A stretch of DNA of 64,000 bases from assembly GCF_001677475.2 (NCBI RefSeq), contig NZ_CP015229.1. One strand, 5' to 3'. How positions within the stretch are numbered: position 1 is the stretch's first letter; each line of letters begins with the position of its first letter. A model generated the notes under the pieces. It was not told the DNA's origin. It worked only from the letters and a program-made list of their open reading frames with translations, and did no database searches. Of this stretch, positions 1-64,000 are shown piece by piece. The translations under genes and the position numbers were made by a program. This stretch comes from Escherichia coli (lineage in GTDB: Bacteria; Pseudomonadota; Gammaproteobacteria; Enterobacterales; Enterobacteriaceae).

Positions 1-13685: not shown

Positions 13686-14210
13686 TTACTGATAAGTAAA
13701 TGTTGCCTGAACCAGGCCGGTGATTGAACCAGGCATCACATTTCCTTTCGATACAGCCCGCGTACGAAGCTGAAGGTCATAGGCGTGAGAACCAGGAATA
13801 GGGGTATTATTGATTGATGAACCATTACCCAACGTTGTAGAACCATCCTGCGTAGTGAGCTCAAGAGAGAGGTTAGTTGCTGAACCAGTATTGGCGTAGT
13901 TTGTGGCAATATCACCGTCCGGCGTACCAGAGAAAGCGACGCTAAAGCTGGAGGTTGAGAGTGGGCAATTGGTTAATTGCAAAGAGAAGTCTTTCCAGGT
14001 GGATGCGCTTCCCGCAGCCGAAAGAGAATCCGCCTGAATATTATCGCCAATATTTACATTCACGGCACTATTCCCACCATTAACGACGCACGGAGATGCC
14101 AGTACTAATCCATTAATATTGATATCTACCGCATTAACGGAGGAAGCCCCCAGAAGACTGCTGGCGATAACAAATATTATAAACTTACGCTTCCATATTA
14201 TATTCATCAT
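13686..14210 (-). CDS. Fimbrial minor subunit
   Basis: 174 aa with a signal peptide (...SSVNA), an N-terminal VDININGLV motif paralogous to the neighbouring subunit, and the C-terminus ATFTYQ. Confidence 0.8.
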   Translation of the reverse strand: MMNIIWKRKFIIFVIASSLLGASSVNAVDININGLVLASPCVVNGGNSAVNVNIGDNIQADSLSAAGSASTWKDFSLQLTNCPLSTSSFSVAFSGTPDGDIATNYANTGSATNLSLELTTQDGSTTLGNGSSINNTPIPGSHAYDLQLRTRAVSKGNVMPGSITGLVQATFTYQ

Positions 14211-14216
14211 TTTTCC

Positions 14217-15212
14217 TTAATTATATTGTACAGTAAATTGCAATGCGGATTTTACCTCGCCGGTGGTTATGTTATTAACATCGTCAATGTAATAAGCTAC
14301 TTTATATTCGGGTATTGTATAATCACCTGAGCCGATATAATTCAATGCAAAGTTATTGTTAAACTGATCGAATCCGCTTCCATCGGGGTTTTGAAATTGC
14401 ACATATACGCCTTGCGCATAACCGGTTCCGGTCTCACCGTTCATCACGCCATCCACCGAGCCGTGAGTTCCGTATAAGGCGCTAAATTTGTAAGAGATAC
14501 CCGTAATTGCGCCCGGACAATTTGTTAATGTTATTGTAGGTATTGGCGTAGCCAGTTGTGCCCCACTAACTGCATTACCGCCATAAAGTGTTGTAAGGTT
14601 CACTTCTTTTGGAGCATTTATTATGCATGGCGTCATGGTAGGCTGCGAAGAAACTCCTGAGCGTGCAAGAAATGATTTATCCGAATAAGTGCTTCCCGGC
14701 GGGTTGTGATAATTTAATGTGACGTCAGGAACAGTGACAAGAGGTCCTGGCGGTATCTGCTCTGTAAGACGAACTAATTCATACTTGATGTGTAGGTAAC
14801 CACTCTTGCTTAAACCTTCCGGGAAAGTCAGCGTGTGAGGTGCTGCTTTCGCCAAATTTGGTGTGGTATCTGTTGGGGTTGAAAAATTGAGTTGATATGC
14901 AATGCCAATACCTGGATTGCTAGTTTGATATATGGTTGCTCCGTCGCCCGTTGTTCCGACCACCGTCCCATTTACTGTAAGATCGGCATATGCACTGCCA
15001 GAACCTCCGGACGCGATATTGATCCAATAAAATTTATTCCAGTCATCAAACCAGGTTGTTCCACCTACACTCGTTGGTATGCTCCACGTTGAAAAATCAT
15101 GAGGGTAAGTGACTACCTGTGCAGTATCAGTCTGAAATTGCGATGCTGTTGTTGTTAACGGCAGTGATGCAATGCCTGAGATAAGAAAGATGATTACCCT
15201 TTGTTTATTCAT
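14217..15212 (-). CDS. Putative two-domain fimbrial tip adhesin
   Basis: I start at MNKQRVIIFLISG (331 aa), which has an SD GAGGAA and lies downstream of the usher stop. The size and position after the usher fit an adhesin. The C-terminal half is pilin-like (ends LQFTVQYN). The N-terminal 170 aa is an unrelated domain. Confidence 0.7.
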   Translation of the reverse strand: MNKQRVIIFLISGIASLPLTTTASQFQTDTAQVVTYPHDFSTWSIPTSVGGTTWFDDWNKFYWINIASGGSGSAYADLTVNGTVVGTTGDGATIYQTSNPGIGIAYQLNFSTPTDTTPNLAKAAPHTLTFPEGLSKSGYLHIKYELVRLTEQIPPGPLVTVPDVTLNYHNPPGSTYSDKSFLARSGVSSQPTMTPCIINAPKEVNLTTLYGGNAVSGAQLATPIPTITLTNCPGAITGISYKFSALYGTHGSVDGVMNGETGTGYAQGVYVQFQNPDGSGFDQFNNNFALNYIGSGDYTIPEYKVAYYIDDVNNITTGEVKSALQFTVQYN

Positions 15213-15240
15213 AGCATTGTTTCCTCTTTTCTGGCTCAAT

Positions 15241-17814
15241 TTATTCGCACCTTCCATGGTTCTCTAATACACTATTTGTCGATTGCTGTTGAGTGACATT
15301 GAATTCAACCCGGCAATTTTGGTGCGCATTGTTTCCCCATTTAACGGCGAGTACACCACTGTCCGGCATACCTGTCATATAGACTTGTCCGTTATCGCCG
15401 ACGATAAAGCTGTTTGCATTTTCACTGTTAAGCAGAGTGACAATGGCTCCGAAAGGTATCGCTTCTCCCGATGGTTTATCCAGCATCATTAATACACGAT
15501 TACCTATGCGAATATTAAAGTTTGCTCGCGCAATAGCGCCACGTGTTGGCGTTACGGTACGTGAGGAGAGCTCAACATCTGCATTTTCAGGTAATGCTTC
15601 AGTGTTAAGTGAAATAGTGTTTTCACGATAGGGGCTGATATAAGGAACGATCGTGTAGCCACGAAAGTCGGTGTTTACACCGGTCTGGTTACTGATATTT
15701 ACACCGCTGGCACCTGGCGCTTCAACCAGTGCAGTGGTTTCTCCCAGGGACTGGCTTAGTGTGATGCCATTGGCATGAACAACAATACCCCCATCAATAC
15801 CATAGTTCACCCGGTGCTGGTTCTGGTCATAACTGTACGCAGCATTGACGCGACCATAGGTTCCCTGATAGTCCAGGCTGGCATAACCGCCATTACCTAC
15901 ACCGTGATCCGTTTCACTTTCCTGAATATTCCAGTTGAGGTTCTGATCGTCAAGCGCAGAACCATTCAGGCCTACAGAATGACTGGTATCGCCGTGTTTA
16001 CTGGTATTCAGACTGTAGCTCGCCCAACTGTTATTCAACCAGCGATTTAATGGAATATTGATATTAAATGAGAAAATCTGATCGCTATTGTAGTACTTAT
16101 TACGCGTTGTATTATTGTCGCGGTAATTACTATTGTCGTTGGTATTACGGTTATAACTGTAATTCAGGCTGTAAGTCATGCCGCTCCAGCTATTACTGTA
16201 GCCAACGCCAACAGAACGCATTTGTCGATCGCTGTTCCAGTAATCTTCGCTAATGGCATTAAGCGATACTGAACCAGCATTCTGTCCAAGATTTTGGTTA
16301 AGCAGGAACTCCGCTCGATTACGCCGCCGTTCTGGCATGTTTTGATTATTTTCACGCCAGGTGTCGAGCGTTTCTTGTAGTGAATAATAACCCGATGTGG
16401 AATAGCGGTAGCCCGCGATAGAAACGTTAGTCCCGGTGGCGAGAATGTTTTTACTATAGCGTACCCGTACTGACTGACCGCTGGTTTTCTCTTGTTCCTG
16501 CTGTTGGGACCAGGCCTGGGCGGTATCGATAGATAAGGCGCCCATTTCACCCAGGTTTTTACCCATACCGAAAATTAATGATTGATAATGTTGCGAGAAT
16601 TGCCCACCGCCATATAAGGTAAATCCAACGGGCAGGCCATATATGGCAGTTGCTTGCGTGAAATACTCTTTATCAACACGACTGTCATAAGAGCGGTATT
16701 TCCCGCTGGTCACGCTATATTTCAGGCGGCCTTCACGTTGCAACACGGGGAGCGATGCAAAGGGAACAACCTGGTGCTGTTCACTGCCATCCGCTTCTTT
16801 AACCGTTACGTCCAGATCGCCGCTACTTCCGGTCGGATACATATCCGTGATTTCAAATGCGCCTGGCGAAACATAAGTTTGATAAATGGTATAACCATTT
16901 TGTTTAACAATAACCTGCGCATTGGTTCTGGCGATTCCGCGTACAACAGGTGCATAACCACGCATACTGTCAGGTAACATATCGTCATCAGAAGCTAGCT
17001 GCACACCGCGAAACGGAACGCTATCAAACATATCTGACGGAGAAGAGCTTTCTCCAAGCGTGAGCTGGCTCTTGAGCGAAATGATATTTCGCTGGGCATA
17101 GGTATACAGAGAATCCCAGTTGTTCTGGGTATCACTACCAAAAGTGTTACGACTCCAGGTACTGTAATTACGTAAGCGCCATGGCCCGATATTTAATCCA
17201 GGAAGGAGATTAAGATAATAGCTGTCAGAATCAGATGAATTGCTATCACGCGATTTTGTATTAGCACCGGTGAAATTGTAGTTCAGCAGTAACGCATTTA
17301 TTCCTTCATCCAGATTTTCAGGCGCCACGTATCCACGCGGTTTCGCTTCGACTGCCGCTTGAGGTATTTCCACCATTAGCTGCTGACGGTTAAAAATGAG
17401 TTTTGCCGAGGCCATCGGAATTGCCGCGAGATTGGCGCAGCCTTCATTATTGATCAGTTGCGGGAATAACTCGGTACGAACACCAAATTGCTTTAATTTT
17501 TCCACCGATATACACGGTTGCAATATGTTCTGACCCTGAAGGTCTTTCTGCATACTGAAAGTAATATCGTGTGTACCCAGCGACATTTTGTTTAGGTAAA
17601 CGTCAACACGATAGGTTCCAGGAATCTGACCGACACCCTCTTCAAAAGCGCTAAGATCTGAAATACCTGAGCCAGGGCCGTCGATTCCCAGTAATGCGGG
17701 GTTAAAATATTCGCGTGCATATGCCGATGAGGCGAGAGACAGGGCGCATTGCAGAGCAACGAAACAGGCAATTTTGTTCCGTATCATTTTCTTTTTATTG
17801 ATTCTTGAACTCAT
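15241..17814 (-). CDS. Fimbrial outer-membrane usher
   Basis: 857 aa with a signal peptide, the N-terminal FNPALLG motif, and length and composition typical of the FimD/PapC family. Confidence 0.9.
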   Translation of the reverse strand: MSSRINKKKMIRNKIACFVALQCALSLASSAYAREYFNPALLGIDGPGSGISDLSAFEEGVGQIPGTYRVDVYLNKMSLGTHDITFSMQKDLQGQNILQPCISVEKLKQFGVRTELFPQLINNEGCANLAAIPMASAKLIFNRQQLMVEIPQAAVEAKPRGYVAPENLDEGINALLLNYNFTGANTKSRDSNSSDSDSYYLNLLPGLNIGPWRLRNYSTWSRNTFGSDTQNNWDSLYTYAQRNIISLKSQLTLGESSSPSDMFDSVPFRGVQLASDDDMLPDSMRGYAPVVRGIARTNAQVIVKQNGYTIYQTYVSPGAFEITDMYPTGSSGDLDVTVKEADGSEQHQVVPFASLPVLQREGRLKYSVTSGKYRSYDSRVDKEYFTQATAIYGLPVGFTLYGGGQFSQHYQSLIFGMGKNLGEMGALSIDTAQAWSQQQEQEKTSGQSVRVRYSKNILATGTNVSIAGYRYSTSGYYSLQETLDTWRENNQNMPERRRNRAEFLLNQNLGQNAGSVSLNAISEDYWNSDRQMRSVGVGYSNSWSGMTYSLNYSYNRNTNDNSNYRDNNTTRNKYYNSDQIFSFNINIPLNRWLNNSWASYSLNTSKHGDTSHSVGLNGSALDDQNLNWNIQESETDHGVGNGGYASLDYQGTYGRVNAAYSYDQNQHRVNYGIDGGIVVHANGITLSQSLGETTALVEAPGASGVNISNQTGVNTDFRGYTIVPYISPYRENTISLNTEALPENADVELSSRTVTPTRGAIARANFNIRIGNRVLMMLDKPSGEAIPFGAIVTLLNSENANSFIVGDNGQVYMTGMPDSGVLAVKWGNNAHQNCRVEFNVTQQQSTNSVLENHGRCE

Positions 17815-17843
17815 TACACATCCTTATGCAGTTAAATGGCGTC

Positions 17844-18521
17844 TTACAAAGAAGCGTTGTGTACGTCGCCTGCTGCACCGTAATCACTGATGATTGTCCA
17901 GCTTACATTTCCTGTTGTGTTGGCTGGAATTTGAAATGTCGCACTACTCATAGGAGCAACATATGTGGCATCAGGTAATGCTTTTCCGCCAATCTTGACC
18001 TGACTGAAGTTCATATAGTAAGCAGTTGGGTTGGTGACAGTGATTTGCTGTCCGCTACGTCGCCAGGTCAAATTTTTCACGACTTGTTCTGGTAATGTGG
18101 ACGAAATCTCATGTGGTCGATAAATCAATTTAATTCGCGTTTTAATGGCAATTTGCAAGGTGTTGACATTTTCCTGCTTTTCAGTTGCAGGTATCGTTTT
18201 AATATTCATCCAGTACATCGTTTCGCGATCTGTCGGCAGATTGCCGCCAGCGCGAATAATGCGCAACGCATTTTCTTCAGTGGCGCCCAGGCGGAACAGA
18301 GGGGGGGTAATAATAAAAGGGGCTTTGGCGTTGGTTTGCGGATCTCCATCGACCCATGATTGAATAAGGTAGGAGGATTTATCCGGATTTTTCAGGTGCA
18401 GAGACGTTTCTTTTTTATCGCCATTATAAATAACTCGTGTTCCTCCAACAATGACACCCGCCTGTGCAACAGAGTTGGATAATAACAATGCAGTAGCAAG
18501 AAAATAAGTCGATAATTTCAT
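17844..18521 (-). CDS. Periplasmic fimbrial chaperone (PapD-like)
   Basis: 225 aa with a signal peptide, GGTRVIY...YLIQSW, and NALRII motifs characteristic of PapD/FimC chaperones. Confidence 0.9.
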   Translation of the reverse strand: MKLSTYFLATALLLSNSVAQAGVIVGGTRVIYNGDKKETSLHLKNPDKSSYLIQSWVDGDPQTNAKAPFIITPPLFRLGATEENALRIIRAGGNLPTDRETMYWMNIKTIPATEKQENVNTLQIAIKTRIKLIYRPHEISSTLPEQVVKNLTWRRSGQQITVTNPTAYYMNFSQVKIGGKALPDATYVAPMSSATFQIPANTTGNVSWTIISDYGAAGDVHNASL

Positions 18522-18595
18522 CTCAAAAACCTTTAAAAGGTAAAACCGAGTAACTCGGTTTTACCTGACGTAATTATATTAAAATCAGGCGTATC

Positions 18596-19129
18596 TTAGT
18601 TATACGCTAACGTAAAGTTCACAGTACCATTTGCACTACCAACCGCTATGGTATCTTCTGTAGCGATATAACGTGCAAAGAAGTCCAGGTTAGTGTCGCC
18701 AGTGCTATTGAGAGCCGTGCTATCAGATTCAGTACCGAGAGGCAGCACACTACCGGAAGAATTCATGAGCTGAATTGCAACACCTTTTGCTACACCGGTT
18801 GTACCGTAATCAGTAACTTGTAAAGCATCCTGATTGATCTGATCCGGAGTACCATCGTATTTAACAGCAACATTTTTGAGCTCATTCGGGCAATTTTTTA
18901 ATACCAGTGTAAATTTGGTATTTGCAGCAGTAGTCCCAGCCGTAGCGTTAAAAGCTGTTTTAGCAATTGTGCCTAATTTCACTGTCATTGGAGATGACAG
19001 CGTACTGTTAACTTCACAGCCTGATTCAATGATATCTCCAATAAAATTTATTTTACCATCATCTGCAGAGGCGACAGAGCTAAGACCAGCGGTTGTTACT
19101 AAAACCAGAGCGGCTAGTTTGAATTTCAT
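18596..19129 (-). CDS. Major fimbrial subunit (FimA-like)
   Basis: 177 aa. It has the signal peptide MKFKLAALVLVTTAGLSSVASA, the Cys pair (C...NC), and the C-terminus NFTLAYN. It is the first gene of the operon. Confidence 0.85.
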   Translation of the reverse strand: MKFKLAALVLVTTAGLSSVASADDGKINFIGDIIESGCEVNSTLSSPMTVKLGTIAKTAFNATAGTTAANTKFTLVLKNCPNELKNVAVKYDGTPDQINQDALQVTDYGTTGVAKGVAIQLMNSSGSVLPLGTESDSTALNSTGDTNLDFFARYIATEDTIAVGSANGTVNFTLAYN

Positions 19130-19484
19130 TTACATTATCCTTGAGATTGCAGCAAATATGCTTACTTTGACAGTACTAAGGCACTGCCATCACTCCAGTG
19201 AATTTTAAATTCCTCAGGAAAAAATATAATATTAAAGCACGAAACGTTAAACACCTTATTTTTACTTAAATATGTTTTTAGGCATACTTAATTGATTCGT
19301 ATTGCGTATGATTGGTGGTGAAGTTTGTGAGGATTGCTGGGGGGGTGTACAATCATATTGATGATTTAAATGTGTGCTGTTGTATAAATATCTTTGGGCA
19401 ATCAAAAAGAGGCCAGTGAACAGATAAATTTGAACATAGAAGCTAAAATAATTTACTGTATTTCTTTGTTTATTGGGGAAGTGA

Positions 19485-20294
19485 ATGTTTTTAATTAATG
19501 GAAAATGTAACGATGAGTTACCGGCTTGTGACAGGAGCATACAGTTCGGTGATGGATGTTTTACAACGGCTGTGATAAACCGTGGGCAGGTAGTACTCTT
19601 GACCGCGCATTTAACACGTTTACGTGAAGCCTGCTCCCGTTTAAGCATTCCTTATTCCGACTGGTCTATACTGGAAGATGAGATGCAAAGTCTGGCACGA
19701 CAAGCTGAGCGTGGCGTTTTAAAAGTTATTATCACTCGCGGCAGCGGTGGTCGAGGATATAGCATCGCCCACTGCGAATCGCCTGGGCGCATTTTATCTG
19801 TCTCCCCCTTTCCTGAACATTACACCCGCTGGCGGCGGGAAGGTATTACTCTGGCGCTAAGTCCAGTACGCCTTGGACGTAATCCTTATCTCGCAGGAAT
19901 TAAACATCTTAATCGGCTTGAGCAAGTATTGATCCGCTCTCATCTTGAGCAGACAAACGCTGATGAGGCGCTGGTCCTTGACAGCGAAGGGTGGGTTACG
20001 GAATGCTGTGCGGCTAATTTGTTCTGGCGGAAGGGCAACGTAGTTTATACGCCGCGACTGGATCAGGCAGGTGTTAACGGCATTATGCGACAATTCTGTA
20101 TCCGTTTACTGGCACAATCCTCTTATCAGCTTGTCGAAGTACAAGCCTCGCTGGAGGAGGTGATGCAGGCAGATGAGATGGTAGTCTGTAATGCGTTGAT
20201 GCCAGTGATTCCCGTGCGTGCCTGTGGCGAAGCCTCCTTTTCGTCAACAACGCTATATGAATATTTAGCCCCACTTTGTGAGCACCCGAATTAG
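19485..20294 (+). CDS. pabC: Aminodeoxychorismate lyase
   Basis: 269 aa. From about residue 118 ([15 protein letters not shown]...) it matches my recollection of K-12 PabC closely. Residues 1-117 are clearly homologous but much more divergent. Confidence 0.93.
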
Positions 20295-20296
20295 TC

Positions 20297-21319
20297 ATGA
20301 AAAAAGTGTTTTTGATTATCTTGTTATTGCTGGTGGTACTGGGTATCGCCGCTGGTGTGGGCGTCTGGAAGGTTCGCCATCTTGCCGACAGCAAATTGCT
20401 TATCAAAGAAGAGACAATATTTACCCTGAAGCCAGGGACCGGACGTCTGGCGCTCGGTGAACAGCTTTATGCCGATAAGATCATCAATCGTCCACGGGTT
20501 TTTCAATGGCTGCTGCGTATCGAACCGGATCTTTCTCACTTTAAAGCCGGGACTTACCGCTTTACACCGCAGATGACCGTGCGCGAGATGCTGAAATTGC
20601 TGGAAAGCGGTAAAGAAGCACAGTTCCCTCTGCGACTGGTAGAAGGGATGCGTCTGAGCGATTACCTCAAGCAATTGCGTGAGGCCCCGTATATCAAGCA
20701 TACGCTGAGCGACGATAAGTACGCCACCGTAGCGCAGGCACTTGAACTGGAAAACCCGGAGTGGATTGAAGGTTGGTTCTGGCCAGATACCTGGATGTAT
20801 ACCGCCAATACCACCGATGTCGCGTTACTCAAGCGAGCGCACAAGAAAATGGTGAAAGCGGTCGATAGCGCCTGGGAAGGGCGTGCGGACGGTCTACCTT
20901 ATAAAGATAAAAACCAGCTGGTGACGATGGCATCAATTATCGAAAAAGAAACCGCCGTTGCCAGTGAACGCGATCAGGTTGCCTCGGTATTTATCAACCG
21001 TTTACGCATTGGTATGCGCCTGCAGACCGACCCAGCCGTGATTTACGGGATGGGAGAGCGTTATAATGGCAAACTTTCTCGTGCAGACCTGGAAACGCCG
21101 ACAGCGTATAACACCTATACCATTACCGGTTTGCCGCCAGGTGCGATAGCTACGCCGGGGGCGGATTCGCTGAAGGCTGCTGCGCATCCGGCAAAAACGC
21201 CGTATCTCTATTTTGTGGCCGATGGTAAAGGTGGTCACACGTTTAATACCAATCTTGCCAGTCATAACAAGTCTGTGCAGGATTATCTGAAAGTGCTTAA
21301 GGAAAAAAATGCGCAGTAA
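20297..21319 (+). CDS. mltG: Endolytic murein transglycosylase MltG (YceG)
   Basis: 340-aa ORF starting [34 protein letters not shown]. Confidence 0.96.
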
Positions 21320-21950
21320 GTATATCGTCATTGAGGGGCTGGAAGGCGCAGGCAAAACTACCGCGCGTAATGTGGTGGTTGAGACGCTCGAGCAACTGGG
21401 TATCCGCGACATGGTTTTCACTCGGGAACCTGGCGGTACGCAACTTGCCGAAAAGTTAAGAAGCCTGGTGCTGGATATCAAATCGGTAGGCGATGAAGTC
21501 ATTACTGATAAAGCCGAAGTTCTGATGTTTTATGCCGCGCGCGTTCAACTGGTAGAAACGGTCATCAAACCTGCGCTGGCTAACGGCACCTGGGTGATTG
21601 GCGATCGCCACGATCTCTCCACTCAGGCGTATCAGGGCGGCGGACGTGGTATTGACCAACATATGCTGGCAACACTGCGTGATGCTGTTCTCGGGGATTT
21701 TCGCCCCGACTTAACGCTCTATCTCGATGTTACCCCGGAAGTTGGCTTAAAACGCGCGCGTGCGCGCGGCGAGCTGGATCGTATTGAGCAAGAGTCTTTC
21801 GATTTTTTTAATCGCACCCGCGCCCGCTATCTGGAACTGGCAGCACAAGATAAAAGCATTCATACCATTGATGCCACCCAGCCGCTGGAGGCCGTGATGG
21901 ATGCAATCCGCACTACCGTGACCAAATGGGTGAAGGAGTTGGACGCATGA
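21309..21950 (+). CDS. tmk: Thymidylate kinase
   Basis: 213 aa, starting [18 protein letters not shown] (P-loop). Confidence 0.97.
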
Positions 21951-22951
21951 GATGGTATCCATGGTTACGACCTGATTTCGAAAAACTGGTAGCCAGCTAT
22001 CAGGCCGGAAGAGGTCACCATGCGCTGCTCATTCAGGCGTTACCGGGCATGGGCGATGATGCTTTAATCTACGCCCTGAGCCGTTATTTACTCTGCCAAC
22101 AACCGCAGGGCCACAAAAGTTGCGGTCACTGTCGTGGATGTCAGTTGATGCAGGCTGGCACGCATCCCGATTACTACACCCTGGCTCCCGAGAAAGGGAA
22201 AAATGCGCTGGGCATTGATGCGGTACGTGAAGTCACCGAAAAGTTAAATGAGCACGCACGTTTAGGTGGTGCGAAAGTTGTCTGGGTAACCGATGCTGCC
22301 TTACTGACCGACGCCGCGGCTAACGCATTGCTGAAAACGCTTGAAGAGCCACCAGCAGAAACCTGGTTTTTCCTTGCTACCCGCGAGCCTGAACGTTTAC
22401 TGGCAACATTACGTAGTCGTTGTCGGTTACATTACCTTGCGCCGCCGCCGGAACAGTACGCCGTGACCTGGCTTTCACGCGAAGTGACAATGTCACAGGA
22501 TGCACTACTTGCCGCATTGCGCTTAAGCGCCGGTTCGCCTGGCGCGGCACTGGCGTTGTTTCAGGGAGAAAACTGGCAGGCTCGTGAAACATTGTGTCAG
22601 GCGTTGGCATATAGCGTGCCATCGGGCGACTGGTATTCGCTGCTAGCGGCCCTTAATCATGAACAAGCTCCGGCGCGTTTACACTGGCTGGCAACGTTGC
22701 TGATGGATGCGCTAAAACGCCATCATGGCGCTGCGCAGGTGACCAATGTTGATGTGCCGGGCCTTGTCGCCGAACTGGCAAACCATCTTTCTCCCTCGCG
22801 CCTGCAGGCTATACTGGGGGATGTTTGCCACATTCGTGAACAGTTAATGTCTGTCACAGGCATTAACCGCGAGCTTCTCATCACCGATCTTTTACTGCGT
22901 ATTGAGCATTACCTGCAACCGGGCGTTGTGCTACCGGTTCCTCATCTTTAA
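21947..22951 (+). CDS. holB: DNA polymerase III delta' subunit
   Basis: Start at [28 protein letters not shown] (334 aa), with an ATGA overlap on the tmk stop. Confidence 0.95.
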
Positions 22952-22961
22952 GAGAGACATC

Positions 22962-23759
22962 ATGTTTTTAGTCGACTCACACTGCCATCTCGATGGTCTG
23001 GATTATGAATCTTTGCATAAGGACGTGGATGACGTTCTGGCGAAAGCCGCCGCACGCGATGTGAAATTTTGTCTGGCAGTCGCCACAACATTACCGGGTT
23101 ATTTACACATGCGGGATCTGGTAGGTGAACGTGACAACGTCGTATTTTCTTGTGGCGTGCATCCACTCAACCAGAATGATCCCTACGATGTAGAAGATTT
23201 ACGCCGTCTGGCGGCAGAAGAGGGTGTTGTAGCGCTGGGTGAAACCGGGCTGGATTATTATTACACACCGGAAACTAAAGTACGTCAGCAAGAGTCCTTC
23301 ATCCATCATATCCAGATTGGTCGTGAACTGAACAAGCCGGTTATCGTCCATACCCGTGACGCCCGTGCCGATACGCTGGCAATTCTGCGCGAAGAAAAAG
23401 TGACGGATTGCGGTGGCGTACTACACTGTTTTACAGAGGACAGAGAAACGGCGGGTAAATTACTGGATCTCGGATTTTACATCTCCTTTTCCGGCATTGT
23501 GACCTTCCGTAATGCGGAGCAACTGCGCGATGCTGCGCGTTATGTCCCACTGGATCGGTTACTGGTGGAAACTGACTCACCTTACCTTGCGCCGGTACCG
23601 CATCGAGGAAAAGAGAATCAACCTGCGATGGTTCGTGACGTTGCAGAATACATGGCTGTGTTGAAAGGTGTTGCCGTTGAAGAACTGGCGCAGGTAACCA
23701 CCGATAACTTCGCCCGTCTGTTTCACATCGACGCTTCCCGCCTTCAATCCATCCGTTGA
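22962..23759 (+). CDS. ycfH: TatD-family metal-dependent hydrolase YcfH
   Basis: Start at [18 protein letters not shown] (265 aa). Confidence 0.94.
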
Positions 23760-23933
23760 ATGAGTTTTTTTAAAGCTCGTAATTAATGGCTAAAACGAGT
23801 AAAGTTCACCGCCGAAAATTGGGCGGTGAATAACCACGTTTGAAATATTGTGACATATGTTTTGTCAAAATGTGCAACTTCTCCAATGATCTGAAGTTGA
23901 AACGTGATAGCCGTCAAACAAATTGGCACTGAA

Positions 23934-23958
23934 TTATTTTACTCTGTGTAATAAATAA
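23934..23958. promoter_or_regulatory. Candidate Mlc/NagC-type operator in the ptsG promoter region
   Basis: An AT-rich palindrome, ttatttt-actctgtgta-ataaataa, lies about 100 bp upstream of ptsG. ptsG is known to be Mlc-repressed. The exact site assignment comes from pattern alone. Confidence 0.4.
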
Positions 23959-24025
23959 AGGGCGCTTAGATGCCCTGTACACGGCGAGGCTCTCCCCCCT
24001 TGCCACGCGTGAGAACGTAAAAAAA

Positions 24026-24056
24026 GCACCCATACTCAGGAGCACTCTCAATTATG
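24026..24056 (+). promoter_or_regulatory. ptsG: ptsG translation-initiation region targeted by the sRNA SgrS
   Basis: The sequence agcacccatactcaggagcactctcaattatg spans the SD and the ATG. This is the known SgrS pairing region in E. coli. Confidence 0.6.
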
Positions 24057-25487
24057 TTTAAGAATGCATTTGCTAACCTGCAAAAGGTCGGTAAATCGCT
24101 GATGCTGCCGGTATCCGTACTGCCTATCGCAGGTATTCTGCTGGGCGTCGGTTCCGCGAATTTCAGCTGGCTGCCCGCCGTTGTATCGCATGTTATGGCA
24201 GAAGCAGGCGGTTCCGTCTTTGCAAACATGCCACTGATTTTTGCGATCGGTGTCGCCCTCGGCTTTACCAATAACGATGGCGTATCCGCGCTGGCCGCAG
24301 TTGTTGCCTATGGCATTATGGTTAAAACCATGGCCGTGGTTGCGCCACTGGTACTGCATTTACCTGCTGAAGAAATCGCCTCTAAACACCTGGCGGATAC
24401 TGGCGTACTCGGGGGGATTATCTCCGGTGCGATCGCAGCGTACATGTTTAACCGTTTCTACCGTATTAAGCTGCCTGAGTATCTTGGCTTCTTTGCCGGT
24501 AAACGCTTTGTGCCGATCATTTCTGGCCTGGCTGCCATCTTTACTGGCGTTGTGCTGTCCTTCATTTGGCCGCCGATTGGTTCTGCAATCCAGACCTTCT
24601 CTCAGTGGGCTGCTTACCAGAACCCGGTAGTTGCGTTTGGCATTTACGGTTTCATCGAACGTTGCCTGGTACCGTTTGGTCTGCACCACATCTGGAACGT
24701 ACCTTTCCAGATGCAGATTGGTGAATACACCAACGCAGCAGGTCAGGTTTTCCACGGCGACATTCCGCGTTATATGGCGGGTGACCCGACTGCGGGTAAA
24801 CTGTCTGGTGGCTTCCTGTTCAAAATGTACGGTCTGCCAGCTGCCGCAATTGCTATCTGGCACTCTGCTAAACCAGAAAACCGCGCGAAAGTGGGCGGTA
24901 TTATGATCTCCGCGGCGCTGACCTCGTTCCTGACCGGTATCACCGAGCCGATCGAGTTCTCCTTCATGTTCGTTGCGCCGATCCTGTACATCATCCACGC
25001 GATTCTGGCAGGCCTGGCATTCCCAATCTGTATTCTTCTGGGGATGCGTGACGGTACGTCGTTCTCGCACGGTCTGATCGACTTCATCGTTCTGTCTGGT
25101 AACAGCAGCAAACTGTGGCTGTTCCCGATCGTCGGTATCGGTTATGCGATTGTTTACTACACCATCTTCCGCGTGCTGATTAAAGCACTGGATCTGAAAA
25201 CGCCGGGTCGTGAAGACGCGACTGAAGATGCAAAAGCGACAGGTACCAGCGAAATGGCACCGGCTCTGGTTGCTGCATTTGGTGGTAAAGAAAACATTAC
25301 TAACCTCGACGCATGTATTACCCGTCTGCGCGTCAGCGTTGCTGATGTGTCTAAAGTGGATCAGGCCGGCCTGAAGAAACTGGGCGCAGCGGGCGTAGTG
25401 GTTGCTGGTTCTGGTGTTCAGGCGATTTTCGGTACTAAATCCGATAACCTGAAAACCGAGATGGATGAGTACATCCGTAACCACTAA
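24054..25487 (+). CDS. ptsG: PTS glucose-specific EIICB component
   Basis: 477-aa ORF starting [31 protein letters not shown]. Confidence 0.98.
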
Positions 25488-25510
25488 TCCGTAAGACGTT
25501 GGGGAGACTA

Positions 25511-25536
25511 AGGCAGCCATCTGGCTGCCTTTTTTA
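25511..25536. terminator. Terminator between convergent ptsG and fhuE
   Basis: aggcagcc (atct) ggctgcct followed by T5. Confidence 0.75.
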
Positions 25537-25546
25537 CAGGTGTTAT

Positions 25547-27736
25547 TCAGAATTGATACGTGCCGGTAATGCTGAAATTACGCGGTGCGCCGTAGACGAT
25601 AGAACCTTCCACGTTGGTATCGTAGGTTTTGTCGAACAGGTTATTGACGTTCCCCTGTAACGAGAAGTTTTTCGTCACCTGGTAGCGGGTGAAGAGATCC
25701 ACCAGCGCGTAGCTACCTTGCTCGGCGCGGAAGGTGCCATACGGTGTCACGGTGTCGGTATACACGCGATTTTGCCAGTTAACACCACCGCCAACTGTCA
25801 GCTCTGGCATGACAGGCAACCGATAGCTGGTGAACATTTTAACCGTGGTGCGTGGCAGATTAGGATTAACGGCGTTTCCTTCGTTATCCTCTGCAATATA
25901 GCGCGTTGCGCCAAATGTCAGCTGCCAGTTGTCGGTAATTGCGCCGTTGAGTTCAAATTCCACCCCTTTACTGACTGTCCCATCCACCGCTTTATAGGCG
26001 GTTTCGCCGTTGCTGCCGGGGATAGGTGTACCGGTGGACTGAGCGACATTATCCTGCTCAATACGGAAGATGGCTAACGTGGTGGTCAGACGGCTATTCA
26101 TCCAGTCCGATTTCAGACCCAGCTCGTAGTTGTTACCGGTGATTGGAGCCAGATATTTGCCTGAACTGTCACGATCATTTTGCGGCTGGAAAATAGAGGT
26201 ATAGCTGGCGTAGGTCGACCAGTTGTCATTGATGTCAAACACCAGACCAGCGTAAGGCGTGGTGTGGTTTTTCTCCATACTGTAAGTCAGCGTATCAACC
26301 CGCCAGTTGGTATAACGTGCGCCGAGGATCAGATGCAGCGGATCGGCAAGGGTGACACGAGTGGCAGCATATAACGATTTCATATGTGTGGTATCGTCCT
26401 GCGCCAGGCTCTGTGGTGACCAGTCGGTTTGTGGGAAATTGCCATTAAAGTGGTAGAAACTGCCAATTTCATCCGGGAAGATGTTGGCCCATGAACTGAA
26501 GTAACGATTGTTTTGTTTGCTGTAACTGCCACCAAACATTAGATTGTGCTGACGACCAAACAATTCATAACTACCGTCAGCGAACAAATCCAGCGCATCA
26601 ACTTTACGTTTGCCGCTGTTCCAACCGGTGCCGCCGACATAATCAAAGCCAGGTCCATAATTACTGTATGGCCCAACCAGCATACCATCCGCTTTGTTTA
26701 CATAGGCATCGACATACATCATTTTGCTGTCAAATTCGACTTCAGAGTGGGTGGCATTCAGCGTCGCTTGCCAGGTATCAGCAAACCGCTGCTTCAGGGT
26801 CATAAAGACCTTGTTGATCTCTTTATCGTTATACGCCCAGTCAGGTGCGGTACTGCGTGCGCGATCGTAACTGTTGCTGCTGCCATCAGTATTCCAGCGC
26901 GGTAAACCGCCCCAGGTTGGGCTATTAACATCAATGCGCTGATATTCGTAACCGGCTGAAAGCGTCGTAAGATCGCCTAAATCAGCATCGACAATGCCGG
27001 AGAAGAAGGTCTTTTCACTGTTGTAGCGGTCCAGCCATGAGTCGTTATTCTGGTAGCCGCCGACAATTCGCGCGCGGATTTTACCATCTTCGGTGAGTGG
27101 GCTTTGTAAATCCGCCACATACCGTTCTTTGTTCCAGCTACCGTATTCCGCCGAGACATCGCCTTTAAATTCACGACTGGTCGCGTGTTTTCGAATCATA
27201 TTAATTGCCGCAGATGGATTACCCGTCCCGGTCATGAGTCCTGTCGCGCCACGCACTACTTCTACGCGTTCAAACAGTGCCATATCAGAAAGTGCGTCGC
27301 CCAGATTCCAGCGCGATTCAAAATAGGTGGGGATACCATCAACCATATAGTTATCGATCTGGAATCCGCGGGAATAGTAAAGAGCACGATCGGAATCCGC
27401 CTGACTTTTGCTGATCCCCAGCGTGTTTTCCATCACTTCGCCCAGCGTTTGCAACTGCTGATCTTCCATCCGCTGCTGGCTAACAATAGTGACCGACTGA
27501 GGAATATCACGTTGAGTCATCTGCATTTTGGTACCTGCAGAGGTAGACGTTACGCTGTAATCATTTTCGCCATCATCTGGAGCTGTGGCTGAACCCTCAA
27601 CAATCACCGTTTCTTCAGTGGCTGGTGCAGCAAAAGCGGCAGAAGGTAATAGTGCCAGTACAATGCAACCGGCAAGGAGTGACGGTTTGGTGATGACTTG
27701 ATATTGATTATCCCTGTTAAATTGTGTTGAAAGCAT
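25547..27736 (-). CDS. fhuE: TonB-dependent ferric-coprogen/rhodotorulic acid receptor
   Basis: 729 aa with a signal peptide, a TonB-box region, and a C-terminal ...SITGTYQF beta-barrel terminus. Confidence 0.96.
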   Translation of the reverse strand: MLSTQFNRDNQYQVITKPSLLAGCIVLALLPSAAFAAPATEETVIVEGSATAPDDGENDYSVTSTSAGTKMQMTQRDIPQSVTIVSQQRMEDQQLQTLGEVMENTLGISKSQADSDRALYYSRGFQIDNYMVDGIPTYFESRWNLGDALSDMALFERVEVVRGATGLMTGTGNPSAAINMIRKHATSREFKGDVSAEYGSWNKERYVADLQSPLTEDGKIRARIVGGYQNNDSWLDRYNSEKTFFSGIVDADLGDLTTLSAGYEYQRIDVNSPTWGGLPRWNTDGSSNSYDRARSTAPDWAYNDKEINKVFMTLKQRFADTWQATLNATHSEVEFDSKMMYVDAYVNKADGMLVGPYSNYGPGFDYVGGTGWNSGKRKVDALDLFADGSYELFGRQHNLMFGGSYSKQNNRYFSSWANIFPDEIGSFYHFNGNFPQTDWSPQSLAQDDTTHMKSLYAATRVTLADPLHLILGARYTNWRVDTLTYSMEKNHTTPYAGLVFDINDNWSTYASYTSIFQPQNDRDSSGKYLAPITGNNYELGLKSDWMNSRLTTTLAIFRIEQDNVAQSTGTPIPGSNGETAYKAVDGTVSKGVEFELNGAITDNWQLTFGATRYIAEDNEGNAVNPNLPRTTVKMFTSYRLPVMPELTVGGGVNWQNRVYTDTVTPYGTFRAEQGSYALVDLFTRYQVTKNFSLQGNVNNLFDKTYDTNVEGSIVYGAPRNFSITGTYQF

Positions 27737-28069
27737 TTGAAATCTCTTGGTTTATGTTGTCGTCAGGCTCATGCCGGAGGAGGGTGATGAGCGGTTATAT
27801 TTAGTGTGCGAATAATTTTGCATGTAAATGCAAATGAGAAATATACGCATTCATATTTGACGTGTAAACCAAACAGAGAATGTCTTTTCAGCGCATTCGC
27901 AGGCAGAAATGGGAATAATGGCGATATATACGGCAGCAAAACGATTTTTTGCTTAAGAAATCGTGAGTTAAGGTTGAAAGAGCAGGTTTAACTCGACCAT
28001 ACTCTATACTCGCAGTGTGGCGCGGCGTAGCATGGCGCAACGCATGGCTATTTGAAAAAGGAAAATGTC

Positions 28070-28429
28070 GTGGCAGAAGAAACTATATTCAGCAAAATTA
28101 TTCGTCGTGAGATCCCCTCCGATATCGTCTACCAGGATGATCTGGTAACGGCGTTTCGCGATATTTCGCCGCAAGCGCCAACGCATATTCTGATCATTCC
28201 GAATATCCTCATTCCGACTGTGAACGACGTGTCAGCTGAGCATGAGCAGGCGCTGGGACGCATGATCACCGTAGCGGCAAAAATTGCTGAGCAAGAAGGT
28301 ATTGCCGAAGATGGCTATCGTCTGATCATGAATACCAACCGCCATGGCGGACAAGAGGTTTACCACATCCATATGCACTTGTTGGGTGGCCGTCCGCTGG
28401 GACCAATGCTGGCGCATAAAGGTCTGTAA
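28070..28429 (+). CDS. hinT: HIT-family purine nucleoside phosphoramidase (GTG start)
   Basis: 119 aa starting (M)[23 protein letters not shown], with the histidine triad HIHMHLLGG. An SD AAGGAAAA lies upstream of the GTG. Confidence 0.93.
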
Positions 28430-28431
28430 CG

Positions 28432-28809
28432 ATGAGAAAAGGATGCTTTGGGCTGGTGTCTCTGGCGTTGTTATTGCTGGTGGGCTGTCGTTCACATCCG
28501 GAAATTCCGGTGAATGATGAGCAATCGCTGGTGATGGAGTCATCTTTATTGGCTGCGGGCATCAGTGCAGAAAAGCCCGTCCTTTCGACGTCTGATATTC
28601 AACCTTCAGCATCCTCAACGCTTTATAACGAAAGGCAAGAACCCGTTACCGTTCATTATCGTTTTTACTGGTATGACGCCAGAGGGCTGGAGATGCATCC
28701 TCTGGAAAGGCCACGCAGCGTTACCATTCCTGCACATTCGGCGGTAACGCTGTACGGCAGCGCCAATTTTCTGGGGGCGCACAAAGTCAGACTTTATCTA
28801 TATTTGTAA
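28432..28809 (+). CDS. ycfL: Lipoprotein YcfL
   Basis: 125 aa with the lipobox LLLVGC. Confidence 0.92.
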   Translation: MRKGCFGLVSLALLLLVGCRSHPEIPVNDEQSLVMESSLLAAGISAEKPVLSTSDIQPSASSTLYNERQEPVTVHYRFYWYDARGLEMHPLERPRSVTIPAHSAVTLYGSANFLGAHKVRLYLYL

Positions 28810-28822
28810 GGGGTGAATCTTG

Positions 28823-29444
28823 ATGACAAAAATGAGTCGCTACGCCTTGATTACCGCGCTGGCGATGTTTCTCGCCGGGTGTGTGGGGCAACGTGAACCT
28901 GCACCGGTAGAAGAAGTGAAACCAGCGCCGGAACAACCAGCCGAGCCACAACAGCCTGTCCCCACAGTGCCCTCGGTGCCGACGATCCCGCAGCAGCCAG
29001 GCCCAATTGAGCACGAAGATCAAACTGCACCGCCTGCGCCGCATATTCGCCATTATGACTGGAATGGCGCAATGCAGCCGATGGTCAGTAAGATGCTTGG
29101 GGCTGACGGGGTGACTGCGGGTAGCGTCCTGCTGGTTGATAGCGTTAACAACCGTACTAACGGTTCGCTGAATGCCGCAGAAGCGACCGAAACGCTGCGA
29201 AATGCGCTGGCTAATAACGGGAAATTTACCCTGGTTTCCGCCCAGCAGCTGTCGATGGCTAAGCAACAGTTAGGTTTGTCGCCGCAGGACAGTTTAGGCA
29301 CCCGTAGTAAAGCCATAGGCATTGCCCGCAATGTCGGCGCTCATTACGTGCTGTACTCCAGCGCCTCTGGCAACGTTAACGCACCGACCCTACAAATGCA
29401 GCTGATGCTGGTGCAGACGGGCGAAATTATCTGGTCAGGTAAAG

Positions 29445-29464
<20 letters not shown>
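28823..29464 (+). CDS. lpoB: Outer-membrane lipoprotein activator of PBP1B
   Basis: 213 aa starting [20 protein letters not shown], followed by a Pro-rich linker. Confidence 0.95.
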
Positions 29465-31305
<1,841 letters not shown>

Positions 31306-31327
31306 CCCTGGCTTATGTGAGGAAGCG

Positions 31328-31870
31328 ATGATTATCTATTTACACGGTTTTGACTCTAACAGTCCGGGTAACCACGAGAAAGTCTTACAATTGCAGTTTA
31401 TTGACCCGGATGTACGCTTGATAAGCTACAGTACGCGGCATCCGAAACATGATATGCAGCATCTGCTTAAAGAAGTGGACAAAATGTTACAACTAAACGT
31501 CGACGAGCGTCCGCTAATTTGCGGCGTTGGTCTGGGCGGATACTGGGCGGAACGGATTGGTTTTCTTTGCGACATCCGCCAGGTAATCTTCAACCCTAAT
31601 TTGTTCCCTTATGAGAACATGGAAGGCAAGATTGATCGCCCGGAAGAGTATGCCGATATTGCCACTAAGTGTGTGACCAACTTCCGTGAGAAGAATCGCG
31701 ATCGTTGCCTGGTGATTTTGTCGCGTAATGATGAAGCGCTTAACAGCCAGCGGACATCTGAAGAGCTGCATCATTATTACGAGATTGTCTGGGACGAAGA
31801 GCAGTCGCACAAATTCAAGAATATCTCCCCGCATTTGCAGCGCATTAAAGCGTTCAAAACCCTCGGGTAA
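31328..31870 (+). CDS. ycfP: UPF0227 alpha/beta-hydrolase-like protein YcfP
   Basis: Start at [19 protein letters not shown] (180 aa). Confidence 0.93.
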
Positions 31871-31877
31871 ATGCCCT

Positions 31878-31930
31878 CGTCGCATCAGGTAACCTTGCCG
31901 GTACCTGATGCGCCTCTTATCAGGCCTACC
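31878..31930. repeat. REP element
   Basis: cgcatcaggta...tacctgatgcg palindrome plus cttatcaggcctac. Confidence 0.65.
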
Positions 31931-32200
31931 AAACGCCCTCCATACACCCCTCACGCTATACCACTCTCACAAATTCGCTCAAATAATAAACAATAAACTC
32001 TGTTTTTTGATCTCACCCGGTAAAGTCGCCTATCTTTTCAGCAACAAAACTTGATTAACATCAATTTTGGTATGACCAATGCACCATTCATGTTATTCTC
32101 AATAGCGAAGAACATTTTCATTGCTGTAACCTGTTGTTAATTAAGAGCTATGTTAATAATCATTAATTAACAATTGGTTAATAAATTTAAGGGGGTCACG

Positions 32201-33505
32201 TTGACTACGCCATTGAAAAAAATTGTGATTGTCGGCGGCGGTGCTGGTGGGCTGGAAATGGCAACACAGCTGGGGCATAAGCTGGGACGCAAGAAAAAAG
32301 CCAAAATTACGCTGGTCGATCGTAACCACAGCCACCTGTGGAAACCGCTGCTGCACGAAGTGGCGACTGGCTCGCTTGATGAAGGCGTCGATGCGTTGAG
32401 CTATCTGGCACATGCGCGCAATCATGGTTTCCAGTTCCAGCTGGGTTCCGTCATTGATATTGATCGTGAAGCGAAAACAATCACTATTGCAGAACTGCGC
32501 GACGAGAAAGGTGAACTGCTGGTTCCGGAACGTAAAATCGCCTATGACACCCTGGTAATGGCGCTGGGTAGCACCTCTAACGATTTCAATACGCCAGGTG
32601 TCAAAGAGAACTGCATTTTCCTCGATAACCCGCACCAGGCGCGTCGCTTCCACCAGGAGATGCTGAATCTGTTCCTGAAATACTCCGCCAACCTGGGCGC
32701 GAATGGCAAAGTGAACATTGCGATTGTCGGCGGCGGCGCGACGGGTGTAGAACTCTCCGCTGAATTGCACAACGCGGTCAAGCAACTGCATAGCTATGGT
32801 TACAAAGGCCTGACCAACGAAGCCCTGAACGTAACGCTGGTAGAAGCGGGAGAACGTATTTTGCCTGCATTACCGCCACGTATCTCTGCTGCGGCCCACA
32901 ACGAGCTAACGAAACTTGGCGTTCGCGTGCTGACGCAAACCATGGTCACCAGTGCTGATGAAGGCGGCCTGCACACTAAAGATGGCGAATATATTGAGGC
33001 TGATCTGATGGTATGGGCAGCCGGGATCAAAGCGCCAGACTTCCTGAAAGATATCGGTGGTCTTGAAACCAACCGTATCAACCAGCTGGTGGTGGAACCG
33101 ACGCTGCAAACCACCCGTGATCCAGACATTTACGCTATTGGCGACTGCGCGTCATGCCCGCGTCCGGAAGGGGGCTTTGTTCCGCCGCGAGCTCAGGCTG
33201 CACACCAGATGGCGACCTGCGCAATGAACAACATTCTGGCGCAGATGAACGGTAAGCCGCTGAAAAATTATCAGTATAAAGATCATGGTTCACTGGTATC
33301 GCTGTCGAACTTCTCCACCGTCGGTAGCCTGATGGGTAACCTGACGCGCGGCTCAATGATGATTGAAGGACGAATTGCGCGCTTTGTATATATCTCGCTA
33401 TACCGAATGCATCAGATTGCGCTGCATGGTTACTTTAAAACCGGATTAATGATGCTGGTGGGGAGTATTAACCGCGTTATCCGTCCACGTTTGAAGTTGC
33501 ATTAA
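32201..33505 (+). CDS. ndh: NADH dehydrogenase II (TTG start)
   Basis: 434 aa starting (M)[24 protein letters not shown]. An SD AAGGGGG lies upstream. The ORF track's start is further upstream. Confidence 0.96.
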
Positions 33506-33516
33506 TCGGCTTGTAC

Positions 33517-33607
33517 TGGCGGATGCGGCGCAAACGCCTTATCCGCCCTGGACAAATGGTATGAGCGGTAGGCCTGATAAGACGCGTTAAGCGTCGCATC
33601 AGGCATT
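33517..33607. repeat. REP/BIME element
   Basis: ggcggatgcggcgcaaacgccttatccgcc and gtaggcctgataagacgcg...cgtcgcatcaggc. Confidence 0.7.
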
Positions 33608-33731
33608 CCTTCAGACTCCTCCGAATCCTTAAGTATTTCCAGCCATTCCCGCGCTTTTCATCTTCTGTCTGATAGCTGCTTTTCTCCTTCGCTTGCATGA
33701 TTGGCATAACTGCAAAGAAGGAGGTGTTCCC

Positions 33732-34271
33732 GTGAATAAATCAATGTTGGCGGGTATCGGGATTGGTGTCGCAGCTGCGCTGGGCGTAGCGGCAGTGGCC
33801 AGTCTGAACGTGTTTGAACGGGGCCCGCAATACGCTCAGGTTGTTTCTGCAACCCCAATCAAGGAAACGGTTAAAACACCGCGTCAGGAGTGTCGCAACG
33901 TCACAGTGACCCATCGTCGACCGGTGCAGGATGAAAATCGCATTACCGGGTCGGTGCTCGGCGCTGTTGCTGGCGGCGTGATAGGGCATCAGTTTGGTGG
34001 TGGTCGTGGTAAAGATGTCGCCACTGTTGTGGGGGCGCTGGGGGGGGGATATGCCGGTAACCAGATCCAGGGCTCTCTCCAGGAAAGCGATACTTACACG
34101 ACTACGCAACAGCGTTGTAAAACGGTGTATGACAAGTCAGAAAAAATGCTCGGTTATGATGTGACCTATAAGATTGGCGATCAGCAGGGCAAAATCCGCA
34201 TGGACCGCGATCCGGGTACGCAAATCCCACTAGATAGCAACGGGCAACTGATTTTGAATAACAAAGTATAA
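33732..34271 (+). CDS. ycfJ: Gly-rich membrane-anchored protein YcfJ (GTG start)
   Basis: 179 aa starting (M)NKSMLAGIGIGVAAALGVAAVASL. An SD AAGGAGGTG lies upstream. Confidence 0.92.
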   Translation: MNKSMLAGIGIGVAAALGVAAVASLNVFERGPQYAQVVSATPIKETVKTPRQECRNVTVTHRRPVQDENRITGSVLGAVAGGVIGHQFGGGRGKDVATVVGALGGGYAGNQIQGSLQESDTYTTTQQRCKTVYDKSEKMLGYDVTYKIGDQQGKIRMDRDPGTQIPLDSNGQLILNNKV

Positions 34272-34292
34272 CAAGGCTGTACTCTGCAATTT

Positions 34293-34328
34293 AGCCCCTC
34301 ATTCGCTCAGGCTGAGGGGCTTTTTTTG
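34293..34328 (+). terminator. Terminator after ycfJ
   Basis: agcccctca pairs with tgaggggct, followed by T7. Confidence 0.75.
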
Positions 34329-34332
34329 CGAC

Positions 34333-34965
34333 TTATTTCACCAGTTCGGGCCATAAACGCAAAGTCGTTCCGGCAATCTGCATCAGTTTTTCCAGCGATG
34401 CACCTTCGCGTGCGCTGATCGACATCCCCTGAATAATACAATTAAGGAATTCTGCCAGATGTGTCACGTCACAGTGGGTCGGGATTTCCCCGCGCGCTTG
34501 TCGTTGACATAAAAACTGCTGCAAAGTGCGCTCTTGCATCGCATGGCGTGATTTCAACGTATTGGCGATATCTCCTGAATCCGGGGAGAGGGTGGTGCAG
34601 TTGTTGATCATGAAGCAGCCTGCCGGGGTGTCTTTGCTGGTAAAGCAGTTGGCGATGGCAGCAAAATAGTCAGCCAGCGCAGACTCCACGCTTTTCTCTT
34701 CACAAAACAGCTGTGCTTCATGCTTAGCGGCAAAACGATCGATATAGCGGTCGAGTACGGCGCGGAATAACCCCTCTTTGTTGGTAAATTCCGCGTATAG
34801 CGTGGGCGCTTTGGCTCCGGTCGCTTCGACGAGGTCCGCAAGAGAAGTCGCTTCATAACCATGCTGCCAGAACAATTTCATGGCCTTATCAAGCGCGGCA
34901 TCCCTGTCGAACACTTTTGGGCGGCCACGGCTTTTTTTTACACATTGTGTTGAGTCAGTTGCCAT
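34333..34965 (-). CDS. comR: TetR-family repressor ComR (YcfQ)
   Basis: Start at MATDSTQCVKKSRGRPKVFDRDAALDKAMKLFWQHGYEATSL (210 aa). Confidence 0.93.
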   Translation of the reverse strand: MATDSTQCVKKSRGRPKVFDRDAALDKAMKLFWQHGYEATSLADLVEATGAKAPTLYAEFTNKEGLFRAVLDRYIDRFAAKHEAQLFCEEKSVESALADYFAAIANCFTSKDTPAGCFMINNCTTLSPDSGDIANTLKSRHAMQERTLQQFLCQRQARGEIPTHCDVTHLAEFLNCIIQGMSISAREGASLEKLMQIAGTTLRLWPELVK

Positions 34966-35120
34966 GATGCCGTTGTACCTGGTGACTGTGAATGGAAGGT
35001 TATTATAAAAATAATCACCTCCGTTCACCAGTCCAGAAACCATAAAAATAATTGCTTTCTATTTAACTGAAATTTAAAGGTTTTTAAATTAATTAATGAT
35101 TGTTATAAAAAATATCTTGT

Positions 35121-35138
35121 ATGTGATCCAGATCACAT
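35121..35138. promoter_or_regulatory. Perfect inverted repeat in the comR-bhsA spacer; candidate ComR operator
   Basis: atgtgatc-ca-gatcacat: 8-bp arms with a 2-bp spacer, about 70 bp upstream of bhsA. Confidence 0.5.
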
Positions 35139-35205
35139 CTATCATTTAGTTATCGATCGTTAAGTAATTGCTTACGACGCCATTCATCTGCATAAGGCCA
35201 CTATT

Positions 35206-35463
35206 ATGAAAAACGTAAAAACCCTCATCGCTGCGGCGATTTTAAGCTCCATGTCATTTGCCAGCTTTGCGGCTGTCGAAGTTCAGTCAACGCCAGAAGG
35301 CCAACAAAAAGTCGGTACTATCAGTGCTAACGCGGGGACAAATCTGGGATCGCTGGAAGAGTAGCTGGCGCAAAAAGCGGATGAGATGGGCGCAAAATCT
35401 TTCCGTATTACTTCTGTAACCGGTCCGAATACCCTCCATGGAACAGCAGTAATTTATAAATAA
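35206..35463 (+). pseudogene. bhsA: bhsA (ycfR) interrupted by an in-frame amber codon at codon 53
   Basis: Manual translation gives MKNVKTLIAAAILSSMSFASFAAVEVQSTPEGQQKVGTISANAGTNLGSLEE, then TAG (35362-35364), then LAQKADEMGAKSFRITSVTGPNTLHGTAVIYK and a stop. I recall Gln (CAG) at this codon in K-12. Confidence 0.85.
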
Positions 35464-35502
35464 GCATTAACCCTCATTAATGCCTGCTACTGCTGATTTT
35501 TT

Positions 35503-35535
35503 CCCCGCGACATGCCGTGTCGCGGGGATTTTTTT
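35503..35535 (+). terminator. Terminator after bhsA
   Basis: ccccgcgaca (tgccg) tgtcgcgggg followed by a T-run. Confidence 0.8.
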
Positions 35536-35544
35536 ATCCGGGCT

Positions 35545-36507
35545 TTACAGAGTTTGTGGGCTCACTTGATGACGGCGGACATCCACCGGCATCCCGGAAC
35601 GGACATCCATGACATGTTGCATCACTTCAGCGTCAGTTTGTGCTGCATCTTTAAATGATTGCATTGCGCTATTCAGCGTAATTGGCAGCAGCTGCGGATC
35701 GTCATCAATCTTCTCTGACAGCGGCTGATGTACTTCAACCAGACGCGCACCGTTTGGTTCGGCAGAGACTTTAATCGGGGTGTTGATGATATTTACTTTG
35801 GTACCTGGGGTGACCTGGCTAAAGAGTGTTTTGATATCGTCATCCCGCAGACGAATACAGCCAGAACTTACCCGCATGCCAATGCCGAAATCGGCGTTCG
35901 TACCGTGAAGCAAATAAACGCCGCCATAGGCCGCCAGGCGAATCGCATGATGGCCCATTGGGTTATCCGGTCCAGCCGGAACTACCGCAGGCAACTCAAT
36001 TCCCTGTGCCTTATACCGCGCGCGGATGTTTGCCGTTGGCGTCCAGGTTGGGTTTGCACGTTTGTCTGAAACGGTGGTCACCATTGTCGGTGTCAGCGTG
36101 TCACCACCCAACTGACCAATGCCGATGGGATACACGGTTACCGAATTTTTACCCGGCGGGTAGTAATAGAGACGCAGCTCCGCAATGTTGATCACAATGC
36201 CTTCGCGCGGCGCGTCTGGAAGTAGGGTTTGCAACGGGATCGTTAACACGCTACCCGCGCGCGGTACGTAAGGATCAACGCCGGGGTTAGCCTGTAACAG
36301 AGCGAGAAAGCCGACGTTATATTTTTTGGCGATGGCTTCCAGAGAACCACCGTCATTTTCCACCACATGAAATTTGTTTTCACCAACCAGACGACTGCCC
36401 GCTGGTGGCAGCGGCCAGGTGTTGGCTTTTGCCGGTAGCGCCAGCGCCACGGCAGCGGCGAACGTAAAAAACGTTAGCCAGCGAGAAAAACGCGTTTTGA
36501 TCATCAC
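35545..36507 (-). CDS. ldtC: L,D-transpeptidase LdtC (YcfS)
   Basis: 320 aa starting MMIKTRFSRWLTFFTFAAAVALALPAKA, with a LysM domain and the YkuD domain motif SSGCIRL. Confidence 0.95.
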   Translation of the reverse strand: MMIKTRFSRWLTFFTFAAAVALALPAKANTWPLPPAGSRLVGENKFHVVENDGGSLEAIAKKYNVGFLALLQANPGVDPYVPRAGSVLTIPLQTLLPDAPREGIVINIAELRLYYYPPGKNSVTVYPIGIGQLGGDTLTPTMVTTVSDKRANPTWTPTANIRARYKAQGIELPAVVPAGPDNPMGHHAIRLAAYGGVYLLHGTNADFGIGMRVSSGCIRLRDDDIKTLFSQVTPGTKVNIINTPIKVSAEPNGARLVEVHQPLSEKIDDDPQLLPITLNSAMQSFKDAAQTDAEVMQHVMDVRSGMPVDVRRHQVSPQTL

Positions 36508-36650
36508 CAAAAATCCATAATAAATATAAGGTTATTGTAATAAACAGATAAGCCTGAATTATGGATGGTGACAGTGTCGGATAGTGCAGGGAAGTGCAAA
36601 GAATTTGTAAATGTTGCAGATGGGGGCGCAGAAACGCCCCCGATTTACCA

Positions 36651-39600
36651 TTAAGCGATCGCGTTCTCTTCCAGTTCACGCATAAACTGGCGTACCCATT
36701 CGATACGCGTTTTCCGCTCACTCAAATCCTGAATAAATTTCAGACGCGTCGGACCATCAAGGCGGTAATGCTGCGGCTGTTTTTGCAGCAAACCAATCAA
36801 CCAGGCCGGATTAACGTGATTCTTCTCGGCAAATTCGATCACGCCGCCTTTCTCATTACCTTCCAGCTTCTTGATCCCCAGTTTCTGCGCTTGCTGGCGC
36901 AGACGGGCAATATCCAGCAGGGTACGCGCCGGATCCGGCAGCAAGCCGAAGCGATCGATAAGCTCGACTTTGATCTCTTCCAGTTCGTTTTCCGTTTTGG
37001 CGCTGGCAATACGTTTATAGAACGACAAACGCGTATTCACGTCAGGAATGAAATCATCTGGCAATAGCGACGGCATCCGCAGCTCGACTTCTGTTTGCTG
37101 GCTGGTGAGATCTTCCAGCGACGGCTCGCGTCCGGCTTTCAGCGCATCGACGGCGTTTTCCAGCAACTCCATATACAGCGAGAAACCGATGGTTTCCATT
37201 GAGCCGCTTTGTTCTTCGCCAAGCAGTTCACCCGCGCCGCGGATCTCCAGATCGTGCGTTGCCAGCGCAAAACCTGCACCGAGATCTTCCAGCGAGGCAA
37301 TCGCTTCAAGACGTTTTTGTGCATCGGTAGTCATCGCTTTTGGATGCGGCGTCAGCAGCCATGCATATGCCTGATGATGTGAACGTCCGACGCGACCGCG
37401 CAACTGGTGCAGCTGCGCCAGACCGAAGTGATCCGCGCGTTCAATGATAATGGTGTTGGCTGTCGGGATGTCGATCCCGGTTTCGATTATGGTGGTACAA
37501 ACCAGCACGTTGAAACGTTGATGATGGAAATCATTCATCACCCGTTCCAGTTCGCGCTCACGCATCTGCCCGTGACCGATGGCAATCCGTGCTTCAGGCA
37601 CCAGTTCTGCCAGCCGTTCGGCAGCTTTCTGGATGTTTTCCACATCATTGTAGAGATAATAAACCTGCCCCCCGCGCAAAATTTCACGCAGGATCGCCTC
37701 CCGGACCACCAGACTGTCATACTCACGGACGAAGGTTTTAACTGCCAGACGACGGGCGGGCGGCGTGGCGATAATCGACAGGTCACGCATTCCGCTCATA
37801 GCCATATTCAGCGTACGAGGGATCGGCGTTGCGGTAAGCGTCAGAATATCCACGTTCGCGCGCATCGCTTTAATGCGCTCTTTATGACGCACCCCGAAGC
37901 GGTGTTCTTCATCGACAATCAGCAGACCTAAATCTTTAAACTTGACGTCATTTTGCAGCAGTTTGTGCGTACCGATCAGAATATCGATTTTCCCTTCCGC
38001 CACTTCCGCAAGGATTTGCGTCTGCTCTTTGGCGCTGCGGAAACGGGAGATCATTTCGATACGTACCGGCCAGTTGGCGAAACGGTCGCGGAAGTTGTCG
38101 TAATGCTGCTGCGCGAGAAGGGTGGTAGGCACCAGCACCGCCACCTGCTTGTGGTTATCTACCGCCAGGAAAGCGGCGCGCATCGCCACTTCTGTTTTAC
38201 CAAAGCCAACATCGCCGCACACCAGACGATCCATTGCCAGCGGCTGGCTCATGTCGCTAAGCACCGCATTAATGGCCTGCGCCTGATCCGGCGTGGTTTC
38301 AAACGGGAAGCTGTCGCAGAACAACTGATACTGCTCACGATCGTGTTTAAACGCGAAGCCCTCTTTGGCGGCGCGTTGCGCGTAGATATCCAGCAATTCT
38401 GCCGCCACATCACGCACTTTTTCCGCCGCTTTCTGCCGCGCGCGTGACCACGCATCGCCGCCAAGTTTATGCAGCGGGGCATTTTCTTCCGCGCCACCTG
38501 CGTAACGGCTAATCAGATGCAGTGACGACACCGGAACATACAGTTTGGCGTCGTTGGCATAGGTGAGCATCAAGTACTCGCCAGTAATGCCGCCAGCTTC
38601 CAGCGTGGTCATTCCGGCATAGCGCCCGACGCCGTGCTCCAGATGGACCACCGGCTGACCAATATGCAGCTCCGCGAGGTTGCGGATCAGTGTATCGGGG
38701 TTGATGGTGCGGCGAGAGTCCTGACGACGGCGGGCAACGCGTTCACCGAGCAGATCGCTTTCGCAAATCAGCGCCAGGTTACGCACCGTATCGACAAAAC
38801 CATGTTCGGCAGCGCCAATCATCAGATAACGCCCACGGTCGCTGGCTTCATCAAGACGCATAATGCGTTGCGGAGCAATTTTAATTCGTGCGAGCAGTTC
38901 ACCCAGCGCTTCACGGCGACCTTCACTTTCTACCGAGAATACCACCGGACCGTCGAAAGTCTCGAGGAACTTACGCAGCGTATCCAGCGGCGCTTTTTGT
39001 TGTGCCTGAACGGCCAGGTCTGGCAGTTTCTGGAAACCTAAATTGGAATTCGCGGCTTTTGTCGGTAAATGTTCAGTTTTTAGTTGCACTCGGGGCCAGT
39101 TTTTCAGCTCTGAGAAGAGCTCGTCCACCCGCAGCCAGAGCGATTGTGGTGGCAACAGTGGGCGCATCGGATCGACGCCGCGATTCTCAAAACGCGCCAG
39201 CGTGTCAGCCTGGAAACGTTCGGCACTGTTTTCCAGATCGCCAGTATTCACCAGCAAGGTATTGGCAGGGAAATAACTGAACAGCGGCGGCAGTGGTTCG
39301 CTGAAGAACAATGGCTGCCAGTACTCGATCCCGGCAGGTAATGTGCCTTTACTCACTTGCTGGTAAATATGTTCCGGATCGCGCTTCACTTCGAAGGTAT
39401 CGCGCCACTGGCTGCGGAACAGTTCAATTGCCGCTTTATCGGTCGGAAATTCGTGTGCGGGCAGCAGATTGATCGCTTCTACTTCCTCCAGCGTGCGCTG
39501 GCTGTCGACGTCAAACACCCGCAGGCTGTCGATTTCATCATCAAAGAAATCAAGACGATAAGGCAGCTCACTCCCCATCGGGAAGAGATCCAGCAACGCG

Positions 39601-40097
39601 CCGCGCGTGGCGTATTCGCCGTGCTCCATCACCTGGTCAACATGGCGATAACCGGCGCTGTCCAGTTGGGTTCGTAATGCATCTCGTGACAGGCGCTGAC
39701 CTTTTTTCATCACCAGCGCATGGCCGTGGAGAAAACTGTGCGGGCAAACGCGCTGCATAAGCGTATTCACCGGAACAATCAGTACGCCACGCTGCATCGT
39801 CGGTAGCTGGTAAAGGGTGGAAAGGCGCGAGGAGATAATGTCCTGATGAGGCGAAAAACTGTCGTAAGGGAGGGTTTCCCAGTCCGCCAGATTCATCACC
39901 ATCTGATCGGTGAACTGGCTGATTTCATCATGCAAACGCAGAGCATTTTGCATATCTGGTGCAATGAGTACCACCGGACCGGCGTGACGTTCGGCAATTT
40001 CCGCCACCAGCGTCGCGCAGGCAGCGCCAGTTAACTCGCCCAGCAGACGCTGCTCACCCGCTTTGACGGGCAGCGTATAACGATATTGTTCAGGCAT
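36651..40097 (-). CDS. mfd: Transcription-repair coupling factor
   Basis: Start at MPEQYRYTLPVKAGEQRLLGELTGAACATL (1148 aa), with helicase motifs GDVGFGKTEVA and DEEHRFG. Confidence 0.97.
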   Translation of the reverse strand: MPEQYRYTLPVKAGEQRLLGELTGAACATLVAEIAERHAGPVVLIAPDMQNALRLHDEISQFTDQMVMNLADWETLPYDSFSPHQDIISSRLSTLYQLPTMQRGVLIVPVNTLMQRVCPHSFLHGHALVMKKGQRLSRDALRTQLDSAGYRHVDQVMEHGEYATRGALLDLFPMGSELPYRLDFFDDEIDSLRVFDVDSQRTLEEVEAINLLPAHEFPTDKAAIELFRSQWRDTFEVKRDPEHIYQQVSKGTLPAGIEYWQPLFFSEPLPPLFSYFPANTLLVNTGDLENSAERFQADTLARFENRGVDPMRPLLPPQSLWLRVDELFSELKNWPRVQLKTEHLPTKAANSNLGFQKLPDLAVQAQQKAPLDTLRKFLETFDGPVVFSVESEGRREALGELLARIKIAPQRIMRLDEASDRGRYLMIGAAEHGFVDTVRNLALICESDLLGERVARRRQDSRRTINPDTLIRNLAELHIGQPVVHLEHGVGRYAGMTTLEAGGITGEYLMLTYANDAKLYVPVSSLHLISRYAGGAEENAPLHKLGGDAWSRARQKAAEKVRDVAAELLDIYAQRAAKEGFAFKHDREQYQLFCDSFPFETTPDQAQAINAVLSDMSQPLAMDRLVCGDVGFGKTEVAMRAAFLAVDNHKQVAVLVPTTLLAQQHYDNFRDRFANWPVRIEMISRFRSAKEQTQILAEVAEGKIDILIGTHKLLQNDVKFKDLGLLIVDEEHRFGVRHKERIKAMRANVDILTLTATPIPRTLNMAMSGMRDLSIIATPPARRLAVKTFVREYDSLVVREAILREILRGGQVYYLYNDVENIQKAAERLAELVPEARIAIGHGQMRERELERVMNDFHHQRFNVLVCTTIIETGIDIPTANTIIIERADHFGLAQLHQLRGRVGRSHHQAYAWLLTPHPKAMTTDAQKRLEAIASLEDLGAGFALATHDLEIRGAGELLGEEQSGSMETIGFSLYMELLENAVDALKAGREPSLEDLTSQQTEVELRMPSLLPDDFIPDVNTRLSFYKRIASAKTENELEEIKVELIDRFGLLPDPARTLLDIARLRQQAQKLGIKKLEGNEKGGVIEFAEKNHVNPAWLIGLLQKQPQHYRLDGPTRLKFIQDLSERKTRIEWVRQFMRELEENAIA

Positions 40098-40224
40098 AAC
40101 GGTTGTCAGATTCTCGTTAGGATATGCCTCAACATATGGGGGCATATCTCTGATAAGCAATGCTGTTCATTATCCGTAATCGACATGGTTTAGCAAATTG
40201 AATCGCCCCGGCTGGGGCGATGGC

Positions 40225-41298
40225 TTAGCGGGAGTAACTGACGGCAGCGGGCAGTGAAGGCGGGGAGAACAACAGATCGCTGAATGCACGCTGTGAAAGT
40301 TTTCTTACCAGCAAGCCCGCAACAGTACAGATGAACAAACTGACAAAGGGATAAACCAGCAGGAGTGTCAGTTCGACTTGCGGCGACCAGCGTGCTGCGT
40401 TCATTTGCGCAAGCAGAGTTAAGCTGAATATTTCAACCAGAATGCGATGGGAGGTGTAGATAGCAATGGTGTTGGAGCCAATCACATTCAGCAGGCTGGT
40501 GGAGCGCATACCGAATCGTTGCTCGTATTGATAAAACAGCTTCATGATCACCACAATCGATACCAGCGACAACAGCAGCGAGATAGTAAACAACCAGGCA
40601 CCGACCGCCAGAACGGTCAGCAAAGAAGCCATCAGTAGATGGCGGCGCAACGGCACCTCTTTAACACAGGTCATTAATGTTGCGCCAAACCATGCACCAA
40701 GGCTGTAATAAGGCAAATTGCGGATCACACTGTTCATTCCCCACCACGGCGTGGGAACGAAATTAACCGCCACACTCATCAGTACAAACAAGGCGAATAG
40801 TGGCAGCGCCAGACGGCTAAAAATTTTACATACCACGAAATAGACAATTAACGCATACAGATACCACAAGCTGGTGCTGGCGGTGATCATCCCGTGCAGG
40901 AACTCACCGGTGGAATCGGCATAAGCGGCATTGGAGGCATTGCTTAAATCGCGCTCAGGTGCCAGCCACTGGTTCAGCACACTTAACGCCAGCCACTGCA
41001 CCACGCCCCAAAGCGCCAGCACCCAGAAGATGTTCCAGACCCGTTTATCAAGACAATTTCCCCACGGTACGCTGTCGATATAGCGGCGAATCAAATAGCC
41101 GGATATAAAGAAAAAAACCGGCATACGAAAGGGTGCAAGGTAAAGGTTGAAATAGATCCAGCATTTGCTCAGGACTTCCGATAACGGATGCTGAAAAGTG
41201 GTCATATGCGGATAAAAGGTAATGACCGAGTGATAAATCACCACCAGGCAAATACATAACCCTTTGATCTGGTTAATCCATAGCTCTTTTTGTTTCAT
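40225..41298 (-). CDS. ycfT: Inner-membrane acyltransferase-family protein YcfT
   Basis: 357-aa polytopic membrane ORF in the syntenic position between mfd and lolC. Confidence 0.9.
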   Translation of the reverse strand: MKQKELWINQIKGLCICLVVIYHSVITFYPHMTTFQHPLSEVLSKCWIYFNLYLAPFRMPVFFFISGYLIRRYIDSVPWGNCLDKRVWNIFWVLALWGVVQWLALSVLNQWLAPERDLSNASNAAYADSTGEFLHGMITASTSLWYLYALIVYFVVCKIFSRLALPLFALFVLMSVAVNFVPTPWWGMNSVIRNLPYYSLGAWFGATLMTCVKEVPLRRHLLMASLLTVLAVGAWLFTISLLLSLVSIVVIMKLFYQYEQRFGMRSTSLLNVIGSNTIAIYTSHRILVEIFSLTLLAQMNAARWSPQVELTLLLVYPFVSLFICTVAGLLVRKLSQRAFSDLLFSPPSLPAAVSYSR

Positions 41299-41448
41299 CA
41301 GGACAACACGCTCTTTTTTAATTTACATGCGGTTGATCCTGCGGGTTATGACCCTATGTGTAATGGGTATCTGTCTGTATTGGATGATTTTTCAGATTAA
41401 GATCAGGCGGCAAGATTGATGATAAAACATGGCACTTTAGCCGATTGA

Positions 41449-44697
<3,249 letters not shown>

Positions 44698-44725
44698 AGG
44701 CAGTACATTAAAACAAGGAGCGGCA

Positions 44726-45637
44726 ATGTATTACGGGTTTGATATTGGTGGAACAAAAATTGCGCTTGGCGTATTTGATAGCAGTCGGCAGTTGCAGTGG
44801 GAAAAGCGGGTGCCGACACCGCGTGACAGCTATGATGCTTTTTTAGATGCAGTATGCGAGCTGGTAGCCGAAGCCGATCAGCGTTTTGGTTGTAAAGGTT
44901 ATGTCGGCATCGGTATTCCGGGAATGCCGGAAACAGAAGATGGCACGCTGTATGCCGCCAATGTCCCCGCTGCCAGCGGTAAACCGCTGCGTGCCGACCT
45001 GAGCGCACGTCTTGAGCGCGATGTACGCCTTGATAACGATGCCAACTGTTTTGCCCTTTCAGAAGCCTGGGATGATGAATTTACCCAATATCCGCTGGTG
45101 ATGGGGTTAATTCTCGGCACCGGCGTTGGCGGTGGACTGGTGTTTAACGGTAAAGCGGTGACGGGTAAAAGCTATATTACCGGCGAGTTTGGTCATATGC
45201 GTCTGCCGGTCGATGCGTTAACCATGATGGGGCTTGATTTCCCATTACGCCGCTGCGGCTGTGGTCAGCATGGCTGCATTGAAAATTATCTGTCTGGTCG
45301 CGGTTTTGCGTGGCTGTATCAACACTATTATCATCAACCGTTGCAGGCTCCCGAAATTATTGCGCTTTATGATCAAGGCGATGAGCAGGCAAGGGCGCAC
45401 GTTGAGCGTTATCTGGATTTATTAGCGGTTTGTCTGGGAAATATCCTGACCATTGTTGACCCTGATTTGCTGGTCATTGGCGGTGGCTTATCGAATTTCC
45501 CGGCAATCACAACGCAACTGGCGGACAGGCTGCCTCGTCATCTCTTACCTGTAGCTCGTGTTCCGCGCATTGAACGCGCGCGCCACGGTGATGCGGGAGG
45601 AATGCGTGGTGCGGCTTTCCTACATCTAACCGATTAA
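44726..45637 (+). CDS. nagK: N-acetyl-D-glucosamine kinase
   Basis: Start at [18 protein letters not shown] (303 aa, ROK family). Confidence 0.95.
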
Positions 45638-45652
45638 ACAACAGAGGTTGCT

Positions 45653-46474
45653 ATGCTGTCGCGTCGGGGTCATCGGTTAAGTCGTTTTCGTAAAAATAAA
45701 CGCCGCCTGCGCGAGCGTTTGCGTCAGCGTATTTTTTTCAGAGATAAAGTGGTGCCGGAAGCAATGGAAAAACCAAGAGTACTCGTACTGACAGGGGCAG
45801 GGATTTCTGCGGAATCAGGTATTCGTACCTTTCGCGCCGCAGATGGCCTGTGGGAAGAACATCGGGTTGAAGATGTGGCAACGCCGGAAGGTTTCGATCG
45901 CGATCCTGAACTGGTGCAAGCGTTTTATAACGCCCGTCGTCGACAGCTGCAGCAGCCAGAAATTCAGCCTAACGCCGCGCATCTTGCGCTGGCTAAACTG
46001 CAAGACGCCCTCGGCGACCGCTTTTTGCTGGTGACGCAGAATATCGATAACCTGCATGAACGCGCAGGCAATACCAATGTGATTCATATGCATGGAGAAT
46101 TGCTGAAAGTACGTTGTGCGCAAAGCGGGCAGGTTCTCGACTGGACTGGTGATGTTACGCCAGAAGATAAATGTCATTGCTGCCAGTTTCCGGCTCCGCT
46201 GCGCCCGCACGTGGTGTGGTTTGGCGAAATGCCGCTTGACATGGATGAAATTTATATGGCACTGGCGATGGCGGATATTTTCATTGCCATTGGCACATCC
46301 GGGCATGTTTATCCGGCTGCCGGTTTTGTTCATGAAGCAAAATTGCATGGCGCGCACACCGTGGAACTCAATCTTGAGCCGAGCCAGGTTGGTAACGAAT
46401 TTGCCGAGAAATATTACGGCCCGGCAAGCCAGGTGGTGCCAGAGTTTGTTGAAAAGTTGCTGAAGGGATTATAA
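45653..46474 (+). CDS. cobB: NAD-dependent protein deacylase (sirtuin), long isoform
   Basis: 273 aa with a basic N-terminal extension [26 protein letters not shown], followed by the sirtuin core [14 protein letters not shown]. Confidence 0.95.
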
Positions 46475-46485
46475 AGCAGGAAGCA

Positions 46486-46586
46486 TTGCCTGATGCGCTA
46501 CGCTTATCAGGCCTACAAGGGGACGCAATTAATTGAATTTGCGGGTTTTGTGGGCCGGATAAGGCGTTCGCGCCGCATCCGGCATA
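46486..46586. repeat. REP/BIME element
   Basis: gcctgatgcgctacgcttatcaggcctac and gggccggataaggcgttcgcgccgcatccggca. Confidence 0.7.
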
Positions 46587-46611
46587 ATACACGCGCATTT
46601 TACTGCCTCTT

Positions 46612-47400
46612 TTACCGTTTACTCGTCAATAACAACGCGGCAATAAACGTACAGACACCAATCAGCCCTGCCCAGAGTGGCGATATTCTGGTAATTGCAA
46701 AGCTATTATCGATATACAGGCATAAAGCCTGATAGCCCATATTGGCAACAGTCATCGCCACTGCAAATTTTAATGCATAAATAAAACGAGTCGTGTAGTA
46801 AAAGACCGAGGAAAATAAGATAAACGTCGCAGCCCAGGCGATAAAACCTAATGTGTTGGTACTGCCGGGGGGATCATTTTCATGCTGTTGTCCTGGATGC
46901 GGATAATACGTCAGTGGCGGCGTCGGTTGTTTTAATATCTGTACTTGTAGAACAGCCAATGCATTATTGATTCCCTGATACCATAGGCCAGCATGTAAAT
47001 AAGCCAGCGTGTGATTTTCTATCAGAAGGCCGAGATGTTTATCGTCCAGACCGCTTTCAACCTGGCCATTGGTGATCATAATTAACCGTGGTTCGCGGGT
47101 AGTAAATAGTAACAGAACACTTCCTTTTACATCACTCAATGAAGATGACGCATGCGCCAGCATCGCTTTACCATTTTGTCTGAGACTGGCTTCATTATTA
47201 ATGTCGGGTAAAACCACAATAAACGGTGCAACTCCGGTTTGTTGGCGAAAAAGCTCGGCTTTATGCGCGATCTCTTCAGCATCTGGTACAGTACCGGTAA
47301 CATCCGTAAAAAGTGTCTTCATTATTGGAATTAATGGTTTGCTGGCTGCTGTCAGAGGCAGGAGTATCAGTAAACTGAGCAGTATTATGATTTTTTTCAT
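46612..47400 (-). CDS. ycfZ: Inner-membrane protein YcfZ
   Basis: 262-aa ORF with a signal/TM segment, syntenic with K-12 ycfZ. Confidence 0.9.
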
Positions 47401-47858
47401 GGGCGGGACTTCCGTTTCCTGCGAGATTTTTTGGTGGAGGGGAGAGTGATTATCAGACCGACACTACCGAAAATAATGCCTGCTATGCCAACAAAGCCCC
47501 ATTTAAAAAAATTAACCCAGGGATTGTTTATTTCGGCTTGTTCTGGATGCCCTGGCGGATAATAGACATTGACTCTGCCACCTTCGCTATCTTCATAAAA
47601 ATCACTACCGATACTCGAATTGAAAATTAGCGTGTAATCTGGCGTAGGGCGAAAGGCAACCACTGGATACCAGGAGCCATTATCACCGACGTCGTTTGAG
47701 TGATTGTTGTACCAAACGACATCAACAATGATTCCTTCTGTATGAACCGCGCTTTTGGTAAAAGTAAAATGGTAACAAAAGATAATTGCAGAAATAACGA
47801 GCAATATCAGACCGATACCGAGAAAAGCGTGGGATAACACTTTACTGTCCTGACTCAT
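47397..47858 (-). CDS. ymfA: Inner-membrane protein YmfA
   Basis: I start at [16 protein letters not shown] (153 aa). The longer ORF-track start would run through the potD terminator hairpin. Confidence 0.85.
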
Positions 47859-47874
47859 TAGCCACATCCTTGCT

Positions 47875-47909
47875 AAATAAAAAACGGGCGGTAATACCAC
47901 CGCCCGTTT
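47875..47909 (-). terminator. Terminator after potD
   Basis: aaacgggcggt (47882-47892) pairs with accgcccgttt (47899-47909). The plus-strand A-run gives the U-run on the minus-strand transcript. Confidence 0.8.
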
Positions 47910-47915
47910 GCTGAA

Positions 47916-48962
47916 TTAACGTCCTGCTTTCAGCTTCTGATAATACTCTTCATAAATGCTGCTGGCTGCGCCAACGTCATTCTGCCATTCACCATTTTTA
48001 ATGGTTTCAGCATCCGGGTAGAGCGTTTTATCGTTCGCCACTTCCGGGCTTAACAGCTTACGCGCCGCAAGGTTTGGCGTTGGATAACCGATAGTTTCGG
48101 CAACCTGTTTTGCCACATCCGGGCGCAGCAGGAAGTTGATCAGTTTCAGCGCGCCTTCTTTGTTTTTGGCATTCGCCGGAATTGCCAGGCTGTCCATCCA
48201 GAAAATGCCGCCTTCTTTCGGCCACACGACGTCAATTGGTGTACCCGCCTGGCGTGCAACGAAAGCAGAACCGTTCCAGATCATGCCGAGGTTAACTTCG
48301 CCTTCCATGTACGGGTTAGCCGGGTTATCGGAGTTAAACGCTGCGACGTTTGGCATCAGTTTTTTCAGCTCGTTATATGCAGCTTCAATCTCTTTCGGAT
48401 CGGTGGTGTTACCGGAATAGCCCAGCTTACGCAGCGCCATCTGGAACACTTCACGGGCATCGTCGGTCAGCAGCAGGCTGCCTTTGTACTCAGGCTTCCA
48501 CAGATCGGCCCAGCTGGTAACGGATTTCGGATCCACCGCATCACCGTTAACGCCAATCGCCGTCGCACCCCAGATATACGGAATGGAGTAGTCGTTATTC
48601 GGGTCAAAAGGCTTGTTGAGCATGTCTGGATCGAGATTGCTGAAGTTCGTTAACTTCGACTTGTCGATCTTCTGGATCATCCCTTCTTTACGCATTTTAT
48701 CGACGTAATAGGTTGAAGGAACCACCAGGTCATAGGCACCGTCTTTGTACGTTTTCAGCTTGGCATACATGGTTTCGTTCGACTCGTAAGTCGAATAGAT
48801 AACCTTAATACCGGTTTCTTTGGTGAACTGTTCAAGCAGTCCTGGCGGCACGTACTCGGTCCAGTTGTAGAAATACAGCGTGTTGTTGTCATCGGCGTGA
48901 GCGGCGCTCATGCCCAGTGCCAGAGCACCCGCCGCGAGCAGGTGGCGTGACCATTTTTTCAT
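47916..48962 (-). CDS. potD: Spermidine/putrescine ABC transporter periplasmic binding protein
   Basis: 348-aa ORF starting MKKWSRHLLAAGALALGMSAAHADDNNTLYFYNW. Confidence 0.97.
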   Translation of the reverse strand: MKKWSRHLLAAGALALGMSAAHADDNNTLYFYNWTEYVPPGLLEQFTKETGIKVIYSTYESNETMYAKLKTYKDGAYDLVVPSTYYVDKMRKEGMIQKIDKSKLTNFSNLDPDMLNKPFDPNNDYSIPYIWGATAIGVNGDAVDPKSVTSWADLWKPEYKGSLLLTDDAREVFQMALRKLGYSGNTTDPKEIEAAYNELKKLMPNVAAFNSDNPANPYMEGEVNLGMIWNGSAFVARQAGTPIDVVWPKEGGIFWMDSLAIPANAKNKEGALKLINFLLRPDVAKQVAETIGYPTPNLAARKLLSPEVANDKTLYPDAETIKNGEWQNDVGAASSIYEEYYQKLKAGR

Positions 48963-49753
48963 TTAACGTCCCCTGTGTTACCTTTCGTTTTATCACGAGC
49001 AATAAGCTGGCTGGCAATAACCATCACCAGCGACAGCACCAGTAATATGGTTGCCAGCGCGTTAACTTCCGGCGATACGCCGACTTTGACCATCGAATAA
49101 ATTTTTAACGGCAGAATTTCATAACTTGGTCCGGTGACGAACGAAGAAACTACCACATCGTCCATCGACAGGGTAAAGCTTAACACCCAGCCCGCCGCTA
49201 CCGCTGGCATTGCCAGTGGCAGAATGATTTTTCGCAGAATGGTAAATTCGCTGGCACCGAGATCTTTCGCCGCTTCCAGCATTCGCACGTCAAAACCTTT
49301 CAGGCGCGAATACACTGTCACCACCACAAATGGCAGGCAGAAGGTGATATGCGAGAACAGCAGCGACCAGAAGCCAAGCTGAATACCCAGCAGCATAAAC
49401 AGCACCAGCAGCGAAATCGCCATCACGATATCTGGTGACATCATCACTACAAACAGCATTCCGCTAACGAACGGCTTACCACGAAAGCGATAACGGTACA
49501 GTGCAACTGCCGTCAGTGAACCGATAAGCGTAGCAAACGTCGCCGAAAACACCGCCATTGTTAGTGAATGCTGCGCTGCCTGTAACAGGCTGTCGTTGTT
49601 CATCAGCAGGCTATACCATTTGGTGGTAAAACCCTGCCAGTTGATGCCAAAGCGCGAGCTGTTAAAGGAGTTCACAATCAAAATAATGATTGGGATATAC
49701 AGGTACGCGTAGATAGCGGTCATAAAACCGCCGCGAAGCAGTCGACCGATCAT
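48959..49753 (-). CDS. potC: Spermidine/putrescine ABC transporter permease PotC
   Basis: 264-aa ORF starting MIGRLLRGGFMTAIYAYLYIPIIILIVNSF, full length. Confidence 0.97.
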   Translation of the reverse strand: MIGRLLRGGFMTAIYAYLYIPIIILIVNSFNSSRFGINWQGFTTKWYSLLMNNDSLLQAAQHSLTMAVFSATFATLIGSLTAVALYRYRFRGKPFVSGMLFVVMMSPDIVMAISLLVLFMLLGIQLGFWSLLFSHITFCLPFVVVTVYSRLKGFDVRMLEAAKDLGASEFTILRKIILPLAMPAVAAGWVLSFTLSMDDVVVSSFVTGPSYEILPLKIYSMVKVGVSPEVNALATILLVLSLVMVIASQLIARDKTKGNTGDVK

Positions 49754-49776
49754 TCGAGTTCCACCTTCTTATTCAT
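49750..49776 (-). pseudogene. potB: 3'-terminal remnant of potB at the prophage junction (attL core lies here or just upstream)
   Basis: The minus-strand frame ends ...(M)NKKVELE then TGA, overlapping the potC ATG. This matches the PotB C-terminus as I recall it (...SRLLNKKVELE). The frame is closed upstream by TAA at 49873-49875, so only the tail of potB is present. Confidence 0.6.
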
Positions 49777-49819
49777 AAGGCGGGACACTTTCAGGATTTT
49801 GAATTTATTCAATTTTTTC

Positions 49820-49856
49820 CTTTCTCCAAAATCTCTCCAAAACGTTTCCCCAAAAC
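49820..49856. repeat. Three direct repeats in the phage arm next to attL; candidate Int arm-type sites
   Basis: Plus strand reads tctccaaaa (49823-49831), tctccaaaa (49834-49842) and ttccccaaaa (49846-49855). Confidence 0.4.
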
Positions 49857-49919
49857 TAGGCCACGCATTTTACAACACTTTTTTCCTGAGATGGTGACGG
49901 ATATTCCATATGGTGTTTG

Positions 49920-51038
49920 TCAAATAACCAACTTAACCCATTCCTGACCTCGAGTATCGTTATAGCGATCGGTGGTTGCCTGGACTTTATGTCCTAGTAA
50001 TGTTTTTGTATCGATACCCTGTGCACGGTACAGCCGTTCTGATAGAGAGCGTTGTTCATGAAATGTTGGCGGAGTTTTTCCTGCTGGTGGAATTATCCCA
50101 GCCAGATCCCGTGCTTTGGCAAAGTAGTCGCTCAGGTTGTCTTTACTCATCGACTTCGGTTGTTTCTGGTGCCGACTATGGATTAGATATGGACTTAATA
50201 TTCTGTCTCGGCACCCATCAATAACTTCTTTTAACGTTATCCCAATGGCATCACAGCGTAGTGTAAGCGGTAACGCCAGACGCATTCCGGTTTTTCCTTG
50301 GGTGATATGCAAGTGTTCGTTCCACACATCTGAAAAACGCATGTGGCAAATGTCATCACGGCGCTGACCAGTAACAATCGCAAGAAGCATTGCGTTACGG
50401 ATAAAGTGTTTTTCAGGCGTTGCGTTGTAAATTTTTTGCCAGTCTTCCAGGGTGAGTCTGGCTCTGGTTACTTTAGGGATTGGTTTACGGGTAGCCTCCG
50501 GAGGATTCCATCCAGGAGGAACTTCCCCTGCATGCTGTGCTTCTTTATAAATATCAAGCCATAATCCGCGATTTACTCTCGCTGTGCTGACCATGTCTTT
50601 ATCCAGCCACTCATCCAGTATTAATGCAAAGTCTCTTACTTCCAGTTCTTTCAATGGGTGGTTTCCCAGACGGGAAACCAGGAATGCAGCCATTCGCGCT
50701 TTTTCTTTGTGGGTTGTAGCTGCAATATCTCCATTTTTCAGGCGCGCGTCCTGTATTTTCAGATATCGATCAACCCATGCCTTTAATCTGATACCCCGAC
50801 GTTTTGTTGCTGATGGACTTTCATCAATTTTGCGCATGAAATATTCAGCTTCTGCTGCAGCTATTCGCTGATTGGCTGTGGAAGCGATTTTTTCTGCCTT
50901 ACCTTTGTCTGTTCCGAGTCCGTGAAATTTTCCAGTCACAGGATTTTTATACTGGTAGTAAACTCTGCCAGTTCTGCGATCAAACTTTTCGTAAAGACCG
51001 GCTACGTCAGTGCTGTTTTTTCGTGGCCTCGGTGACAT
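49920..51038 (-). CDS. int: Tyrosine integrase (lambda Int family)
   Basis: 372 aa. It has an N-terminal arm-binding-type segment (YYQYKNPVTGKFHGLG) and C-terminal catalytic residues (...HEQRSL..., GHKVQATTDRYND with the Tyr). Confidence 0.93.
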   Translation of the reverse strand: MSPRPRKNSTDVAGLYEKFDRRTGRVYYQYKNPVTGKFHGLGTDKGKAEKIASTANQRIAAAEAEYFMRKIDESPSATKRRGIRLKAWVDRYLKIQDARLKNGDIAATTHKEKARMAAFLVSRLGNHPLKELEVRDFALILDEWLDKDMVSTARVNRGLWLDIYKEAQHAGEVPPGWNPPEATRKPIPKVTRARLTLEDWQKIYNATPEKHFIRNAMLLAIVTGQRRDDICHMRFSDVWNEHLHITQGKTGMRLALPLTLRCDAIGITLKEVIDGCRDRILSPYLIHSRHQKQPKSMSKDNLSDYFAKARDLAGIIPPAGKTPPTFHEQRSLSERLYRAQGIDTKTLLGHKVQATTDRYNDTRGQEWVKLVI

Positions 51039-51276
51039 GAGTTAAAATCTCCTTCAGTGCATCATCATCGCCAGTATGAATTTCCGGCGCAATTCCCGTT
51101 TCACCAGGCCCAACAAATACTGCTCGGCGATCTATCAGCCAACGCCCACGAATTTTTTGTGGTCTTGGAACGATGTATCCTAGTTTTCCGTATTTCACCA
51201 GGGTAGTGTTTGTTATTGGGAGACTGAACCGTTTTGGTTTCCACTCGTCGAGCGTTATCAGGTACTGTTCGCTCAT
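51007..51276 (-). CDS. xis: Excisionase-like protein
   Basis: 89 aa starting at MSEQYLITLDEWKPKRFS...RWLIDRRAV, a lambda-Xis-like pattern. It overlaps the int start. An SD GGAG lies upstream. Confidence 0.7.
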   Translation of the reverse strand: MSEQYLITLDEWKPKRFSLPITNTTLVKYGKLGYIVPRPQKIRGRWLIDRRAVFVGPGETGIAPEIHTGDDDALKEILTHVTEATKKQH

Positions 51277-51337
51277 GGCTATCACTCCGGAACGCGCCAG
51301 TTGCAGAATATCAACGACAACTGGCGACGGTTGAACA

Positions 51338-53809
51338 TTAAAAATCAGCCTGATTCGGGATCAGTTTTTGCCAGATAGCTGAAACGTATTTTGCCTGGTG
51401 ACGAGCGTCATCAAGTGCATTATGGCGCTCACCTTCGAATGGGATAGCAGTTCTGGCATCGAAGTCTATGGTTTTCCCCAGCTCAACGATTGTGCGTACA
51501 TCGCGATCGTTGTAGTAACGCCACGGGCAGGGGATCCCCTGCCGTTCGTATGAACGGCGCAAAATCGTGTTGTCGAAGTTGGCTCCATTTCCCCAGACCT
51601 GAACAAAAAACTCACCGGAGTTTTCGGCGATAAATTCCCGCAATTGCAGTAGTGCATCATCTAACGGGATTTCATCGGTCATAATGGCAGACTGCGCTTC
51701 ACGTGATTGCTTCAGCCACCATTTAATGACGTCACGATCAATGACTCCGCCAGCAGTATCCAGATCGATGGTCTTGCTAAATTCCGGTCCCATATCACCG
51801 GTTTGCGGATCGAAAAATATTGCACCTATTGAGATAATCGGGGCATCAGGATTTTTTCCCATGGTTTCAAGGTCGATCATCAGATGAATCCCCGCTCTGC
51901 TGGTGGATGTGAGATTATGATGACTGTTCATCTTAATTAAGGGATCTGTCGCCTCGCCAGTTTTATTATCGCTGGCGTGATGCTGATTGCCGCCAGGGTT
52001 CTCCTTGTGTGGATGTTCAGCGCCTTCCATTTCCTCCGGATCATTTTCCTGAACTTCAGGCTGATTCTCTTCATCGAATATTTCCTGGTATGTTGCGTCA
52101 CCCATCACCGCGCCACAATCAGGGCAGTTGCCGCCACCGCTCTGACCGCAGGCTGTGCAGACTTTTTCCGGTTCCTGTTGCGCTACTGGCTCAGGTTGTT
52201 TCGTTTCTGGCTCGTTTTGTTGCGTATTTGGGCTGTTTTGTTCCGCTTTCTGGTCGTTCTGTTCCGTTTCTTGCTGGTTCTGGTTCACAGAATCGCGGGT
52301 TTCAATCCCCTTCACCCATTTCGGATCATTCGGATCGCTAATCCCTGCAACAAATTCACCACGTGATACTGCAAGCAGTTCATCGGCGTCATGCTGGCTG
52401 ATATTGGCTGCCTGCATAATTTTGTTTACTTCGTCAGCGGTAACTTTTACCGGCCCTGGTTGTGCGGTCGTGTCAGATGCACCAGTATTTTGTTGTGAAC
52501 CTGAGTATGTACCGTTTTTGCGGGCGAAATATTCTTCTTTCGTGATTTCAGTAGCCCCGGCAGCCAGTGCCTTATCCAGACCAGAAAGTTTGTTTGCGCG
52601 ACCGTATTTTTCGCCATCCTTGTCGGTGAAGAGGAAGTAGAATGGCCCCTCACGCTCTACAGATGGTTCGACTTCCACTTTGCATTCGGTTTTTTCGTTG
52701 TCCGGAATTGCCGTTTCCACTGCATCAGTTTCTGGTACTGGCGACGAGAGAGTATCAGTTGCGCTCTGATTTCTTCCTTCATCTTCAAACACGCCCTTTG
52801 TAGTCAGGTATTCAGTAATGTATTTGTTCAGTGCCACAGGGTCTTTGTGAATGTCGATCGGACGTTCACGAACAAGGCCAAAAATAGTCTGGCGGTCGTA
52901 GCGAAGGGCATCAGGCTGTTTGCGCATTGATGCCGAGATACGCTTCCAGTCTTCGCGGTCGTTGTCGATAACTTCATTTTTTGCCCAGCGATGGATGCTG
53001 CCATCAATGTTTCCGACATCCACATCACCAGGCCAGAGAGCGTAGGCCAGTTCGTCATCCAGTGTTTTCCATGTCTGCTTGTATTCGCGATGAGTGGCAG
53101 CAATGACCGGGCTGATTTTTCCTGTTGAATTTTCAGTGTGCTGTTGATTGGCTCTGGCGCGGGCGAGATCAACAACAGACGTGTATTTTCCGGTTTCCTT
53201 GCGTTCACCTTCGCGACGTTTTTTCCAGATGCGCATCTCTGCCTGAATTTCGGGCCATTTGGCACCAGGCTTACATTTATGCTTAACCCACCCGATGGCA
53301 TGCAGCTTAAGCTCCGGATACATGGCGTTAACTTCTGGCATTTTCATCAACGCTTCAACGATATGTCCGTCGAATGTTGCCATGTCTTCCTGCAACAATT
53401 CCTGCGCGCTAATCACCATATCAACGGTGATGTTTTCACATGTACCGAACTTAACCAGGACCGCGTTCTGTACTTCAAGGGACAGCTTGTCAAAATTGAC
53501 GTTAATAGGATCGGATTCTGGTTCGACCGGAATAAAGGAAGCGGATTCCTCATCCCAGCGGTTTTCCTGCATATATTCGGTATCCCAGGAGTCGATAGCA
53601 GGGCGGGGCATGCCGGGTTTATCTTCGCAGACAAGAAATTTATAAGCGCAGTCCTGAGCAGCAGGATATTGCTCCAGGAATTGCCAGGTAAATTTGGCAC
53701 GGGCGCGGCGTTCATCACCGGCTTCAATGGCAGTGGCTACAGCAACTGCGCCCTCTTCTTTTATTGCCTGTTCGTCCGGAATGGCGGCGCAAATAAAGAC
53801 TTTACTCAT
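51338..53809 (-). CDS. 823-aa multidomain protein: YdfE-like N-terminal region, low-complexity linker, zinc ribbon, C-terminal DEDDh 3'-5' exonuclease domain
   Basis: The C-terminus carries exonuclease motifs MIDLETMG, WGNGANFD and HNALDDARHQ. A CTACGQSGGGNCPDCG ribbon lies at about 52108-52162. The N-terminus MSKVFICAAIPDE... resembles my recollection of K-12 Qin YdfE. Confidence 0.8.
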   Translation of the reverse strand: MSKVFICAAIPDEQAIKEEGAVAVATAIEAGDERRARAKFTWQFLEQYPAAQDCAYKFLVCEDKPGMPRPAIDSWDTEYMQENRWDEESASFIPVEPESDPINVNFDKLSLEVQNAVLVKFGTCENITVDMVISAQELLQEDMATFDGHIVEALMKMPEVNAMYPELKLHAIGWVKHKCKPGAKWPEIQAEMRIWKKRREGERKETGKYTSVVDLARARANQQHTENSTGKISPVIAATHREYKQTWKTLDDELAYALWPGDVDVGNIDGSIHRWAKNEVIDNDREDWKRISASMRKQPDALRYDRQTIFGLVRERPIDIHKDPVALNKYITEYLTTKGVFEDEGRNQSATDTLSSPVPETDAVETAIPDNEKTECKVEVEPSVEREGPFYFLFTDKDGEKYGRANKLSGLDKALAAGATEITKEEYFARKNGTYSGSQQNTGASDTTAQPGPVKVTADEVNKIMQAANISQHDADELLAVSRGEFVAGISDPNDPKWVKGIETRDSVNQNQQETEQNDQKAEQNSPNTQQNEPETKQPEPVAQQEPEKVCTACGQSGGGNCPDCGAVMGDATYQEIFDEENQPEVQENDPEEMEGAEHPHKENPGGNQHHASDNKTGEATDPLIKMNSHHNLTSTSRAGIHLMIDLETMGKNPDAPIISIGAIFFDPQTGDMGPEFSKTIDLDTAGGVIDRDVIKWWLKQSREAQSAIMTDEIPLDDALLQLREFIAENSGEFFVQVWGNGANFDNTILRRSYERQGIPCPWRYYNDRDVRTIVELGKTIDFDARTAIPFEGERHNALDDARHQAKYVSAIWQKLIPNQADF

Positions 53810-53902
53810 TTTGTTTTAACCTCATTACAGATTTAAGGGTGAACAAATCCCTGCCATTGCTGGCATATAAAAATGAAACCGGATATTAATTACGGTGCTG
53901 TT

Positions 53903-54094
53903 TTAAAGTCCTGCCGGTATTTCGTTATTATTAGTGTGAGTAGTTTTATCTACCGGATAACAGTTACCGGGAATTTTTTGTTCTGCTGCTGCAGCCATGC
54001 ATTCTTTCATTGAACCGTATAAGCCAGTCACCAGCTCAAGAGATTCGCCGGAAACAAGATAAACTGTCAGAACGAGTGCAAATGTTGTATTCAT
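53903..54094 (-). CDS. ydfD: YdfD-like small membrane (lysis-associated) protein
   Basis: 63 aa starting MNTTFALVLTVYLVSGESLELVTG. It has an ATGA overlap with the dicB homologue, as in the Qin dicBF operon. Confidence 0.75.
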   Translation of the reverse strand: MNTTFALVLTVYLVSGESLELVTGLYGSMKECMAAAAEQKIPGNCYPVDKTTHTNNNEIPAGL

Positions 54095-54279
54095 TGTTTA
54101 TATCCTTTTTGCAGCAGGTCCAGACGAGCCAGCATTGAAGGAATGCATACTTCATTTAACAGGTCCTGCTCGAGTTTTCTCTGCTTAATGGCGTCTTCAA
54201 TAAATGTTTTGTCTCCAGTGATAACGCCAATTTCGAAACGAAGTTCAGACGTGCTGGCATTACATGATAACTTTTCCAT
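54091..54279 (-). CDS. dicB: DicB-like cell-division inhibitor
   Basis: 62 aa from the internal start MEKLSCNASTSELRFEIGVITGDKTFIEDAIKQRKLEQDLLNEVCIPSMLARLDLLQKGYKQ. It shares FEIGV, EDAI and SMLARL blocks with K-12 DicB. An SD GAGGA lies upstream. Confidence 0.8.
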   Translation of the reverse strand: MEKLSCNASTSELRFEIGVITGDKTFIEDAIKQRKLEQDLLNEVCIPSMLARLDLLQKGYKQ

Positions 54280-54449
54280 TATCGCGTCCTCAACAATGAA
54301 TTTTGTGATGCGGTGCCTGGTGCCTCCAGGTGACGTTAACCAGTTAACAATTAACGCAGGATACAGAGAATCCACCCATAACACTGTTTTTGGTTTTTAC
54401 TGTTCCGCGTGCGCTGAGCCGCATTCACCGCATCACAAAATTCACTTTT

Positions 54450-54508
54450 AAAAAAGGGCGGCAGAGCAGTCACGGAGTAAAACTGATACCGCCAAATGTC
54501 ACCAGAAT
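54450..54508 (-). ncRNA. dicF: DicF small RNA (ftsZ-targeting)
   Basis: The minus strand reads attctggtgacatttggcggtatcagttttactccgtgactgctctgccgcccTTTTTT. This is nearly identical to the K-12 DicF sequence I recall, including the terminator hairpin. It lies 170 nt upstream of dicB, as in Qin. Confidence 0.88.
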
Positions 54509-54821
54509 ATTGATAACAGAGGGCGTTGTAGCGGGGTTGTCACTTAAGCGTATGGTCAACCTGACAACCCGGTGTCCTCAACGGGGAAAGGCGTCCCTCC
54601 CACCCCCGCCATACTTACCGCCGCGCCATTTCGCGGGTCGCCACAACCGGAAGCGCACGGTCGAATTAAATTTAACGACACCGTGCAGTGAGACGAACTT
54701 CGCCGTGCGCTTTCGTGTTGTGTGCCTGCTTTTAACCACGTCAGGCGAGGTGGTTTCCGTCATTCCCCAACGACAGGAAATCTGTATAATCTGGGTATCC
54801 CCAACGATCCAAGGAAATCAT

Positions 54822-54923
54822 ATGACAGAGCAAAGAGCACAAGCAGGTGATGGTGTATGGACCGGGATGATATTCTTGACAGAATTTTTTATGGCTATTT
54901 TCTTGAGCAACTGTTTTCTGTAG
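54822..54923 (+). CDS. Candidate 33-aa upstream ORF with a hydrophobic C-terminus (speculative)
   Basis: MTEQRAQAGDGVWTGMIFLTEFFMAIFLSNCFL. A strong SD AAGGAA lies 5 nt upstream, and TATAAT (54785-54790) about 32 nt upstream. It overlaps the start of the 148-aa ORF in another frame. Confidence 0.3.
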   Translation: MTEQRAQAGDGVWTGMIFLTEFFMAIFLSNCFL

Positions 54924-55303
54924 CGACTGGTCGTCTCGATAAACTTCTCTCAGTAGTGAGTATTATCCTCGGTTCATCTGTCATTGGCGGATTCATTCCG
55001 GAAATTTCTGGCGTTTTTATTGTTGTGATCGCAACCGTCCAAACGATTTATGGATTCGGACAAAAGTCAGGTAATACCATGAGAAAATCCGCAGAATATT
55101 TGCAGCTTTTTGATGATGCAGAAAAATATTCTGATTCGGAATTGAAAATTCAGTTAAAAACTCTGGAAAAAACAGATGATCATATTTGGTCATCACTTAA
55201 AGATATTGCGATCTTAAAAACACAGATCAAAATAGGCGTCTCCATCGAACAACAAGAGAAGTTGCCCACAAAATCCAAATTGATGCGATTTCTTTGTGGT
55301 TAG
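54857..55303 (+). CDS. 148-aa two-transmembrane-helix protein of unknown function (moron, opposite to the dicBF operon)
   Basis: A long ORF in AT-rich DNA, where stop codons should be frequent. An SD AGGTGA lies upstream. Two adjacent hydrophobic helices (LLSVVSIILGSSVIGGF and ISGVFIVVIATVQTIYGF) are followed by a charged helical tail of about 80 aa. Confidence 0.7.
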   Translation: MDRDDILDRIFYGYFLEQLFSVATGRLDKLLSVVSIILGSSVIGGFIPEISGVFIVVIATVQTIYGFGQKSGNTMRKSAEYLQLFDDAEKYSDSELKIQLKTLEKTDDHIWSSLKDIAILKTQIKIGVSIEQQEKLPTKSKLMRFLCG

Positions 55304-55392
55304 GAATATCCAGATTGTTAAAGAGCATGCCGGAGGTTTATCCGTGTCCGGCGCACGCACTTCATCTGCGGAGAACTACTTGAGCTCATTGG

Positions 55393-55608
55393 TCAGTAGT
55401 TTTCAATCACTCGCGAAACGTTTAATGCCGCGCTTTTTGCCAGAGTGGTAATATCCTGCTCCGCTGACACCAGTTCTTTAGAGAGGCGCTCTTTGTAGTC
55501 AGCGGCCTGCTTCAGGTCATTAATGGCGCGTATCTTTCCGCACATCCATTCGTAAATTTCATCCTCGGTATAGTCTGGTGCGATGATGACGGGTTCTCGT
55601 TTCTGCAT
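55393..55608 (-). CDS. ydfC: YdfC-like protein
   Basis: 71-aa ORF starting MQKREPVIIAPDYTEDEIYEW, in the position of ydfC in the Qin dicBF operon. Confidence 0.65.
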   Translation of the reverse strand: MQKREPVIIAPDYTEDEIYEWMCGKIRAINDLKQAADYKERLSKELVSAEQDITTLAKSAALNVSRVIENY

Positions 55609-55637
55609 ACTGATTCCTCGCGGTGCCGCTTCGCTTA

Positions 55638-55766
55638 TCAGCCGTTAGATTTTGCCGAACTGGAAAGCGCCTGTTTAAACTCACTGAAGCTGAGAGCTTC
55701 TTCGCCTTCGGCAAGGTCTTCGAAGTATTCTTCGTAAGCCTTTTCCATGATTGCGTCGAAATCCAT
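55638..55766 (-). CDS. ydfB: YdfB-like 42-aa protein
   Basis: Manual translation gives MDFDAIMEKAYEEYFEDLAEGEEALSFSEFKQALSSSAKSNG. It is below the ORF-track size cutoff and replaces the implausible basic 70-aa ORF 55559..55771. Confidence 0.7.
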   Translation of the reverse strand: MDFDAIMEKAYEEYFEDLAEGEEALSFSEFKQALSSSAKSNG

Positions 55767-55767
55767 A

Positions 55768-55923
55768 TCACTCACCTGAATTTCTTTCCAGCCAGCGACG
55801 AGCGCCAGTTTCGGTTTTAAACGTTTTACTTTTGGTATACGTCATCGCGGTGAATGTGCCGTCCTGGTTGGGAAACACGCCGTACACCAGAGATTCGTTG
55901 TTGCCAAGATCGATAGTATCCAT
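55768..55923 (-). CDS. ydfA: YdfA/YdaF-like (DUF1391) 51-aa protein
   Basis: Internal start MDTIDLGNNESLVYGVFPNQDGTFTAMTYTKSKTFKTETGARRWLERNSGE, with an SD GGGGAAATGAGG upstream. Confidence 0.7.
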   Translation of the reverse strand: MDTIDLGNNESLVYGVFPNQDGTFTAMTYTKSKTFKTETGARRWLERNSGE

Positions 55924-56104
55924 GTTGACCTCATTTCCCCTTAACGCTGGGGTAGCGGAACTAAAAACCTGCTGCGCTGTTATACAAAGTGTTCCCGCCG
56001 TCATGTTCATACGCCTCGGGCTGGCTACTTAATCCCTGACCACTACCGGGTAACTCTAGGTATTGCCCTGTATTGTGTGGGACGGGATGGGTTGGTATGG
56101 GAAA

Positions 56105-56147
56105 ACTATAGGAAATGCCTAATTGCTTGTCAATAGGCTATGCCTAA
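56105..56147 (-). promoter_or_regulatory. PL-like promoter with OL operators
   Basis: On the minus strand: TTGACA (56128-56133), 17-nt spacer, TATAGT (56105-56110). Operator-like 15-mers ataggctatgcctaa (56133-56147) and ataggaaatgcctaa (56108-56122) overlap it. Confidence 0.6.
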
Positions 56148-56241
56148 TGATTTGGGTGCGACCTAATAGGTGATGGTTTGTGGGAGAGGTAGTAGGAGTT
56201 AACTAACGGGAACTAGGAATTTCCCGTCGGACCATATAAGT

Positions 56242-56718
56242 TTAAGTTCCTGTCTTGGTGATGTTCTGGCTTTTCCGTTTTGATTCTTGATTTTTCAGAT
56301 AGTTAGCTACCTTCATTTCCATTGCGGCAATGTAGGCGCGAACGTCATGATCAACCCAACTAGGCTCCGTAGCATTTCCAGATAAGAGGAAAGCCACAAT
56401 TGCTCTTTTTTCATCAGAGGCGGCTTGATAAAGGCTGTTTATGTCTAAAAGTTCACTTTTTGTATCTGAAGTGGATGGGGTTGGTATGGGGTATTCGTTA
56501 AGCCCCCAATGCTCTGGACCAACCACATCAGAAAAGAAACGCCATAGTTCTGGAAGTTTGTCTTTACTTATCGAACCTTTCTTAATCCAGTCATGGATTG
56601 ATGGTGGTTGGACTTTGAAATGACGTGCGATTTCCGCCTTTGATTTGACGGCTCCTGATGCAATTTTTTTGTTAATGGCCTGCTCTATCGCTCGGCCTAA
56701 GTCTTTACCACTAAGCAT
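56242..56718 (-). CDS. racR: Prophage repressor, RacR-like
   Basis: 158 aa starting MLSGKDLGRAIEQAINKKIASGAVKSKAEIARHFKVQPPSIHDWIKKGS (HTH). It is divergent from the ydaS/ydaT homologues, as in Rac. Confidence 0.8.
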   Translation of the reverse strand: MLSGKDLGRAIEQAINKKIASGAVKSKAEIARHFKVQPPSIHDWIKKGSISKDKLPELWRFFSDVVGPEHWGLNEYPIPTPSTSDTKSELLDINSLYQAASDEKRAIVAFLLSGNATEPSWVDHDVRAYIAAMEMKVANYLKNQESKRKSQNITKTGT

Positions 56719-56746
56719 TGCTTAATAGTCTCCTATGCGCATCGCG

Positions 56747-56815
56747 TTAGGCAATACCTACTCTCGAAGCGTTAGGCATAGCCTATTGACAATCACATTA
56801 GGCTAAGCCTAATAT
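56747..56815 (+). promoter_or_regulatory. PR-like promoter with three OR operators
   Basis: TTGACA (56786-56791), 18-nt spacer, TAATAT (56810-56815). The 15-mers are ttaggcaatacctac (56747-56761), ttaggcatagcctat (56772-56786) and ttaggctaagcctaa (56798-56812), spaced 25-26 bp. Confidence 0.6.
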
Positions 56816-56842
56816 TATTGTGTGTTTTTTGGAGTTCATTCG

Positions 56843-57166
56843 ATGAAAAAAGATAACTATTCATTCAAACGAGCTTGTGCTGTTGTCGGTGGGCAATCAG
56901 CAATGGCTAGGCTTTTAGGTGTATCTCCTCCAAGCGTAAATCAATGGATCAAAGGTGTACGTCAGTTGCCTGCTGAGAGATGTCCTGCGATTGAACGAGC
57001 AACAAAAGGTGGTGTCCTGTGTGAAGAACTTCGTCCTGATGTTGATTGGACATACTTACGACGCTCGTCATGTTATTCGCAGAATATGTCGATGAAGCAA
57101 CCAAATGACGAAAACGATCATACCCGAAGCATCAAGAGGCAAATGATTCATGAAAATCAAACATGA
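56843..57166 (+). CDS. ydaS: Cro-like HTH protein, YdaS-like
   Basis: 107 aa from MKKDNYSFKRACAVVGGQSAMARLLGVSPPSVNQWIKG. An SD GGAG lies 8 nt upstream. Confidence 0.75.
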   Translation: MKKDNYSFKRACAVVGGQSAMARLLGVSPPSVNQWIKGVRQLPAERCPAIERATKGGVLCEELRPDVDWTYLRRSSCYSQNMSMKQPNDENDHTRSIKRQMIHENQT

Positions 57167-57575
57167 GCATATCCGCATGGCGATGAATGCCTGGGCATAC
57201 CCTGATGGTGAGAAAGTTCCTGCAGCTGAAATAGCCCGGACTTATTTCGAACTGGGAATGACGTTCCCGGAACTGTACGACGACAGCCATCCGGAAGCCC
57301 TGGCCCGTAATACCCAGAAAATTTTCCGTTGGCTGGATAAAGACACCCCTGATGCTGTTGAAAAAATGCAGGCTCTGTTACCGGCGATCGAAAAGGCGAT
57401 GCCGCCTTTGCTGGTGGCCCGTATGCGCAGCCACAGTTCTGAGTATTACCGTGAGATTGTCGAACGGAGGGATCGGTTGGTGAAAGATGTCGACGATTTT
57501 GTTGCGTCAGCGGTTGTTTTGTATGACCAGATGAATCGCGGCGGCCCGGCAGGAAATGCCGTGGTGATGCACTAA
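57150..57575 (+). CDS. ydaT: YdaT-like (CII-position) protein
   Basis: 141 aa starting MKIKHEHIRMAMNAWAYPDGEKVPAAEIARTYFELG. It follows ydaS, as in Rac. Confidence 0.75.
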   Translation: MKIKHEHIRMAMNAWAYPDGEKVPAAEIARTYFELGMTFPELYDDSHPEALARNTQKIFRWLDKDTPDAVEKMQALLPAIEKAMPPLLVARMRSHSSEYYREIVERRDRLVKDVDDFVASAVVLYDQMNRGGPAGNAVVMH

Positions 57576-57597
57576 CAGCACGGTGTTCGGGGGTTTT

Positions 57598-58566
57598 ATG
57601 AGCAGCAAGCTTCATGGTCTTGTCTGGGAAGGATGCGCCTTCACCGGCATGATCTTATCCCGGGTGGCAGTGATGGCCCGTCTTGCAGACTACAGCAATG
57701 ACGAGGGCGTGTCATGGCCTGCTATTGAAACTATCCGGCGTCAGATCGGTGCAAGAAGTGAATCCACAGTGAAATCGGCTATTGCAGAACTGGCGAAAGA
57801 GGGCTGGCTGACGAAGGAAGAGCGTAAGGTCGGTGGGCGTAATGTAAGCAATATCTATCGGCTTAATGTGGAAAAACTCGAAGCAGCAGCTGCGGCGGCG
57901 CGTGAGTCATATAAACCGAAAAGAAAAATTAGCCCGGCAAAAAATGACCCGTTAACAGTTGACCCGTCAAATATTGACCCCTCAACGGTTGACCCGTCAA
58001 ATTTTGATGGATCAACTGTTGATAAAAAACTGCCGATTAGGGGGACGATGATTGACCCCGATCAGTCAGTATTAAAACCTGATCCGTCAGATGAAAGATC
58101 TTCTTGTCCTGACGTTTCACTGCCGGACAAAAAACAATCATCACCAGTTGAGCGATTTCTGGAGAAACACCCGGATGCGCATACCTGGAATGTGCAGAAG
58201 CGACAGTGGGGTACCCGTGAGGATGTCGCCTGTGCGCAGTGGATTTGGGGACGGGTTGTTGCGTTGTATGAACAGGCCGCCAGTGATGATGGTGAGGTAT
58301 CACGCCCCAGAGAACCTAACTGGACGACCTGGGCGAATGATGTGCGCATGATGCGTATGCTGGATGGACGTAGTCACCGGCAGATTTGTGAAATGTTTGG
58401 GCGTGTCCAGCGGGATTCGTTCTGGGTAAAAAACATCATGAGTCCGGCAAAACTCCGGGAAAAATGGGATGAGCTGGTTATTCGTCTGGGGCGTTCGCCT
58501 GTACAGCGTTGCGTGAATCACATTTCTGAACCGGATACCGAAATTCCGCCGGGGTTCAGGGGGTAA
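57598..58566 (+). CDS. Replication initiator O-like protein (YdaU-like, N-terminal wHTH)
   Basis: 322 aa from MSSKLHGLVWEG. It contains the internal iteron array, which encodes DPLTVDPSNIDPSTVDPSNFDGSTVD. Confidence 0.75.
   Translation: MSSKLHGLVWEGCAFTGMILSRVAVMARLADYSNDEGVSWPAIETIRRQIGARSESTVKSAIAELAKEGWLTKEERKVGGRNVSNIYRLNVEKLEAAAAAARESYKPKRKISPAKNDPLTVDPSNIDPSTVDPSNFDGSTVDKKLPIRGTMIDPDQSVLKPDPSDERSSCPDVSLPDKKQSSPVERFLEKHPDAHTWNVQKRQWGTREDVACAQWIWGRVVALYEQAASDDGEVSRPREPNWTTWANDVRMMRMLDGRSHRQICEMFGRVQRDSFWVKNIMSPAKLREKWDELVIRLGRSPVQRCVNHISEPDTEIPPGFRG
57945..58019. repeat. Five tandem 15-bp iterons (candidate phage origin) inside the O-like gene
   Basis: tgacccgttaacagt, tgacccgtcaaatat, tgacccctcaacggt, tgacccgtcaaattt and tgatggatcaactgt, at exact 15-bp phasing. 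Degenerate copies occur at 58053 and 58080, with an A-rich stretch in between. Confidence 0.7.
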
Positions 58567-58608
58567 GTGCTGATTTGAGGTCATGAAGTTATTTTCTCAG
58601 GAGAGTTT

Positions 58609-59010
58609 ATGGGGGCTATTTATACCGAAGAACAGCGGGAAAGGTTACAGCGTCACATCGTTGACCTTGTACGTAAAAACGGGCGTATGACAATGCCACA
58701 ACTGGCATCGGCAACATATGCTTCACATGATTCCATTCGCCGGTACCTGAAGATGCTGGTGAGCCAGGGCGAAGTGTATGTTGTCAGCGGAAAAGGGGTA
58801 TTCCTTTCAGAGAGAGTTTACCGTGAATGGCTGGCAAGTTCGGCAAAAAAATCAAGGGTTATCCGCAAACCAGCACAAAAACAGGGTAAGGCCGGAGTAC
58901 AACCCTACGACCGGCACCAGAACGTAATTTGCCGGGAATGTCGTAACAGCGAATCAATGCAGCGGGTACTGGCTTTTTACAGGGGTGGATTTCAGGAGCT
59001 CGTATCGTGA
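58609..59010 (+). CDS. Hypothetical winged-helix-like protein
   Basis: 133-aa ORF starting MGAIYTEEQRERLQRHIVDLVRKNGRMTMPQLASATYASHDSIRRYLKMLVSQGEVYVV. Confidence 0.6.
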   Translation: MGAIYTEEQRERLQRHIVDLVRKNGRMTMPQLASATYASHDSIRRYLKMLVSQGEVYVVSGKGVFLSERVYREWLASSAKKSRVIRKPAQKQGKAGVQPYDRHQNVICRECRNSESMQRVLAFYRGGFQELVS

Positions 59011-59315
59011 AAAAGTGGGTGCGTGCCGAGATACTGATTCTACGGCAGTGTGCGGGAACAATGACGGTGGAATGCATCGGGATGCTTATTGGTCGTAGTG
59101 AGGCTGCGGTCAGAACGAAAGCGCGGGAACTGGGTATTAGTATGATGTTACGGGGTGATTATCACCAGTCAGCAAAATATCCGCAGAGTGATATTGAGCT
59201 GGCGCGACAGCTGCATCAACGTGGCGTGTCCAGGAGAGAAATCGCCAGAAAATTTGGAATGCCGCTGCGCACAGTGAATAACTACGTTTATTTCGACAGG
59301 AGGGTGTCTGCGTGA
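59007..59315 (+). CDS. Hypothetical HTH protein (two sigma-region-4-like HTH repeats)
   Basis: 102-aa ORF containing IGMLIGRSEAAVRTKARELGIS and REIARKFGMPLRTVNNYV. Confidence 0.6.
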   Translation: MKKWVRAEILILRQCAGTMTVECIGMLIGRSEAAVRTKARELGISMMLRGDYHQSAKYPQSDIELARQLHQRGVSRREIARKFGMPLRTVNNYVYFDRRVSA

Positions 59316-59557
59316 AAATCCTGTATCAGGATTACGGCCCGGTGGGACAGGTGGTTATCAGCAGTACTGTAATGGAGTTCCGGAAGCATAACCGTGTGGT
59401 GGATGCAGTGCTGTTAGCCTGTCCGGGGATATCGGCGAGCCGTGCAGGTGTGTTTTTTATGAAGACGAAGTTATATGGCAGTACAGCGTGGATAAAGAAG
59501 GCGTACCGGGTAGCGTTGCAGGAGGTAAACAGTGAGCGAATCGGCAACCATTCTTGA
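59312..59557 (+). CDS. Hypothetical phage protein
   Basis: 81-aa ORF translationally coupled to its neighbours. Confidence 0.5.
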   Translation: MKILYQDYGPVGQVVISSTVMEFRKHNRVVDAVLLACPGISASRAGVFFMKTKLYGSTAWIKKAYRVALQEVNSERIGNHS

Positions 59558-60020
59558 TATGTCCTGTGGCAGTCGTATGTTCTGGTTCGATAAGAATGAC
59601 GACCGGGCGATATTTAGCGATATCAGAAAAGAAGAGCACACATTATGTGATGGACGACGCCTGATAATTAGCCCTGACCTGATAGCAGATTTTCGTGCAT
59701 TACCATTTGCAGACGCATCGTTTCCGGTTGTTGTATTCGACCCTCCGCATCTTGAGCGTGTTGGTGATAACGCCTGGATGGGAAAGAAATATGGACGGCT
59801 GAATAAAGATACCTGGCGTGATGATTTGCGGCAGGGATTTAAAGAAGCCTTTCGTGTGTTGTGGCCACACGGTGTTCTGATTTTTAAATGGAATGAAACG
59901 CAAATACCTGTCCGCCAGATATTGGCACTAACCGACGCGAAACCAATCATCAGCCAGCGCACCGGTAAGAACGATAAAACACATTGGATTATTTTTGTGA
60001 AGGAAGCGACCAGTGGGTAA
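59532..60020 (+). CDS. Small SAM-dependent methyltransferase, putative orphan DNA (N6-A/N4-C) methyltransferase (GTG start)
   Basis: 162 aa with a motif I-like ILDMSCGSRMF and a motif IV-like VVFDPPH. A strong SD AGGAGG lies upstream of the GTG. There is no adjacent endonuclease gene. Confidence 0.65.
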   Translation: MSESATILDMSCGSRMFWFDKNDDRAIFSDIRKEEHTLCDGRRLIISPDLIADFRALPFADASFPVVVFDPPHLERVGDNAWMGKKYGRLNKDTWRDDLRQGFKEAFRVLWPHGVLIFKWNETQIPVRQILALTDAKPIISQRTGKNDKTHWIIFVKEATSG

Positions 60021-60267
60021 ATCAAAATGCCAGGTTTATGGCAACAAGATAGAACCGTGTACGGCACTGGCAAACTCCCTTGAGCATGATGCTGAATACA
60101 CGACGCGAAAAGGTCTGCTGATATACGAAATCTGGAATGAGAGTTTAACTCGCGGCCCTGATTTGGTGATGTTGCGATCCGGTGAATTTTCTAAATCACC
60201 AGTTCGGGTTTCATTTTTCCCGTTCTGCGGTGAAAGTCTGAAAACGTGGGAGAACAGAAATGAATGA
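60013..60267 (+). CDS. Hypothetical phage protein
   Basis: 84-aa ORF with a GTG start and an SD AAGGAA 7 nt upstream. Confidence 0.5.
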   Translation: MGKSKCQVYGNKIEPCTALANSLEHDAEYTTRKGLLIYEIWNESLTRGPDLVMLRSGEFSKSPVRVSFFPFCGESLKTWENRNE

Positions 60268-60571
60268 AATTAGAGAAATACCAGTAGAACGTGATGAATA
60301 TGGCTGCTGGACACATCCAGAATATGAAAAATTCTGTGACGGTCGGGAATATATTTCAACGGAAGAGTTTAACGCCTGGATGAAGGAAAATAATCTTCAG
60401 TGGACTATTTGCAGCATGGATGAAGATTATTTAAATCCGGTTGCAGATGACCCCGATATTTCCGCCTGGGAACCGGAACGACCAGAGGGCGAAGGCTGGT
60501 TTATTAGCTCCATTCATGATACTGAAGATGGTCCGGTTTGTGTCTGGTTGCGAAACAAGGTGATGGCATAG
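60260..60571 (+). CDS. Hypothetical acidic phage protein
   Basis: 103-aa ORF coupled to its neighbours. Confidence 0.55.
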   Translation: MNEIREIPVERDEYGCWTHPEYEKFCDGREYISTEEFNAWMKENNLQWTICSMDEDYLNPVADDPDISAWEPERPEGEGWFISSIHDTEDGPVCVWLRNKVMA

Positions 60572-60874
60572 ATGAGAATAGAAAAAGCGAAAGCACAGCT
60601 CAGGATAATGCTTGCTGGTCCGGCTGCGAGTTATATGACACATTCACCAGCCATAAAGAAGGTTCTTGATGAACTGGAAGCCAAAGACAAGCGCATTGCA
60701 GAACTGGAGGCGAGGGAAATCCAGTTACCTGCTGGCTTCGACCTTCGATATGGACACCCGATAAATGCTGATGAGCGACATGTGATGATACCTAAAGAAA
60801 ATGGCAACTGGATTTATCGGACTGACTTAGAGCACGTACTACGTGTTGCAGGGATTCGAATTAAAGGAGACTAA
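60572..60874 (+). CDS. Hypothetical phage protein (coiled-coil segment)
   Basis: 100-aa ORF; the ATG immediately follows the previous stop. Confidence 0.55.
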   Translation: MRIEKAKAQLRIMLAGPAASYMTHSPAIKKVLDELEAKDKRIAELEAREIQLPAGFDLRYGHPINADERHVMIPKENGNWIYRTDLEHVLRVAGIRIKGD

Positions 60875-60875
60875 C

Positions 60876-61232
60876 GTGGAAATAAAACCAGAAGATGAGT
60901 TAAGTAATATTGTTTTATTTCCGGTAAAAGAGGATGACCCACGTAATCAGGTTAATTTTCTTTATGAGCCATCGGAAAGACCATATTGTCATCACGCCTC
61001 TGTCCGGGTTGACGAAAAAGAGCGTCAGGTCCGCTGTAAAATCTGCGGTGCAGTTGTGGAGCTATTTGACTGGATGCTCTCTGTGGCGAAAAGAGAAACC
61101 AGACTGGCAGATGATGTAAGGATCTTGCGCCAGGAGGAACGGGAAAGGCGGAGAAATATAGAAAAGCTAATTCAGATTGAGCGTAACGTGAAAGCGCGGA
61201 TACGCAGGGTGACAAAATCCAGAACTGAATAA
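60876..61232 (+). CDS. Hypothetical phage protein with a CxxC motif (KICGAV) and a basic coiled-coil tail (GTG start)
   Basis: 118 aa from VEIKPEDELS. An SD AGGAG lies 7 nt upstream, and the start is just after the previous stop. Confidence 0.5.
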   Translation: MEIKPEDELSNIVLFPVKEDDPRNQVNFLYEPSERPYCHHASVRVDEKERQVRCKICGAVVELFDWMLSVAKRETRLADDVRILRQEERERRRNIEKLIQIERNVKARIRRVTKSRTE

Positions 61233-61280
61233 TTAAATTTAGCTCTGTTAAAAATTTAATCCTTAACCGGAGGTATATCA

Positions 61281-61493
61281 ATGTCAAACGCACAGAAAGT
61301 TATTAACGCTGAAAAATATAACGAGTGGGTGAAAAAGTTCTCAGAGCAGATTTTTAAAATTACTGGCGACGAGAATGCGGCAAAAAATGAATTAGAGCCG
61401 TGGACACCTGAAGGTGTCGACCCAAATTATTGCTGGTGGGATGTTGATCCAGTTGATGCTGCAAATGAAGCTATGAGTTATCACAACGATTAA
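61281..61493 (+). CDS. Hypothetical acidic phage protein
   Basis: 70-aa ORF with an SD GGAGG upstream. Confidence 0.5.
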   Translation: MSNAQKVINAEKYNEWVKKFSEQIFKITGDENAAKNELEPWTPEGVDPNYCWWDVDPVDAANEAMSYHND

Positions 61494-61528
61494 TGTCAGG
61501 AGGCCGCCCGAAAGGGCGGTAATGAAAA

Positions 61529-62362
61529 GTGACTGAATTAACCAAAGAGCAATTAATCGAAGAAGCCAAATTAAAAATAGCGATTGCGAAATGCTACCCC
61601 AGTTCAGGGATGGCACGGGTAGAGGGCGAGTTATTCAAAATTGCACTGGCATCGCTGGAAGCAGAACCAATAGGTGCTTTCCACATTGTAGAACAGCAAG
61701 TTGACGGAACAAGTTACTATATCAAGGATGGGGAATGGCCTATTGATACTGGGATTATTGAAGTCTACGCCGCCTCACCGATGACGGTAGTGCTGAACGA
61801 TGTATCTGGACCTCTTGCTCTTGCTTACAAAGAGCTTACACCTGCGATTATGCGCAACCATATCGCTGTATTCGAACGATACGGAATAACCCCAAACGAT
61901 AGCATTACTACAATTCATGCGCTTCGAATTGCGCTGGATGGCATAGAGCGGAGCGACGCCATGCTTCATGGACGTCAGCCATGCCATCAAATTACCGCCT
62001 CAATGGCAAAAGCTATTGCGCTTAAACTTGGTGCCGAACTGAATAACGAAGAAGCAGAGATTTTCGCGGATGGGTATAACACCGCCATGCTTCATGCCGA
62101 AAACTTTCGGGAAAATAAGAATTCGTCAACCAATAATTTTCGGATAACCTCGGAAACGTCAACCAACTCTCCGGCAATCCCTGATGAGGTGTTGTCCGCA
62201 ATCCTGAAGGTCGCCAGGCTTCGTGCAGATTTCGATGCTTCTGAAGGTGACAGGCGAGGTATCGGTGGTTGTCTGGATGAGGCCGAGCAAGAACTTATCG
62301 TTACCATTAACAAATACGCCAGTCAGATCGCAGTAGAAGCGATACAGGGGGCGCACCAATGA
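61529..62362 (+). CDS. Hypothetical phage protein (Ead/Ea22-like region, GTG start)
   Basis: 277-aa ORF. The assignment rests only on its position and general resemblance to lambdoid accessory proteins. Confidence 0.5.
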   Translation: MTELTKEQLIEEAKLKIAIAKCYPSSGMARVEGELFKIALASLEAEPIGAFHIVEQQVDGTSYYIKDGEWPIDTGIIEVYAASPMTVVLNDVSGPLALAYKELTPAIMRNHIAVFERYGITPNDSITTIHALRIALDGIERSDAMLHGRQPCHQITASMAKAIALKLGAELNNEEAEIFADGYNTAMLHAENFRENKNSSTNNFRITSETSTNSPAIPDEVLSAILKVARLRADFDASEGDRRGIGGCLDEAEQELIVTINKYASQIAVEAIQGAHQ

Positions 62363-62471
62363 GCCGGCCCGATGCATTTGCAGGCGTTGCTATAGCTATT
62401 GCTTTTCCAGTATATGTTATTTGTCGGTGGGGGTAAAAACGTTCGCCGGAATTCACACCAAGGGAGGGAAT

Positions 62472-62576
62472 ATGTCGGATGATATTTCACTGGTAATGGA
62501 AGGCGCTCTGGCTGTTATTGCTGTTGTGGGTGTTTACTGCCTGGTTGTGTTTTTGATGGATCGCCTGGGGAACTGA
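62472..62576 (+). CDS. Candidate 34-aa single-TM peptide
   Basis: MSDDISLVMEGALAVIAVVGVYCLVVFLMDRLGN, with a strong SD AGGGAGGGAA upstream. It is below the ORF-track cutoff. Confidence 0.4.
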   Translation: MSDDISLVMEGALAVIAVVGVYCLVVFLMDRLGN

Positions 62577-62711
62577 ATTCATTCCGTATGGGAATTCCCA
62601 TATCGGGCAAAAACGGTTTGCTGTAAAGCGAGAGTTAAGTAGAATTGCTGCGGGTGCTTGAGGCTATCTGCCTCGGGCATGCCGCCGTAAGGCAGACAGA
62701 GAAAAGCCCCA

Positions 62712-62772
62712 GTTAACATTACGCGTCCTGCAAGACGCTTAACATTAATCTGAGGCCATATCTATGACTTGC
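62712..62772 (-). ncRNA. sok: Sok-like antisense RNA (approximate ends)
   Basis: A minus-strand promoter, TTGCCT (62802-62807), 17 nt, TAACCT (62779-62784), would start transcription near 62772, antisense to the mok start. A hairpin gcgtc-ttgcag-gacgc lies at 62722-62737. Confidence 0.4.
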
Positions 62773-62976
62773 ACACGTAGGTTAGCCTCTTACGTGCCGA
62801 AAGGCAAGGAGAAGCAGGCTATGAAGCAGCAAAAGGCGATGTTAATCGCCCTGATCGTCATCTGTTTAACCGTTATAGTGACGGCACTGGTAACGAGGAA
62901 AGACCTCTGCGAGGTACGAATCCGAACCGGCCAGACGGAGGTCGCTGTCTTCACAGCTTACGAACCTGAGGAGTAA
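62764..62976 (+). CDS. mok: Mok-like overlapping reading frame (modulator of hok translation)
   Basis: 70-aa ORF in frame with and containing hok, which is the typical hok/mok arrangement. Confidence 0.5.
   Translation: MTCTRRLASYVPKGKEKQAMKQQKAMLIALIVICLTVIVTALVTRKDLCEVRIRTGQTEVAVFTAYEPEE
62821..62976 (+). CDS. hok: Hok/Gef-family type I toxin (HokD/RelF-like)
   Basis: 51 aa, MKQQKAMLIALIVICLTVIVTALVTRKDLCEVRIRTGQTEVAVFTAYEPEE. It matches my recollection of K-12 HokD. Confidence 0.9.
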   Translation: MKQQKAMLIALIVICLTVIVTALVTRKDLCEVRIRTGQTEVAVFTAYEPEE

Positions 62977-63143
62977 GAGACCTGGCGGGGGAGAAATCCC
63001 TCGCCACCTCTGATGTGTCAGGCTTCCTCAACGCACCCGCACTTAACCCGCTTCGGCGGGTTTTGTTTTTTCTGTGCATTCTGGTTTACAATTCGCACGC
63101 CAGCCTGAACAACTGGCACCTGCTGCGCCAGCAGAGACAACCG

Positions 63144-63422
63144 ATGGCGCACGATACCAAATTACACAATTCTGATGATTCTGCCGTTTTTGCCAGCAGG
63201 CACGGGCTGCGTTCTCACGCATTCAAATATGACTGGTATCAGCACGATCCCTGCACTGAAGAACAGGCCGAATGGCTGATTCATAACTACCGCAGACGTG
63301 GGTATGAGTTTAAGAAAGCCCTCAGTCTCGATTATCGTCACTGGATAATCTACGTCAGACTCCCTTATTCCGAACGCCCGCCGCGTCCATCCCGCACATT
63401 CCAGCAACGGATCTGGAGGTAA
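63144..63422 (+). CDS. Hypothetical phage protein
   Basis: 92 aa from MAHDTKLHNSDD. The ORF-track start at 63015 (GTG) adds an implausible hydrophobic leader that overlaps the hok 3' structure. Confidence 0.5.
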   Translation: MAHDTKLHNSDDSAVFASRHGLRSHAFKYDWYQHDPCTEEQAEWLIHNYRRRGYEFKKALSLDYRHWIIYVRLPYSERPPRPSRTFQQRIWR

Positions 63423-63423
63423 C

Positions 63424-64000
63424 GTGCGGGTATTACTTCGACCTGTTCCGGTGCCGGAACTCGGGCTGGTGGTCCTTAAGCCGGGCCGTGAATCCATGCA
63501 GGTATTTCATAACCCTCGAGTGCTGGTGGAGCCGGAACCGAAAAGCATGCGCGGTCTGCCGTCCGGAGTTGTTCCTGCCGTTCGCCAGCCGCTGGCGGAA
63601 GATAAATCATTGCTGCCATTTTTCAGCGACGAACGGGTGATTCGTGCTGCCGGCGGCGCTGGTGCACTGTCTGACTGGCTCCTGCGTCATGTTAAATCCT
63701 GCCAGTGGCCTCATGGTGACTACCATCACAGTGAAACCGTCATACATCGTTACGGTACCGACGCGATGGTGTTGTGCTGGCACTGCGACAACCAGCTGCG
63801 TGACCAGACCTCAGAATCACTTGAGCAACTTGCTCAACAAAACCTGACAGCATGGATGATTGACGTCATCCGTCACGCAATAAGCGGTGCGCAGGAGCGG
63901 GAATTATCGCTGGCTGAATTATCCTGGTGGGCTGTCTGCAATCAGGTGGCGGACGCACTACCGGAGGTAGTATTACGTCGTTCTCTGGGGTTACGTGCGG
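63424..64000 (+). CDS. DUF968-like (YdfU-like) phage protein, 3'-truncated by the window end (GTG start)
   Basis: An open frame runs from GTG 63424 to the window edge, reading VRVLLRPVPVPELGLVVLKPGRES...CQWPHGDYHHSETVIHRYGTDAMVLCWHCDNQLRD (Cys/His cluster). It is absent from the ORF track because no stop is reached. Confidence 0.65.
   Translation, partial: MRVLLRPVPVPELGLVVLKPGRESMQVFHNPRVLVEPEPKSMRGLPSGVVPAVRQPLAEDKSLLPFFSDERVIRAAGGAGALSDWLLRHVKSCQWPHGDYHHSETVIHRYGTDAMVLCWHCDNQLRDQTSESLEQLAQQNLTAWMIDVIRHAISGAQERELSLAELSWWAVCNQVADALPEVVLRRSLGLRA

Follow-up and report, generated by a model that had tools for sequence, protein, structure and literature searches.

Sequence analysis of a full-length hokD-type hok/mok/sok locus in an Escherichia coli prophage and of its small-protein neighbourhood

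Background

The hok/mok/sok (parB) locus of plasmid R1, for which the regulatory elements and the scheme of their interplay have been defined (PMC9841398), is the reference system for a family of type I toxin-antitoxin loci that also includes chromosomal members. Cassettes of this kind on the prophages of E. coli are already known, are very common and are not novel; in phage genomes they appear under names such as gef homolog, MokW/HokW-like and 'phage maintenance protein' and belong to PHROG 251. According to one preprint, hok is enriched approximately fourfold in prophages, and the intact chromosomal hokA, hokB and hokC are cited there as showing neither post-segregational killing nor activation by rifampicin (bioRxiv 10.1101/2025.08.07.668861). 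A small gene relevant to the neighbourhood has also been described, XECs145 of E. coli O157:H7 Sakai, an intergenic gene detected by Ribo-seq (Huecker et al. 2017, PMC5597208).

The present analysis concerns a stretch of 64,000 nucleotides from E. coli (assembly GCF_001677475.2, contig NZ_CP015229.1), hereafter the window, in which an initial annotation made from the letters alone had proposed a complete hok/mok/sok locus preceded by two small hydrophobic peptides. The locus has little importance beyond annotation, and this copy adds nothing unusual to the question of prophage retention or phage defence. The analysis does establish precisely where Sok, tac, fbi and the terminator lie, elements that are omitted by gene callers.

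Identity and extent of the locus

Sequence features identify a full-length, hokD-type hok/mok/sok locus at positions 62652-63072 (plus strand) of the window, to which a promoter is added upstream:

62617-63072, plus strand: the cassette including its promoter, which starts near 62617

A comparison with Rfam, which the initial annotation had suggested, gave an end-to-end match to the hok-leader model RF01794 at 62652-62826 on the plus strand (110.6 bits, E = 2.9e-24, model positions 1-157 of 157; gathering score 59), well beyond anything due to chance. This model is named 'sok', yet it matches the hok-sense strand and thus corresponds to the hok mRNA leader and not to the Sok RNA. All the sequence features listed in the initial annotation were found in place and the observation as such is confirmed, except that the end of the locus had been set at 63010; the real end lies at about 63072, since the fbi element (63026-63038) and the terminator (63045-63072) are situated beyond that point.

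The toxin gene and the overlapping mok frame are as follows:

62821-62976, plus strand: hok, the gene of the 51-aa toxin; its SD is GGAG (62808-62811)
62764-62976, plus strand: mok frame, 70 aa, an in-frame N-terminal extension of hok

The product of hok is identical to K-12 HokD in 51 of 51 residues, which bears out its earlier recognition as HokD/RelF. It belongs to the Hok/Gef family, whose toxins are some 50 aa long, with a transmembrane helix at the N terminus and a tail in the periplasm, and matches Pfam HOK_GEF (PF01848; E = 2.9e-23, 81.6 bits, cut-off 22) as well as PHROG 251, 'MokW-like host killing' (E = 7.7e-33). The 70-aa mok frame described earlier is likewise present upstream of and overlapping hok, with an SD of its own (GAGG at 62752-62755, 8 nt 5' of the mok start), and translation of mok and hok may be coupled at this locus. 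The identical mok sequence occurs on 150 contigs, where the names given to it include 'protein hokD' and 'phage maintenance protein'. The hok coding sequence shows pN/pS values of 0.46-0.64 with about 3 of 110 copies disrupted, while the mok-only part has pN/pS of at least 1.

Copies of the hok locus with at least 80% coverage were found in 4007 of the 5426 complete E. coli genomes. In the window, the cassette is positioned between replication genes and a DUF1133 gene, which we take to be the Q-type antiterminator, in the gene order orf34, hokD, rem-like gene, DUF968, RusA and DUF1133 gene; the same order is found in strain 08-00022 (99.9% identical) and matches hokD-rem-ydfU of the K-12 prophage Qin. 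Elsewhere in this stretch, DicF precedes a dicB-like ORF, as is usual; an apparent misplacement of DicF with respect to dicB was rejected as an artefact of coordinates transferred from strain 08-00022. With high confidence, the segment 62617-63072 can be regarded as a canonical, structurally intact hokD-type type I toxin-antitoxin cassette, for which an R1-like mechanism is proposed; the prophage is lambdoid and Rac/Qin-like, and the cassette occupies its nin-like region.

The hok mRNA and its structural elements

The elements predicted for the hok transcript are:

62617-62645, plus strand: inferred hok promoter, with -35 TTTGCT/TTGCTG at about 62617-62623 and -10 TAGAAT at 62640-62645
62652-63072, plus strand: predicted full-length hok mRNA of about 421 nt, from the Rfam match, the fold and the terminator
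62652-62663, plus strand: tac element, GGGUGCUUGAGG, at the 5' end of the hok mRNA
62706-62710, plus strand: ucb, the anti-SD box GCCCC, predicted to sequester the mok SD in the closed form
62983-63006, plus strand: hairpin in the 3' UTR (-21.7 kcal/mol, z -5.2)
63026-63038, plus strand: fbi, the fold-back inhibitory element, CCUCAACGCACCC, predicted to pair with tac
63045-63072, plus strand: intrinsic terminator of the hok mRNA (-13.8 kcal/mol, z -4.1)

A scan for consensus promoters returned no match at the hok promoter, whose -35 is weak, and the promoter is therefore placed by homology only: its -10 TAGAAT aligns with TATAAT of K-12 hokC and TAGGAT of hokB, and lies 6 nt upstream of the start of the Rfam model (62652). 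At the other end of the transcript, a terminator-like site at 63045-63062 consists of a 7-bp stem followed by a T run.

The predicted fold of the 421-nt transcript (z = -7.9) has its 5' and 3' ends paired. In the minimum-energy structure tac is engaged with 63026-63038 in a helix of 12 bp with one bulged C, and ucb (62706-62710) pairs with 62752-62756. The tac/fbi pairing, which the initial annotation had singled out as a point to be checked, is maintained in an alignment of 69 unique loci, where changes are limited to replacement of G-C by G-U and one C-A mismatch. The same alignment reveals covariation of the pair 62666/62697 (G-C versus A-U), at which the window allele carries an A.C mismatch where its relatives have G-C or A-U. 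The hairpin in the 3' UTR, earlier placed at about 62984-63005, is real and stable and is kept in the 69 loci, its pair 62988/63001 being G-U, A-U or G-C; its proposed role as the fold-back element is nevertheless wrong, because the 5' end of the hok mRNA pairs with 63026-63038. Judged by where it falls in the R1 scheme (PMC9841398), this hairpin probably serves as the terminal stem-loop that protects the 3'-processed, active form of the hok mRNA.

Folding of shortened RNAs gave a different picture. When the transcript is cut at 63012-63025, the minimum-energy folds leave the mok SD paired and hold tac in a metastable hairpin with 62671-62683, and not on ucb; a tac/ucb stem (tac with 62702-62709) forms when the 5' 61 nt are folded alone, and is also the Rfam consensus structure. 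The open, translatable conformation was thus not reproduced by thermodynamic folding of the 3'-truncated RNAs, and since the mok SD stays paired in them, the activating switch is not recovered by thermodynamic prediction alone. An exact-seed search for inverted repeats found none. A match of Rfam isrK to the hok 3' UTR scored 26.7 bits, below its gathering score of 50, and is regarded as no more than a curiosity.

The Sok antisense RNA

A cis-encoded Sok gene with its own predicted promoter and terminator hairpin is present opposite the mok start:

62696-62772, minus strand: predicted Sok RNA gene of about 77 nt, from alignment with the annotated K-12 sokC and sokB
62779-62807, minus strand: putative Sok promoter, TTGCCT, 17-nt spacer, TAACCT

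The antisense promoter and the transcription start near 62772 had been proposed earlier, and alignment with the annotated K-12 sokC and sokB arrives at the same start position. The -35 TTGCCT is the reverse complement of 62802-62807 and the -10 TAACCT that of 62779-62784. No match was obtained here in the consensus promoter scan, since the weak -10 agrees with the consensus at three of six bases. The bin 62802-62831, which includes the -35, is 99% conserved among 79 haplotypes, and AGGTTA, the plus-strand form of the -10, is retained in nearly all alleles. With its 5' end, the predicted Sok RNA lies over the SD of mok and its start codon. On the minus strand the predicted fold (-35.2 kcal/mol, z -5.9) is followed by the U-rich tail CUUUUCUCU, and the terminator hairpin is long, carrying an insertion of 18-20 nt relative to sokC and sokB.

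Discrete allele classes occur at the Sok 5' end together with mok codons 2-5 (62757-62775). Among co-resident copies, for which there are only six same-genome pairs, a number too small for any conclusion, none is identical in the Sok recognition region and four of the six are very different. That these classes are specificity variants which prevent cross-talk between co-resident hok/sok copies is a speculative idea to which we attach a low probability.

Proposed mechanism and function

On the R1 model, transcription from the weak promoter would yield a stable hok mRNA (about 420 nt), which would remain closed as long as tac (62652-62663) is bound to fbi (63026-63038) and ucb (62706-62710) masks the mok SD (62752-62755). 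Slow trimming of the 3' end as far as the hairpin 62983-63006 would remove fbi, allowing the leader to refold and to expose the mok SD. The unstable Sok, running on the minus strand from about 62772 to 62696, would pair over the mok SD and start codon, block translation of mok and of the coupled hok, and mark the duplex for RNase III. Should the supply of Sok end, either because the element is lost or because transcription is shut off, Hok would be made and the inner membrane depolarised.

Transcription, processing and any phenotype of the locus are projected here from its sequence, and the locus may confer post-segregational killing or phage defence. The initial annotation had gone further and spoken of a functional post-segregational or abortive-infection module, which is an overstatement; intact hokA, hokB and hokC are reported without post-segregational killing in the preprint mentioned above (bioRxiv 10.1101/2025.08.07.668861). 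A locus that is intact in appearance and physiologically silent, carried as a conserved passenger of the prophage mosaic without stabilisation or phage defence, as reported for other chromosomal hok loci, would agree with the weak consensus match of both promoters and with the failure of the truncated RNA to open in the minimum-energy prediction. We regard this as rather unlikely, because the retention of all regulatory elements with tac/fbi pairing across the 69 unique loci, the conservation of Hok in the pN/pS values and rare disruptions given above and the approximately fourfold enrichment of hok in prophages reported in the same preprint are not what long-term neutral decay would leave. 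The preferred reading thus remains an intact cassette with an R1-like mechanism. Of the initial interpretation as a whole, the complete locus, the identity of HokD and the lack of the corresponding elements in K-12 have stood, whereas the fold-back role of the hairpin and the 'unannotated' status of the 34-aa ORF have not, and the coding nature of the 25-aa ORF and the functional module go further than the evidence.

Small open reading frames upstream of the cassette

Three further features precede the hok promoter:

62359-62436, plus strand: 25-aa hydrophobic ORF, the ATG of which overlaps the TGA of an upstream 277-aa ORF (ATGA)
62472-62576, plus strand: 34-aa ORF, a micro-protein with a single transmembrane segment; SD AGGGAGGG at 62461-62468
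62587-62602, no strand assigned: 16-bp perfect palindrome, TATGGGAATTCCCATA, after the end of the 34-aa ORF and before the hok promoter

The palindrome is contained in a hairpin across 62583-62607 (-12.8 kcal/mol, z -2.9).

The 34-aa ORF and its SD lie where the initial annotation had placed them. The ORF had been called unannotated; in fact it is the RefSeq hypothetical protein WP_001278459.1, a sequence known from at least 1000 contigs. Purifying selection acts on the ORF: its length is 105 nt in 110 of 110 copies without a single indel, and pN/pS is 0.32 (P = 0.008), or 0.19 in pairwise comparison, while the two other frames have no synonymous excess. Of the 5426 E. coli genomes, 673 (about 12%) carry the ORF. 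A wobble-degenerate DNA pattern of the ORF had no match among 185,579 species, each represented by one genome, and was found on at least 120 IMG/VR prophage contigs; the ORF therefore appears restricted to E. coli-type prophages.

Its translation is supported by the published Ribo-seq data for the O157 Sakai homologue XECs145, which in LB has an RPKM of 346, a ribosome coverage value of 4.35 and a coverage of 0.99 (PMC5597208, S2 Table), although Sakai has several copies, among which the reads may be shared. The last 34 residues of XECs145 are those of the window ORF except for one substitution (V8A), and its product is predicted to reside in the inner membrane with a single transmembrane helix. 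The start assigned to XECs145 lies further upstream and gives a protein of 54 aa, whereas RefSeq and the position of the SD favour the 34-aa form. A RefSeq 'hypothetical protein' is thereby tied to published Ribo-seq evidence, and the 34-aa ORF is a genuine gene for a small inner-membrane protein, located outside the hok cassette as its neighbour in a subset of prophages.

The 25-aa ORF and its ATGA coupling are also where they had been described, and its frame is mostly retained in 110 related copies, including across a 6-nt in-frame indel; the ORF has 27 aa in most relatives. The earlier view of a small gene with good signals is not upheld by a clear coding signature. We lean slightly towards a chance open frame at the junction of mosaic prophage modules. 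Such a frame would account for a pN/pS of 1.08 (segregating sites) or 0.65 (pairwise) without a third-position excess, for the alleles among the 110 copies with a stop two codons early (10 copies), a stop at codon 3 (one copy) or a frameshift or other disruption (two or three copies), for the lack of RefSeq annotation in all eight genomes inspected, and for a Leu-to-Pro change in the hydrophobic core of the window allele that is unique among the 110 copies. It sits less easily with the in-frame nature of the indel, with an ATGA overlap that is conserved despite differing upstream genes, and with AGGAGG located 8 nt 5' of the ATG in most alleles (AGGGGG in the window). The 27-aa alleles are called as hypothetical proteins, but only sporadically. 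The 25-aa ORF is unlikely to be a conserved gene.

The initial annotation had suggested that both ORFs may encode additional membrane-active peptides; as part of the toxin module, these could be further toxins or modulators of Hok. Both are hydrophobic, hokD follows the 34-aa ORF at a distance of about 245 nt in every copy checked, and the selection on that ORF, together with the translation of its homologue in uninduced O157 Sakai, could be taken in the same direction. The proposal is nonetheless improbable, as the hok locus occurs in 4007 genomes and the ORF block in only 673. Similarity to phages begins at 62561-62633, and unrelated genes lie upstream of it in the three phage loci inspected (mEp460, VT2-Sakai and PPompW), which places the small ORFs outside the boundary of the cassette; none of the 50,697 phage records contains the block of the two ORFs. 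Searches of Pfam, PHROGs, NCBIfam and PADLOC gave no match above noise for either ORF, and the 25-aa ORF has in addition the pN/pS (0.65-1.1) and nonsense alleles noted above. The consensus promoter scan had a single match, on the minus strand at 62437-62409 and opposite the 25-aa ORF; it is not evidence of an antisense promoter near the small ORFs, since 0.8 matches were expected by chance. A functional tie between the 34-aa protein alone and the cassette, with the protein acting, say, as a modulator of Hok at the membrane or as a prophage-encoded exclusion factor, is given a low probability, and the reading as a neighbouring gene is preferred.

Comparison with known systems

The window locus resembles hok/mok/sok of R1 in its Hok/Gef toxin, the upstream mok frame, the predicted cis-antisense Sok over the mok SD and start codon, the tac/fbi closing helix, the placement of ucb on the mok SD and the order of 3' hairpin, fbi and terminator. 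It differs in being located on a prophage in the chromosome and not on a plasmid. A further difference from R1 is that its mok extends hok in frame, the arrangement of the annotated K-12 mokC. Relative to sokC and sokB, the leader and the Sok hairpin carry the 18-20 nt insertion.

The hok loci of lambdoid and Stx phages contain the same hokD-type cassette with 88-95% DNA identity, situated upstream of rem and Q, but with other genes directly upstream and without the block of the 25-aa and 34-aa ORFs.

In K-12, hokD (relF) of the cryptic prophage Qin shares with the window locus the toxin (51/51), the 3' UTR and the downstream rem-like and ydfU/DUF968 neighbours. It retains only the equivalent of 62807-63070, relBE having replaced the promoter, tac, ucb, the mok start and sok. 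Similarity to K-12 begins only at 62807, 14 nt 5' of the hok ATG, with relE upstream instead; the earlier statement that hokD of K-12 has no mok/sok region of its own thus holds, and the leader is missing there too. The window locus is the ancestral, complete form of K-12 hokD and illustrates its state before relBE took the place of the leader.

Organisation of the hok/mok/sok locus

The features named in the initial annotation were each confirmed by reading 61500-64000 together with an ORF listing, and all the sequence and structure components of a hok/mok/sok locus are present:

62359-62436, plus strand: 25-aa ORF; ATG overlapping the stop codon (TGA) of the preceding 277-aa ORF
62472-62576, plus strand: 34-aa ORF, preceded by AGGGAGGG
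First 12 nt of the 62652-63072 RNA, plus strand: tac, GGGUGCUUGAGG; pairs with fbi in the predicted fold
62706-62710, plus strand: ucb, GCCCC; pairs with the mok Shine-Dalgarno (SD) in the same 421-nt fold
62752-62755, plus strand: mok SD, GAGG
62764-62976, plus strand: mok, 70 aa, in frame with hok (ORF listing)
~62772 to ~62696, minus strand: Sok antisense RNA (homology transfer from sokC/sokB)
62802-62807 and 62779-62784, minus strand: Sok promoter, TTGCCT and TAACCT as their respective reverse complements, 17 nt apart
62821-62976, plus strand: hok, 51 aa (sequence reading and ORF listing)
62983-63006, plus strand: strong 3' hairpin (sequence reading)
63026-63038, plus strand: fbi, CCUCAACGCACCC; pairs with tac in the fold
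63045-63062, plus strand: terminator-like site, followed by a T run

The 51-aa hok product matches Pfam HOK_GEF (E = 2.9e-23) and PHROG 251 'MokW-like host killing', and is identical to K-12 HokD at 51/51 residues. Only window 62807-63070 is alignable in K-12-type genomes, and in MG1655 relE and relB occupy the position expected for the hokD leader; K-12 hokD therefore lacks mok and sok, as stated at the outset, which agrees with the account that K-12 hok genes except hokB have lost activity through insertion elements or genomic rearrangement (PMC12214031). Codon 47 of hok (TAC, Tyr) and the next G (62959-62962) form, inside UUACGAA, the UACG motif used by TadA for A-to-I editing, which would change Tyr to Cys. 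K-12 hokD, identical in protein to the window hok, is reportedly edited at a low level of 6% (PMC12214031); no stability was predicted for a local hairpin around the motif when folded in isolation.

Predicted structure of the hok mRNA

Scanning the full window with Rfam, a check proposed earlier, matched the hok/sok model RF01794 to plus-strand positions 62652-62826, with the entire model covered (110.6 bits against a gathering score of 59; E = 2.9e-24). Though named 'sok', this model identifies the hok mRNA 5' region containing the Sok target, not Sok RNA. The predicted fold of the 421-nt RNA (z = -7.9), with tac and fbi paired and ucb on the mok SD, corresponds to the closed, untranslatable form described for hok mRNA of plasmid R1 (PMC9841398), which carries the paradigm hok/mok/sok. 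Among 69 unique related loci analysed with RNAalifold, 69/69 retain the tac/fbi helix, with changes of G-C to G-U only plus one C-A mismatch, and the leader stem pair 62666/62697 covaries (G-C vs A-U). Of the unique relatives, 38 have G-C at this pair and 23 have A-U; the window and 7 others have A.C, an intermediate that is a small sign of compensatory evolution still under way. The expected alternative partners of tac are found at 62671-62683 (metastable) and 62702-62709 (ucb); no open form appeared in minimum-energy folds of truncated RNAs, and we infer the step to that form.

The hairpin at 62984-63005, initially proposed as the fold-back element, is indeed present and strong, but the tac/fbi helix involves 63026-63038, both in the 421-nt fold and in the 69-locus conservation, and the hairpin is thus ruled out for that role; by analogy with R1, it is more likely the terminal stem-loop protecting the 3'-processed mRNA. 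The true end of the locus lies ~60 nt downstream of the 63010 first assigned. The 3' UTR of hok (62985-63066, plus strand), comprising the hairpin, fbi and the terminator, gave a full-length but sub-threshold match to isrK (RF01394), a Salmonella prophage sRNA family, in a 1-kb search (26.7 bits, below the gathering score of 50; E = 0.0016), which may reflect remote relatedness or merely two hairpins and a U tail.

The predicted Sok antisense RNA

Coordinates of Sok were transferred from the annotated K-12 sokC and sokB by aligning the window with the hokC and hokB regions. The transferred start (~62772) exactly equals that implied by TTGCCT-17-TAACCT, the antisense promoter read from the sequence in the initial annotation, both of whose hexamers are present. 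The predicted fold of the RNA (-35.2 kcal/mol, z -5.9) is a long hairpin with CUUUUCUCU after it, the hairpin being longer than in sokC/sokB by an 18-20 nt insertion, and the 5' end of the RNA shows complementarity to both the SD and the start codon (62764) of mok. With 3/6 consensus bases the -10 is weak, and a consensus promoter scan did not report the Sok promoter; the -35 stretch is ~99% conserved among relatives and the -10 hexamer is retained in nearly all alleles.

The most variable stretch of the locus, 62757-62775, spans mok codons 2-5 and the Sok 5' recognition end, with at least 6 discrete allele classes among 122 hokD-type loci; pN/pS in the mok-only region is 1.78. None of the six same-genome prophage pairs is identical here, and four of these 6 pairs have at least 8 differences in 27 positions. 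Such variability could represent Sok specificity classes avoiding cross-talk, or simply relaxed constraint.

Probable mode of action

An R1-type mechanism is the best-supported reading of the locus, its transcription, processing, translational coupling and any phenotype being inferred. A stable hok mRNA would be held closed by tac/fbi pairing until slow 3' trimming removes fbi; Sok would block translation of mok and hence of hok, and Hok would kill the cell once Sok replenishment stops. The main rival, that the locus is intact yet physiologically silent, as earlier chromosomal hok loci seemed to be, is rather unlikely to us; according to a preprint, no post-segregational killing was obtained with the intact chromosomal loci hokA, hokB and hokC (bioRxiv 10.1101/2025.08.07.668861). 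The initial finding was thus correct in substance, with its coordinates and fbi assignment corrected.

The two upstream small ORFs

Phage similarity to the window starts at 62561-62633 and the genes upstream of hok are unrelated in the three phage loci examined (mEp460, VT2-Sakai and PPompW); the two small ORFs are therefore placed, on this comparison, outside the hok cassette. A 270-bp block with both ORFs occurs in 673/5426 E. coli genomes and in 0 isolated-phage records, and searches of Pfam, PHROGs, NCBIfam and PADLOC gave no matching family for either ORF.

The 34-aa ORF is a real micro-protein, already catalogued. Described at first as unannotated, it is a RefSeq hypothetical protein in all genomes inspected, and the exact sequence occurs on at least 1000 contigs in database records. 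Constraint was examined in 110 IMG/VR copies (79 unique 800-nt haplotypes) retrieved with a wobble-degenerate pattern, and the length is 105 nt in 110/110. Variants comprise 11 synonymous and 10 non-synonymous changes against a neutral expectation of ~26% synonymous (pN/pS 0.32, P = 0.008; other two frames 1/19 and 4/17 by the same count), where the 30 nt serving as search pattern are invariant and hence contribute no counted substitutions, and copies with non-synonymous changes in them would be left out. By Nei-Gojobori pairwise pN/pS the ORF is tighter than hok (0.19 vs 0.46). Its O157:H7 Sakai homologue, XECs145, is a reported translated intergenic gene (PMC5597208), with RNA RPKM 79, ribosome-footprint RPKM 346, ribosome coverage value 4.35 and coverage 0.99 in LB, and its product is predicted to lie in the inner membrane with a single transmembrane helix (PMC5597208 supplementary tables).

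For the 25-aa ORF the signals are divided and the balance leans against a coding gene. The ATG/TGA overlap noted initially is present; in most relatives the ORF is 27 aa, and the ATGA overlap, an SD-like AGGGGG/AGGAGG and a 6-nt indel in frame are conserved. Its pN/pS ranges over 0.65-1.1, nonsense or frameshift changes occur in some alleles, the hydrophobic core has a Leu-to-Pro change unique to the window copy, and RefSeq annotation is absent in the genomes inspected. The stretch 62409-62471 (3' half of this ORF plus the spacer leading to the 34-aa ORF) is nearly invariant (92-99% identity to the window in 30-nt bins, 79 haplotypes), the ORF 5' half being variable. The sole site of the promoter scan lies here on the minus strand (TTTACC-17-TATACT, 62437-62409), one match being the chance expectation.

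Between the 34-aa ORF stop and the hok -35 lies a perfect 16-bp palindrome, TATGGGAATTCCCATA (62587-62602), which could be a protein-binding site; its hairpin (-12.8 kcal/mol, z -2.9) has no T run and is therefore not an obvious terminator.

Distribution and genomic setting

The 441-bp core locus has a copy covered to at least 80% in 4007/5426 complete E. coli genomes (median 2 places per genome, maximum 10), and is also present on plasmids and in 102 phage records, where hok is named gef homolog, MokW, HokD, host killer protein or phage maintenance protein. In the closest relative, strain 08-00022 (99.9% identical), the order is racR, ydaT-like, replication genes, DUF551, 34-aa ORF and hokD, followed by a rem-like gene, DUF968, RusA, DUF1133, then lysis and terminase genes; the setting, judged from gene content, is the nin-like region of a lambdoid prophage of the Rac/Qin type. 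The ORF directly 3' of hok (63144-63422, plus strand; PHROG 1212, unknown function, E = 1.9e-37) sits where rem does in K-12 Qin and in phage records, with a DUF968/ydfU-like gene next. Other Rfam matches in the window are the rne 5' UTR element (4297-4633, minus), SraB sRNA (6494-6662, plus) and a full-length DicF sRNA (54456-54507, minus) upstream of a dicB-like ORF (~54091-54279, minus) in a K-12-like arrangement; the window holds no tRNA genes.

Hok has been reported in almost 80% of Enterobacteriaceae genomes, with about fourfold enrichment in prophages (bioRxiv 10.1101/2025.08.07.668861), and the gene order around the window hokD is the same as in K-12 Qin (hokD-rem-ydfU). Being common in E. 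coli, plasmids and phages, found in the same prophage context and covered by a published survey, the hok/mok/sok locus is a known kind of element at a known place, and its finding here is ordinary.
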